Assembly (NCBI GenBank): GCA_044892525.1
Contig: CM097887.1
Coordinates: 105,812,397-105,876,396, forward strand
Length of the DNA stretch: 64,000 bases
Source: Schmidtea polychroa
Lineage: Eukaryota
Reading direction: 5' to 3'
Of the stretch, positions 1 through 64,000 are shown piece by piece; position 1 is the first letter of the stretch; each line of letters starts with the position of its first letter. The position numbers and the translations under genes were made by a program. The notes beneath the pieces are model-generated. The model was given only the letters and a program-made list of their open reading frames with translations. It made no database searches and was not told the DNA's origin.

Positions 1-2472
1 TATGTAATTTGTAAAACAAATATCTTTTGTAAAGAAATTCACTGAATCCATTATTTTTCGTCTTGTTTTATTTCTAGTTGAATGCTTAAAATTTATATTA
101 TATTTTCTTTTGCTAATAGAAAATTATTAATTATTTTTGGAAAAAATTATCAATAATTTTATTTATTTTCATTTCATCAATGTGTTGTTTAAAAATGGAA
201 TTTTTAAAATTTTCATCTCGGCAAAGTGATTGTTTCTTATTTAATTAAATTAAATTTGAGTTGAAGTCAATTAAAGTTTTAACGAAATCAAAATAAATAG
301 AAAAATGAAAATAAATTATTTCTCCAATAACAACAGATAATTCGTCGTAGCAAATTATAGGAAAATAAAAATAAAAATAATATCCTTTATCCTTTTATAC
401 CATTAATCATTTTGAATTTTCCATATCTTCGTTACAGATTAAATAAAGTAATAAAAACTTTTGATTTAAAATTCGAAAAGATGAAGGAAATTAAAAAAAA
501 AAGATTTATTGGGTTTTTATCGTAGTGGTTAAAACCTTAGAAAAATGAATTAAAAAATCTTTGATTATTTTCAATAACATTTTTTTATAATTTAAATATT
601 TTTCATTAATCAATTTTTCTAGAAAATTGACGAAACTCGACTTTTGTATGTTAGTTGAGAATAAATCAAATTTGCGGTTTTTCATAAAGATTTTATTGAA
701 CTATTATAATTTAATAACAAAGACTTTTATTTTGACCAATGGTGAAAAAGTACACAAAATTAATTTATAACTTCATATATATTTTAATATCTAATAATTA
801 TTTTCGGTTGACTGTGAGTGAAATGACTTCCTATGAATCATCAATGGGTGAAGGAGAATTATTAAACAAAAAAACCACTTCCAAATTCAATCTGATATTT
901 GCAGAAAAGTGTATATACTGTCTGATGCATTCACACACACTTGTTAATGGCAAACAGTCAGATTCACTGGACTAATATATTGAATTTATCCACAACCATC
1001 AAAATTATAAACAAAATTACACAATTTTAAGTTATTTGTGAGTTGGTGAGTATAAAACTACAAAAATGTTACATAAGTTTGACGTACAAATTGTCTGCTT
1101 ATAGAAAATTTGATTTGGAAATGATGTGTTCCAAAGTGCATTTATTTGTTTCAAGTACTATAGTACACCGTATCAAAATAATTAAAAACAGCCTATTAAA
1201 TAGTCACAATTTATAGTTTATATTATAAGAAATAGATTAAGATTTATCATTGAAATAATTGATCTACAAAAAACAATTTGTTGAAAAATTGTTTAAAAAA
1301 CGAATCTTTTTAAACTTAAAATTAAATGGAAATGAATTCGCCATGTTGAAAAATTGGGCATCATGAATAATTTATATTTTCGGTCGTACAAACGTGCTTA
1401 CAAATGCGGTCCACAATTAAATCTATAAGATCATTTGAGCATTTGCAAAATTAAGATTAGTTATTTCGAGCATAAAACCGAACATTTTATTAATTTCTTA
1501 AACAATAAAAACAATAAATAACTAAGAAATGATTACTATTATGACTATATAAACTTTTTCAATTCCTGACGTTTGATATAGAAAATAAAAATATTTTTCC
1601 TATCAATTATTAATTGAAAACTCTACAATAATTTCACGAACAAATTTGATCGGGTTTTCTTCAAAATATCTTGCAGATATTAAATCCAGTGATTTACTCC
1701 AAAAGTACGGTTTTGTCCAGTACCTAAAGCAATTTTTTATTCTCAAATGCCATCAACTGAACCGGAGGTGTTGAGATTAATTTTGCACATAGTTTTTTGT
1801 AAATATTGTAAGTTTTTTCTTTTTATCATTGTTTTTAATTAATTGACTTGACATGTGCTAAAGGTATTTTGTATTTGATCCTTAGGTCTTAAACTATTTT
1901 TATCACTCACAAATTTTAAAGATTCTTTCAAATCCTAATATTTAGTAGTTCATTATTCAATATTTGTCTTCTCTATCATTTTTCTATAAAAACTTTGCTT
2001 TTAGTTTGTCTCGTGAATTTGACATGTATATAAATAAATAATAAAATATCCATTAATTTCCAGTCATTTCTCACGTACTGATTACGGATGAATAATATTA
2101 CTGCAACAATGAAACCATAGATCAATGGTTGGCTTCCTTTGAATTATATTTCATGTTTGCTGTTCATTAAAACAAAAATGGAATCAACGAAATTATTTCT
2201 TATCAAAGCTGAATATGAAAAAAATGAATTATAAATAATTCAAATTATTTCAGTGATTTATCAATATTGTAATTTATTTGACATGGATTTTGATTTCCCG
2301 TCCATTTTTTAATTAATTTTTTCCCATTTTCCGTTGAATTTTACAAAACCTTACGTTGTCGTTTATTTCATAACTTTCAATGACTGTTTTACTATTATAT
2401 ATCTAAAAATTTCTACCTTAAAAATTTATAAAGAATATCCATTATCATAGTTTGATTTTAATATAAATAAAT

Positions 2473-2529
2473 TTAACTGATCTAATTAACTGATCTAATT
2501 AACTGATCTAATTAACTGATCTAATTAAC
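2473..2529. repeat. 13-bp tandem repeat (TTAACTGATCTAA) x4.4
   Basis: Four perfect consecutive units plus a partial unit read directly. Confidence 0.9.
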
Positions 2530-2724
2530 CGACCGATGATGATAACTGAACTGTCTTAATATATTGTAAAAATAAATTTTCAAAAATAGAGTTACTTTAT
2601 TTATACATTTATGTTATTTTATTTCTTATTACAATTCGAAATATATCTGAGGCGGAAGACCGTTTGTTGTCTATCATTCTAATGTTAAATGTTTTTTTCA
2701 TTGAGACATTAATTTATGATGCAG

Positions 2725-5700
2725 GCTAAAGAAGCTGGAATTTCTACATTAGTCATGCTTGATGACCAAGGAGGTATGATAGGATATTTATCTGTTGTCT
2801 CACATTTTGTATCAACTATCGGTATATATGTGTTGAATTAAATTTGTATTGTGTATTTTATATACATTATGTAATTATCATTCATAGATTCTCGATATTT
2901 AACTTACTCCATAATTTCAGAACAATTAGATCGCTTAGAAGAGGGCATGGATAAAATCAATGAAGATCTTAAAGATGCAGAAAAAAATCTGGAAGACTTG
3001 AACAAATGCTGTGGATTATTTACATTACCTTGGAAAAAGTAATTTAAATAATTTATTTTGAAAAGACCTAAAAGATTTTCATTTTTTGCCAATTTTTATA
3101 TTTTAATTATTAATAAATATTTAACATAAATTAAACTAAAGCCTGATTTTATGCCTTAAAAATAAAATTAACGCAACCAAATTTCGAGAAAGCACTATTA
3201 AATCTCAAAATCACGATAACAGGTAACAAAAGGCCTCTGCAATATTTAAAAATTTTAATCTTTATTTATCGTTTTTCTCTGTTTTTTTGTAATTTTCATT
3301 CTTACTGAAGAACGAAAAGAAACCTCGGATCCAAAGATCAAAATGCAGAAATGAATGGTAACGCCGATGGACCGAGAGTAGCAATGGATTGTGGTAATAC
3401 AGGGCCCCAAGGAGGCTACATTACTAAGTATTTGAAATAGATTTAAATTGACCGCCAAATCAACTTGTTCAGGATCACTAATGATGCACGTGAAACGGAA
3501 ATGGATCAAAATCTCGTGGAAGTTAATGGTGTTATTGGTAATTTGCGCAATATGGCTATTGATATGGGTGCAGAAATTTCACAGCAATCTAAGCAAATTG
3601 ATAGAATAAATAAAGAAGTAAATTTTACTGTTTTTTTTGCAATTATTATTATTTACGCTTATTTGCATTAATCCATAGTTTTCTTTGAAAATTCTTATTA
3701 TTCTTAGTATCGAATTTCATTTATTTTTCCATGAGAGAATCTCTTTGATTCGGATTTCATTATGGAAAGTTTAAAGAGATTTTAAATGAGAAAAAAAATT
3801 AAAATTTCAATGAATTAATTTATTGCCTAACATTTTTTTCTATTTTAAATAGTTGGAAATAGATTTATAATTTAACTAAATTGCTCACTATATTGTTTTT
3901 TTATATTTATGCGGTTATAAAATATTTACATTTTTCAATATTTTTTCTCAATAATGGAAATATTTGATAGTAATATTTCCTACTGATGTTTTAGATTATA
4001 TTAAAATGTTTCTACTGATTTGAGGAAATCAAATTTTTGATGTTTTTAATGCATGGATAAATATTGTCGATATGTAAAATTTACTTTATACGATATATCA
4101 GTAATATTATTATAATGTCATCAAAATATAATTGTTGTGTGTTTGCATTCATGCACGGCCTCAATTTAGTAGTATGTAGTGAGGACTCTTTCGAAATCTC
4201 AAGGTAATCACAATGTCATGAAATATGTCAAGATCAAATGTAGGTCAATTGAATCATTTTATTTTCAAAGTTTTATATAATTACTATACATTGCTACTGT
4301 AAAAACTCAAGAAAATTATCTTTACTAGATGAAAAATGCAAAAATTCACAGCAAAAAATTTGTGTAACACACAAATCAATATATAAAATTTATAATCAGG
4401 ACATCTTGTAGAGAATTAAATTTAATCTATACTTTATTACAATGAAAACTCAACAAAAATACTTTTTTTAGATGAATAAATGTAAATTCACAACAAAACC
4501 TCTATAACACAATACAATATTTTACATTTGTGGTGAAGCCATATTATCGAGGATTAAATTTTATCTATACATTGTTACAGTATAAACTCAAGAAAATTCA
4601 CAAGAAGACATGTATGTAGCTCACACTACACGAAATATAAATTTATTATCGAACCATCTTGTAGGGAATTAAATTCTGCCTATATATGGTTTCGCTGAAA
4701 TTGACATAAAACTGGTTTATCGAGCCGGAAAACGTGTTTGCAGAATAGTCAGTAGATAGCAAAAGATCGATAACTTACTGTTGCCATTCTATGCTTCGTT
4801 GTAGCATCAAGATTGCAGATGATCTCATTCAGTTAGGCTTGATAAGGAAATGATGTGTTTGGATAGACATATGTATATAGGACAAACCTTACTTGATTTA
4901 TCCAAACTTCGTATGTTTCAGTTTCAATATTAAGAACTACAGAGAAGAATTCAATTGTCAAATTAATATCGTAGCCCGTGACACAGATTCTTTCTTTCTA
5001 GAGTGTAAAAATATGGACTTACGCTCACAACTATATCCAAAAATGATTTAATTAAATTTCGAAATAAAATGGAAACCTTCGATGGTCCAAGCTCAAACGA
5101 ATCTCAAACGAATAAATCTTAACAGTAAAATTAATTTTATTTTAATGCTCATCACCTGTTGATTCTGTTTCTCTGAAAATGGAATCCGTAAACACTCAAT
5201 AATGTGCACTGCATTTAATAGACGAATTTCAGAGTTTCTAGCGTGACATCATGCATTTAGATTACCTATTTTCATATCACTTTAATTGCTTGCAAAAATG
5301 TAAATATTGCAATATATATGTATCGTTGACAATTATCTTTCTTAATATAGTTTTCACAATTGCCCGAATAGAATAATTATTTATACACTAATTGTCCTTT
5401 AATCATTTTTTCTGTTTATGTTTATTTCATTGTTATGAAGTTTTATATTTTTTTCATTTTTTAGCAATTATTAAATTGTATAATTTTCATAAACGCGTTT
5501 ATTTTAGATTAATAATGATTATAAATTCTGTGAGATTATAAGAACTTTTTTTTCAAATTTCACCACTGATTTCTTTTCCGTATTATTTATTAAAAAGCTT
5601 GAAGACTATGAATCAGTAAATATATCAAAAACATCAATATATTTACTAATCCATAGTTTTCAAGCTTTTTAATACATATTTGTGAGATTAATTTATACTT

Positions 5701-8700
5701 TTGGTTTACTCGGAGATCTTTTATAGAAATGTTTTAAAATGAAGTAATTTACCGCTCTCCATTTCTTCAACAAAAATAAGTAATTTTTTTCAAAACAAAC
5801 TACTTCTTCAAGCTAGCCGTTGGCTTTTTCGGTTGTCCTTTACTTGCAGTTTTAGATTTATAATAGTTCATTTAGTTTCATTGTGGTATCTACCATGAAG
5901 TTGAATTTTTGCAGCATTTGTCTTCTTCCAATTCGGGATGGTCACTGCTTTTTTCATTGAGGAATGTTTTTATTTCACCTAAGCACAAATCAAAACGTTG
6001 CAGTACGTTACCCCTAAAAAGCCATAGCACTTTATTGTGTAGAAGTATGTCAGAAAACTGTTCATCTATTTCTTCAAGGAAATCTTTAAACTAGCGATGG
6101 TAGAGTGCTTTTGCCAAGATGTTGTTAATAATCTTAATTACCAAGTTTCATGACCTCAACTATTTCGGCCGGAAATGTTTGGACACAAAGCGCTTCTTAA
6201 TGAATTATGCCTTGAAACGTTAGAATTTCGTGGTTTATTTTTTTCTGAAGAATCGATGTTACCACTCTATGTATTCCTGTTATATGTCTGGCTCCATCAG
6301 TTGCTATAGAAACTTTTTTAACAATATCGATTCCATTGTCTTCCAGGCTTTCTTGCACAACATTTGCTATCTCTTCTCCACGAGTTTGCCCTGAGAGCGG
6401 TAGCAATCCTAGCAGTTCTTCTTTTAGACTTTGGCCAACATATACCTGACGAAAGGCGTTTTTGTGGCGTGTCTTTTATGTCGCAAGACTCATCAATAGC
6501 AAGTAATAAGGCAGAAGTCAGTTGAATGTCTTCTACTTACATGTGTTACATTTAAAGACATTTTTGTAGTTCTATCTTGTACTATTTTTGCAGATAATGT
6601 CAAATCTTTGATTTTTTTTCATGATTTCTCCTTTGTTTTTAGAATCACGAAACAGTTCTTTAGATGCACGTATAAAACAATCTTTAACGTACTCACCATC
6701 TGTGAATGGTTTTTCTATTTTTGTAATTTCTAATGATACTGCAAAGCTTGTCAGATTCACATTATTGGAAGATTGCGCTCAGTTACTTAGCATGGGTTTG
6801 GATCCATAATAGAAAAAATATTTAAAAATAAAAATCCATAAAAAAATTATAAAACACCGACAGTACTTGCCAACGATATCTGTACTTTTATTATATTAAG
6901 ATCGCTGACATCTAATATTTGAAAAATAAAGGGGGGTATATAATGTGAAAACACAAAATAAAATTATCAACATCAAGAATATTTAAAAATTGATTCCTTG
7001 GTAGCCAATTATTTTACATTAAATGTTAGACAAGTAAATGATAAGATAAGCCCTTTCTGCAAAATATGTATTAAAAGAGAAATTTCAGATTATATGATAA
7101 TCCATTTTCACATTTTGCTGCAAGGCTTGTTTAATATCATGAATATCTATTACTGACAAAATTAAAATGATTATTTCATTATTTTAAATTATTGTTTAAT
7201 TTCGAAAATAATGCTCCCTAAAATCACATTACAAACAAATCTTCGGACAGCCCTGAAAATAAAGAGTGATAAAGAAAATAGATGTAATTAGTTTATTTTC
7301 ATCTGTATATTTTATATACTTTGACCGACTCATTCTTTTTAGCTTAATGTCGATATGCATTTTACCTTAGGAGCATAATTTTTCTTTTCTGCATGCCATT
7401 GATAAAAATATACACTTTTTAAGTTGTAATTAGAAATTTTTTTAAGAAAAAATGAATGCTAAAATCTCTAGTCTGTGTTTTAATTTATGTAAAGGAAATG
7501 AAAAATAATCAATGATTTTAATAAAGAAATAAAGAAATATTCAATTTATTTGTCAAATTCAATTAAATGGAGACATTCTCGATGGATGCCGGAATTAAAT
7601 TCCAAATCTCTAATTGATTTCGGGTAGAAACATTGCTGTTGCTCCTCAGAAAAACTCGACACTCATCGATTAAAGCTTAATAAAAAAAATAATATATTTT
7701 TGCTTTTAAAATTTCTGCTTGAATGTCTTACACGAGAATAAACTCCTCCATGTCTTCAATTATTAATTCTACTATCAATAAAATCGTGAATCGTATACCG
7801 AACCAAAATTTCAATATCGGCATCACTAGAGAGGAATTTTTTCACTAGATTTTAATTAAAATATATTACAAGTTACGGGTAAACAAAAAGTCTAAATTTT
7901 TTAAAGTTATTAAATCTACAATTAAAAATTTCTTTTTTTATTCTCTCTATATTAACTTTGCTGATGTTTGTATGTTTGTATGTGCCAGGCAAATTTTGTG
8001 AGGCCAAATTAACCTACTTTCCGTGATCGGATTGAGCTGAAATTTGACAAGTAGATTTGTTGTCGAGAGCACTGCTTGTTATCAAAATTTCAGATCAATC
8101 TGATTACGGAAAGTGGGTTAATTTTAAAAATATTGATATGTCAAATCTAGTGTTATTTCCTTATTTCAATATAAATTCTAATGTATTCATTAACTTTAGA
8201 TTAAAGAGATAACGTAATTATATCTAAAATATGTTATATAAGTTTGAACCTTATGGCTATATAGGTACTTAAAGGAAATATAATATAAATTAAGAGAGTG
8301 AAATATAGAGAGTTTCAAAAATCAGGTTTTTTATGATTGATTTTATTATATTTTAAAAACAGAAAAAAACTTAAAAAATTATTTATAATAATAATTTTAA
8401 ATGTTGATCATTATATTATTAAATTTATTCATTCGATCATCAGGTATGCACTTACAATACATAAACTACGCCTGGTTTTGAGGAATAGTGTCATCTATAA
8501 TATAAAAAACCAATAAACTTATATTATAGAAATCAAGGAAGCCGGCAGTAACGAGCAAGGAAGGTCATTTGACAAACCTTGAAAATTCGGACATTCTTAG
8601 TTTTCTGTTCTTTAATTTATCATTAATTTATTAATTCTTAGATTATAACGTAAAGACAACATTATTGTTTGCATTTTTCCAACGCTACTATTTTGTACAA

Positions 8701-10643
8701 TGTTTTAAAATTGAGTAGTGCAGCGTTAGTCTCCAGTGGCATAAATGTCGTTTACGGTCGTTCGTTTAGTCTTCGACTTGTTTGTTTGTGGTGGTTCGAC
8801 GATTGACGTGTACAAAGGTTAGGAGTATATTTTAAAAATTCCAAACCGTGAACAACGAGTGTAGCTTATGCAGTTGTCCAGTACTATTCCATTAATGATT
8901 GTACTCTTTTCACTACTTTTTCAACAACACAAAGTAAATTTATATGCGTGGTGCTTAGGAGTCAATCTGTACTGTTTCCTGGGTTATTTTACACTCTGTA
9001 CTACTTTTTCAATAGCACTTCGTAAATTTGTTGATTGTTTGAATTTTTCTTTTATAATAGATATTTTTTTGTTTCATAAGGAAACTTTTATTATCTAAAG
9101 CTGATCTAACTAAAACTTGGTCCAGCAAGAAGAGGAAATTAGAGGAAAGTAATGACAGCTTCTTTATCCGAATCTAATGTCAACAATGATATTAAGAAAC
9201 TTTCGTCCAACTATTTTGTATTTATTGTATTTCGTTTCCGCAAAACGTACATCATGATTTTTTCAAGGTGCCTTTATGATGTCAGATTTTCCAAAGTATA
9301 CAAATTCCACGAATACACTAAAAATTATATTAAATCTTGGTGGCACAAATGATCTCAACAAGACGTTCAAACTTTTCTGGCTGTAAAAATTGTAATAAGG
9401 ATATTGTATGTCAACTTGATAATTCTGCACAGGCAACGGTGATGAAGAATAGAAAGAAATTAAACCCTATTTTATCTTTAATGATATTTTGTGGTACGAA
9501 TGACTTAGCTGTGATAATACAGAAAAGCAATATCTGAAATGTACAAGAATTTTCTTCTTGTCATATAGAAACCGATGATAGCGTATTAAAAACTCATTTA
9601 GAAATACCTCCTTGTGACACAAGTTATACGTCGCACATGACGTAAAATGAACTGATTAGTATATTCGAAATATCCTTTGTAAAGATATTGTCTAGGTTGC
9701 CAATGATTCTATAAGTTTTTCAATTTTGGTAGATAAAATTGTAAATATATTTGGAAAAAAACAATTTTCATTAGGTGTGCGATTTGTTGGTACAATTAAA
9801 GGAAAACATGTAATAAGAGAACAATTTATCTAATTAATTTTTCTAAAAAATATGAGTGCTTCTACAATTGCCGATTCGATTATTAGTCAAAATCAAAAAA
9901 TTTGGTCTCAACCTTGACAAATGATTAGGACAAGGTTAAGATGGATGTTCTGTCATAATTGGCAAAGACAATGACGTTTATGCAATTATTATTAGGAATA
10001 AACTAAAGAATATAAAAAGAAATACTATAACTGTCAACTATGTCGGATGACCGTTTATTTGGCCTTTGCATGTTACATGTAAGGGGTAAAATAATAACAA
10101 AAAAGTTAAATTTATGGACAATGTAATTAACGAGTTTGCTACTGACCAAATAGGGACTTCAATTTTTTTTCAAGTAATGTTCAATGATATGATATATATT
10201 TTAAGAACTTTTTTCAATTTTCACCATTGATTTCTTTTCGATCGACATTGTATTTATAAAAGGTTTGACTATGAATCAGTAAATATATCGATGTAAATAT
10301 GCCTTTGAAATAAGCAGTGCCGAAAATTCGTGAATATCAAAAAAACATCGATATATATATAAAAATATATATATAAAAATATTTTTTATTAAATAAAATG
10401 CTAAACTGGAAAATTAGGCACCCAGCAAATGCACCTTTATGTGAGACTCATCCAAATGGGGTTTACTTTTTTTATATTACTTCTATCATTTTTGTCTCTC
10501 ATGCGCTGGCTAACGTAAATGAAACGGAATGGATGCTAAAATCTAATTATGGAATTTTACTCAATTTTAATTTTCAGGCCTCAGAAAACAGATATCGAAT
10601 TATTACAGCTAGTGAAAAAACGACCAAGTTGTTAAAAAATTAA
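2725..10643 (+). CDS. SNAP25: SNAP-25 t-SNARE, partial (5' exons not found). Exons 2725-2773, 2921-3038, 3311-3427, 3473-3617, 10578-10643
   Basis: Spliced translation [16 protein letters not shown]|[39 protein letters not shown]|[11 protein letters not shown]...GPQGGYIT|[49 protein letters not shown]|[21 protein letters not shown]. Both SNARE motifs and the Cys linker are present; all introns are GT-AG and in phase. Confidence 0.95.
4290..4690. repeat. Degenerate ~125-bp tandem repeat (~3 copies) in the last SNAP-25 intron
   Basis: Recurrent blocks AAAACTCAAGAAAATT...CATCTTGTAG(A/G)GAATTAAATT...ATCTATA; boundaries approximate. Confidence 0.6.
5810..6830 (-). mobile_element. Decayed hAT transposase (GTF2IRD2/SPIN/Charlie-like)
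   Basis: Minus-strand pieces [40 protein letters not shown]...VSIATDGA...GIIH and [18 protein letters not shown] match this hAT family; stops and frameshifts are present. A possible terminus CAGGGCTGTCCGAAG (minus strand) lies near 7255. Confidence 0.85.
9150..10130 (+). mobile_element. Decayed hAT transposase (ZMYM1/THAP12-like type)
   Basis: Fragments [57 protein letters not shown] and [17 protein letters not shown] resemble the conserved blocks of these transposases; multiple frameshifts. Confidence 0.75.
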
Positions 10644-11699
10644 TTTTTTTTATTTGAACTATTTCATTATTGACATTGGATTTGAACCAGTATTTATGGG
10701 ATCATTTTATAGTAATAATTTCTTTTGTAATTGATGTTTTCTCAGTTTATAACAAATATACAAAAATATTTATATTATCATTATTATTATTGGAATTATA
10801 TTTGTTATAATTGTCCATTTATGTGATGTTTTATACCATTAGAGTAATTTTATATTGACTTGGGATAATTATTTTATAAACGTTATAATTTTTAGTTTTC
10901 AGTATTTATTGTTTGTTAAATTTTGTAGGATTTCGATGTTTTACACCGATTTTTGTGTTATTTTCGGTTTATTGCACTTGATTTTCAACATTTAACCATA
11001 TACATGTGATATATTATTATTATTATTATAATAATTATTATTATTATTATTATTTTTAAATGTTAATATGTAGTTTTATTTTTGCAACAAACTTAGAGAA
11101 AAAATGATAAATGTTAAAAATAAATTATTAAAATTTGCTTTATTTTTTAATTATAAATAATTTTATACTGAAAAATTTAAACAATTTATAGTTATAATTT
11201 AGCTTTAATTAAAAAGGGCTAATTGATGAAACAAGATTTCACGAAAAAAGGGTTCATTGATGAAATAGTTGGTCTATTTAAGGTTGTAATGGGGTCTTAA
11301 AAGGACAGTGCCGATAATTCGTGATTATCAAAAATATCGATATATTGCTGATTTATATTCCTCAAGCTCTTTAATTAATAAATAAACTGGAAAAAAATAA
11401 GTGGTGTATAAGATCCAGTACTTTTTGGAAATAAATATACAAACAGTGTTGTTGAAGCATAGTATTCAAGATTCCGGACTTCAAATACAATAATATGGAA
11501 GCTTCTATAATTTATTAAGAAAACTATAAAGTATAATGAAATATTAATTTATCAGTTCCAATTTGACTGTATTAGGATAACATGACATATCAATAAGAAT
11601 TATAGTTAATAATGAACTGATTGATGACCTTGTCATATTAAGAGGGTACCTAAAGTTAATTAAGCCTGGATTATTAGTTTCATTATTTAAACCCATTTT

Positions 11700-12500
11700 A
11701 TTTTGTCGCTTTTTCTTTTGATCCTTTTAGTGGGTTACAGGAAAGCATACATTTTACCCTTTCGTGCTGTTTCCAGCGTAACCCAGAATACAAACGATTC
11801 CTTTCTCCACTTGATACCCGTTGAGCGATCAACATTGGTACTCCATCAAGAGAGTGAGTGCTCGCAAAAAGTGAGCGCACTATTTGCACTATAATTGTCG
11901 GCCACTCCTTCACGGACTATCGATAGAAGATATACGTCCGATTTGCTCTGGTCCCGTGACTCGATTGTTTTCCTAAACACTCTTTTGTCATCCCATCAAT
12001 CCGACATCAAACATACCAGAAATTTACACAATTTCATCAAATGTTTTATTTTCGTACATATATTTACAGGTTGTTTTGCATGTGGAACGATTCTTGGTCT
12101 GCCAGCCGTTTCTGCTCGGCAAGTCTGAGTCTATTTAGCTTTTCTCGGGTATCACGTCCCATCCGTTTGCGCTTGGGTTTACTCGTCCGTGCCGGTGGAT
12201 AGATTTCGACCAGCTCAGTTGACAGCGGTCAGATTTGTCCTGTCAACGCCGTGTCGATGACCCGCTGGTTGAGTTGGGTCTCACTTGGATCTTCAGGGCG
12301 CGGATTTCTGTTTAATCCTGGACTGCTTGAGATTGGAGTTGTTGAATATGTGCCATTCGTTTCTTCATCTTAGCAGGGCTGAACCAGGTACTTTTGAGCT
12401 CCCGGCATCGCCCTTTAAATTTCAAGATCCTGGCCTAGAGTCCTTCCACCTGCTGTTGGGCTTGCTCCCCGTCCTTCCGCAAATTTTCTAGGAGTCGAAA
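11700..12500 (-). mobile_element. GC-richer probable LTR-retrotransposon remnant
   Basis: Locally elevated GC; weak integrase-like words (RANRT...KEWPTII) on the minus strand; no intact ORF. Confidence 0.3.
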
Positions 12501-13081
12501 CACTAAAATTTAAAGGAATATATGGTTAGATGGATCTGAATAAACACATTTTCGATAGCAAACATTCAGGCTTATTCTGTGCAGCTGTACTACTACTTAA
12601 AACAAGACCACAAAAAAGTAGTTTTAGAATAAATATACTGAACGAGCTTTTTTCATTTATGATAGACAATCAATACTTACTCAGCGTATAATAAGGTAAA
12701 ATCAAAGTATGAGTATAAGTAAAGAAATCACATTACGGTCACTAAATAGGTAAAAAGTCACATTCATTAGGCAATAGTCATGAGGTCCTTGTTGGGCTTA
12801 TGGATCGGTCTTCCTAGGCCTTCCCCATTTCCTAGGAGAGGTTGGTTCGACCTCGACCTCTTCGATGGGTGTTCCGGCTGTGTCCGCGCCTCAATCGAAT
12901 GGAGTTTGTTTTGATCAATTTCAAAAACATTTGATTTGGTTTTCTTATTAGCAAGATAGTGATGAAAGAGAGAACAAAAAGGGGTGGTCCATTACTAAAA
13001 ATAGAATTCATGAATTTCTAGCACTGCCCTTGGAGGAAAGGGTCTTATAACTAAATTTATCATTAGGGAGAATCCCAAATC

Positions 13082-13327
13082 CCGTGGTTCTTAACCTGGG
13101 GTCCATGGAACCCCAGGGGGTCCGCGAACGGGTTCCAAGTGGTCCGCGACATTATTTACAAAAAACTATTATTTTTGTTTGAAGCTGAATAAACAGATTT
13201 ATAAATAATTATTAAAAAATGTATGTGTTTTACTATCAATTTATTAATTTTTTAACATTTCAGGGGTCCGTCGGTACCAATTATATATTTATGGGGTCCA
13301 TAAGTTTGAAAAGGTTAAGAACCCCTG
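13082..13327. mobile_element. hAT-type MITE (246 bp)
   Basis: TIRs CCGTGGTTCTTAACCT / AGGTTAAGAACCCCTG; 8-bp flanks CCCAAATC / CCCTAATC (7/8 TSD match). Confidence 0.85.
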
Positions 13328-13491
13328 CCCTAATCGATAATATTAAAGTTAATTTAGGTATTTTCTAATTAAATCAATAATATATCTGATAATAGTGAAT
13401 AGTAACCATAATAAGATAAAAGCACTGATCATAATATTCTTGATGATGGTTCTAGAAAGCATAATAGTAAATTGAAGTTTGGTAAGATCAA

Positions 13492-13495
<4 letters not shown>

Positions 13496-13538
<43 letters not shown>
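13496..13538. repeat. (TA)n microsatellite
   Basis: Direct read. Confidence 0.95.
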
Positions 13539-13541
<3 letters not shown>

Positions 13542-15099
13542 CTTCTTAAAACATCAATAAAAATCAGAAAGCGATCTTTTTCTGCCATATTATTATTCTT
13601 TATTTTACTTATACACAAAAAAACCTTAACAGATCTTATAGAAATGACTTGTTTCATAATCCAACGGCAACTTTTCTCGACTGAAAGGAAATAAGGGGAT
13701 ATTATTAGATAGTAATTATGAGAAATCAAAGTTCAAGTTTGCACGAATTACCTCGGGTGCGTCGGGAAAATTAATTTTCTTGTACCTGAGTTAACACGCT
13801 TGAGTGTGTTAATGAGTCGAAAGATAACAATAAGTTGGTATTGAGATGAAAAATAATAGAAAAAACAAACCAAATAAATCTCAAGTGCGTGTATTATATT
13901 GCAGATAAAAACTATTGCATATACAATAAAAGTCCATTTTAAAGGTGATATTTATAATTATACATAAAAGAATAACTTATGCGATTAATATTTTAAAATA
14001 AACATTCAATTCTTATTAAAAAAAAGAAATCTATTTTTCAAAGATTTGCCAGTATAAATGTATTACTTTTAGATTTGTCAACAACATCAAATTGTCATCT
14101 TAATATGTATAAGGGGTTTCCATCGTTAGACGATTTTTGACATAACAAAACATAGATTTGTGAAATTTTGAACTGGCTCATATTGAAAATTTAAAAAAAA
14201 TATTTGACAATAATATTTTGCGTTTATGGCAATTGCAATAAAATTTCCTTTAATCGTCTATTTCGATTAAATTTAATATTGTGGAAAAAACAAAAGATAT
14301 TTCCTATTATATTAAGAATTGAAATTCGACGTATCTTTACTGAATAAATTGGAGGACTTCTCTGTTCCAAAGGCATTTGTGGGGGCAATGGCATTTTCAC
14401 TTTTGGATAATGGTGTCATTTTTGAAGTTAGAATTGATATTTCCCCAGTAGAATTTCTAACCAAAACGCCAGGCGTAGAACTAAAAAAGTAGGAAAAAAT
14501 AATTCCCATAAATTTGAATAATAAATATTCGCGTTCAATAGTTTTAATCTATTTCATGTTTTTAATACAAAATGTAATTATTTCGCCTCAAAAGCTTCAA
14601 TTACCTTAAAATTAAAATAAGATTATTGTTTGATAATATTTATTCAATTATTATTTGCAAATGTGAATGCAATGATGGATAAATGACCTTTTTGATTTAC
14701 TGCATTTTTTTTCATAAATTCTGTTCCCGACTTTTATAGTAAACGTTTCTTAATTGTCGTTAAAAAATTATTCTAAAAATCAAGGAACGGGAATTTCATT
14801 AAATGTTTAATTGTTTTACCAAAAGAAATCTCTGAGTGGCTAGTTCCATGACAGATCTTGCATTTGCGTAAAAACAGGAAATTTTTCTGATAATTAGCAT
14901 TCAAAGGAAAGGGAATAGATGATTAAAATAGAATAATGAAAATAAATGGAAATCATTGATAAATTTTGATTGAAACTAGTATCCGAAGAAAGGAGAATAA
15001 ACGAAAATTACCGATTAAAATAAAGAAATTATTATTATTATTAAAAGCACGAATAAAAAAATCAGAAAATATTCGTGTTTTTGCACTACCGATAGTAAA

Positions 15100-15765
15100 T
15101 TAGTAACATAAACTTCAAAACCTACTTTTAAAAAATCAATTACAATTGACGATGATTTAATATCAGCATTGTTAAATCCTGATTCTATATGTTTACATAG
15201 ACCAAGTTACATTGGGCAATCTGTACTTGATCTATCAAAACTTAGAATGTATGAACTGCAATATAACGATTTAGAAAAATGTCGTAATGAGTTCAATTGT
15301 AAAATAAATATTATTGCAGGTGATACAAACTCTTTTTTCTTTGAAGTTATTAATTGTAATCTTGATATTCTTTTACCTTCAATGATCCGAGATAATTTAC
15401 TAGACACCTCTAATTATGATCCTTGTCATCCCTTATACAATAATAACCTTGATTCTGTCATTAGAAAGTTCAAAGACGAGAATAAAGATCTTAAATATAA
15501 GGAGTGGGTTTTTCTTAGGTCAAAGTGTTATAGTTTGTTAGGTGATGACGAGACTAAAAAAGCTAAAGGTAGTGACATAAAACATCAGTCATAACTGGAT
15601 TGTAATAATACAAAACAAATTTTTTCAATACCACAAACTAAAATAACAAATAAAAATCATCAACTATTTACAATAAAAAATAAAAAAATTGCACTTATAT
15701 GATAAAAGGGTTTGGGTGGGGAAAAAAACTAGTTATGCATATGGGCATATAAGATTAACAAACAA
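15100..15765 (+). mobile_element. Polinton/Maverick (adintovirus-like) protein-primed DNA polymerase B C-terminal fragment
   Basis: KPTFKKSITIDDDLIS...[19 protein letters not shown]...GDTNSFFFE...DTSNY...KFKDE...FLRSKCYS...KKAKG, then after a frameshift YDKRVW...YGH. This is the typical pPolB C-terminus; the catalytic DTDS reads DTNS. Confidence 0.85.
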
Positions 15766-15944
15766 AGAAATTTTAAACCAAGAAATGATGAACTTATAGA
15801 CATAGATGATGTCTTGTTATCCGATGATGAAGATTATTATTAAATAAACTTTGTTACTTTTACGTTGTTAACTTTTTGTGTGTTGTTAAATATTTGTTCT
15901 TTTTATATGTTTAAGTCTAGTTAATTTTTATGTGTTGTTAAGTA

Positions 15945-16121
15945 NNNNNNNNNNNNNNNNNNNNNNNNNNNNNNNNNNNNNNNNNNNNNNNNNNNNNNNN
16001 NNNNNNNNNNNNNNNNNNNNNNNNNNNNNNNNNNNNNNNNNNNNNNNNNNNNNNNNNNNNNNNNNNNNNNNNNNNNNNNNNNNNNNNNNNNNNNNNNNNN
16101 NNNNNNNNNNNNNNNNNNNNN
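15945..16121. other. Assembly gap (N run)
   Basis: Direct read. Confidence 1.
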
Positions 16122-16264
16122 TATCTTAAAAAATTTCATTTCTCATAGGTTGGTGCTATTCAATCTTTTTGATAATAAATTTAAAATTATTACTCTAATT
16201 TACTTACTTAAAAAATTTTTAACTTTAATTTAAAATTTTAGATCATTGATTACTAAATTAAAAA

Positions 16265-16395
16265 ATTTAAACCTTAATTTACTTTAATTTAAAATTTTGA
16301 ACCTTAATTTACTTTAATTTAAAAATTTAGCCCATAATTTACTTTAATTCAAGTTTTAGACCCATAATTTACCTATTTATCCTTAATTTACTATG
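16265..16395. repeat. Degenerate ~30-bp AT-rich tandem repeat (~4 copies)
   Basis: Recurrent (CC)TTAATTTACTTTAATTTAAAATTTT units. Confidence 0.65.
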
Positions 16396-16631
16396 CTTTT
16401 TTAGTAAAGACCCCTTTCTTTATAGAAAATCCCAGGACCAAGACCCACCCAAATTACACTTGGAAAATTTCATGATTTTGTAGCGAGAATTGAGATTTAT
16501 ATTGAAATTCTCAGGATCTATCGAGATCCCTTCGATGGGGGGGTACACCGGATGGTCGTGCTGTGGGGTGCTACTAACTACCTACTATCACGTTAGGTAG
16601 TAATAGGAGGCCTTCCATAGCGATGTTTTGA

Positions 16632-16800
16632 TTAATAGCTCTCCAGGTGATTGAATCTGGAAACTGTACGATGAACTATTGCTGAGTGTACTCCTAATTT
16701 CGATGCTATTTCCTCAGGATAATTTTCCTTCTGCAAGATCATTATTTGAGACCTTAAAGTTTGTGAAAGTTCTTGTTTATGACCCGTGAGCAGCAACAAA
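16632..16800 (-). mobile_element. Tc1/mariner transposase N-terminal HTH remnant
   Basis: GHKQELSQTLRSQIMILQKENYPEEIASKLGVHSAIVHRTVSRFNHLESY resembles the Tc1 paired-like HTH; truncated. Confidence 0.6.
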
Positions 16801-17039
16801 TAAATATAAATAATATAGACAACCAAGAGAAATCAGACTTAAATATAGTTGCAATTGGTTTTTCCAAATTCTATATTTAGTTTATATTACATCACAAACA
16901 TTTGAATTTTGTAATAAATTATTTATTTTCATCAAAAATATGTAGTGCTGCTAAAGTTTTGTCCGCCACTATAGATAATTGAGTTGATGAAACTTTATAT
17001 AAATGCAAACAACGTTCAAGGAGTCGGTTGTCAAACAAT

Positions 17040-17544
17040 TGTCAGATAGGAGCAACCAGGTCAAAAACCGATTAATCAAAGTGATTATTCCAGTATAAAA
17101 GCAAATTCGAAATTCAAAATAATCGGCATTTTGCCTCAGTTAGGGTAGGCAAACGGGAATAGGCAAACGGGAATAGGCAAACGGGAATAGGCAAACGGGA
17201 ATAGGCAAACGGGAATAGGCAAACGGTAAGACGAATTAGGGAGAATAGGGAAAAAGAAAATATAGAATAGGAGATACGAAAAAGGGAAAAAGAAATCAAA
17301 TCAAATAGCGAAAGGAAACGTCAGTCGAGAGATGCTGAAGAAATAAAAAGTGAATATTATCTTTTGTCAAAGCATCAACACCGAGCGGAGAATCGGTCAA
17401 ACTTGAACTTTGATAAGTGATTGTTTATTGTTGAGAGAAATATAATGTTGTGATTCAAATATACGTTGGGGGTAGTTTATTGTTTTGATTAAAAGAGACA
17501 CGAGGAGTCAAAGGTTACCGACTTAAATTAGCAAAAACCCAACA
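17040..17544. mobile_element. LTR-like dispersed repeat copy A (TGT...ACA ends) containing a 14-bp tandem array
   Basis: Colinear in inverted orientation with 54855-55304; TG/CA termini; (AGGCAAACGGGAAT) x5.7 at 17147-17226. No TSD seen. Confidence 0.6.
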
Positions 17545-19899
17545 TAAAGATAAACAGGCAAAATGCTATTACTAAAGAATAATAGATAATATTTATGTAG
17601 TGTTGTAAAGAATTAGTGAGTGTACCTGAAATATTTATAGAAAAAGAATTATTGTTTTGATTATTTGTGTTTGGTTTTATGAATAAATGTTTTGATAGGA
17701 TTCACTATCCTGACTCCGCGAGTCTCTTTGAGTAAACAACACAGAACCCAAAAAAAGTAAGTTAATTTTCTTTTATACAACTAACTCAGAAACAATTACT
17801 CATAACAAATACACTGGATCAATAACTTTCCACGATCTTAAATGAATTAAGTAAGTTTTACAAGGGTAAACTACTCAGATCTCACTTCAAAGGATTGATG
17901 CTGTGGGCAAAATAATGTCTTCGTGCCTAAAGTTTCTATAATTTCTCTGACTTCTCTTGGCTTGTCTTTAATTTTTGGTTTATAAATATTTTCTTGTCCG
18001 GTGTATGGTTGCTTCTGCTTTTATACCATTTAGTAGATATGCCAATTATTGACTAAATTCCAGGATTTGAGCCGTAAACTACCAATCTAAGTAAGTTGAT
18101 CATCTACCAAACAGTGGTTTCTGAAAACTGTAATTATTGATCTAATAGCAAAAATAATTGCCAATCCTTAAAAAATCCTAGCTTTTTAATTAAACCTTGA
18201 TTTGACAGACTGCCACTGCACCTGACCGATTAGGTATCATCAAAAAATATTTTTGAATGATTAATTTGTTAGTAATTTGTTTTATTTTCCAATTATTTTA
18301 CCCCCTCCATCAATTTTTAATTATAATATTCATCTTTAACTTTTTATTTGCCACCCGTCAGTACCTTTCTCCTCGAAAAATATTGATTTTAGATATTTAT
18401 TAATCTTACTTTTAATTAAAATTTTTGAATTTTTGACTTGTATCATAATTGTGACTATTGCTATTTGTTATTTCTAAATTGTCTTCTTATTTTATTAAAG
18501 AACACATAGAGTCAGGAATAACCCCTTGCCTATCAAAACTATTTAATAACTCACCGATACACTAAAACCATTCATTTTTGTGGACAGTCTATAACATAAC
18601 CAATAATATCATTTAAAATTAAATATAGTAATAAAATATGATTAGCATATGAGCCATTTACGGGCCTAAGCGACTTCCTCTTTTTTTGAGATATTTTAAT
18701 AATTTAGTTCCCTAAATTATAGAAAAAGTATGTATATAATTATAAATTGTGCATGCTTGCTAACTTTTAGAATTTTTTTATCATCGAAATCTTTAATAAG
18801 AACATAAAGTCTAAATTTTTTGAGATATCGTCTTTAATGGATAAAAATTACTTTATGGCATTGTCAATTTTCCATAGATTTTGATTAAGTTCAATTCAGA
18901 AAAGATTCGTTCTCCAAACAGAGTACTGCTATTGCCAGATTTTTAATTTCAAGATTATAGAAATGTTTTAAAGGTTCTTTTCTTATGGTAAAAGTATTTT
19001 TAATAATATGAAATAATCAGATAGTTTTTTTGTGTAAAATATTTTTAAACAAGATTTATCAGTACTGACTGTAGTGCCTCTGACTTCGACATTAATAAAA
19101 ATATCAACTTAATAATTAAACTTAAAATATATTATTAAATTAAATTAATTAAAAGGATTGTTTAAATATTCTTTTTATTCAAAAACATCATAAACAATCC
19201 ATGCATCATTCGACATCAAAATCAATTAAAAAAATATACCAAACATTCGAGAAGCTGAAACCTTTGTTTTCCTAGCTGAGATCTCTCTGTTGATGAGCTT
19301 GATTATCAATACCTTCTATTCAACGAAATAAATTTTCCTTCGAATACTAATTCACAATTCTAGTGATTCTCATGATAAAGTTCGCTACGAGAACCGAACT
19401 GACTCATACGTCTTCGATTGCTAAAAAGAGTTAATGATCAAAGTCATTCCAGATAAAGATTCCAGTGCTTTCACATCACACGATACTGGAGTCGACATGC
19501 CCAAATGCGATTTCATCAACAATCTCAGTACAATCGCAGATCAAGTACCCATGCTTTCATGGAAACATTGACTATAGTCGTTTTCAATAAAAACTTTATG
19601 CAAATTAGTTTCGTGTCTCTACGCTGACAAATGGAAATTAGTCATAACTTCAATTTATTTCGCAAGCTTTTATCATTTGGCATGATATAAATAGTGTATA
19701 TAATTAATTCAAATGTATCACAGAAGTCGACATGACAGAAAACCATATTTACAATAAAAGTTTCAAAAATTAACAATAAAAGAATTTTCCTTTTCTGAGT
19801 ATCTTTTTTTTACTTACTCCAAACTCTTTCAAATTTTATACTGGACCGTTCATAGTTTCTATTTTTTACTCTTGCAAGTGATAAATTGGTTGAGTTGCT

Positions 19900-20400
19900 G
19901 ATGAAGAAATCGTTTTTGTTAACTACGATGAAAGAGACGGTTGATAAATGTATTGAAAGTCCATGTTTAAGTATAATGATGGCGAATTAAATAATAATAA
20001 TGAAGTATGTAAAGACGGTGAGCCTAAATTTGTGTTGGTATTACCGTACACAGGAAGTTATAAACATTATGAGAAAGATAAAAAAGTTGTTGGATAATTT
20101 AATTCGTGTTAAGTTTCTTTAGTAAAGATTTTTTTATCTCGTTTATCAATATATATATATATATATATTTAATGGGTTACATGCATTGGAGAGATTTTTT
20201 GTCATCTTTGTATTCGAGTTCTTGAGTAAGCGCAATAAACACTATGTGTAAAATTGTTATGTCTGATTTTAATGTTAATAAAATAGTTAAAAATTATTGG
20301 AAATGTGTGATATGTGAAGCGCTGTTGATAGAGTCATTGGATCCGAAAATTAATCTGCATAATGCCATGAACTCGTGTGTTTTGAATGTGTTTAAATAAT
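19900..20400 (+). mobile_element. Penelope-like retroelement 3' remnant (GIY-YIG C-terminal region)
   Basis: FVLVLPYTG and SAINTMCK...ICEALLIESLDPKINL... resemble the PLE LPY and EALLI-P-LN motifs; degenerate. Confidence 0.6.
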
Positions 20401-20650
20401 TTTGATGTTAAGTTGAGGATGTTTTAATTGTTAATGATGTTTTTTTAAAAGTATTGAATGGTTAAATTGGAGTGTTAAACAACTTTGTCTTTTAAATTAA
20501 AATTAAAATTGTTTTTTGAATATAAATTAAATATAAATTAAAAAAATCTTTAAAGATTTTTTGAAGATAATGTTGTTAAAAAATAAATTAAAATTTTAAA
20601 AATATTATGATAATTTTAAAATTTGTTTAATTAATCAATAATATTTACAG

Positions 20651-20666
20651 CAGGGGTCGGCAACCT
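20651..20666. mobile_element. hAT-type MITE left terminus cut by an assembly gap
   Basis: CAGGGGTCGGCAACCT immediately before the N run. Confidence 0.55.
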
Positions 20667-20848
20667 NNNNNNNNNNNNNNNNNNNNNNNNNNNNNNNNNN
20701 NNNNNNNNNNNNNNNNNNNNNNNNNNNNNNNNNNNNNNNNNNNNNNNNNNNNNNNNNNNNNNNNNNNNNNNNNNNNNNNNNNNNNNNNNNNNNNNNNNNN
20801 NNNNNNNNNNNNNNNNNNNNNNNNNNNNNNNNNNNNNNNNNNNNNNNN
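20667..20848. other. Assembly gap (N run)
   Basis: Direct read. Confidence 1.
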
Positions 20849-21147
20849 TATTTTTAAGATTTTCGAATTTTCAAAAGATAACCGTTTATCCGAAAATTAG
20901 ACTAAGTATTTTTTTTCAAATAAATCCGATATTATTATTATCATTATTATCTTTTAAAATTTCTTCTACGTGATGAGGTCAATAAAACAAAAATTAATAC
21001 ATTTTGAATTAATTAAAGGTTTTTCACTTTTGTTACTTCAATACTTTATTGGGGTTTTTTTTTCTTTTGTCACATAATTGGTTTTGATATGCAATTCTAG
21101 AATTTTGATTGGATTATAAAAAGAATAATCAAAATAAACAAACAAAA

Positions 21148-24100
21148 TTAATATGGCTTCCCAGTGTCTCCACCCTTTGGTCTTTTTAGTTGGACTTTTA
21201 GTCTCTTCATCCCGATTTGAAATCCATTCATTGCTTGAATTGCTGCTTGGGCGCTATTAGAATTATCAAAACTTACAAAACCTTAAAAATTAATAATAAA
21301 CAATAATATAAAACAAAGAGTTATTTGTGAAATAATATTTACCAAAACATTTGCTTTGATTCGTTGCTCTATCGATATACACTTTAGCACTAATTACAGT
21401 TCCGAAAGGAGAAAACATTTGGGCCAGTTCTGCATCTCCAAACTCTTGGGGTAAATGATATATGAAAACATTACTTCCATCTGGGCCTTAGATAAATGTT
21501 TCCTGTGAAAAGGCAATTGTAAAAATGCTTAAGTTACCTGTTAAAATGAAATCTTTTGTCCCTTCTTTCTGTTGTACTTGCATTGAAAGAGCTTGTCTGG
21601 CTAAAAGAGTTATTGGATTAAGAGTGGGTGGATTATATGGAGCTAGAGAAAATAAATTTTTAAATTTTCATTAAACTTTAAAATAAGGTCTACCTAAACC
21701 ACATAAATTAAGTCCACCATACATTGCTGGCAGCGTTGTTGGATTACTAGTTAACCAATTCGCACCAGTGGCTGCCGCTAAAGAAAATGGAGTAAGATTT
21801 TGGGTACGTGTTTGTCCATTGGACATTTGTGTATGTGAAATATTAACTGATGGGTCATTTAATTGTGTAGCAGAGCTTATTATTGGGGTCTGTTGTTGAA
21901 GTTGACACATGGTGTTCATTCCAGAATTATTAGGCATCATCATGCTTGCTGCAGTTGACGGGGACAATAATGATTGGGTGGTTAAATTTTGAGAGGCAGC
22001 AACGGCTGCAGCTAATGGATTTACACCAAGAAAGTTTTGAGATGCGTTAGCGTCATCTAAATCAAATAAAACAAAATTAATATTATAATAATTTAAATTA
22101 TAAAATAAATTAATCTAATTATTTTAATTGTTTTAGTAAAATTATTCAAAATTTTATAATAGTTTAATTTGTTGATGGCAGTCGATCAATAATTTATAAA
22201 TAATTTTCGATAAATATGAAAATTAAAATATATACTGATAAATTTTAGTCAGTAGTTTAGAAATTACTAAATTAGTTTGACACATCGATAGTCTAATTTG
22301 TTGACTAAAATTTCGGATATCATCAAAGACATTTTAGGGGTTCAGTGTCGTACAGGTTAATGTAAAGCAAATATAAAACTCAAAGGTCTATAGATATACC
22401 ATATATTGTCTACGCAGGTATATAAAGTTTTACAATAAAATTAGACCAAAACAGTTTTCTAATTATTTTTCAATGAAGTAATTTCAATAATTAAACATTT
22501 TAAAAAATTTCATTAATTCAAATAAATAGGTAAATTATTTTTGCAGTGTTCATTAATTGAAAAAAATTTCGACATAAAGTTAGGGTTGCCACCTCTTTGG
22601 GTTAAGCCCGGAGACTCCGGGATTCAGTGAGTTATCTCCGAGCACCGGGCTTAACTATTATTTCGCCGGACGACGTACGTAAAATTGAATATGCACAAAA
22701 TTATGTCAACTCCATCTCGTGGTAGCCGTTATAACTAACACTCTTTCGCGCCAAAATATCGCTACTGCGGAGACGATTGACGTGCACATTCGATTTCATT
22801 GTTCATATTAATTATAATTTTGGAATTATTTTTATATAATGTAAGTCAGATATATTTTTAATTATAATTAAATAATTAAATCAATCTCCAAAAATGTATT
22901 TTTCTAAAATATTTCTAAAACAAATATCAGAAATTCTAATGAATATTTAACTTAATTTTAACTCAAAAATAATTCTTACGATGATATTTCTTCATTTTCA
23001 TGACAATCGTTTCTTTAAAAATACATTTAAAAACATTTTCAATGATCATTTTTTTACTAAAAATTGTCTAAGCTAGAGTTTTTATAGAAACGTATCTCAG
23101 AGGCGCATTTCTATATATCGAAAGTTTGCATGTGTTATTTAGTATGCGTTGTGTTTGTGTATTACTTGGGTATCACATCAGGGTGAATTCAAAGTAAGTA
23201 TGTATGTTTCTATAATGTAAGATTATTGATTTTTTTCTTATATTATAAGAAACGTATCTCAGCGGTGTTTGTTGTAATTAAGTGGAGGCTTGGCATCGCG
23301 CATTTTAGCAGACCGTTAACTGTATATATGTTGCTTTTCGTTGACTACTTTTTAATAAATTTTAATGAATTAATTGGTACAGAGTATTTTTTTAATCTGA
23401 GTTTATTTATGTGCGCTTTCTCGTAGTTCTTATGTTGGCACCCTTTTGTCCGGTTGCCGTTTTTTCATTAGTATTTTCATTAGGACTATCTTATAGTCGA
23501 AAGTTTTTTCATTTGTATTAAATATATTATTCGCTTAAATTATCATTTAATTGTTTTCTTAGAAACTAGACGATTTAATTTGCTAATTTTTGACAAGTTT
23601 GTTTTTTTTTAGCTTCTTAAAATTCATTCCTATAATAATATGAAGAAATAAATTTCTATACAAATAAGTACAAAAATGTGTCTATAGCCATTGTTCTATG
23701 AAATTTTATATAAATAGAACTTTTAAAGTTCATAAAACATTATTAATCTGGATCACTTGTATAGTAGAGTTTTTGAATAAATAAGAAGATATATGCCGCT
23801 CAATAAAATTAATAACCGGATTTTTAACTCACTGGTCTGTATCCCCGTTGACAAAGTATATGGCAAAGTGGCTCCTAAAGCAATTTGCTGCTGTTGCTGT
23901 AATTGCTGTTGCAACTGCAATGCCAAAGTTGCAATAGGATTAATATAGCCGGTATTTTGTTGAAGATTCTATAAATAAAATATTCTATTTTCAAAAAAAT
24001 ATAGAAAAGAATACCTCTAAATACTGAGAGTATGCTGACCCACCTAAGGCTGACAAGGTTAATCCGGGATTAATCAGTCCAAATGGATTGATAAACTGTT

Positions 24101-26978
24101 GAAGTTTTCTAGTTTGCCTTTCTTTTTCAGTGTCAGCAAATTTCACAACCAAACTAGACGAAGCTCCTGGAATGGTCATGCTACCATGCATGGCTCCAAT
24201 TGCTGTATATGCTTCTGATCTTGTTGTATACTTAACGAAGGCGCATCCTATTTTTAAAATATTATAAATCATGAGTTAAGTTTACTTAATATAATAACAA
24301 ATTTCTAAATTTTTTATTTTCAGTTGTGAAACTATAAATACGGCTACCCAACGCTCCACGCAAAGGTAACGGGCCTAAAAGTCTAAAATATATATTACAG
24401 ATATTTTTCCCATATTAAGTATAAAAAAAAATTTTTGTTGAATTTAAGGCGTATTTTATAAAATTCATTTCTTTTGATTTTGTTTAAATTTGGTCTCTTT
24501 TTTTCAGTGCAAATCCCAATAGTAGACTAGTTTCGAACTTTTGGCTCTCATCGGTACTATGCAGGAGACGCGAAGAAAAATGCTAAAGGTTTACGGATGC
24601 ACTTGTAAACAGTTTCTGTGTATAAAGGGTGTCTCCAGAGGCGAATATGATTTTTCATACACCATGTTTACAAGTTTGCAGTTATTTTTTCTGTGATGTA
24701 GCTAATTTGCAAGTGATGTGATTTCCAGTGTACCAGGGAAAGTATGCAATAGAGTTGAATCAGCAATATTGTATACTTGGGATTTGCACCGGGTATCATA
24801 AAGCTTGTAATGTTTATATTATTTTAATGTTAGACATACGTAAAAAATATTATGTAATTAGGGTTGATAAAATATTTATTTGAAGGGGAAAAGAACAATA
24901 ATAATCTACAAGATTAATTTTATAATGGAACTGATACATAGAAAACCAAAAATCTAAAAGAAAACTTAATGATATGTGAGCAAGGGTATGGTGAGACATA
25001 GAAAGTACACAAACGTGAAAAGCAGCAACATCACTTTAAAATTTATTTATTAAAACACAATTTATTATTTCACAATCAGTAGGGAAACCCAAATTTAGCA
25101 GTTTTTCGATGAGTTTTTGGCAAAATTTTCAGAATTTAAGCATTTTTTGGCAAAAAATTAACAAATGGAAATTGGATATAAAATTGATTTGTTTGTTGAG
25201 TTGGATAGATGGGTACTGGTTAGAGAATAGATAATAGCCAATTACATAAGAGAAGTATTGGTCAATGAATAACCAATTAGGGAAAATGAGATTAAGTATA
25301 AAAAAAAGTAAAAAATAATAAGCAATGGGTAGTAAGGATAAAACGTTTATTAATACAACAACCATAAAATGTTCAATAAGCCTGCTATCCTATCTTTTGC
25401 ATCTCAAAATCCGAACCATCATCTTCTGCCGATGAATTATTATTATCCTTATTGAAATAAAATGCAAAATAAGTGTATATATTTTCATTGTTGAAATTTT
25501 TATCTAATGCTAACAATTAAATCAATTAAAATTTCTCTTCAATCTTGGCATTTTTGGCATTTGGGTTGCCTTAATAATCAGGTATGATAATCAAGCAGAG
25601 GAGTTTTTGAAAATAAAGAATAAAATCATGACGATCGAATTTATGTAAATTATTTTGTTTTAGTATCGGATAAAGATTTTAATAGCGAGAGATATCAGGA
25701 TTTAATATTAGGTAAGTCTTTATTCAACGAGATGGTAAGTACTACCGTATTTTAGCGCATATAACGCGCGCGTTATACGCATTTTTACAAACCGTGCACC
25801 CCCCATGCGCGGTATCTGTGAGTGCGCGCTTTATGATTTATATTTTACACGTGGCGGCTTTGCCAGTGGAAATATTTTTATGATGTGACAGTAACCCTAC
25901 CATCGGTTTTATTGTTTATTGTAATCAGATACCGCGCGCGTTATATGCGCTAAAATACGGTATATCAAATGACAAAATAGATATTAGGTCAAAGAATGTT
26001 AATAGGGGAAATCCGAAGAAAAGTTGAAAGATGAACATTTCGCAAATAAACATGTTGCACTGTATGGTAAATATATAACAGAAACTAATACAACAATTAT
26101 GTAAGAAAAAATACATCACATCCATTACCGTCTCGTTATTTAAATTTTAAGCTAAAATTAATAAATTGTGAGATCTAAAAATTAATAGTCCTAGACTAAA
26201 ATATGCCTGTCTAGGCCGAATTCCACCTGAAATAAATCTAGATAATAATCGTCTACAAAACTACTACTTTAAATATTTTACTACAGAAAACAGATCAGTT
26301 ATTGTTTAGAAAAACTATTTAGAAATTTATAGATAAACAGCCCATCGAGCAAGGAACTACTCAACTGCAACGTCTATTTATTCATGAAATTTCCCGGTCT
26401 ATTGCTCACGGATTCATCATACTTTCATCTGCTGTATGAATGCAAGCATGACACACTTAGCCGCTATGTGAATGCATGCATGACACACTCAGCCACTATG
26501 TGAATGCATGAATGCTATACTCATCCGCTGTATGAATGCGTGCATGACACACTCATCCGCTATGTGAATGCAAGCATCGCATGCTTATGTGCTAGTGTGC
26601 CTAATTCTGTGGAATAACATATATCTAAGAATTCAACCAAATCGATAGAAAAATTAATAATTGACATTGCTATTGACATTGTAAAAGAGATTTTCTTCAA
26701 TTTTTGGAAATAAATAGTCATTCCAGATAATATTCTAAGCCAATCAGGAAACAATAAAGGCTTGAAATTTAAAAAAAAATTATTTATCGATTTACCTTGT
26801 AATAACAAAAAACTAAATTTTTTTATCAGTTTTGTGTTAAATTATAGACTCTAATTATTAATATAGGATGTGGAATTTTTCTTATTAATTCCCTAATGCA
26901 AGAACAATTCGTTCACATAAAATATTGTTTTTCCGGGAGGCTTCTAAATTTTTGGGTATCATAAAGCACATTGTTCAA

Positions 26979-27015
<37 letters not shown>

Positions 27016-28149
27016 AAATTTATAAAAATTATAAAACGGAATGTTCTGATTTGAATTTTCGAAATTAAAGTTTTTTTAATTTCTGTGTCAGATATATGAG
27101 ATTTTTTGTTAAAGAAACTAAAGATAATTGATTAAATCAAAATAAAAAACAGAAAAAGACAAAAGCATTTCTTTATAAAAAATAATGTCTACATTTTTAA
27201 GTTAATAGGGGAATTTGATATTCGATTTCAAGAAAGACTTCATTGCAATTGTAAAAAGCCGAATAAATTTTTTCAGTTTACTAAATTTTATTTTCTCTTC
27301 AAAAAATACCAGAGGTGGAAAAAGGTTCTCCGAGACTGAAAATAGAGCTAAGAACCACTGCTATTGGAGTTAACATAATATTATTACTGAAATTTGAAAT
27401 TTTCCCTGATTATATTGGTAACTTCTGAATTTTTTTTTATTTTGAGATCATTCTTGATAACATTTTTGTACTATATTTTTTCGCTAATTTCATTTGGAGT
27501 AACGATAAATATTTTGTTATATTTAAAACAAAATATTGATCAATAGTTTATCTAAAAAGAAATGAAAATTAAAGAAATATAAAAATTAAAAATGAAAAAG
27601 ACAGTAATTTGTAAATCTTTATTAGCTTATCAACTATTAGTTCACAAAAATTGACAATTACTTCTATTTATTTTACTAATATAAATTCACAATAAAAGTT
27701 TTAAAGCCATGAGATTTATCAAAAATAAGGATATTAATAGGAAAAATCCAAATAAATCTCGATTAACAAGTAATAATTAATTTGTGTAACTTTTTATTTA
27801 TAAATGAAATTATAAGTACAACCTTTACTATTTCCATTTTGATCTCGTAATATTGTGCATTCCTCAATAGCACCATACGGTTTGAAGAGGTCCCTTACAT
27901 CGTCTTCTGTGTGCTGTTTTCCAAGCATACCGATGAATAATTTTCTATCTTCTGGCAATAGAAACCAAAAATAGACATTATAATTTAACAATTAAATTAG
28001 AATTAATCACCTCCTTTATGTTGAGTTTGTTTCGACATTTTGCAGTTATTATTGGTAGTCGTTGGTTTCTTTTCATCTTTAATTTCAAAACAATCGTCAA
28101 TGTGAGTTTCTGTGAATGTTGATTGTTCGGTTTCCTTTTGGAATATCAT
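21148..28149 (-). CDS. CELF: CELF3-6 (bruno-3/UNC-75-like) RNA-binding protein, ~460 aa. Exons 28149-28011, 27951-27823, 24247-24015, 23968-23833, 22056-21694, 21642-21538, 21486-21343, 21281-21148
   Basis: RRM2 [23 protein letters not shown]...NSKG|CAFVKY...[17 protein letters not shown]; Q/A-rich divergent linker; RRM3 [21 protein letters not shown]...[10 protein letters not shown]|GFVSFDN...[19 protein letters not shown]...PY*. All introns are GT-AG; total 1383 nt in frame. The first exon/start codon is less certain than the rest. Confidence 0.93.
22582..23447. mobile_element. Possible hAT-type non-autonomous element in a CELF intron
   Basis: Left end TAGGGTTGCCA; degenerate right end TGGCACCCTT; no TSD confirmed. 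Confidence 0.35.
25745..25960. mobile_element. Tc2/pogo-like (Tc1/mariner superfamily) MITE, 216 bp
   Basis: Perfect 28-bp TIR CCGTATTTTAGCGCATATAACGCGCGCG and TA dinucleotide TSDs on both sides. Confidence 0.9.
26425..26585. repeat. ~32-bp minisatellite (~4.5 copies) in a CELF intron
   Basis: Units like TATGTGAATGCATGCATGACACACTCAGCCGC repeated with substitutions. Confidence 0.8.
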
Positions 28150-29024
28150 GATGAGAATGTTCAATAGTAGTCCAGAAAAACAGTTGTTACAACAGCTTCA
28201 GTACACCAGATATTTTGTTCAGGCAAGCAATACCACCCCGACAACAATGATAAAGACTCCTTGTAGGATAATAGTGATAAAAACGATGATCTATACAACA
28301 TAAAATTGGAGCAAGTCATCAAAAGTTACAACAAAATTCATAATATATTTAACGAACAATTTTTGACATTTTTTTGTTTAAATTTACTTTTTTTTATTCA
28401 ATTTTATTATTCTTAAACATAAACTTATCGTCAACATTCATATGTATATAAAGTGACTATGAAATCGAATGACATATATCTCAACAGAATTGTGATGGGA
28501 TTACAGAAAAATATTTACAACATATTTAAGATAAGTTTACAAATCATATAATTTCAATATTCTACGACTTACTTCACTCGATACTCCACAAAACGGAATT
28601 CTGAAAAAATCAATAGAGAATAAATGACGATATTAAAAATAGTAAAAGATGCAAATATACCAGTGCTTCTTTTCTAGGAGTTTTAGCACGAATTGTTATT
28701 AGCTGTGAGTATGTTTGCTCTTAGAGTTTGCGTGCATGCCTATTTGCAGAAATTTGTGTATTGGGAAGTCATCATTTGTTGTAGCTCATCAAACAATTGT
28801 TTCATCAATTCCAATGCCACACACACTCCCACACAAACAAACTAGTACACTCCGTAATTCTGCATGTTTTGAGGAGAGAAAACTATTTCCTTTGATGACT
28901 AACAATTGTTTTGATCGATATAGGGAATTGAGAAAGCAGTGAAATTCTTAAATTGTTCTGAGTGTTACAGAAAAATTAATTGATACATTGAAATTTGTAT
29001 GAATGAGCTGGAATAAAATATTTT

Positions 29025-29169
29025 NNNNNNNNNNNNNNNNNNNNNNNNNNNNNNNNNNNNNNNNNNNNNNNNNNNNNNNNNNNNNNNNNNNNNNNNNNNN
29101 NNNNNNNNNNNNNNNNNNNNNNNNNNNNNNNNNNNNNNNNNNNNNNNNNNNNNNNNNNNNNNNNNNNNN
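29025..29169. other. Assembly gap (N run)
   Basis: Direct read. Confidence 1.
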
Positions 29170-30652
29170 CTGATTTTCACTTTGAACTTAAGACTAATAG
29201 TAATGTTGAAAAGGAAATTCGAAATATTTTTTCTTTATTAACTTGTTTACCTGTTTTTATTAATAATTTTTATTTTCAATGATTATCATAACCCCTCGAT
29301 ACAGCATTTTATAGTAAATTTATATTAAATAAATAAGATTAAATTCTAATGTTGGAAATCTTAATTAATTTTGTACATAAAAATTAACTAAAAATAGATA
29401 TTAGTTGTGATGGTTAGGTGAGGCGAAATACCAAAGACACGAAATACTAAAATATCATTTTTCCAGATGGTGCTCATACAAAAATGTAGTGAATAGTAAT
29501 GGCAAAGATCTCAATTCACGATAGAAAGAACCCACGTAAGATTATTATTTTCCATACAATTTGTATAGATTTTGGTATGAATTTCATCGGAAGAGGTATA
29601 CTGTGTTGCTGCCTCTCTGATAATGAAGCAGTTGAACAAATATAAAAGTCATTGTCAATATGTAATCTATTTTTAACATTTTTTACATAATTGCATTTAA
29701 TAATTTTATTCCCTAACTGCATTCTATACCAATGGAAAATCATGAATACCTTATTAAGCATTCAATAAAAAAAGTGTTGTATAACGAGGTTTTGAATAAA
29801 AAGGAACCGATTCACCTTGTTATTCGAGGCTTTCTTGGACTAAGCAATAACTTATTGTAATTGAGATTACAAGTTGTAATTAAAATTAATATTTTTTGAT
29901 TCGATTTGAAATATTCATTAAAACAATAAAAACATGAATATTTTCTTTTGATGGAAATTTCGGAGGCAAATATTTCCTGACATGTATAATACATGCATAA
30001 TGCTACTTCCTAAATGGATATCAATTAATTTTCTGATTTACTACTCCTCATAATTTTCTTATTCGAAATAAACGAGAATTTTCTGAAATGAAATGATATT
30101 TCTAATCAAAAATCTGAAAATTGTTTTAGTTAACACAAATTTTCTTATTAACTGATTTCTTCATTGCTCGGGTCCACAATTGGCTCGGGCTTCCCATTAG
30201 CTCGTGTTTCCCATTAGCCAATTAATTAATTAATTAATATTTTGTGTTTTTTCATATTAGCCTGTTTTACGACCCTTTCTAAACATTTTCTAACAATTTC
30301 TTGCTCACTGTCTTCTTTACCATGACCTAATATACCCCTCTCCCGTTTTCCAGCTTCAATTTCGATAACATTTCACTTTATTCCAATTCCTCAAGTTTGC
30401 GCATTTTCCCATTTCATGTCTGATTGTATCATTTTATAGATCTGTTTTTATCATATCTTTCATTGCCATTGATTAATTTTCCATTAACTAACAATAAATA
30501 ATTATTGAAAAACTTATTAAAAACCATTTAAACCAATGAATAAAAGCATTTTTTAAATTGTTATTTTCACATAATTAATTGAAATTCTTATTTTGAAAAT
30601 TTCCGAGCGAGGCAACAATGCCATAGTATGAAACAATTGAATGAAAAATTTA

Positions 30653-31621
30653 CTAAAAAACAATGGATATGTTTTCGAATAATATACAAATATTATTGAC
30701 ATTTTTTATTAAAAATCTTTCTGCTTTATATCCCAGGTGCAGAAATAAATGCACAACAACTGCTTCTTCAATTTTATATTTCTGTTGTAGCCGATGATGA
30801 TGTAGCGTTTTGCAACCGTTGAACATCCAAAATCCCCTGGGTTTTTCACAACGTTTTTCAAGGTATTTTTTTGTAAGTGGTGAATAAATGTACGGATCTG
30901 CTAACGTTACTGGTTGTAAAGCGTACGTTTTAGTTAGCCTTTCTTTAGTATAAGAGTCGAAAGATTGAGTCAGCATAATCGGACCAGATTGATGTAATGC
31001 AGGAAAATGATTAGCTATTGTCAATTTTGAAATGAGATATTTGAAGAAATCATGATCTGGTATCGTTGCCATAAAACTATTCATGGCTACGTATGGTAAA
31101 TTATGTAGAATCCTCGACTGTTCATGAACTTCTTGACTAAGTATACAGCTATCATTCAACATTGCTCCATGAAATGGTTTCTGACATCGGGTATCGAAGT
31201 CCATATAAATGCCACCGAATTTATATAAAATAAAATATCTAATCACGTCTGATATTTTCAAAGGATCTGTAAATTTAGAGAAATAAGAACTGTACAATTC
31301 GACATGGTGCTGAAAGTTGTTGATAATAAAGCGATATGCAGTAAAATCCGCCCAGAAAACAAACTTTGAATCCTTATTAATGGTCATGCAGTTCTTGACA
31401 TGCGGAGAATATTGCGTAGGGATATATGCTGTTTTGTACACATAATGGATTATTTTCGGTATTCCGTTTGTGTATCGATTCTTTTTGCCGTATTCTATAA
31501 GATAATTAACGGAAACAAGTTTACAATGACCTGACGTAACATTGAAATCTTGTTTAATATTTGTTTCCGCTTTGAATTTCTCCATCAAACATAATGAAGC
31601 TATTAAAATCATGAAAATCAT
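30653..31621 (-). CDS. GT32-family (Gly_transf_sug/OCH1-SUR1-like) DXD glycosyltransferase, 322 aa, intronless, copy 1
   Basis: IPKIIHYVYKT, SDVIRYFILYKFGGIYMDFD (DXD), NSFMATIPDHDFF and SGPIMLT motifs; hydrophobic N-terminal signal/anchor. Confidence 0.88.
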   Translation of the reverse strand: MIFMILIASLCLMEKFKAETNIKQDFNVTSGHCKLVSVNYLIEYGKKNRYTNGIPKIIHYVYKTAYIPTQYSPHVKNCMTINKDSKFVFWADFTAYRFIINNFQHHVELYSSYFSKFTDPLKISDVIRYFILYKFGGIYMDFDTRCQKPFHGAMLNDSCILSQEVHEQSRILHNLPYVAMNSFMATIPDHDFFKYLISKLTIANHFPALHQSGPIMLTQSFDSYTKERLTKTYALQPVTLADPYIYSPLTKKYLEKRCEKPRGFWMFNGCKTLHHHRLQQKYKIEEAVVVHLFLHLGYKAERFLIKNVNNICILFENISIVF

Positions 31622-32566
31622 TTTGATTTTTATGCGGAATTTTTAAAATAATAGTTAAATTCTATTATAAATAAATGTAATCAATACCTTCTAAAATGTC
31701 TGCGATTTATGAGTTTTCCTTTAATATTATTTCCGCAACTTAAATGCCCGTGTAATATATGATTCGCCCTTTCAATAATTATTTGCGGCTTTCATAATTT
31801 ATTGGTCCCATACTTAATGGACAATTAATGTGGTGGACAATGACGCGTATAGCCGTCATGACGTCTATTCTGGGAACAGCAACTAAAAAAGTGCGTCCGC
31901 GAAAGGGTTAATTATCAAGAGCGTGTAAATAGAATTCTTAGTTTAACAGCATAAACAGTTTAAATAATTACGTTTCATGGTGATCAATGGTAATCGAGAA
32001 TGAAAAGGCTAACTAAATCAACAAAAAATTGTCGAAGTTGGTTGAAGAAATTTAGGTGTACTTCGTTCCGTTATCAATAAGAAAACTAAAACTTCTAAAA
32101 CTTATTCATTTACTAAACAATTTCAGAAAAAGAATAGCGAGTGTGCTTATTGTGAAATTGTGTATTGTCAAAGTGAAAAATAGCGATATTGCGAAAAAGT
32201 GACAATTCTAACGTTGTTGTAATATTGTACTATATTCAATAAAGTTTCAAAATTGCTGGGTGTTGTTTGTTTATTTAATTGAAAACATAATGAGCTAGGT
32301 TCAATCTTAAAGATGATAGTCGAATTACAGAAAACACTGTAAAGCCCTTTAATTTCTGATCTCAGTCGGATTAAGTATGGGACCAATAAATTATGAAAGC
32401 CGCAAATAATTATTGAAAGGGCGAATCATATATTACACGGGCATTTAAGTTGCGGAAATAATATTAAAGGAAAACTCATAAATCGCAGACATTTTAGAAG
32501 GTATTGATTACATTTATTTATAATAGAATTGAACTATTATTTTAAAAATTCCGCATAAAAATCAAA

Positions 32567-33535
32567 ATGATTTTCATGATTTTAATAGCTTCATTATGTT
32601 TGATGGAGAAATTCAAAGCGGAAACAAATATTAAACAAGATTTCAATGTTACGTCAGGTCATTGTAAACTTGTTTCCGTTAATTATCTTATAGAATACGG
32701 CAAAAAGAATCGATACACAAACGGAATACCGAAAATTATCCATTATGTGTACAAAACAGCATATATCCCTACGCAATATTCTCCGCATGTCAAGAACTGC
32801 ATGACCATTAATAAGGATTCAAAGTTTGTTTTCTGGGCGGATTTTACTGCATATCGCTTTATTATCAACAACTTTCAGCACCATGTCGAATTGTACAGTT
32901 CTTATTTCTCTAAATTTACAGATCCTTTGAAAATATCAGACGTGATTAGATATTTTATTTTATATAAATTCGGTGGCATTTATATGGACTTCGATACCCG
33001 ATGTCAGAAACCATTTCATGGAGCAATGTTGAATGATAGCTGTATACTTAGTCAAGAAGTTCATGAACAGTCGAGGATTCTACATAATTTACCATACGTA
33101 GCCATGAATAGTTTTATGGCAACGATACCAGATCATGATTTCTTCAAATATCTCATTTCAAAATTGACAATAGCTAATCATTTTCCTGCATTACATCAAT
33201 CTGGTCCGATTATGCTGACTCAATCTTTCGACTCTTATACTAAAGAAAGGCTAACTAAAACGTACGCTTTACAACCAGTAACGTTAGCAGATCCGTACAT
33301 TTATTCACCACTTACAAAAAAATACCTTGAAAAACGTTGTGAAAAACCCAGGGGATTTTGGATGTTCAACGGTTGCAAAACGCTACATCATCATCGGCTA
33401 CAACAGAAATATAAAATTGAAGAAGCAGTTGTTGTGCATTTATTTCTGCACCTGGGATATAAAGCAGAAAGATTTTTAATAAAAAATGTCAATAATATTT
33501 GTATATTATTCGAAAACATATCCATTGTTTTTTAG
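32567..33535 (+). CDS. GT32-family DXD glycosyltransferase, 322 aa, intronless, copy 2 (identical protein to copy 1)
   Basis: The ORF track gives identical translations; mirror coordinates sum to 64188. Confidence 0.88.
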   Translation: MIFMILIASLCLMEKFKAETNIKQDFNVTSGHCKLVSVNYLIEYGKKNRYTNGIPKIIHYVYKTAYIPTQYSPHVKNCMTINKDSKFVFWADFTAYRFIINNFQHHVELYSSYFSKFTDPLKISDVIRYFILYKFGGIYMDFDTRCQKPFHGAMLNDSCILSQEVHEQSRILHNLPYVAMNSFMATIPDHDFFKYLISKLTIANHFPALHQSGPIMLTQSFDSYTKERLTKTYALQPVTLADPYIYSPLTKKYLEKRCEKPRGFWMFNGCKTLHHHRLQQKYKIEEAVVVHLFLHLGYKAERFLIKNVNNICILFENISIVF

Positions 33536-34914
33536 TAAATTTTTCATTCAATTGTTTCATACTATGGCATTGTTGCCTCGCTCGGAAATTTTCAAAATAA
33601 GAATTTCAATTAATTATGTGAAAATAACAATTTAAAAAATGTTTTTATTCATTGGTTTAAATGGTTTTTAATAAGTTTTTCAATAATTATTTATTGTTAA
33701 TTAAACTAATATAATTTTATTCAGAAAAATTTGCACTTTTATAATCGTTCGAGTGGTGCATTACTTTGATTTTTGATGCAGCACATCACGAGTTTCCTGA
33801 GTCGCAGATGAATCGCTTGAAATTCATTGATTCGAATGACACACATTGATTATATCTGTAACTATTTCTGACTTCATTTACATTCCCACATAACCAGCTC
33901 TCGATCCAATGATATTTAACAGTAGATTTACGGACTGAGCCAATTTGACTCATTTAAAATTCTATTTTTTCATATATATAATACTGATTTATTATTTTTT
34001 TAATACATATGTTGGTTTATAGATACGTCATGAAATATAGGTAAATATTAATTACTCTTATCTACCGAATCCCTCATTTCGCATAGCTAATTAGGTATAC
34101 CTATTTTTATGGTTATTTTTACCCGTAAATCTAGTGCTAAACAATTTTAGAACTATATTCCTATTGTTACCATCTCCGGGTACATAGTTACATCTAAAGG
34201 TGACATCCCGACGGACTGTGTGGTTTTTGGGAGTGTTACACCTACGCAACAGAAATCTTTAACTAGATCAATACTCTTTTAGAAGGCATATCTGTCAATC
34301 TGGCTTCTCTATAGGTACGTCAATTAGGGTAGCCTTATTTATCGGTTGTGTGCAACTTAACAAAAGCTATATGATATGAATCACAAATCCAATTTTATCT
34401 GTGATATTAATACTTTTAACTCATAACAAATCGCATTTTTCGAACATACCTAACGAAATTGCACGGTAGAAAGAAGCCTAATAATTCCATTATAAAATAA
34501 ATTACAGTTAAAAAGTTTAGTCTTTCTATAGTTATTTATACTGAATATTTGTAATATTCATTCCACGGGATGACATGTTTTCTCAACCAGCACAAACCCA
34601 TACACGTATCCTTATGGTACCAATAGACACACGAAGTCACTATCATCATTACTGTAAGAGTTTGTCGTAGAGTCAGACACTTAATTACTTACGACCGAAT
34701 GTTGAAATAATCAAACTATGAATAAATAATTTGTGATAACTTGTTTTTTCCCACTTTTTCTTTTTCGCACACAGCAGTGGAGAGTGAAAATAATATATAG
34801 GAAGAACCCAATTCTGAAAGAATTGGAAAAGTAAAACCAATTATTGAAGAATTTAAAGACAAAGAGATATATTTTGACAAAAAATCATCTTAAAATAGAT
34901 AAATAAAAACAATT

Positions 34915-37900
34915 TCAATAATATGCTGCTTCAGAATCTTTCAAAAATTCCAAGCGATTCCTAAGGATCATGTATTGATCCAAATCCACAGGTTCCAAAA
35001 GCAGATCATCGTCAGCTTCTAAATCCACTGGTTCTTCGACCAGCAACTGCTTCCACCAGGGTTGTTTGATCGTATTGATTTTCTGTTGGTGCAATTGTGC
35101 AGCTCTATTAGCAATCGGGCGGATTTTGCAATGGAAATTGTCGATTTTGAATTTTATATCAGACTGATTTTTGAAACCATCAACAGCTTCATTGAGATCG
35201 GGTGCTGAGATCAATAATTTCGAATCTGTTTCCAACCTTGCCAGAGTCAGTTCTCGATCAATGTCCTGAAAATTATTTTAATAAATGTACACCTCATTTG
35301 TTTCAACTGATTTCAATAATGGTCAAACAGTAAATAAATCTACAAAAATAATTCGTTTTTGTTTTCACCTTTGATCTGTTTTCATTTACATTTTCAATGT
35401 CCTATATTTAACACAAATTTTTAGCACTGCTTTTTTCAAATGTTTAACTTGATAAATGAAGATAAATAAGAAAAAGATATAAAACTATTTTTCTTTCGAA
35501 TTCAATAAGAAAAAAGATCAAAAATTAATTTTCTATCCTTTTTTAAAATTTTTTTATGAAAATAAATTAAATATCAAAATAAAAGAAAACTAATCAAAGG
35601 TAACAAAGAAAATAAAAAAGATAGAAGACTATGAATCAGTAAATATATTAATGTTTTTGATATTTACGGATTTTGGCACAGCCTTTTCAAGTGAATTTCA
35701 TCAAATTCACTTGGGAAAAAGGCAGTGACGAAAATTCATGAATATCAAAAACATCTAGCTTTTTAGTAAATACAATGGAAATGAAATCAGCGGTAAAATT
35801 GGGAAAAAAGTTCTTATAATAACAAAGAAAAGATTTTACTGATGCAACTATTTTTTAACTTACTTTTTTCTTTGTTAAATATTGCAGTTAGATGTATCAT
35901 GGAATTTCATAAGTAATAAATACGATAACTAAAACAAATGTTTTTTTTTAAAATATATCAGTTTGTAATTGCAAAGAGAGCCCGCATTGATGAATTGCAT
36001 TGGGGACCCGGCCTGGCTCTCGACGGCCCTGGTTAGAACGCGGTTTTATAAAACATTCTAAATTTTATTATATAAATATTGAAGAAATACCAATCAAAAA
36101 TGTTAATCTCAATTTTCAAAAAAAATCGATCATTTAAAAAATCCACTCTTAAATATTTGAATGTTTGCAGTATGTTGAAATTGAGTGACAATATTGCTCA
36201 AGATATCATATCGAATATTACTAAGAACTCTATCTGTTATTATCTGATAATATTAAATCATGCATTTTCTTATTAAAATTCAAAAGAATTTATTTTCTTA
36301 GATAAATAAAATTTGTTTCAGATTATATATTATTTCCAAGGTTCAATTATTTCTGCAACCCGTAAAATAATACAAGTACGAGAAAACAAGTTTAAAAATG
36401 TCAAAACTTGAAATCAAGCAAAAAAAGCATGTAAAGAAAAAGTGAAAATATTTCGAATTGAAACATCTACAGCTATATTAGATTATCCGAACTCTGAATT
36501 AATCAAACGACTTGCAGCCTATACGAATATATTTGAAAAAAATAAAGCTTTTATACGATTGCTGATGTTTCAGATATTTCCAATATTATTCAAAAACATG
36601 TACCGCTGATCAACTGAAACACAAAACTGCGCTTAAGCTTTGTAAATTGCTGCGAAAAACAATTTACATAATTAATTAATTAATTAAATAAAAATAGCAA
36701 TTCTTTAATTGTAAGAAATCAGCACTTAACCCTTTCATTCGGGAATTAATTCTGTGGGTAAATTAATTATCTAGACCATCAAACCTAGTAAGGGGACTCA
36801 AATTATGCAAAATAATAAAAAAATAATTTAATTATTTAAAATGTACTAGAACAAATTTCAATTTTCTTAAAAAGTACTTCTCACATTATATTTTCGAAAA
36901 GGTACAACAGATATTCAGCACATAAAAATGTGTACAATATATTGTACACTCCGTATAAAAGGATTAAAAATAAGTTTTACAAAATATTTCCACAGTTTCC
37001 TTGTTATCACCAAACAGGATAGAAAAAACTATTGATATATTTAATAAACAAATTTTATTAATTTAAAAAAATATTAATCAATTATTTTTCAATTTAGATC
37101 AGTGTTGTCCAAACTGTGTGCCGTGGAATATTTTTAAAAAAAGTCAAAAAACCCTGTTTTTCCAAACAACTTAATAAAAGGCAATTTGATTGTGGATATT
37201 TTAACAGTTATTTCAAATTTAAATGTTAATCAGTCAATTAAGTGCGAAATTTATTTGTTTAACTATGTTCTATGAATTGTTCATTCACTAATTTTTCTAA
37301 ATTTAAAATTTTTTACATTAAATTTATTTCAAGTAAATAAGTTTTTCATTTCTTATTAAAAGATTAGTAAAAGTGCAATAAAAAATTGCAAATAAAGCAA
37401 AAAAGAATTTAGGTGTACCGCGAAAATTTTTAAATCAGCCAAGTGTGCCGTGGCTCAAAAAAGTTTGGACAACACTGATTTAGATTATCTTCCATAAATA
37501 TATTGAAACATTTCTAAAATAATTTATTATAATTACAATTTTATAATTTGTTAAAATTATAAAAAAAACTTTTTTTCAAATTTCATCACTGATTTCTTTT
37601 CCATTATATTTATTAAAAATATAAATTTTATGTATGTTTCAAAAAATATAAGAAATATAGAATAGTAGAAATCAAACCTTTCGACGATTAGTTTTCAATT
37701 GATAAAGATGCCGGTGGTACAATTTTTGAGCTTTATGGTGAAGTTCCAGTTGAGTTTCTTCACTAATTCCTCTGAATTCATGCTTATGTGACGCCATCCA
37801 TTTATTGTGAACTTTATTCAATTCGGTCTTCCTTTCCATATTCAAGCCTGGAATATCCCAATATTTAAATTCTGACTGTTCATCACCCTCATGGTAGATT

Positions 37901-40900
37901 TGGATTAAATCTCTCTTTGACAACCAAGCTCGAACGCATCTCTGAATTCTAATAGCGGCTTTACTTTTTCGATATAACTGCTGTCTCGTAATTAGTTGAC
38001 GCCGTTCTCTATGACCCCTCCAAACAGACTGAATAGTAGTAGCTGCTTCTTGTTTCGTCTTTTCTAAATGTTTAAACACAATTGGTGCTGGTAGTGTTTC
38101 CATTAACAAAACTTCAGCTTCCAATTTACTACGAAATTTTCTTTGCCTTGTAATGGAAATTTGATGTTCTAATTCTTTACGAATTCTCAAAGTATTTTGT
38201 TCTTTGATTTCTCTTAGTTTTCTTGATCTATAATTTCTCTGTAAGAATTAAATTTGTTTACTATATTTGCTAATGATCCTAACTTGAAATTTTTCAAATG
38301 CTTTGTTAGTCTTAGCTAACTTTAATCGAACAGCGACACTTCTCCACCATGACTGGATTTTGATGATCGCCCATAAATTAGTTGACATTTCGGCTTGATA
38401 AATTAAATCTGAATCCAGCATTTTTAGCAAAAGCCGAAAGTTTTGAGAAAATAAACTCGAGAATCCAACTTTTAAAGTTGAATTTTGAGACATTGACCAT
38501 TTGAGAATAAGCAATTTCAACCCTTTGTAACGAAAGTGAATCATGGAGACAAGCGATTGATCTGCTTCAAACATCGTTAGAAGGCAACTAATTGATAATA
38601 ATTAAGGTATAGCGAAATTATCGAACTAAGTATAAGAACTTATTTATTAGAAATTAGAAAGTACGAAAACAAATAATAAATCACAAAAAATAAATCATAG
38701 TTCAGACTGACGTCCGCATTAAATACTTTTCAATGTTAAAGACATTTCTTGGCTTTGAGGTATACGCACTAAAATAGTTTTGCTATAATCTTTCGCAAAA
38801 CAAAATTAGACTTTCAATATTTGAACGATTAGATTAGAACGATTATATTCCATTTCCAAATTGAATCTCTTATATGCAGACAATTAGTACGATTCACTCA
38901 TGTGACATCTTTTGCAAGTGTAAAAAAAATGTACCCGCACACAATCAACTCAAAATAGTCTTTATTTCGCATCTTGATTTGTACGAATTAAACCGGATGT
39001 ATTTAGCATTTATTCTATGATCCTAACTACATGGCCTAATAAGTATGTATGCATGTATCGAGTAGTGTCTACAGTTGTCTGTTTATAGCATATTGAATTT
39101 GGAAATTATGTATTGTTAATAAGACACGTTCGTCATTTTAACCAAGTACTGTTAATATTTTAATAAGGTTGAGTAGTTGGTTATCCATTGACATTTGCAG
39201 TTTTAACTGAATTTTATATGAAATTTTTCAATACATGTAATTAAAGCGGTTTTCATAATTTAATCGACAAAAAACTATTATTCGTGAATTTTTCAAAAGT
39301 AAACCATTAAAATTAAAACAATCATTATCCTTAATAAATATATTGTATAGATCCCAGTAAAAATAAGGATAAAAATAAAAGTAGCGATTAAAAAATAGTA
39401 GAATTAAGATGAGTAGAGTAAAATAGTAACAATATCAAAATCGAAGGAAAATAGTACCTTATATATGAACAAAATTATTCCATAGATAAAATAATAGCAG
39501 TGCCGAAAAAATATAATTTTTTTATATAACTAAATAAACTGTAAATAAAAAATCCTGAATGGTTTGTAGCAGCATAAATAAAATGTTAAACAAGAAAATG
39601 ACAAAATTTGCCTTTGCTACAAAATATTTTCAATCGATTTTTTTATAATCGAAAATTTTCACACTCAATAAATATTTTGCAGCTTATGCTTATTTTATCA
39701 ATTACTTGTTTAACCCATTACCTCCCACTGTACTCACATGAGTACACTTGTTAAAGGCGTGATTTTATGTTTTTCTATAATGATTATCCTAGAAGTAGTG
39801 ACCCATTTCAACAATATATGGCACTAGTAATCTACGAAAAAATGCAATAAGGCGGCAACGCAATGATAACCGTTATTAATGTCAGTTGGTTTGTAAATAT
39901 TTCCTTTTTGGCGTTAATGGGTTAATAAATAAATTTTAATGTATAACTAAATTAAAATGAAAAATATGAGTTCATAAACATTTGTGGAACTTCTTCATCT
40001 TTGGAAGAGATATGTGAAGGAAAATGGCTTATATATATTAAGAAATGAGCTATTGTTGGAGTATGTAACTGTATTAAATGTAGCCAATGTTTTAGTAACT
40101 CAGAACTTCTTGATCCAATTATAATACCTTAATTAATACCTACAAGACATGAGAAGAGAACCAAAGAAGAGTTTCCGAAAGATGCTCAAAGATTCAATAT
40201 TTGATTCTATTTGAAAACAATAAAGAAATAAAGAAAAAAGTAGAAGAACTCGAAAAATTATAAGAAACTTTTCTAATTTTTTTTTATTATGAAATAATAA
40301 ATTTTCGTAAATTGATAATTAAAACAAAAACTTACTTAACATTTATTTCTATCAATTGCTTATTATCACTGCTAGCTAAATGGTATATGATTTCATCAAG
40401 AATTGTCGACACTACGTTGCCAATTCCTTTCACTGTTGACTTGGTGATCTTTTTGAGCCCGCTCGGATTGATCTTGATAAGTTTCATTAACCATTCAGTC
40501 ATTAGCATGGAAATTTTATCATTGTCAGTAATAAAAAGTTGAAGAAACCACGGAGACTCAATCATTGTTGATACATAATCAGAAAATCTAACAAGGAAAC
40601 TTTCCGACAATTCCAGCACCCCTTTCATTTCTTTCAATAATTCCACCGAATTCATTATTCCTCGATATTCTGGTACTAGAGATTCGTTAAAGTTTCCTTG
40701 CAATTGACGAAGAAAGCACATCACATTTTCAATAAATTCAGGAATGAATCTATTATGAATTTCGTTCTCCTCGGATCTATTTTGTGGGACAACTCGAGAT
40801 AAAATATCATAAATTGTATGAACTATGCAAAATCCATCTTTCCATGATTTCGGTTCAACATTTGTGTAATCTCTTTTGATCTCCAATAACATGATTGGCA

Positions 40901-41063
40901 GAAGATTTCTTCTCCAAATTGTCGTGAAAGCTTCAATGGCTTCTTGGCCGTCTAGGATAGACTCAAGATATCTGTTCAGCTCAATAAGAATTTTTGAATA
41001 ATTTGAATCATTAGAGGCTAAAATTTTCTTTGCAATCTCAATAACAAATTCATCGTCTTTCAT
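34915..41063 (-). CDS. IQCB1: IQ calmodulin-binding motif protein 1 / nephrocystin-5, ~647 aa. Exons 41063-40336, 38587-38284, 38238-37678, 35265-34915
   Basis: HFRYKGLKLLILKW; IQ motifs IKIQSWWRS, TTIQSVWRGHRERR and IRIQRCVRAWL; PGLNMERK; LELHHKAQ; terminal QPWWKQL all parallel vertebrate NPHP5. The four exons join in frame (1944 nt) with GT-AG introns. Confidence 0.9.
36730..36963. mobile_element. piggyBac-type MITE in an IQCB1 intron
   Basis: TTAA flanks; imperfect ends CCCTTTCATTCGG / CCGTATAAAAGGA. Confidence 0.55.
37100..37477. mobile_element. hAT (Charlie-like) MITE, 378 bp, in an IQCB1 intron
   Basis: Perfect TIR CAGTGTTGTCCAAACT and perfect 8-bp TSD ATTTAGAT. Confidence 0.93.
39714..39921. 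mobile_element. piggyBac-type MITE (208 bp) in IQCB1 intron 1
   Basis: TTAA|CCCATTACCTCC ... GGCGTTAATGGG|TTAA. Confidence 0.7.
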
Positions 41064-43553
41064 TGTTAAAACTGAACAAATTGTTAAAGAGGTCAGATAT
41101 TAATGGAAAATTTTATACACCATCCGAACATTTTTAATAATAAAAGTTGAAATTAAATGTTAATTGGTCGCGTAAGGTCACAAGGTGTTCAATTGCTCTT
41201 TAAAGTTCCCATGGTTCTCTGTCAAAAAAACAACAACGAATCATACTTCCTAAAAATGTGAAAGGTCCAGGGTACTTGTTTCATCGGTCCGCAATTTGTT
41301 GTGTTTGGAACGAAAATATAATTTATTAAGTATAGGGAAGGTTAAGTAGTGTTTTGAATATAACATATGTCTGTAGGAGAAATTGTATCGGTGGTCCAGA
41401 ATAAATGGATTACATAATAATTAACATCAATGAAACAGTTCTTGAACCTCTGAATTTAACGGTCTGCGAACAGGTTTTCGTCAATCCAACTGTTGCCGTA
41501 TGACCTCCCATAACTATATTATTGCGTAAAAGTGTCTACATATACCTCATAGAGATATTTGTTCCATTCAATGATCGTAGATTTATAAATGTTTAATTCA
41601 TTTACACAGATCTTAATACTAGTCAGTGCATTTTTCCAAAATTCCAGTGCCTGAAAGGTAACTTCAATCCATATGTCAATAAACTACGTCGTACAAGAAT
41701 AGTTTCTATACAACCCTAAAAACTGCGATGTCCATAATCTTGAACATTTGACAATAACATTGTACCGTGTTAATAATGTAAAGTTTTTGATAAAAATGAC
41801 TATAGGAAATTTATTCTCTTTTATGAAATCTATTATAGAGTCCAGTGAACCTTACACGACTACATAATATTGATTAATTAGTTTAAAAATTTAAAGAAAA
41901 ATTAATTAAAATCTCCGTATTTTCGAATAATAATAAAAGTTTTAATCTGTGAAATAATTTTATAACAATTTGCTCTAAATATTAATTATTATAACTATTA
42001 ATTGGTTTCATCGATAAAGGCGCCCACAAAAACGGCACCATCAAAAACAGCGCGTTAAAAAATGGCCCCAACACATAAAAGAAAGTATGGGGGTGCAGCG
42101 GTTGCAAAGTTAAGTTTAGTAAATGTTAATTATTTTTTATGTATTGTTTATTTTTTATTATGTTTTATGTACTTTTTCCATATTTTTTTGTTTCTGTATT
42201 GTTTTTGTATTATTTTATTAATGAAAAAAATACAGATGAATTTTTTTAGTTTCTAATACAGAAATTAGTACAAAAATTAAGTATTTTTTTAAAAGGACGT
42301 TGAGGGCCCCAAAAAAATATTTGCACCCGGGCCCATTCATGGAGAAGGCCGGCCCTGCAGGCAGGCTTTGATTTTTTCCACGATCATTATATTATTTTTA
42401 TGAAATCTAATTTAATGGACATATATGAATTAGAAATGGGGAATAATCAAAAAACTGCCTGATATTATTTCTTTTTATACTTTGGTACCGTTTTGTGCAC
42501 GATATTATTAGTGAATACTCTATTTATTATTGTGTTAATTTTTAATATAATTGTTTTATTTTAATTTTATTATTTTGGTTTTATATTTAATTACTATTAA
42601 ATGGTTAATAGAAATTTTCATTAAAGTTTGATTATATCAATTTTTAATAATTAAATTTTAATTTAAATTAAATTTAAATTTATCGTACAACAGGTTTTAC
42701 ACCTATTTTAAAAGACTGCTTTTTACCGGTTTAGAGTTAATGCGATTATCATGAGGAAATTTATTATTATATTATTCTACCTCAATTGCCCTATAACAGA
42801 TGTCACTCAATGTGCAAGTGCATAAAGAAATTGGAAGTACATAAATATTATTTATTAACTACTTTAGTCAAAATTTGTGTTTTAACCATTTAACATTATA
42901 TAATAGAAAACTTAGAAAGGAAAAAAATAAATTAAATAATTAACAAAACATTAAGAATTAATCATTAAGAACAGATTATTACTTGGAGGACCGGTACTAA
43001 TTTTTTTAGTAATATTTTATTTAATATTTATCAATTATTTTCAAATATATTATGCTGGAATCATAATTTTCTATAATCTCGCTTGTAATATGACTTTATA
43101 AAAATAATTATTTTTTTATATAGCACTGTGGCTAATCCATTACTAGAAATAATGAATAATATAAAAGATTTTATTATTAAAAAATACTCAATTATATAAA
43201 TAAATTTTTCTTAAATGCAAAATTTTTAATATGAAAATTTCAAAAATTTCAATTTAAGAACCGAAAATATGGAGAAATTAATTAAATAAAATCTCTTTAT
43301 CATGAATATTTTAATATTGAATTTAAATTATTTAAAATTAAATTATTTCATTAAAACAAAAGCCCTTAGTAAATTCATTTCAAACAAATATCAAAAAATT
43401 CGAAAAAAGATTTCTAAATTTTATTTAAATAAACAGCACTGAAAGATCAACTAAAAGATCAAATGAAATCTATTTACACTAAACATGATATCGATCGGTC
43501 AAAGTTCTTGAAAAATATGTGGAAAATAATTGGGAAAAAAGTCATTGTAGGTC

Positions 43554-45560
43554 CTAATCTGAGTATTGAAAAATAAGTAAGGATTTATTTTGAATTTCCA
43601 GATTTCTGATTGGTTGTTCCATTTGTTCTTCGGTATACATTTTCGGACCCCCCGATACTGCCGCATTCAAGCATTGGAGATAATCAATGTCAAGTCGTTC
43701 TTTATTTTCGATTCCCAGAACTGTGATTAATTCTTTAAGATTTGTCGACTGATCTTTGATTTCTTTCACAACTTTCAGGCCACTGGGAAACCTAATAGCG
43801 AGCACCAAATCCGGATCTGATATTGAGATTTCAGAAACATCATTCGATAGATTTATTAAATTATTGTTTTTTTCATTCTTTATTGACACAGTGTCGCTAT
43901 CGTCAGATAATGATTTCTGAATATATCTGGTTAAATGATGCCGGACAATCATTTGTGAAAGCCGACAATTTTGAATTATTTTAAAAATTATTTTGCACGT
44001 CTTTATTTTATAACAGACTGTGAGATGTTTAATTTTAAAATGTTGAATCTCAAAAATGTTAAATGGTAAATATTAAATAAAAATTTATTAAATTTAAATG
44101 AAAATTAATTGAATATAATTTTAAATGATGAGGAGTAACTTTATAAGCAATATATTTAAAATAATAAAAACTAGTATTGTGTTGAATGAATTAATGAAAT
44201 CTTTGTTGATCACATATATATTTGAGTCTCCCTGAACTTTGTGATTAAAAGTAAATACTATATTAATCAAATTTCTCAATTATGGATGTTTTAAATACGA
44301 GGAGTTCCGAAAAAACAGTAACCCTAATAAATACCTTGCCATTGTTTAGATACTATCTATTTAATATAAAACAATTAAATGATAATTTCAGATTTGGTTT
44401 AATTGCAACTGGAAGACAACTTACTAAAATTAAGAGAAAACTTTCAACCATTTATGGTTCACGTTCAAAAAGAAGCAAGACGGTGCTTAATATTAATGAT
44501 CATATGCCAATAGAATCAGTCGGCCGTAGAAGGTGTGTAAATTATTCAACATTAAAAATTGAGAAAAGAAAATTTATTTGTCCTGTCTGCCAAGTGCCTC
44601 TCATTTTTAATCATATTTAACTCCATTTTATAATTAATTAAAATATATTTTAATTTTACTTTTTTAATTTTTAACTTTTTAATTTTAATTTTTTTCAATC
44701 CTCCATTAATTATAATGTACCGTTGAGACAGGTAATCCCATTATAAAATACCAATAACCCACATTTTTTTAGACGTAAGTTTTTTTCCAGGAAATTTTCC
44801 TGTAATCTTTATTGTTAATTTAATATCTGGTTAGTCAAATAACTTGATTTAAGAAAAAATAGTCTGGGACCCAAAAGAATAAATATATAATTTGGTCTAG
44901 AGATTTCATGGGTTTATATCTACCATAATATTACTGTTGACAGAAACATAGTCAGAAACATTCTATAACATTTTAAAGTTACATATTAAAGAAATATATA
45001 TTTATGGCAATTTTAAAACCTGAGTATTTTAACAATGTTGAATTTACTTTTATCAATTTCAAATATATTTCATTATTTTAAAATCTAATTTGAAATTACA
45101 ATTTTCATATTTTAATTTTATTTTTGATTATGAATGAATGTTTTAAATATAAAAAATTGAGTTGAGGAAACGGTAAATTGAAACTGAACAAAAATGGGGA
45201 AAAAGATAAATAATTTTACTGATAAATTGAAATTATCGTGAAAAATATATCAGTTTGATTAGTATCAGTTATCAGTTCAAAAGGAAATCTTGATTTTATT
45301 ATGGTTATTAATTAAATACATTCAAAATTGTAGGCCTTATTTAATATATCAAAACGTACTATATCCGGAAGTATTGGATATTTCGAACGCAAAGATAGTC
45401 TTGCTGAATCAATCGAACTTTGTGAACTGCTGCTTCTTTCTTCAGGAGAAATATTTCCTAATTGATTAGTTGAAGTTTTAAAATTTTGATTTACAATTAT
45501 TTTAAAATTAATTTTTAATTTTTATTATTACACCTCTTTTATAGCCATAGATGTGAGAAA
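43554..45560 (-). CDS. UBXN10: UBX-domain protein, UBXN10-like, partial. Probable exons 45560-45534, 45457-45360, 43916-43554; 5' exons unresolved
   Basis: C-terminal ubiquitin-like UBX fold (DPDLVLAIRFPSG...IRNLEIQNKSLL) plus upstream SLRSKYPILPDI, resembling UBXN10 SLNKYPVLPSI. GT-AG junctions keep the frame. Orthology assignment is from recalled similarity only. Confidence 0.6.
44282..44620 (+). mobile_element. piggyBac transposase C-terminal cysteine-rich-domain remnant (inside the UBX gene intron, opposite strand)
   Basis: FRFGLIATG...HMPIESVGRRRCVNYSTLKIEKRKFICPVCQVPL resembles the piggyBac CRD; Cys residues partly lost. Confidence 0.7.
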
Positions 45561-46500
45561 CTATAGATTTTAGTGATTCTATTAATTTTTTAAGCAATAA
45601 GCTGAGAAATTTAAATTATAAGATCGTGTCTAATTCATTTAAAGTACACAATATGTTTATAATTATGTCTAAAAATTAGGTCAAATTGTGTTCAGATCTT
45701 GAAGTAATGTCACACGCACTGGAGAGACTTCCGGGCATCTCTGTATTCAAGTACGTGAACATTGTCAACTGAAGTGATCGATCAATATTGATGAGTACAA
45801 TTACAGCTCTACGAGTAAAATAGACATATCTGATTTTAAAATGTTATTAAAAATATTTCATAATTATTTCATGTAATTTGTGAAGCTTTATTGATAGAAT
45901 CATTGAATCCGAAAATTAAAGTGCAAAATGCTATGGACACTTGTTTAAAATATTTTTAAATACATTGGATTGTAGATTGTTGGTAAGCGGATTATTTTTG
46001 TCATTAAATATATTTAATATAAATTAAAAAATAATTTATTAATTAAATTAAATTTTAAAAAATATGGTTTTGAAAAATAATAAAATTTCTTTATTAAATC
46101 TATAATATCTAAAGTTGTTCTATCCTACTTGATGATGATAGGAAAACTGTCAAAAAAAATTGTAAAACGAACGTTTGAGTGGCGTTTTCATATCATTGAT
46201 TTTCATATCATTGGTTTTACAATCTGAAGTATTTAAAGCTGATTAAAAATAATATTTACCAGGTATCAAGATTACTCAAATTTTTATTTTTATTTATAAT
46301 TAAAATTTCACAATTTTTATAAAAAGTATTGGTCAATCATGAATAAATTGGGTAATAAAGTTTTATTATTTATTGTAGAAAATTGCTATTTGTTTTAAAT
46401 AATCATAAGATTTAATAAGTTAGCGACTAACTTAGAAAAGTATTATTTCATTGAAGTTTTTTTTAATAATTTTTATTTATACTTATTGATGAAAATGTAG

Positions 46501-46744
<244 letters not shown>

Positions 46745-47290
46745 TAAGTAATAAAGCAACTTTTAAAATAAAATAAATAGTTTTTTAAAAGATTTTAGTT
46801 AAGATGATTTTTAACAGCAAATGAATACAGAACGTTGACAGTACAGTTAATTAAAATTAGTTCTTAAAAATGTGGATAAAAATAAATATAGAGTCAACAG
46901 AACATTTTTGTATAAAATCAAAAATGTGTTATCATTATGAGTTGTCAAAATTGTTTTTAAGAGATTTATAAAGTATGTATTAGGTCAAATGTGGGCAAAT
47001 TAAACACAGAAGGAGCCAGAAAAAGACTAGAAAAGAATTGTTTTGCCTTACTTTCTTAATAAAGTCATTATAGGCGTAAAAGAGAAAAAACATGTCGTCC
47101 GTTTAAAGGGCATATAAATGATAGATAATTAAAAAAAGATGAATAATAAAAGTATTTTAAGAGAAAATCGCTGAAGCAAGTAGAAACGAATGAAATAAGT
47201 GTATAACCAATAATTTTGGCATAATTGAAAGTTGTAATGAATATAATACATTGTAGTACCTCCGGTTTGTAAATTTTTATATTATATTAT

Positions 47291-47296
<6 letters not shown>

Positions 47297-47375
<79 letters not shown>
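47297..47375. repeat. Compound (TC)n(TA)n microsatellite (left flank of the transposon)
   Basis: Direct read. Confidence 0.95.
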
Positions 47376-47378
<3 letters not shown>

Positions 47379-50300
47379 GGTGGGTCGAATGTTAATAAAT
47401 TTTGAGTTCAAGAAAGGAAACATGGTTAAAAAGTTGTATTTTGGTATAGAAAAATCGAATCAAACCATTTTACTTAGATTTATGGACATTTACTGCTCCC
47501 AACTTTTCTCCGAAAATGCAGTTCAACATAAGTGTGAAAACAATGTAATTTGGCTAGTGTCGGAATGTGTTTTGCGCCTTTGTCCATATTTAGATGTAGC
47601 TTTCTTAAGAGCTTATAAGTATATTATTTACTCTTTTGGGCTGAGATAGTATATTCTGTGTCCTCATCCCGCATTGAAATATATCCTGACAACGTCAGTG
47701 ATTAGGAAGGGCCAAATTTGAATTATCCTTTTCAAAGACAAAAATCAACTTTCGAAATTATTTTTTATTAAAAACATCCAGCCAAAAGTTTAGAAATGTA
47801 TTAGCGAGGGCATAAAAAGAAGTCACATGAAATCAGCTTTGCTTTGCACCTTGGGCAATTCCTTCCTTGATTTTTTACACAGTAGTACCATACCATGTCT
47901 GGACTTGTGACCAAACACTTTGCAACTGGCAGAAGAAACATCTTTGATGGCTCTTTCAACGGCTTGAGAATGACAGGGAAATTGTTCTAATGTAATTTTC
48001 TTATTCATCTTCAATTCATGATCCAATATATGAGATAAAAGAGGGGGAGGCGTCAAATTACATTTTGTCCAGTCAATCATGTCAGCATATGATGTAGCAG
48101 ACGACTGAAGAAAGACAGTATTCTTGTCCATAGTGCGAATCACTTCGGAAGGGAGAAAATTTTGTCTTGCAGTTATGATTTTTTCTGTTGCAAACTTTCT
48201 GATTTCTTCATCATCATCACCAACAGCAGCTAGGAGTATATTTTCTGGATGTGAGAAGTAATTGTTGTTCTGAATGACAGGAAAGATGATTTCTTGGTCT
48301 GATGGATCCAAATCCTGCAGAAGTTGGAGCATATAAAAAATATTTCTTGCACCATCTTGGCATGACGAGTGAATCTTTATATAAAACCATGACGGTCCAT
48401 AGAAATTGACAATAAATTTCACTATTCGCATGAGAGGTTCAGATGGAGCAGTTTCGGACATATATAGTCGCAGAATTCTATTAGCTTTCGTTAGCCAGCG
48501 ACTGTGATTCAAATTTCCTGGTTGTGCCATTTGTAGAAAAGGGACATCCTTGTTGTTGTGGTACCCTTTCTGGACTGCCAAGCATACTCTGAGGAAATAC
48601 AATTGATCAGTGTTCAATTCTTTCTTGACATTTTCACTAATATCTACGACCTTTCCAGGAAGGGACATAAAGGCTACTACGGGCTTGTCTTTTGGATCAA
48701 AATCAAGAACGCTTCCTATTTCACCACATGACGTTTTTGGACCTTTTGTTTCTCCACCATCGACGACTGAAAAATACTTCCTGAATGGCAATTCATTTGC
48801 ATGCAACAAGCATATCAGCCATTGTAGAGGTCGCCCTAGGCTTTTTTCGAGTCTTCTGATTATTCCATTATTTTTTCCGGTGTTTGTATTGGTTCCATCG
48901 CACACAATTGCTTGAAGGGTCAGTGAGGACTGCGTGCTAACGATGATTGACATGATTTCTTTGCCAATATCCACAGCTTTACTACTTTGAGGTACAACAT
49001 GATCGATATATGTATCCCCTGGAAAGGCGACAATCACATAATGCTCCTCTTTTAGGATCCTTCTATGAAGTAAGGTGGAATCTTGTTTCCCGTCGAAACC
49101 GAGGCAAATCAAGTTTTTCGCTTCTGCTGAATGCTGTTCAATTTCTCTCTCCCTCCAGTACTTTCTCTGACGTCGTAATTTTGCGGGATCGATGATTGTT
49201 TGAGAGGATAACAGTTCCATATCTTTCAGAAAAGCGTTTACTAGCAAACACGTGTCTCTGTTGCTCACACCACATCTGTCAACAGCTTTACTTAATTCAG
49301 GATAATGTCTTCTATTTTGAAATTCATCACATTCTTCTACGCTTGACTCTGAGCTTTCTGTTGAATTGTCTAACTTATCTTTACTTTCATCACTAGCGGC
49401 TTCACTCTCCGTGTCACTTCTTGAGGTCGGATGTAGATCGTTAACTTCAGTGTCCATTATTTCATTTTTCATTTGTTTTCCTTTTCCTGTAGGGCTGCTT
49501 TTCGTTTGTTTTCTCTTCAATTTTGAGGTTTCCTGTCTGTCCGTATTTCCGATTTTCATGTTTCTGGTAGTTTGTTGGTCAATCCAGAACTCCCACTCTA
49601 AGGTAGGAATTTTCAAGGCCAATCGGCATGTACACTGACTTCTTCCACGAGCACCATCATTAAAACATTTGCAGCAACATATGTCAAACAATTTGGAAAA
49701 CGAGCTTAACTTATCTTGAAATTTGGCAGATGACCTCTTGCATACTGGATACTTCTCTAATTCACGCACTTTTGATATTAGTCGCTTGACACGAACCACA
49801 ATACTACTGAACTCAACAGTTGGGATACTTGCCTTCATATAAATTTCCTTCACCTTATTTGCGAGAAGAGTTGCTTGTTCGTTAAAGCCAATATGAAATT
49901 GCGTACATTTCTCATTGTAACAGTAATCACGAAACACATCCTCACAAGTAGGTAATTGGTTTCTGGGTAGTTCACAAGTTTGACCAAACAGACAATGAGG
50001 TGATTTACTTCTTGTTTTGCGAAATTGCTTATTTCTCTGTCCCTTCATAACTGCTCTTCTGTACTCAGCTCTGGCAAAATAAAAGTGAATCATCAAGTTA
50101 ACTTTTTTAATTAGGTCCAGCAAACACTTGACATCCAATCGAAACAAATTAAATTATCTGAGTTTAGACTGACTAGTAGTATCCATGTGGATTATGTGTT
50201 GACTGTAGTGTGTGTGTTAGTATTGTTCAGAAGAAATTGTCTTTGTGAGTGCTTGTGTGAAGGTGCTTCCGTGAATTAACCTCTCTATACATGCACGCGT

Positions 50301-50543
50301 TAGCTTGGACTTGTGAATAGAGCATGTCAAAAATGGTCTTTCTGCAAGCGTGTGACTGCTTGCAGGATGAATTTACAATGGCACGTGTGCGAGCATTTTT
50401 ACTGGGATAGTACTAATACATACAAACAAAAGTTGGGACCTGTAAACCCTTTTAAACAGCAGTCTTTTGCAGGGATATTTCATTTTCTACCATAAGCACA
50501 ACTTTTTAGGCATGTTTGGAGAAAAAAAAATTTTCGACCCACC

Positions 50544-50546
<3 letters not shown>
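47376..50546 (-). mobile_element. Apparently intact 3171-bp hAT-superfamily DNA transposon (hATm-like)
   Basis: 14-bp perfect TIR TAGGGTGGGTCGAA; 8-bp flanks ATATATAT both sides (within a microsatellite); single long transposase ORF inside. The hATm label rests on recalled TAG termini and protein motifs. Confidence 0.85.
47823..50147 (-). CDS. DDE transposase, 774-aa open frame
   Basis: Uninterrupted ORF with GFDG (D), VCDGTNTNTG (D), CLLHANEL (CxxH), HSRW and HSQAVER (E) motifs. The true start is uncertain (ORF call starts at TTG; a small upstream exon is possible). Confidence 0.88.
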   Translation of the reverse strand: MFRLDVKCLLDLIKKVNLMIHFYFARAEYRRAVMKGQRNKQFRKTRSKSPHCLFGQTCELPRNQLPTCEDVFRDYCYNEKCTQFHIGFNEQATLLANKVKEIYMKASIPTVEFSSIVVRVKRLISKVRELEKYPVCKRSSAKFQDKLSSFSKLFDICCCKCFNDGARGRSQCTCRLALKIPTLEWEFWIDQQTTRNMKIGNTDRQETSKLKRKQTKSSPTGKGKQMKNEIMDTEVNDLHPTSRSDTESEAASDESKDKLDNSTESSESSVEECDEFQNRRHYPELSKAVDRCGVSNRDTCLLVNAFLKDMELLSSQTIIDPAKLRRQRKYWREREIEQHSAEAKNLICLGFDGKQDSTLLHRRILKEEHYVIVAFPGDTYIDHVVPQSSKAVDIGKEIMSIIVSTQSSLTLQAIVCDGTNTNTGKNNGIIRRLEKSLGRPLQWLICLLHANELPFRKYFSVVDGGETKGPKTSCGEIGSVLDFDPKDKPVVAFMSLPGKVVDISENVKKELNTDQLYFLRVCLAVQKGYHNNKDVPFLQMAQPGNLNHSRWLTKANRILRLYMSETAPSEPLMRIVKFIVNFYGPSWFYIKIHSSCQDGARNIFYMLQLLQDLDPSDQEIIFPVIQNNNYFSHPENILLAAVGDDDEEIRKFATEKIITARQNFLPSEVIRTMDKNTVFLQSSATSYADMIDWTKCNLTPPPLLSHILDHELKMNKKITLEQFPCHSQAVERAIKDVSSASCKVFGHKSRHGMVLLCKKSRKELPKVQSKADFM

Positions 50547-50624
<78 letters not shown>
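50547..50624. repeat. (AT)n microsatellite (right flank of the transposon)
   Basis: Direct read. Confidence 0.95.
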
Positions 50625-50629
<5 letters not shown>

Positions 50630-50724
50630 TTCTTCATAAATTTACTGATTTATAGTCTTCAAGCTCTTTGTAATAAATACTTAATGAAAATAAAATCATT
50701 GGTGAAATCTGGAAAAGAAGTATA

Positions 50725-51260
50725 TATTAGACATTTATTTTTGTTTGAATCACAAAATAGCAAAATAGAGAGTTCTTTAGACATTTAAAAATACAAAGAA
50801 GTACTTTTAGAAATCAGATAAAAAAATGGACGCAGAAATACATCATTCAAAATGTTATATCAAATAAAATATTTATTCGATCCAGTCTAATTTTATTTCT
50901 CCTCGCCAAAATTGGTGTCAGAACTGACGAAAAAGCAATGAAATCTCCGATCAAATTGGAGAAATTTTTGAAAACGTGTGCTGATGTCATGATCGTCAAC
51001 GAAAACATTATTCAAGATCTAATGAACGTTAATGTGCCTGCAGTTTCTTCATTACTTAATATATATTAAAAATAGACATTTGTTTTTGTTTGAATAACAA
51101 AAGAGACATTTCAAAATGCAAAGAAGAAAGTACTTTTAAAAATCAGATACAAAAAATGGACGTAGAAATACACCAAGCATACAAGCTCATTCAAAATGTT
51201 GTATCAAATAAAATATTTATAATTTTATAATTTATCTAATTTTATTTCTCCTCACTAAAT
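50725..51260. repeat. Local degenerate direct duplication (~180 bp; ~50725-50905 and ~51070-51255)
   Basis: Shared blocks AGACATTT...TTTGTTTGAAT, AAAATGGACG(C/T)AGAAATACA and TCAAATAAAATATTTAT. Confidence 0.7.
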
Positions 51261-54200
51261 TCATTATTAAAAGATTAAAATTGCTTTTTATTCTGGCTTT
51301 TATTGAAGATAAAAATGCTCAATCGTTTTTGAAATTAATAATGAAAATTATTTAATTGATCTTCGGAACATTCCTAACTCACTTAATGTACAATCTAATG
51401 AATCTCGATACCTGTATCAAAACCACTAGTTTTATATATTCAAATAGAACTGAAAGAGTTGTAGTTACTGTAGAGATTAAGTTACTGTTACCGGAAAATG
51501 CATGCAAGCATCTTTCAAATTTCTCTATAAATTTTACACGATGAATTTAAACTGCAAAGACGAAAACTTTGACTGCAAAGAAACTCAAATGAAATGTATA
51601 AACAGCAGCTAGTGCTTATTTTCATTTCTTTAACATTTCTCAAGCTGGACCACCATCATTTATTTTATCATTCGGACTTTCATTATCTGTTTCTCACAAC
51701 CATAACACATTGTAATTATAAAAAAAGAGGAAGATCAGAGTGGTAATTAATTAAATTAGTTGCCTTTTAAATAAGATTCGCCTATATAAAAACTGGAAAA
51801 TATTTTGTGCTAATCGAATGAAAAATAAGCGCAAAATGTTGACAAAATACGAAGTAAAGAGATCCTGAAGTTATAGTATTATTTTTAACCTGATAAAAAT
51901 AAATTTATTCTCATTTAGGGAGCAGTTATCCTTTAAAAGTTATTATCGAGAAACAATTGAGATCTTATAAATAAGACTTTATTGTGTTGGATAACGATTA
52001 TTATTTTTTCCTATTGAAAATTTTAAAGGAAGAGCTACAATTCAAAAAAAAATATTACATTTACGAATTTAGGCAGTAATATATTGCGTGGGGAAGTCCG
52101 AATTGTGATTACGCTGACTAATAATGTTTCGCTTAACGAGTGTAAATACATATCATTAACAAAATCTTCAAATCGATTTACTATTAAATCAAGATTTATC
52201 TTTGAATTTTGACCCCTGTATTGCATAATAGAATAAGAATGTTTAAAAATGCTTTTTTGAATTTGTTTGCAATTTGATAAATTTATCGAAGTTAGTATCA
52301 TGATAATATGTATTTTAAGAACTGGCAGCACCACCCTTTCCCCACCCACATTATTTCCCCCCGTAAATCATAACCTGAATATTTTATTGTCTCTAATTAA
52401 TCAGATGAGAGGATTTGGCTTGTCTTTGTAATATTTTGGCAAACATTTAGAAAATAAGGCATAATACACAGTATAAATTATTTAAGGATTTCAGTTTATA
52501 AAGTGTTATTATTTCTCTTCGAAACCAGAGTAAGAGTAAATGTATACTAAATCCTTGATAAATTCCTACAGAATTAAAGAATATCTGACTGGTTCTTCAC
52601 GTGACGAGTAAAAATAATGTTCTATTAAATTCTATTTTACTCCAAAAATTTGTTTGTTAACGAAATAAACTGGATAAAAGCAATATGATATAAAAATAAA
52701 TTGACACTTAATAATTATTAAACCTTTACTTATTTGATAAAGAATTTCAAAACGATCTTGGTGTTATTATATTAGAATATAAAATAGTTTATTAAATCGC
52801 TAATGCAACTTAATTTATTTCATTTTTTATGAAACTCTTTTAAAATTACTCCAAACTATATAATAATGAGAAAAAATGTCTAACCTGGATTAGATAATTT
52901 TCTATTAACTACTCTGAATGATAAAAATAACATAACAAATTATGAAATCAATATTACTGTCTAACAGAGCTACTTTCCAAATTAGAACTAGCATGCTTGG
53001 CCTTTGGATGTATTCTCGGATTTGGTTTATTCAATAAATTAGACTTAATTGGTGGTCCCGGAATCATTCATCTAATTTGAAAAATGAATTATTCAATCAA
53101 AATTGCTGGAATTATTATTAAAATTTAAATTGGTTGCCTAAACTTATAGAATATTATCCGTTTAAAAGGGATATTTAATAAAGAAAGTTAAATAAAATTA
53201 AGTAAAATTTATTGTCTCAAATTGACCAAATTTATCACAGTTATTAAAACACCGTTTCCTAGTAACTTTTCAAAATTTACAATAATTAGCAAATTTAATT
53301 TACAATAAGATTATTGAATGTTATCCATATAAATTAATAATAAATGCTCTAAATAATTTAAAGATATTTTTTATTTAGGATAAATATAATAATTAAGTTT
53401 TAAAATATTTTCTAAAAAAGTCAATTCGCTTAAAAAATTAAAAGATTTTATACAATAAATTAGACTTTCGAATGTACCGTTAGTATAATTCGTGTCAATA
53501 TATAAATTGCCCAAATGTTTTTGTTCTGTGTCCTCAAATATTTTTGTTCCAATGGCTTTTAATAATCTTGACTTGAAAATATTCAAATAATTTTAATTTC
53601 TTCAATCATTATATCCATAGTTGCCGCTATAAAGAACTATGTTGGTAATAAATAGCGCGAATAAGAATAAATTGGCAATTGCGCCAGTTTACATACTTCG
53701 GTCTTCTTGGTTAATGGCGAAATCCTATTCAGTAGCTATCGCCATAGGTCTAATTTCAATAGATGCAATCGCAATTCCATACACGTAACAACCAAAACAC
53801 AACCGTCACAAGTGACGTTAGTACTGTGAACCTGAGTGGAAGTTCGGAAAAAGTGAGAAGCACCAGGGTCTGCTAAGTTTTGAAAACTTTCTGAGTCCAA
53901 GGTGTCGATAAAATACTAATTGATCATAGCTAATGTGGTCCCTTTTCATCCTTTACAGGCCACTCTCTCCTCTTAATTTTTTATCTACAATAATAGATGT
54001 TGCATACATTCAAGAAACTAGAATATCTTAATTTTTATTTAGAATGTATAAATATATACGTAAAAGTGTTGAGATAGTCGGTGAAATTAAATATTACCAA
54101 TTATTGATCTTTCTCTCAAGGTGCCTTGTTTAACTCCAGACAATATAAACTTTTTTTGATTAATATAATTGATTATCAATTTTCAGCGACATCGCAGTCA

Positions 54201-54854
54201 AATAATGAAAAGACAATTCATGAAAAGAAAAAATTTATTTGATATCACATAAAATACTTGTTTATATTCCAATACCTTACCCTTGATATTTCGACCGACT
54301 CATTCGGATTGAAAATTAATCTAGAATTTATGAAAAAATTAAATTTTGTCCCTAAAACTATTTAATCAAGAAAATCAAATTAAAAATTCATAAAACTTTC
54401 AAAAAACGAAAATTCCATGAGTTATTTTGATTTTTGAAAGGTTGAGGTTTAATAAACTAATAAAAATGATTTTTTAGAATCTTTAGAATTATCTGACAAA
54501 ATTTTTCTCTCTTCATATACATGTTCAAACTTGGAATTAAATTAGGTTTTCTCAAAAATGCAAATTTGGTTATTTAATTTTATTAGGATAAAAAATCGCT
54601 CGATATAGAATGTATGTTATGCAGAAATAATTGGTGTAATAAAGTATGTTTGGATTCATGCAAAAGTAGTATATAAAAGTTTGGTTCAGAATAAAATATA
54701 GTTCGTTACATCTTCAATAATTTAAAGGACAAATTAATTATTTTGGAATTTGAATTTGAATTTTAATTAATATATCTTAAAATACCTATTGCCAAGATAA
54801 AAATAAAATTATTTCTTAGTTCGTCAGAAAAATCAAAGATTTCATCAGTTAATA

Positions 54855-55304
54855 TGTTGGGTTTTTGCTAATTCAAGTCGGTAACCTTTGATTCCTCGTG
54901 TCCCTTTAATAAAAACAATTAACTACCCAACGTATATTTGAATCACAAAAATATATATTTCTCTCAACTATAAATAATCAATAACCAAAGTTCAAGTTTG
55001 ACCGATTCTCCGCTCGGTGTTGATGCTTTGACAAAAGATAATATTCACCTTTTTATTTCTTAGCTTCTCTTGACCAACGTTTTCCTTTTCAATTTGATTT
55101 TATTCCTTTCCAATTTTTCGTATCTCCTATTCTATATTTTCTTTTTCCCTAATCTCCTTAATTCGCCTTTATCGTTTGCCTATTCTCGTTTCTTCTAACC
55201 CTAGCTGAGGAAAAATGCCCCTTATTTTGAATTTCGACTTTGCTTTTATACTGGAATAATGACTTTGATTAATCGGTTTTTGACCTGATTGCTCATATCT
55301 GACA
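54855..55304. mobile_element. LTR-like dispersed repeat copy B (inverted relative to 17040-17544)
   Basis: TGTTGGG...CTGACA; long colinear identity with copy A but without the expanded 14-mer array. Confidence 0.6.
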
Positions 55305-56664
55305 ATGGTTGTCCCGTTTTCCCAATTCAATTTCGATAACTTTACAATTTATTGATTTTTCTCGGATTTCCGGATTCTTGCCTTTCGCAACTGCTTTTGC
55401 CATTTTCTAATACTGTTTCCATCATACTTTTCTTTACTATCAATTATGTGTATGATCACGCTTTTATTTGTCTTTTTCCTTTAACCTATATTTTATTTAA
55501 ATTTTCCACCAACATTTTATTTAAATTTATATTTATTTGCTGACCTCAACAAATATATTGACAAAAAATTGATTAGCGTCATGTTAGAAAATAAATTTAT
55601 GTAATAAAAGAGAAAGATATTTTGTACAAAATTTTATTACAAATAATCTAAACCTTTCAAACAAGTATTATATTATATTTTTTACAACCATTCTTGTGAA
55701 ATGAATAAAAACACAAAACTCACAACATCACATTACACTGTTTACATACAAATACAGTTCTTTTTGGATATTTCACAGTACTTCAAAAGACACATAGACG
55801 ATAAGTTCCCTTTCCAATATAATCCTAGACTTCTTCATTGCAACGCAAACTTCACGCAGTTAGAAAAATAAATTAACCAAAGAGCGTTCTCTACAAAGTT
55901 ATTATTATTGGAAAACAACTGTTTGGTAAACAAATATTTTTGGAATCAAGTTATTTCGGGGACAATTGCTTCGATAATTCCTGATTAGTTACGGTAATTA
56001 ATTAGCACCTTTAGTTTAACCAGTGTTTTGAGTATCAGTAAACAATTTTTGTTACTGTTTCACTTGGGGTAAATTCTTACACCAAACCAGGATTATTTAG
56101 AAGGAAGTATTGACCAACTCTCGGGAAACTAACCTCCTCTTTTACTGTAAACTTTTGTCGGCCTGTTGGTGCACATTAGGACCAGCCTTAACTCTTAGTA
56201 TAACTTCTTCAGTGCGGTTTGAATAACCCATTAGCTTTCCTTCAGGTGCAACCAAGTATGTTGTACAATTTTGTAGTTTTTTTTTGTAAGTATTTGAACT
56301 ACTAATAAAGCTTTTAATAAAACCATATTGTTATTTACAAATAACCTTACACGCCTTGATTAAATTAATTCGAGTTAGAACTTTAACTGTGTTAGTCGTT
56401 TTCAAATCGAACGAACCTAACATTTGGATAGCTCTGCCTAAAGTGTTACATACTATACTTTGTTTTAATTAATGTTTTATTGTTTATTTTCATGGGTTAT
56501 TACTGTTAAAGTCGGTACTGATTCTGTACTCTTTGTTTCAGTTATCAAGATAAGACGCAACACAAAACACTTTATTAAATGTCAAAAAATTTTGATACAA
56601 AGTTCTCGATTACACTCTTTTAGTTTTGCACTCTTTAATAACTATTGAAGGCAGGTGACCTTAA

Positions 56665-57159
56665 CCCTTTGACCACTGTCGAGACATATGTCCCAGTCAA
56701 ATTAAAAAAATATATAGATGCCTTATTCTCTGTGCTATTACAACCAACGGTTGCCCCACTCGTGTTTATAGTATTTTCGACTAGTTTCGTCTATACTCGT
56801 TAATATACGTTCTGTCGGCTAGCAAACGTAACATTTTATTACATTTGTTATCACAGTTTACAGAATGTGCTTTGTGAAATAGTGGTTATAATACCTACAT
56901 TATTGTTTATTTTGGGAAGTCTTTATATCAAAAGGTAAGCACATTTATTTTTTTGTGTATATGTTTATATTCTTTATATAAAACTGCATGCAATAATAGT
57001 TTTTACCTTACATTTAGTTAGTGGGACATATATGTCCCGCACTCAATTTCAAATTTGCAGCATTAGAAAAATTTGAAATCAACATAACACGTTTTAAACA
57101 AGCTGATTTCTATAGTTAAAGTTACAGAAATTTCATTTTTAAAATTCGTCGTCAAAGGA
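56665..57159. mobile_element. piggyBac-type MITE (~495 bp)
   Basis: TTAA|CCCTTTGACCAC ... GTCGTCAAAGGA|TTAA; internal GGGACATATATGTCCC palindrome. Confidence 0.7.
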
Positions 57160-60100
57160 TTAATGGGAGTTTTATCTTTTTAAAATTTGAGTTATCCAAG
57201 CTTCTTGCTGTTTAATCATGGTAAAGTACTTTCTCTTTTCGACCATCTATATTTGTTCAGCATTGTTGTTTACTTGATTATTGTTACTCTCCCCACTTAC
57301 TCGCACAATTAAGTCAACATTGACCAAAATTTCGAAAAACAAAATAATTGAACAGGCGCCCTCTCGTCGTTGTTCGCAGATCTCGTTTTGCTAATTTAAT
57401 AATTTTGAAAGGAAGTCTAATTAAAATATGTACTTGTTTACGGCTCAGGTTTCCGACATGTATAGGGTTTTCTAAATGGCTCGTTACTTTATTTATAAAA
57501 ATAATCCTTTCAAGTCTCGTAGGACAATATTTTCTAGCCAAATTACCTAAAATAAATAATCAGACATTAAATGGTTTTAATATATTCAAGTAATTATAAA
57601 CGATTTAATTTTCAAAATTTTTAATGAACAAAAAATTAAGTTGTAAATAAATAAATTTTCATATGAAATTGCTAAAAATATACATAGAAGTTTACCCCTG
57701 AAGCTTTCAATATTTATCACTTAAAATTCATTATGTATCACTTTACAAATAATGCTTAATTTGTTTTTTCAAATCATAAACAACAAATTCATGTTTTAGC
57801 ACAATTCAAATTTTCATAACGTTATTAGCAACGATTTACTACTTCATTTCATATTGTTGGATTAAATTTAATAAAATGGGAACAAGTTCAAGTTTATTAG
57901 GAAAAAAGTAAGTTAAATAATTTATTATATTTTAATGAAGAAGCCATACAATTTAATTAAGCTTTGATATTGCCACAGTGAGTGACATGGATTGTGAATT
58001 GGTTGAATGGTTTCCTTGATTTATAAATGGAATATTTTTTTAATAACAATAATTTTCAATGAAATTAATTATCAGTAATTATTATGTATTCGATATCTTT
58101 CTTATTTATTATGAAATGACTAGCAGCATAAATTTGAGGGAATATAATAAAAGTTTAAATAAATTCGCTATCTATTCATTGAAATAACACGTAAGATGCA
58201 TCATGAGGAAGAGTGAAACTATTTTGTAATCTAGTTACATATTAAATAGTATCTTTTTCGCGAAACAGCTCAGTATTTTGAATTACTTTCCTATGAGATG
58301 TCTTGCAAAATTTGAAAAGTTTCAGTTAAAAAGCCAGTTTTCCGTTTTTATATAAACGATATTACCGTTTCACATTTAACATCATTTATATAACATGTGT
58401 GAAATTTAATTGAGGATTCAATATGTGAATCAAAACATCAAAGTCGAACTCAAAGATAAACGGGTAACACAAACAGAACTTAGTAAATGATGCGTATAAA
58501 CTTTTAATATGTATAAATGTTACACAGAATAATCTAGTTAGCAAAAAAATGGAAGATATCATTTTAGAATTTAAATCCTAAGATTATAATGAATTAAATT
58601 TTACAACTCTATAATGACCAGGGCTATTTTCATTTTGGAAGGTTATTTGAAATACCCAAATGTTAATTTAGTTCTGTAATTTACATATTTGAGATTAACT
58701 GAAAAAGACAACATTAATCCTTTCACCACGGAAGACGCCACCTGATATCATCAATTTTTGAATTTTATTTGTTTCAATGATTTATATGTTAAACACGTTT
58801 TATTAAAGATTTATTAAAAACAGTGCCACGCATATCGGTTATTCCATGCTGACTTGATTATTACACGCGTATCAAATAGTAATTTAATTGCAAATATATA
58901 AAATATAAAATACAGCCAACTTTCATGAGTATATAATGTCGCAGTTTAAGAACTTGATAAAATCAAATTTTTTAAAATCTTTAGCAACCCTTAGAGTCGA
59001 CTTAGTGTGTTTAATAAGTAGTGTTGCCGTTATCTTTTTAAGGATTTATAAAATCTAGTAACTTGTACCTGTTTCATAAGTAAGTACGAGATTCACTGAT
59101 ATTTTTGAGTATTTTTAAAAAGAAATCGTTGAAAATATATCCCATTATTTATTTTCATTCTATCTCCAGGATTTTAAATCTACATTTTGCTATTATTTTG
59201 CTATCCATTTCATTTGATTATTTTCTGGGATTTTAATTATAAAGTTCTTGTTAACGGATGACTGTGTAGCGAGCATTCTGATGACACTCAACATCAGAAA
59301 TTTTAAGATTTGGCAATTCGCTTATGATAACATATTGAAATGGTAAAACTTAAATGAATTTCCAATGTCATTTTAAAAATCAGTTTCCTTTAAAAAAACT
59401 ATATATGGGCAGATGGGTTTAGTAAGTTGGGGTATCTAAATTGTTTGAAATGTCTGTACGTGTATGTTTGCGAGAAAAAAAACATTCATTCATTCGTACC
59501 GACTATGTCATTTAATATTTTTGTTCTACGAAACCATCTATTTTCCTTTCTAGAATCAAAAATAACTAAATGTAAAATGAAGTGAAAAGTATTAGCTATT
59601 ATTTTACATTCCTTTATAATTTTCAAGTTTCCCTAAGGTAATAATTCCCCGTGCCATAACTTAACTTCAACATTTTAATATATCTCACCTAACTAAAACT
59701 TTTTTACAAATCTTCAAAATGAATATTATAAAATCGGTTTACTGCCAATTGTGTCATTCAATTATTTCATCAAAAGAAAATAGTGACCGGGTAATTATTA
59801 TCATTTTCTAGAAAAATACGTCTAGGAAAACAATGACATTTCGATTCAACAATCTCTGTATATAATTAAGCGGAACTTTAAATGACAAGCAACATTTAGG
59901 TTGACATTATTTGTGAATTCAGTGGTTTTGAAGTTGGAATTGTTTTTTGCAGTTAGAAATTTAGTGTATATATATATATTATTAATTAATTAAAATGATA
60001 ATGTCTGCATCACTACACTTTAAAAAAATCAACTTTTTGAGATGTTTTACTTTTGCATCCTTTTTAACCTTTAACCTTTTTTGGTTTCTTCTTATCAAAG

Positions 60101-61059
60101 TTATTAAATTTATCACTATGAACCTTTGGTTTTAAATATAATTTATTTAGTTATAATTTTTATTCTCTTCTTCATGGGGTTATCAGGAAGTCTTGTCCAC
60201 TGTCTTAATCTAACAATATAAGTGAATGAATTTCATTTTTGAATACATCCATATCGACATCATCATTCTAAATCTCTCGTAAAATTTCATTTATATAATC
60301 GTGTTATAATAACAATTTGACCATTTTTGAACATAAGAAATATCAGAACACATGTAAATCATGTTTAAGCTTTAAGATTCCAAAATAATTTAACACCAAG
60401 ATAAAGTTACTGATGAAATTGAGCTTGGTAAATTTTTGGAATTTATTGTTAAAATGATGCTAAGTATATATTTGTTTGCTGGGGTTTGATGAGATAGGCA
60501 CAAAAAACAATGTTGAAATCAATAAAAACATCAAATCCACAATAATAATTAAAAGTACAAAAATAATAATTAAAAAATAAAAAAAATAAAAATGAATATT
60601 TCTCGGTGAAACTTGTATGGGCATATGCCGAAAAATGAAACGAGTTCAAATATAATTAAAATAAAGTTAATAGGGTCCCTAGAAAAAAATAATTACAAAA
60701 TACTAAAATTAATTAAAAAGTTAATTAGCTAATAAAAAACCAGAGCTAATGCGAAACCCGAGTCAATTGAAAACCCAAGCAGTATGAGAGGACCCGAGTG
60801 ATCAATCTAATTACGTAGAGGCAATCGAATTAGCCAACGAAGAATTAAATTGTGTCGTCTGTCAAACAATAAATAAATTGCCAAAACCAATTAGGTCGGC
60901 AAGAGGTAGCCCAGAGGAAACTATCAAAAGTAATTTGATGAGGAGATAATATAATTAAGAGACGGTTATAAAAGCAACCAGCAAGTAAACAAATTTACCA
61001 GTTGGTCGAAGAAAAAAGAATGATATTACAGTGAAAGGAGTAAAAGCGAATTTAGATTT

Positions 61060-62017
61060 AGTACAAAGTTTGTAATTCGACGTATGGCATGATAAAAGTC
61101 CTATTGGAATACAGAAATATTTATTCGGATTTAATGAATGTTGAATTAACTATGAATGATAGTATTTGGAATATTTGTGAAGAATTTGTTGAAGTTTTTG
61201 CACTTGTTAAAAAATTAACACTTAAACTACAAAAAGAACAGATGAATTTAGGTGATTTTTATGGAATCTGACTGAGTTTTAAATTAGAGCTGACAAAAAA
61301 TGACCAAAAAAAAACATTATCCAAAGAATTATATTCGAATATTATTAAAAGAGAAAAAAACTTTATTAATAATCCACTTTTGATTGCAGCAGTTTATTTA
61401 GATAGCAGATTTAGATTAATGCTAAGTCCTGAAGACATTTCCAATGGTAAAAGGCAAATTTTAAAAACAATAAAAAATTTCAAAAATTTACAAATGGAGA
61501 GAGAAGATAATTTTATAAGAACAGAAAATTTTAGTTCTTCTTCAGAAGACGAGGATATTCTTGAACAAGTTTTAAAGAAGAAAGAAAAGTTTTTTCAAAT
61601 TAATTCGGAAAATATAAATTCCACATCTTCCATTGATAGTTTAAAATGAGATGGAAATATGCAAAAATTATCCAAGGCTGGCAAAAGAAAAAAGTATTTT
61701 AGAATATTGGGAGCAACATAAAATACAAACACCTTTATTATAACAGGTGGCCCAAATAATATTTGCAGTTTAGCGAGTTAGCGTAGAGAGGGCTTTTTCA
61801 GCTTTAAAATGAATACTATCACCACAACGAGCAAATCTAACAGAAGAGAACTTAAAAAATATTTTAACTGTTAAATTAAATGAAAAATCTTTAAAAAATA
61901 AATAAAAGATTGTTTTTTTCTAAATTTTGAACCCTGGACCGAACCTGAACCCGAACTTTTTATTTTGATGCACCCGAACCTGAACCTCAACCCAATATTT
62001 CCGGGTTTCAGTCCCTG
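61060..62017 (+). mobile_element. Decayed hAT (Ac/ZBED-type) transposase 3' part with right terminus
   Basis: IWNICEEFVEVFALVKKLTLKLQKEQ, AAVYLDSRFR, LEYWEQ and dimerisation-domain SVERAFSALK; subterminal (A)CCCGAAC repeats ending at CAGTCCCTG. Confidence 0.8.
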
Positions 62018-62639
62018 GTACAAACCAAGTCATTTTGAATCTAGCGTACTATAAAAGTACATCTCCCGTTGAAAGATTTATCCCTGCACAAGATCGAGGT
62101 TGAAATTGAAAAGTTTGCAGAGTAAAAATAATTATTTAAAGTGGTGTAAAATGAAATTGTTTCATTGAAGTGTGTAATAAATAAAGGTGCAATTGTGATA
62201 ATTTCGAATAAATATTACTGTGTTGGGTTGTTCGATTTGCTTTAAAAAAGGACAGCGATGAATCAGACAGTGATACCTACTTGCGCAAAATACCCAACAT
62301 GTTATAAAACGTAATCAGTTCTCGTTTGCGCAGAATTGAGACATTTTGAAAAATTATTAATCAAACAACTTTTCTCTATTTTTAATTCTTTTTGAATTAT
62401 AAATGACTTCTTCATACTTGATCTGTTTTCATTTACAATTTTATTCAACTCCGTGTCATTTAGACTAATATATCAATTTATTTTTCTATTAAATATTGGT
62501 TGATGATATTAAAAATCAAAGATATTTTACTTTTATCGAAATTCATTTTTGAAATTTAATTTTGATCTGTAATTCAAGATACCACATATAGGATTTATTT
62601 TATCACTTCATACAATGGTAAAATGACAAATATCATACG

Positions 62640-63085
62640 TTTGCGTTTACATGACATTTTTATAGGCTCCAGTGTAACAGTTTTCGTTTTAAATATTGCA
62701 AATACTTTTGTTTAAAATTTATAATTTTATTAAGTTTTTGAGAAAATTTGAATTATATATTTGTTAAAACATCAAAGTCTGAACATTTTGGTAATAGTAA
62801 GTATCTTAGGTCATTAAATTCATTTTATTTTTAATTTTTTTTGGTCAGCTAGGAGTTAAAGACCTTGGTAAAATATTATGTGACAAGAGTTATTAAGATA
62901 AAATTAAATAGAAATTTAAATTATAAAATTATAAAAATATTTAATAAGAGAAAAGTTGTGGAATGGAAATATCTAGAAATGACATTATTTATAAGCTCGA
63001 GTGTAACTGTTTTCGTTTTAATTATTGCAAATACTTTTGTTTAAAATTTTATTTAGTTTTTATGAGAATTTGAATTATATAAATG
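62640..63085. repeat. Local degenerate direct duplication (~62645-62760 and ~62980-63085)
   Basis: Shared AGTGTAAC(A/T)GTTTTCGTTTTAA...TTGCAAATACTTTTGTTTAAAATTT. Confidence 0.7.
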
Positions 63086-64000
63086 GTGTAAGATAGAACA
63101 TATTGTATAGTTCAGTTGTGGCGGTATTAATATTAATATATTAGAATTATTTCAAACTAAAATGAAAAATAAAATTGCCAAAAAGATTGTAAATGGATAT
63201 TTCCTTGATTTAAAATGCCAAAATCGAGATACAAAGATGAAAAACTTATAATTTAATGCAATTTCATTTTCAATTAGGTTTTATTGCATTTTTTAATGTG
63301 TAAAATAGAAATTATTTATTTGCGTATTTTATCAGGTCATTTTACTTAAGTATTTTTAATTAATAAATAGGCAATTTAATATTTTTTAACAAAAGGTTTT
63401 ACAAATTATTTATGAAACTATATGAAAACTTGAATTAAGTAAATTATCATAAATAAATAATAAAAGCTTTTGAAAATTAATTTTAAATAATTTTAAATTT
63501 AAATAAAATAAGTTCAAAATTCATTATTTTAAAAATGTTTCCAAATTAATTTATTTGAATGCAATGATTAATTGGGTTATTAGCTTTGCAACGTTTTTTA
63601 TTATTGGAATTTTGCGGTTAGAGAATATTTATTTCTTTGATCAAGTAAGAATCATAGTTAAAGCTTTATTCAGTATAACAATAAAATTTTATTAAAATTT
63701 TTATTATAAAAAATGTTTCCGGTGGAACCGAGTGCAAAAGACTTCACAATCCAACATCATATGATTTGAAAATAAAATTCTGGTCTAAATTTTTTATGAA
63801 ATATGCATAATCATCTTTATTAAATGCTATCAGATATATATTCATGATGAGTCCGGAAATGTCATCACAAATGAATTGGTCAAAATTCCTGATTAAAATT
63901 ATTAAATTGTGTATAATTATTTACAAACCTTATATGAAACACGTTGTTTCATACCTCAAGAAGGATAACTTTATCATTCCCAAGAACAGATGTTTTGTAA

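What the first reader, a model, noticed from the sequence alone, without database searches (positions are those of the whole stretch)
30484..33704. Head-to-head palindrome carrying two protein-identical glycosyltransferase genes
Seen: 1335-bp inverted arms with no net indel, identical 322-aa translations, and at least three mismatches in non-coding flanks (e.g. GAATTG vs GAATTT near 32531; one near each outer end). Each copy keeps ~197 bp of duplicated 5' sequence around a unique 551-bp spacer. Inference: either a very recent fold-back duplication giving double dosage from a shared bidirectional promoter, or a palindrome homogenised by gene conversion (established for Y-chromosome palindromes). 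The flank mismatches argue against a trivial assembly mirror but do not exclude collapsed/false haplotype joining.
Basis: partly seen in the sequence, partly recalled or inferred. Interest (0 to 1): 0.7.

Follow-up and report, generated by a model that had tools for sequence, protein, structure and literature searches.

The report
Young mirror-image twin glycosyltransferase genes
Two back-to-front copies of one complete sugar-transferase gene sit 0.55 kb apart in an AT-rich animal genome; the duplication is real and recent and looks like an ordinary fold-back DNA-repair product, probably seeded at the broken end of a tiny transposon.

Summary
Arms 30484-31818 and 32370-33704 are 1335 nt each, with a 551-nt unique spacer, no indels and two identical 322-aa ORFs placed head to head. 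There are four mismatches, not three. One is a synonymous change inside the gene. The one at 32531 is not seen in two read sets.

It is not an assembly mirror. Short-read contigs from two studies bridge three of the four junctions, and both show two arm-type copies by depth.

The protein is a GT32 (Och1-like, DXD) glycosyltransferase. It belongs to an intronless family with more than 50 matches in this 781-Mb genome.

The left arm-spacer junction abuts a truncated 82-bp piggyBac-type MITE through a 5-nt microhomology, followed by a stutter of MITE-derived snippets. This fits snap-back repair synthesis, with the left arm as the new copy. That step is inferred.

Arm-to-arm gene conversion can be neither shown nor excluded. 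Conversion does act in this family: a paralogue 255 kb away shares a 440-bp tract with dS 0.06, against more than 1.4 outside the tract. Young pairs in the family are mostly inverted.

The scan has already noted other gene-bearing palindromes elsewhere in this genome. This is a new member of a known kind, of modest interest.

The parts
30156..30474 (.). 319-bp high-copy interspersed repeat that ends 9 nt before the left arm
   Evidence: over 2000 first-look candidates, copies about 92% identical, all matching query 257-575; word depth about 5000x the single-copy level.
30484..31818 (-). Left arm (gene orientation is the - strand); probably the derived copy
   Evidence: Contig 30409-30518 bridges its outer junction at single-copy depth, and the arm-only contig 30489-31060 has 1.85x flank depth.
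30653..31621 (-). GT32 glycosyltransferase gene, left copy, 322 aa, no intron
31814..31833 (+). Left inner junction. The arm's last 5 nt (TTAAT) equal MITE nt 5-9. They are followed by MITE nt 10-16, nt 6-10 and nt 9-11: a stutter of templated snippets.
   Evidence: Sequence read directly against the MITE consensus taken from five other copies.
31819..32369 (.). 551-nt single-copy spacer (loop)
   Evidence: unique apart from the MITE and one 150-nt 75% match. Contigs 31903-32736 (X1) and 31885-32747 (X5) bridge it to the right arm.
31834..31911 (+). piggyBac-type MITE body (consensus about 82 bp, ends CCCTTT...AAAGGG, TTAA target duplication). Its left terminal 8 nt and its left TTAA are missing here.
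32345..32353 (+). CCCTTTAAT, identical to MITE nt 1-9, lying 16 nt from the right arm; meaning unresolved
   Evidence: two matches in the window, 1.0 expected in 64 kb, so about 0.009 expected in the spacer.
32370..33704 (+). Right arm; probably the parental copy
   Evidence: Contigs 33670-33952 (X1) and 33159-33883 (X5) bridge its outer junction.
32567..33535 (+). GT32 glycosyltransferase gene, right copy, 322 aa, no intron
   Evidence: RNA-like contigs 33175-33398 (X8) and 33297-33478 (X9), each with one difference; they cannot be assigned to one arm.
32718..33157 (+). Tract, mirrored at 31031-31470, shared at 98.4% with the paralogue at C3:105588318-105589256: an ectopic gene-conversion tract
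33908..34149 (.). About 230-bp high-copy interspersed repeat, 200 nt beyond the right arm

Best explanation
This is a real, young inverted (fold-back) duplication of a 1335-bp DNA segment. The segment holds one complete intronless GT32 glycosyltransferase gene, with 197 nt upstream and 169 nt downstream. It lies in an AT-rich, roughly 0.78-Gb animal genome whose features suit a planarian, though that was not verified. Both copies are intact and encode the same protein. Two arm-type copies, the right outer junction and the spacer-right-arm junction are seen in both strains or individuals sampled. The left outer junction is seen only in X1, and the left inner junction in neither.

Most likely origin (inferred). 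A double-strand break at the left end of a small piggyBac-type MITE lay about 0.46 kb upstream of the original (right) gene. The resected 3' end, ending in ATTAA, snapped back onto its own strand at a complementary TTAAT just upstream of the gene. It copied 1.33 kb outward through the gene. The product was then joined to the other broken end at a TTAA. That left the MITE remnant plus upstream DNA as the 551-nt loop, and a stutter of MITE-templated snippets at the new junction.

Shown: the structure, the copy number, the gene family, the junction sequences, and gene conversion among paralogues. Inferred: which arm is new, the break at the MITE end, and snap-back synthesis.
For: - Structure.
- Independent reads, run X1: contigs bridge the left outer junction (30409-30518, depth 38), the right outer junction (33670-33952, depth 34.6) and the spacer-right-arm junction (31903-32736). 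The arm-only contig 30489-31060 has depth 66.8 against flanks of 35.5-36.2.
- Independent reads, run X5, a different study with about 1% SNPs: at 31157 the arm-type base has depth 106 and the paralogue-type base 56.7, against single-copy flanks of 48-55. That means two arm copies. One search confirms that the minority base is the paralogue's state.
- Contigs break exactly at arm differences 30488 and 32737 in X1, so both variants are in the reads.
- Gene identity: PF04488 at 55.5 bits against a cut-off of 23. D141 and D143 (the DXD motif) and 18 other columns are invariant across 19 relatives. The AlphaFold model (pLDDT 78.5) best matches the fungal GT32 enzyme Och1, 9n3s, E 2e-8.
- Junction: five other MITE copies read TTAA-CCCTTTAA-TGGACAATGACG.... 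In the window, the arm end plus the next 7 nt (31814-31825) match MITE nt 5-16 at 12 of 12 positions, followed by partial repeats of nt 6-10 and 9-11 before nt 9-82.
- Both ends of the duplicated unit carry TTAA.
- Not a retrocopy: no poly(A) tail and no target duplication.
Against: - The left arm-spacer junction itself was not seen in a listed read contig; it lies 15 nt from a high-copy MITE.
- Only contigs built from reads were available, not long reads, so no single molecule spans both arms.
- TTAA and TTAAT are common here (0.016 and 0.012 per base), so the microhomologies are weak evidence on their own.
- A second MITE-end 9-mer next to the right arm (32345-32353) is not explained by the simple model.
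- No empty-site allele or outgroup was available to polarise the event.
Confidence: 0.7

Rival explanations
1. An older palindrome whose arms are kept nearly identical by repeated arm-to-arm gene conversion, as in sex-chromosome palindromes. The near-identity would then reflect homogenisation, not youth.
For: - The duplication is present in two lineages whose unique flanks differ by about 1% (25 differences in about 2.5 kb), while the arms differ by only 0.22-0.30%.
- In X5, four sites (32665, 33464, 33465, 33664) differ from both reference arms with no reference-type contig seen, as expected if both X5 arms changed together.
- Arm difference 32737 breaks the contig in X1 but not in X5.
- Ectopic conversion is demonstrable in this family across 255 kb (dS 0.06 in the tract against 1.4-2.2 outside).
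Against: - The numbers are too small. If the duplication predates the strain split, at least about 5.9 neutral differences are expected and 3 are seen (Poisson P about 0.16, my calculation).
- Contigs can drop the second variant, so 'no reference-type contig' is not proof.
- Older inverted pairs of the same family have drifted to 98% identity with many indels and pseudogenes, so homogenisation is not general here.
Confidence: 0.3
2. An inverted duplication produced by a small inversion with staggered breaks. On this model the 551-nt spacer is an inverted segment and the arms are the filled-in staggered ends.
For: The layout (arm, short unique segment, inverted arm, with sharp ends) is what that model gives.
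Against: A stagger of 1.3 kb is very long. The left junction shows templated stutter at a transposon end, which the snap-back model explains directly. The right inner junction shows no templated snippet or microhomology, though a MITE-end 9-mer lies 16 nt away.
Confidence: 0.08
3. An assembly artefact: a mirror join, a chimeric fold-back read, or two haplotypes of a single-copy gene joined falsely.
For: Near-perfect palindromes are a known artefact of some long-read and amplification libraries. One of the four arm differences (32531) is not backed by reads. The left inner junction was not seen in a listed contig.
Against: Arm depth is about 2x the flanks in two separate studies. Three of the four junctions are bridged. 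Arm-specific variants are phased to different unique flanks at full single-copy depth. There is a unique 551-nt spacer.
Confidence: 0.04
4. A hairpin-RNA locus: read-through transcription across both arms gives a 1.3-kb double-stranded RNA that feeds small-RNA silencing of this gene family.
For: Any transcript crossing both arms would fold into a near-perfect hairpin. The tract shared at 98% with a paralogue would allow cross-targeting.
Against: The genes point outward, so their own transcription does not cross the spacer. The two RNA-like runs have no contig on the unique spacer. Both ORFs are intact and identical, and the family core is under purifying selection (dN/dS about 0.13).
Confidence: 0.04

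Closest known systems
Young inverted gene duplicates and fold-back (snap-back) inverted duplications made by microhomology-primed repair synthesis (polymerase-theta-type templated insertions; MMBIR/FoSTeS inverted duplications). This comparison rests on my own knowledge of the literature, not on a paper read here.
   Same: Two arms in inverted order with sharp ends, a short unique loop, a few nucleotides of microhomology at the priming site, and stuttered templated snippets at the new junction.
   Different: The break appears to lie at the tip of a piggyBac-type MITE. The copied tract is a whole functional gene with its flanks. No experimental or polymorphism proof of the pathway is available.
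Sex-chromosome palindromes with arm-to-arm gene conversion (primate Y; mouse X palindromes, bioRxiv 10.1101/800185, abstract seen)
   Same: Gene-bearing inverted arms over 99% identical around a unique spacer. Gene conversion is a credible homogeniser.
   Different: The arms are 1.3 kb, not 10 kb to megabases. The locus sits on a large chromosome of unknown sex linkage. It holds one gene, and concerted evolution is not demonstrated.
GT32 glycosyltransferases: fungal Och1 alpha-1,6-mannosyltransferase (PDB 9n3s) and IMT1/Sur1-type inositol-phosphoceramide mannosyltransferases
   Same: PF04488 domain with the DXD motif, GT-A fold with Och1 as best structural match, and an N-terminal hydrophobic segment as in secretory-pathway transferases.
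   Different: Only 13% identity to Och1, with TM 0.46. The donor and acceptor sugars are unknown. It belongs to a large, fast-diverging, intronless animal-lineage expansion.
Other palindromes noted by this scan in the same genome (s1-223937 DDX5 twins, s1-225475 U1 snRNA locus, s1-220244 transposon-seeded fold-back)
   Same: Near-perfect inverted duplications, some gene-bearing, some next to transposon ends.
   Different: They lie on other DNA and have other arm sizes. I did not test those notes.

Membership tests
Inverted segmental duplication (palindrome) | Two arms in inverted orientation with high identity and sharp ends around a unique spacer | tested here: met
   1335-nt arms, 99.7% identity, 551-nt spacer, no homology beyond the arms.
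Inverted segmental duplication (palindrome) | Both arms exist in the organism's DNA: double depth and distinct outer junctions in independent reads | tested here: met
   X1 arm contig depth 66.8 against flanks of about 36. In X5 the arm-type base has depth 106 against 56.7 for the paralogue-type base. Three of four junctions are bridged; the left inner junction is not listed.
Palindrome maintained by arm-to-arm gene conversion | Arm-to-arm divergence clearly below the divergence of the same arm between lineages that both carry the palindrome | tested here: inconclusive
   Arms differ by 0.22-0.30%, flanks between strains by about 1%. That is 3 differences observed against at least 5.9 expected, P about 0.16.
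Palindrome maintained by arm-to-arm gene conversion | Changes shared by both arms within one lineage (concerted changes) | tested here: inconclusive
   Four X5 sites show no reference-type contig, but contigs can drop variants and the arms are not phased.
Palindrome maintained by arm-to-arm gene conversion | The palindrome is present in sister species | not testable with these tools
   No relatives of this genome are in the collections.
GT32 glycosyltransferase (PF04488) | Pfam domain above the gathering score | tested here: met
   55.5 bits against a cut-off of 23, E 9.7e-15.
GT32 glycosyltransferase (PF04488) | DXD metal- and nucleotide-sugar-binding motif conserved | tested here: met
   D141 and D143 are invariant in 19 sequences, as are D92, D125, R128 and Y129.
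GT32 glycosyltransferase (PF04488) | GT-A fold like solved GT32 enzymes | tested here: met
   model pLDDT 78.5. The best PDB match is Och1 9n3s, E 2e-8, probability 1.00, TM 0.46.
GT32 glycosyltransferase (PF04488) | Transferase activity and its substrates | not testable with these tools
   Needs an enzyme assay.
Assembly mirror or false haplotype join | Single-copy depth over the arms and junctions absent from independent data | tested here: not met
   about 2x depth in two studies, with the outer junctions and one inner junction bridged.
Retrocopy | Poly(A) tail and target-site duplication at the copy's ends | tested here: not met
   no A-run at either arm's 3' end and no direct repeat flanking either arm. 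The whole family lacks introns, so lack of an intron says nothing here.
Gene carried inside a transposon (transduplication) | Terminal inverted repeats and further copies with the same ends | tested here: not met
   only the two arms share the non-coding parts. The only internal inverted match is a 15-nt AT-rich one, E 0.027.
Hairpin-RNA (endogenous siRNA) locus | A transcript crossing both arms, and small RNAs from both strands | tested here: inconclusive
   no contig on the unique spacer in the two RNA-like runs. Contigs cannot show absence, and no small-RNA data were available.

The most novel reading that the evidence does not exclude
In this genome, snap-back repair at transposon ends may be a main route by which new gene copies arise. 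That would explain why young duplicates of this GT32 family are mostly inverted pairs (six at 98-99.9% identity, plus an older one at 85%, against one direct pair and one tandem array seen), and why the scan keeps finding near-perfect gene-bearing palindromes. On this view the present locus is the freshest, smallest case, with its birth scar still readable. Close arms would then also be kept alike by gene conversion.
Probability: 0.2. Interest if true: 0.55.

Novelty: new member of a known kind. Interest (0 to 1): 0.33.

Why it matters
The locus is a clean, very young example of how a whole gene can be doubled in one repair event, and the junction still carries the marks of the process. It also shows that members of a large, fast-evolving glycosyltransferase family overwrite parts of one another, with the catalytic core homogenised and the N- and C-terminal parts divergent. 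That matters for anyone annotating or building trees of this family. It adds one more verified case to a genome that seems rich in small palindromes. It does not reveal a new kind of system.

Tried and rejected
- Weaker inverted homology beyond the arms, or across the MITE and repeat insertions: none found.
- Exact-protein look-up in public assemblies: not on record.
- Context of the relatives P0004 and P0002: only 1.2-1.6-kb contigs holding a single gene, so nothing on copy arrangement in other species.
- Rfam scan of the window: no family.
- Sequence search of solved structures: only E 0.05 to Och1; the fold search was needed.
- Literature search for palindromes in planarian genomes and for GT32 expansions: nothing specific. 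One planarian paper gives four chromosome pairs and about 774 Mb, which suits this genome but does not identify it.
- A 44-nt spacer-less joint suggested by one X9 contig (31664 joined to 32524): absent from the assembly even with 3 mismatches. Set aside as an unreliable 22-nt-side joint.
- The 16 nt between the 9-mer at 32345 and the right arm: no local template found.
- Retrocopy and transposon-cargo readings: rejected, see the membership tests.
- The bacterial promoter scanner was not used, because it does not apply to a eukaryote.
Full report
**1. Observation**

The window holds one large inverted repeat: arms 30484-31818 and 32370-33704, 1335 nt each, 551 nt apart. A base-by-base comparison finds four mismatches and no indel. 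These are, left/right, 30488/33700, 30546/33642, 31451/32737 and 31657/32531. Identity falls to background immediately outside both ends and inside the spacer.

Each arm holds an ATG-to-stop ORF of 322 codons, at 30653-31621 on the minus strand and 32567-33535 on the plus strand. The translations are identical, and the genes are arranged head to head. Each copy keeps 197 nt before its ATG and 169 nt after its stop.

One mismatch (31451/32737) is inside the gene, at a synonymous third codon position. The GAATTG/GAATTT difference at 32531 exists in the assembly, but both DNA read sets read the left-arm state there.

**2. Is it real DNA or an assembly product?**

The window is C3:105812397-105876396 of a 781-Mb assembly with 1012 contigs. 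It is about 27% G+C.

Only contigs built from public short-read runs could be laid, not raw or long reads.

Run X1 is letter-identical to the window except at 32531, so it is probably the assembly's own strain.
- A 110-nt contig (30409-30518) crosses the left outer junction at depth 38.
- A 283-nt contig (33670-33952) crosses the right outer junction at depth 34.6.
- An 834-nt contig (31903-32736) runs from the spacer into the right arm.
- The contig that lies only in an arm (30489-31060) has depth 66.8, against 35.5-36.2 for the unique flanks. That is 1.85-fold.
- Contigs stop exactly at arm differences 30488 and 32737, as expected if both variants are in the reads.
- The variant 5 nt inside each outer junction is carried on a contig that also holds that arm's own unique flank. 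It is therefore a true difference between two places, not between two alleles.

Run X5 comes from another study and differs from the window at about 1% of unique flank positions.
- Contigs cross the spacer-right-arm junction and the right outer junction.
- At 31157, the base typical of the arms has depth 106 and the base typical of the paralogue L011 has depth 56.7, while single-copy flanks have 48-55. One search confirms that the minority base is L011's state. So X5 also carries two arm-type copies.

The left arm-spacer junction was not among the listed contigs. It lies 15 nt from a high-copy element. I put an assembly artefact at about 4%.

**3. What the gene is**

- The protein matches PF04488, the DXD-containing sugar-binding region of GT32 glycosyltransferases, at 55.5 bits against a cut-off of 23.
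- The language-model atlas places it among GT32/IMT1-type clusters.
- In an alignment with nine paralogues and nine database relatives, D141 and D143 (the DXD motif), D92, D125, R128, Y129, N181, S182, G213, P214 and three cysteines are invariant.
- An AlphaFold model built on that alignment (mean pLDDT 78.5) best matches the fungal GT32 mannosyltransferase Och1, 9n3s, at E 2e-8. Other GT-A transferases follow.
- The N-terminus is a short hydrophobic helix, as in secretory-pathway transferases. This last point is an inference.

The genome holds at least 56 six-frame matches, most of them uninterrupted ORFs of 280-360 codons. The family is therefore large and intronless. The nearest paralogue is only 69% identical in protein. 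Database relatives at 43-64% identity come from unnamed metagenomic or transcriptomic sources. By their sequence ends they look like orthologues of other family members, not of this gene.

Contigs from two runs that look like RNA runs (the run type is the tool's guess) cover 33175-33398 and 33297-33478 with one difference each. That part is specific to this gene, so at least one copy seems to be transcribed at a low level. Which copy cannot be said.

**4. Surroundings and junction anatomy**

- A 319-bp repeat with thousands of copies lies at 30156-30474 and ends 9 nt before the left arm.
- A 230-bp repeat lies at 33908-34149.
- In the spacer, 31834-31911 is a copy of a short element. Five other copies read TTAA-CCCTTTAA-TGGACAATGACG...CGCGAAAGGG-TTAA. 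This is an 82-bp MITE with piggyBac-type ends and a TTAA target duplication.

The copy in the window lacks its left TTAA and its first 8 nt. Read against the consensus, the left junction runs as follows:
- the last five bases of the arm (TTAAT, 31814-31818) equal MITE nt 5-9;
- the next seven (31819-31825) equal nt 10-16;
- then come nt 6-10 (31826-31830) and nt 9-11 (31831-31833);
- then the element continues from nt 9 to its end.

Such a stutter of short pieces copied from the adjacent sequence is what microhomology-primed, repeatedly aborted repair synthesis leaves behind. That comparison rests on established knowledge of alternative end joining and is not tested here.

The right arm begins with ATTAA, the complement of that TTAAT. 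Both arms end outward in TTAA.

**5. Most likely mechanism (inferred)**

1. The original gene is the right copy. About 0.46 kb upstream of it sat an intact MITE.
2. A break occurred at the MITE's left tip, which is where a piggyBac-type transposase cuts.
3. After resection, the 3' end of the lower strand ended in ATTAA. It paired with TTAAT on the same strand at 32370-32374.
4. It was then extended rightward for 1.33 kb through the gene.
5. The new strand was joined to the other broken end at a TTAA, the sequence such breaks leave.

This gives exactly the present order: flank, inverted copy, stuttered junction, truncated MITE, upstream DNA, original gene.

Weak points:
- TTAA and TTAAT are frequent in this DNA (0.016 and 0.012 per base).
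- No empty allele or outgroup was available.
- A second copy of the MITE's first nine bases lies 16 nt from the right arm (32345-32353). About 0.009 such matches are expected in the spacer by chance, and the simple model does not explain it.
- A staggered-break micro-inversion would give the same gross layout.

**6. Youth or homogenisation?**

Gene conversion certainly acts in this family. The paralogue at C3:105588318-105589256, 255 kb away, is 98.4% identical to the arms over about 440 nt (right-arm positions 32718-33157). On both sides of that tract identity is about 50-65%. Synonymous divergence is 0.06 in the tract, against 1.4 in the C-terminal part and 2.2 in the N-terminal part. More distant paralogues are saturated in the same core, so nucleotide-level constraint does not explain the tract.

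At the one coding difference between the arms, the right arm shares its base with that paralogue and the left arm shares its base with two others.

For the arms themselves the evidence is thin. Both strains carry two copies, their flanks differ by about 1%, and the arms differ by 0.22-0.30%. Four X5 sites differ from both reference arms with no reference-type contig seen. This is the pattern conversion would give. Against that, only about 5.9 neutral differences would be expected without conversion and 3 are seen (P about 0.16, my calculation). Contigs can also hide the second variant.

Older inverted pairs of this family have drifted, which argues against general homogenisation:
- an 8.9-kb-arm palindrome at C3:120255165-120278713, at 98.2% identity with 45 gaps and stop codons in both gene copies;
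- pairs at 97.9%, 98% and 85%.

I therefore treat conversion between the arms as likely to occur, but not as needed to explain the identity.

**7. Context and novelty**

- Among the young pairs of this family that I compared, six are inverted at 97.9-99.9% identity, counting this one. They lie 0.5 to 56 kb apart. A seventh, at 85%, is older.
- One pair is direct (98.5%), and there is one tandem array on an unplaced contig.
- Earlier notes of this scan list many other palindromes in the same genome, some gene-bearing. I did not test those notes.

Inverted young duplicates, fold-back duplications and arm-to-arm conversion are all known phenomena. This locus is a new, tidy member of that kind. 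Its modest extra value lies in the readable junction and in the clear paralogue conversion tract.

**8. Limits**

- No long reads and no raw reads were available.
- The three N runs in the window (15945-16121, 20667-20848, 29025-29169) were left as they are, and the read stretch was chosen to start beyond the nearest one.

Noticed in passing
window 32718-33157 (mirror 31031-31470) and L011:1471-2445 (G000:C3:105588318-105589256): Mosaic paralogue. It is 98.4% identical to the arms over about 440 nt of the catalytic core (dS 0.06) but about 50-65% identical on both sides (dS 1.4-2.2). This is a clear ectopic gene-conversion tract across 255 kb. L012 shows an older, weaker version (core dS 0.34).
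   Followed up: yes
G000:C3:120255165-120264023 and 120269871-120278713 (loci L053-L056): A second, larger palindrome carrying the same gene family. Its arms are 8.9 kb at 98.2% identity with 45 gap openings, around a 5.85-kb spacer bordered by tandem repeats of about 58 bp. The GT32 copies point tail to tail and are broken by a TGA.
   Followed up: partly
L019/L020, L032/L036, L033/L037, L014/L023, L012/L013 (G000 C3, C2 and C70; places): Further inverted pairs of family members at 97.9%, 99.9%, 99.8%, 98% and 85% identity, 19-56 kb apart. By contrast there is one direct pair (L018/L021, 98.5%) and a 25.8-kb tandem array on C70. Inverted order dominates the young duplicates of this family.
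   Followed up: partly
window 31834-31911; L040-L044: An 82-bp MITE family with CCCTTT...AAAGGG ends and TTAA target duplications (piggyBac type). There are at least 40 scored copies at 85-97% identity.
   Followed up: partly
window 32531: The assembly reads G, but contigs from both DNA runs (X1 and X5) read T, which is the left-arm state. This may be a consensus error or a rare variant. An odd high-depth X9 contig seems to carry the G.
   Followed up: partly
window 31664 joined to 32524 (run X9): One short contig (depth 420, only 22 nt on a side) joins mirror-image positions of the two arms with no spacer. The joined 44-mer is absent from the assembly even with 3 mismatches. It may be a snap-back cDNA artefact or foreign AT-rich sequence. 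Unexplained.
   Followed up: partly
window 32404-32418 and 33678-33692 (mirrored at 31770-31784 and 30496-30510): A 15-nt AT-rich sequence, AAATAATTATTGAAA, lies near one end of the duplicated unit and its reverse complement lies near the other (E 0.027 in a small search). Probably chance.
   Followed up: no
window 34915-35235 (-): A 106-codon ORF covered by RNA-like contigs (X8 contig of 480 nt; X9 contig of 2556 nt at depth 44). It is probably an exon of a well-expressed neighbouring gene. It has no Pfam match.
   Followed up: no
window 47823-50147 (-): A 774-codon ORF in the stretch that another note calls a hAT-like transposon. It gave no Pfam family at E 0.001.
   Followed up: no
window 37672-38190 (-): A 172-codon ORF with an IQ calmodulin-binding motif (PF00612, E 1.6e-8). 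It may be an exon of a host gene.
   Followed up: no
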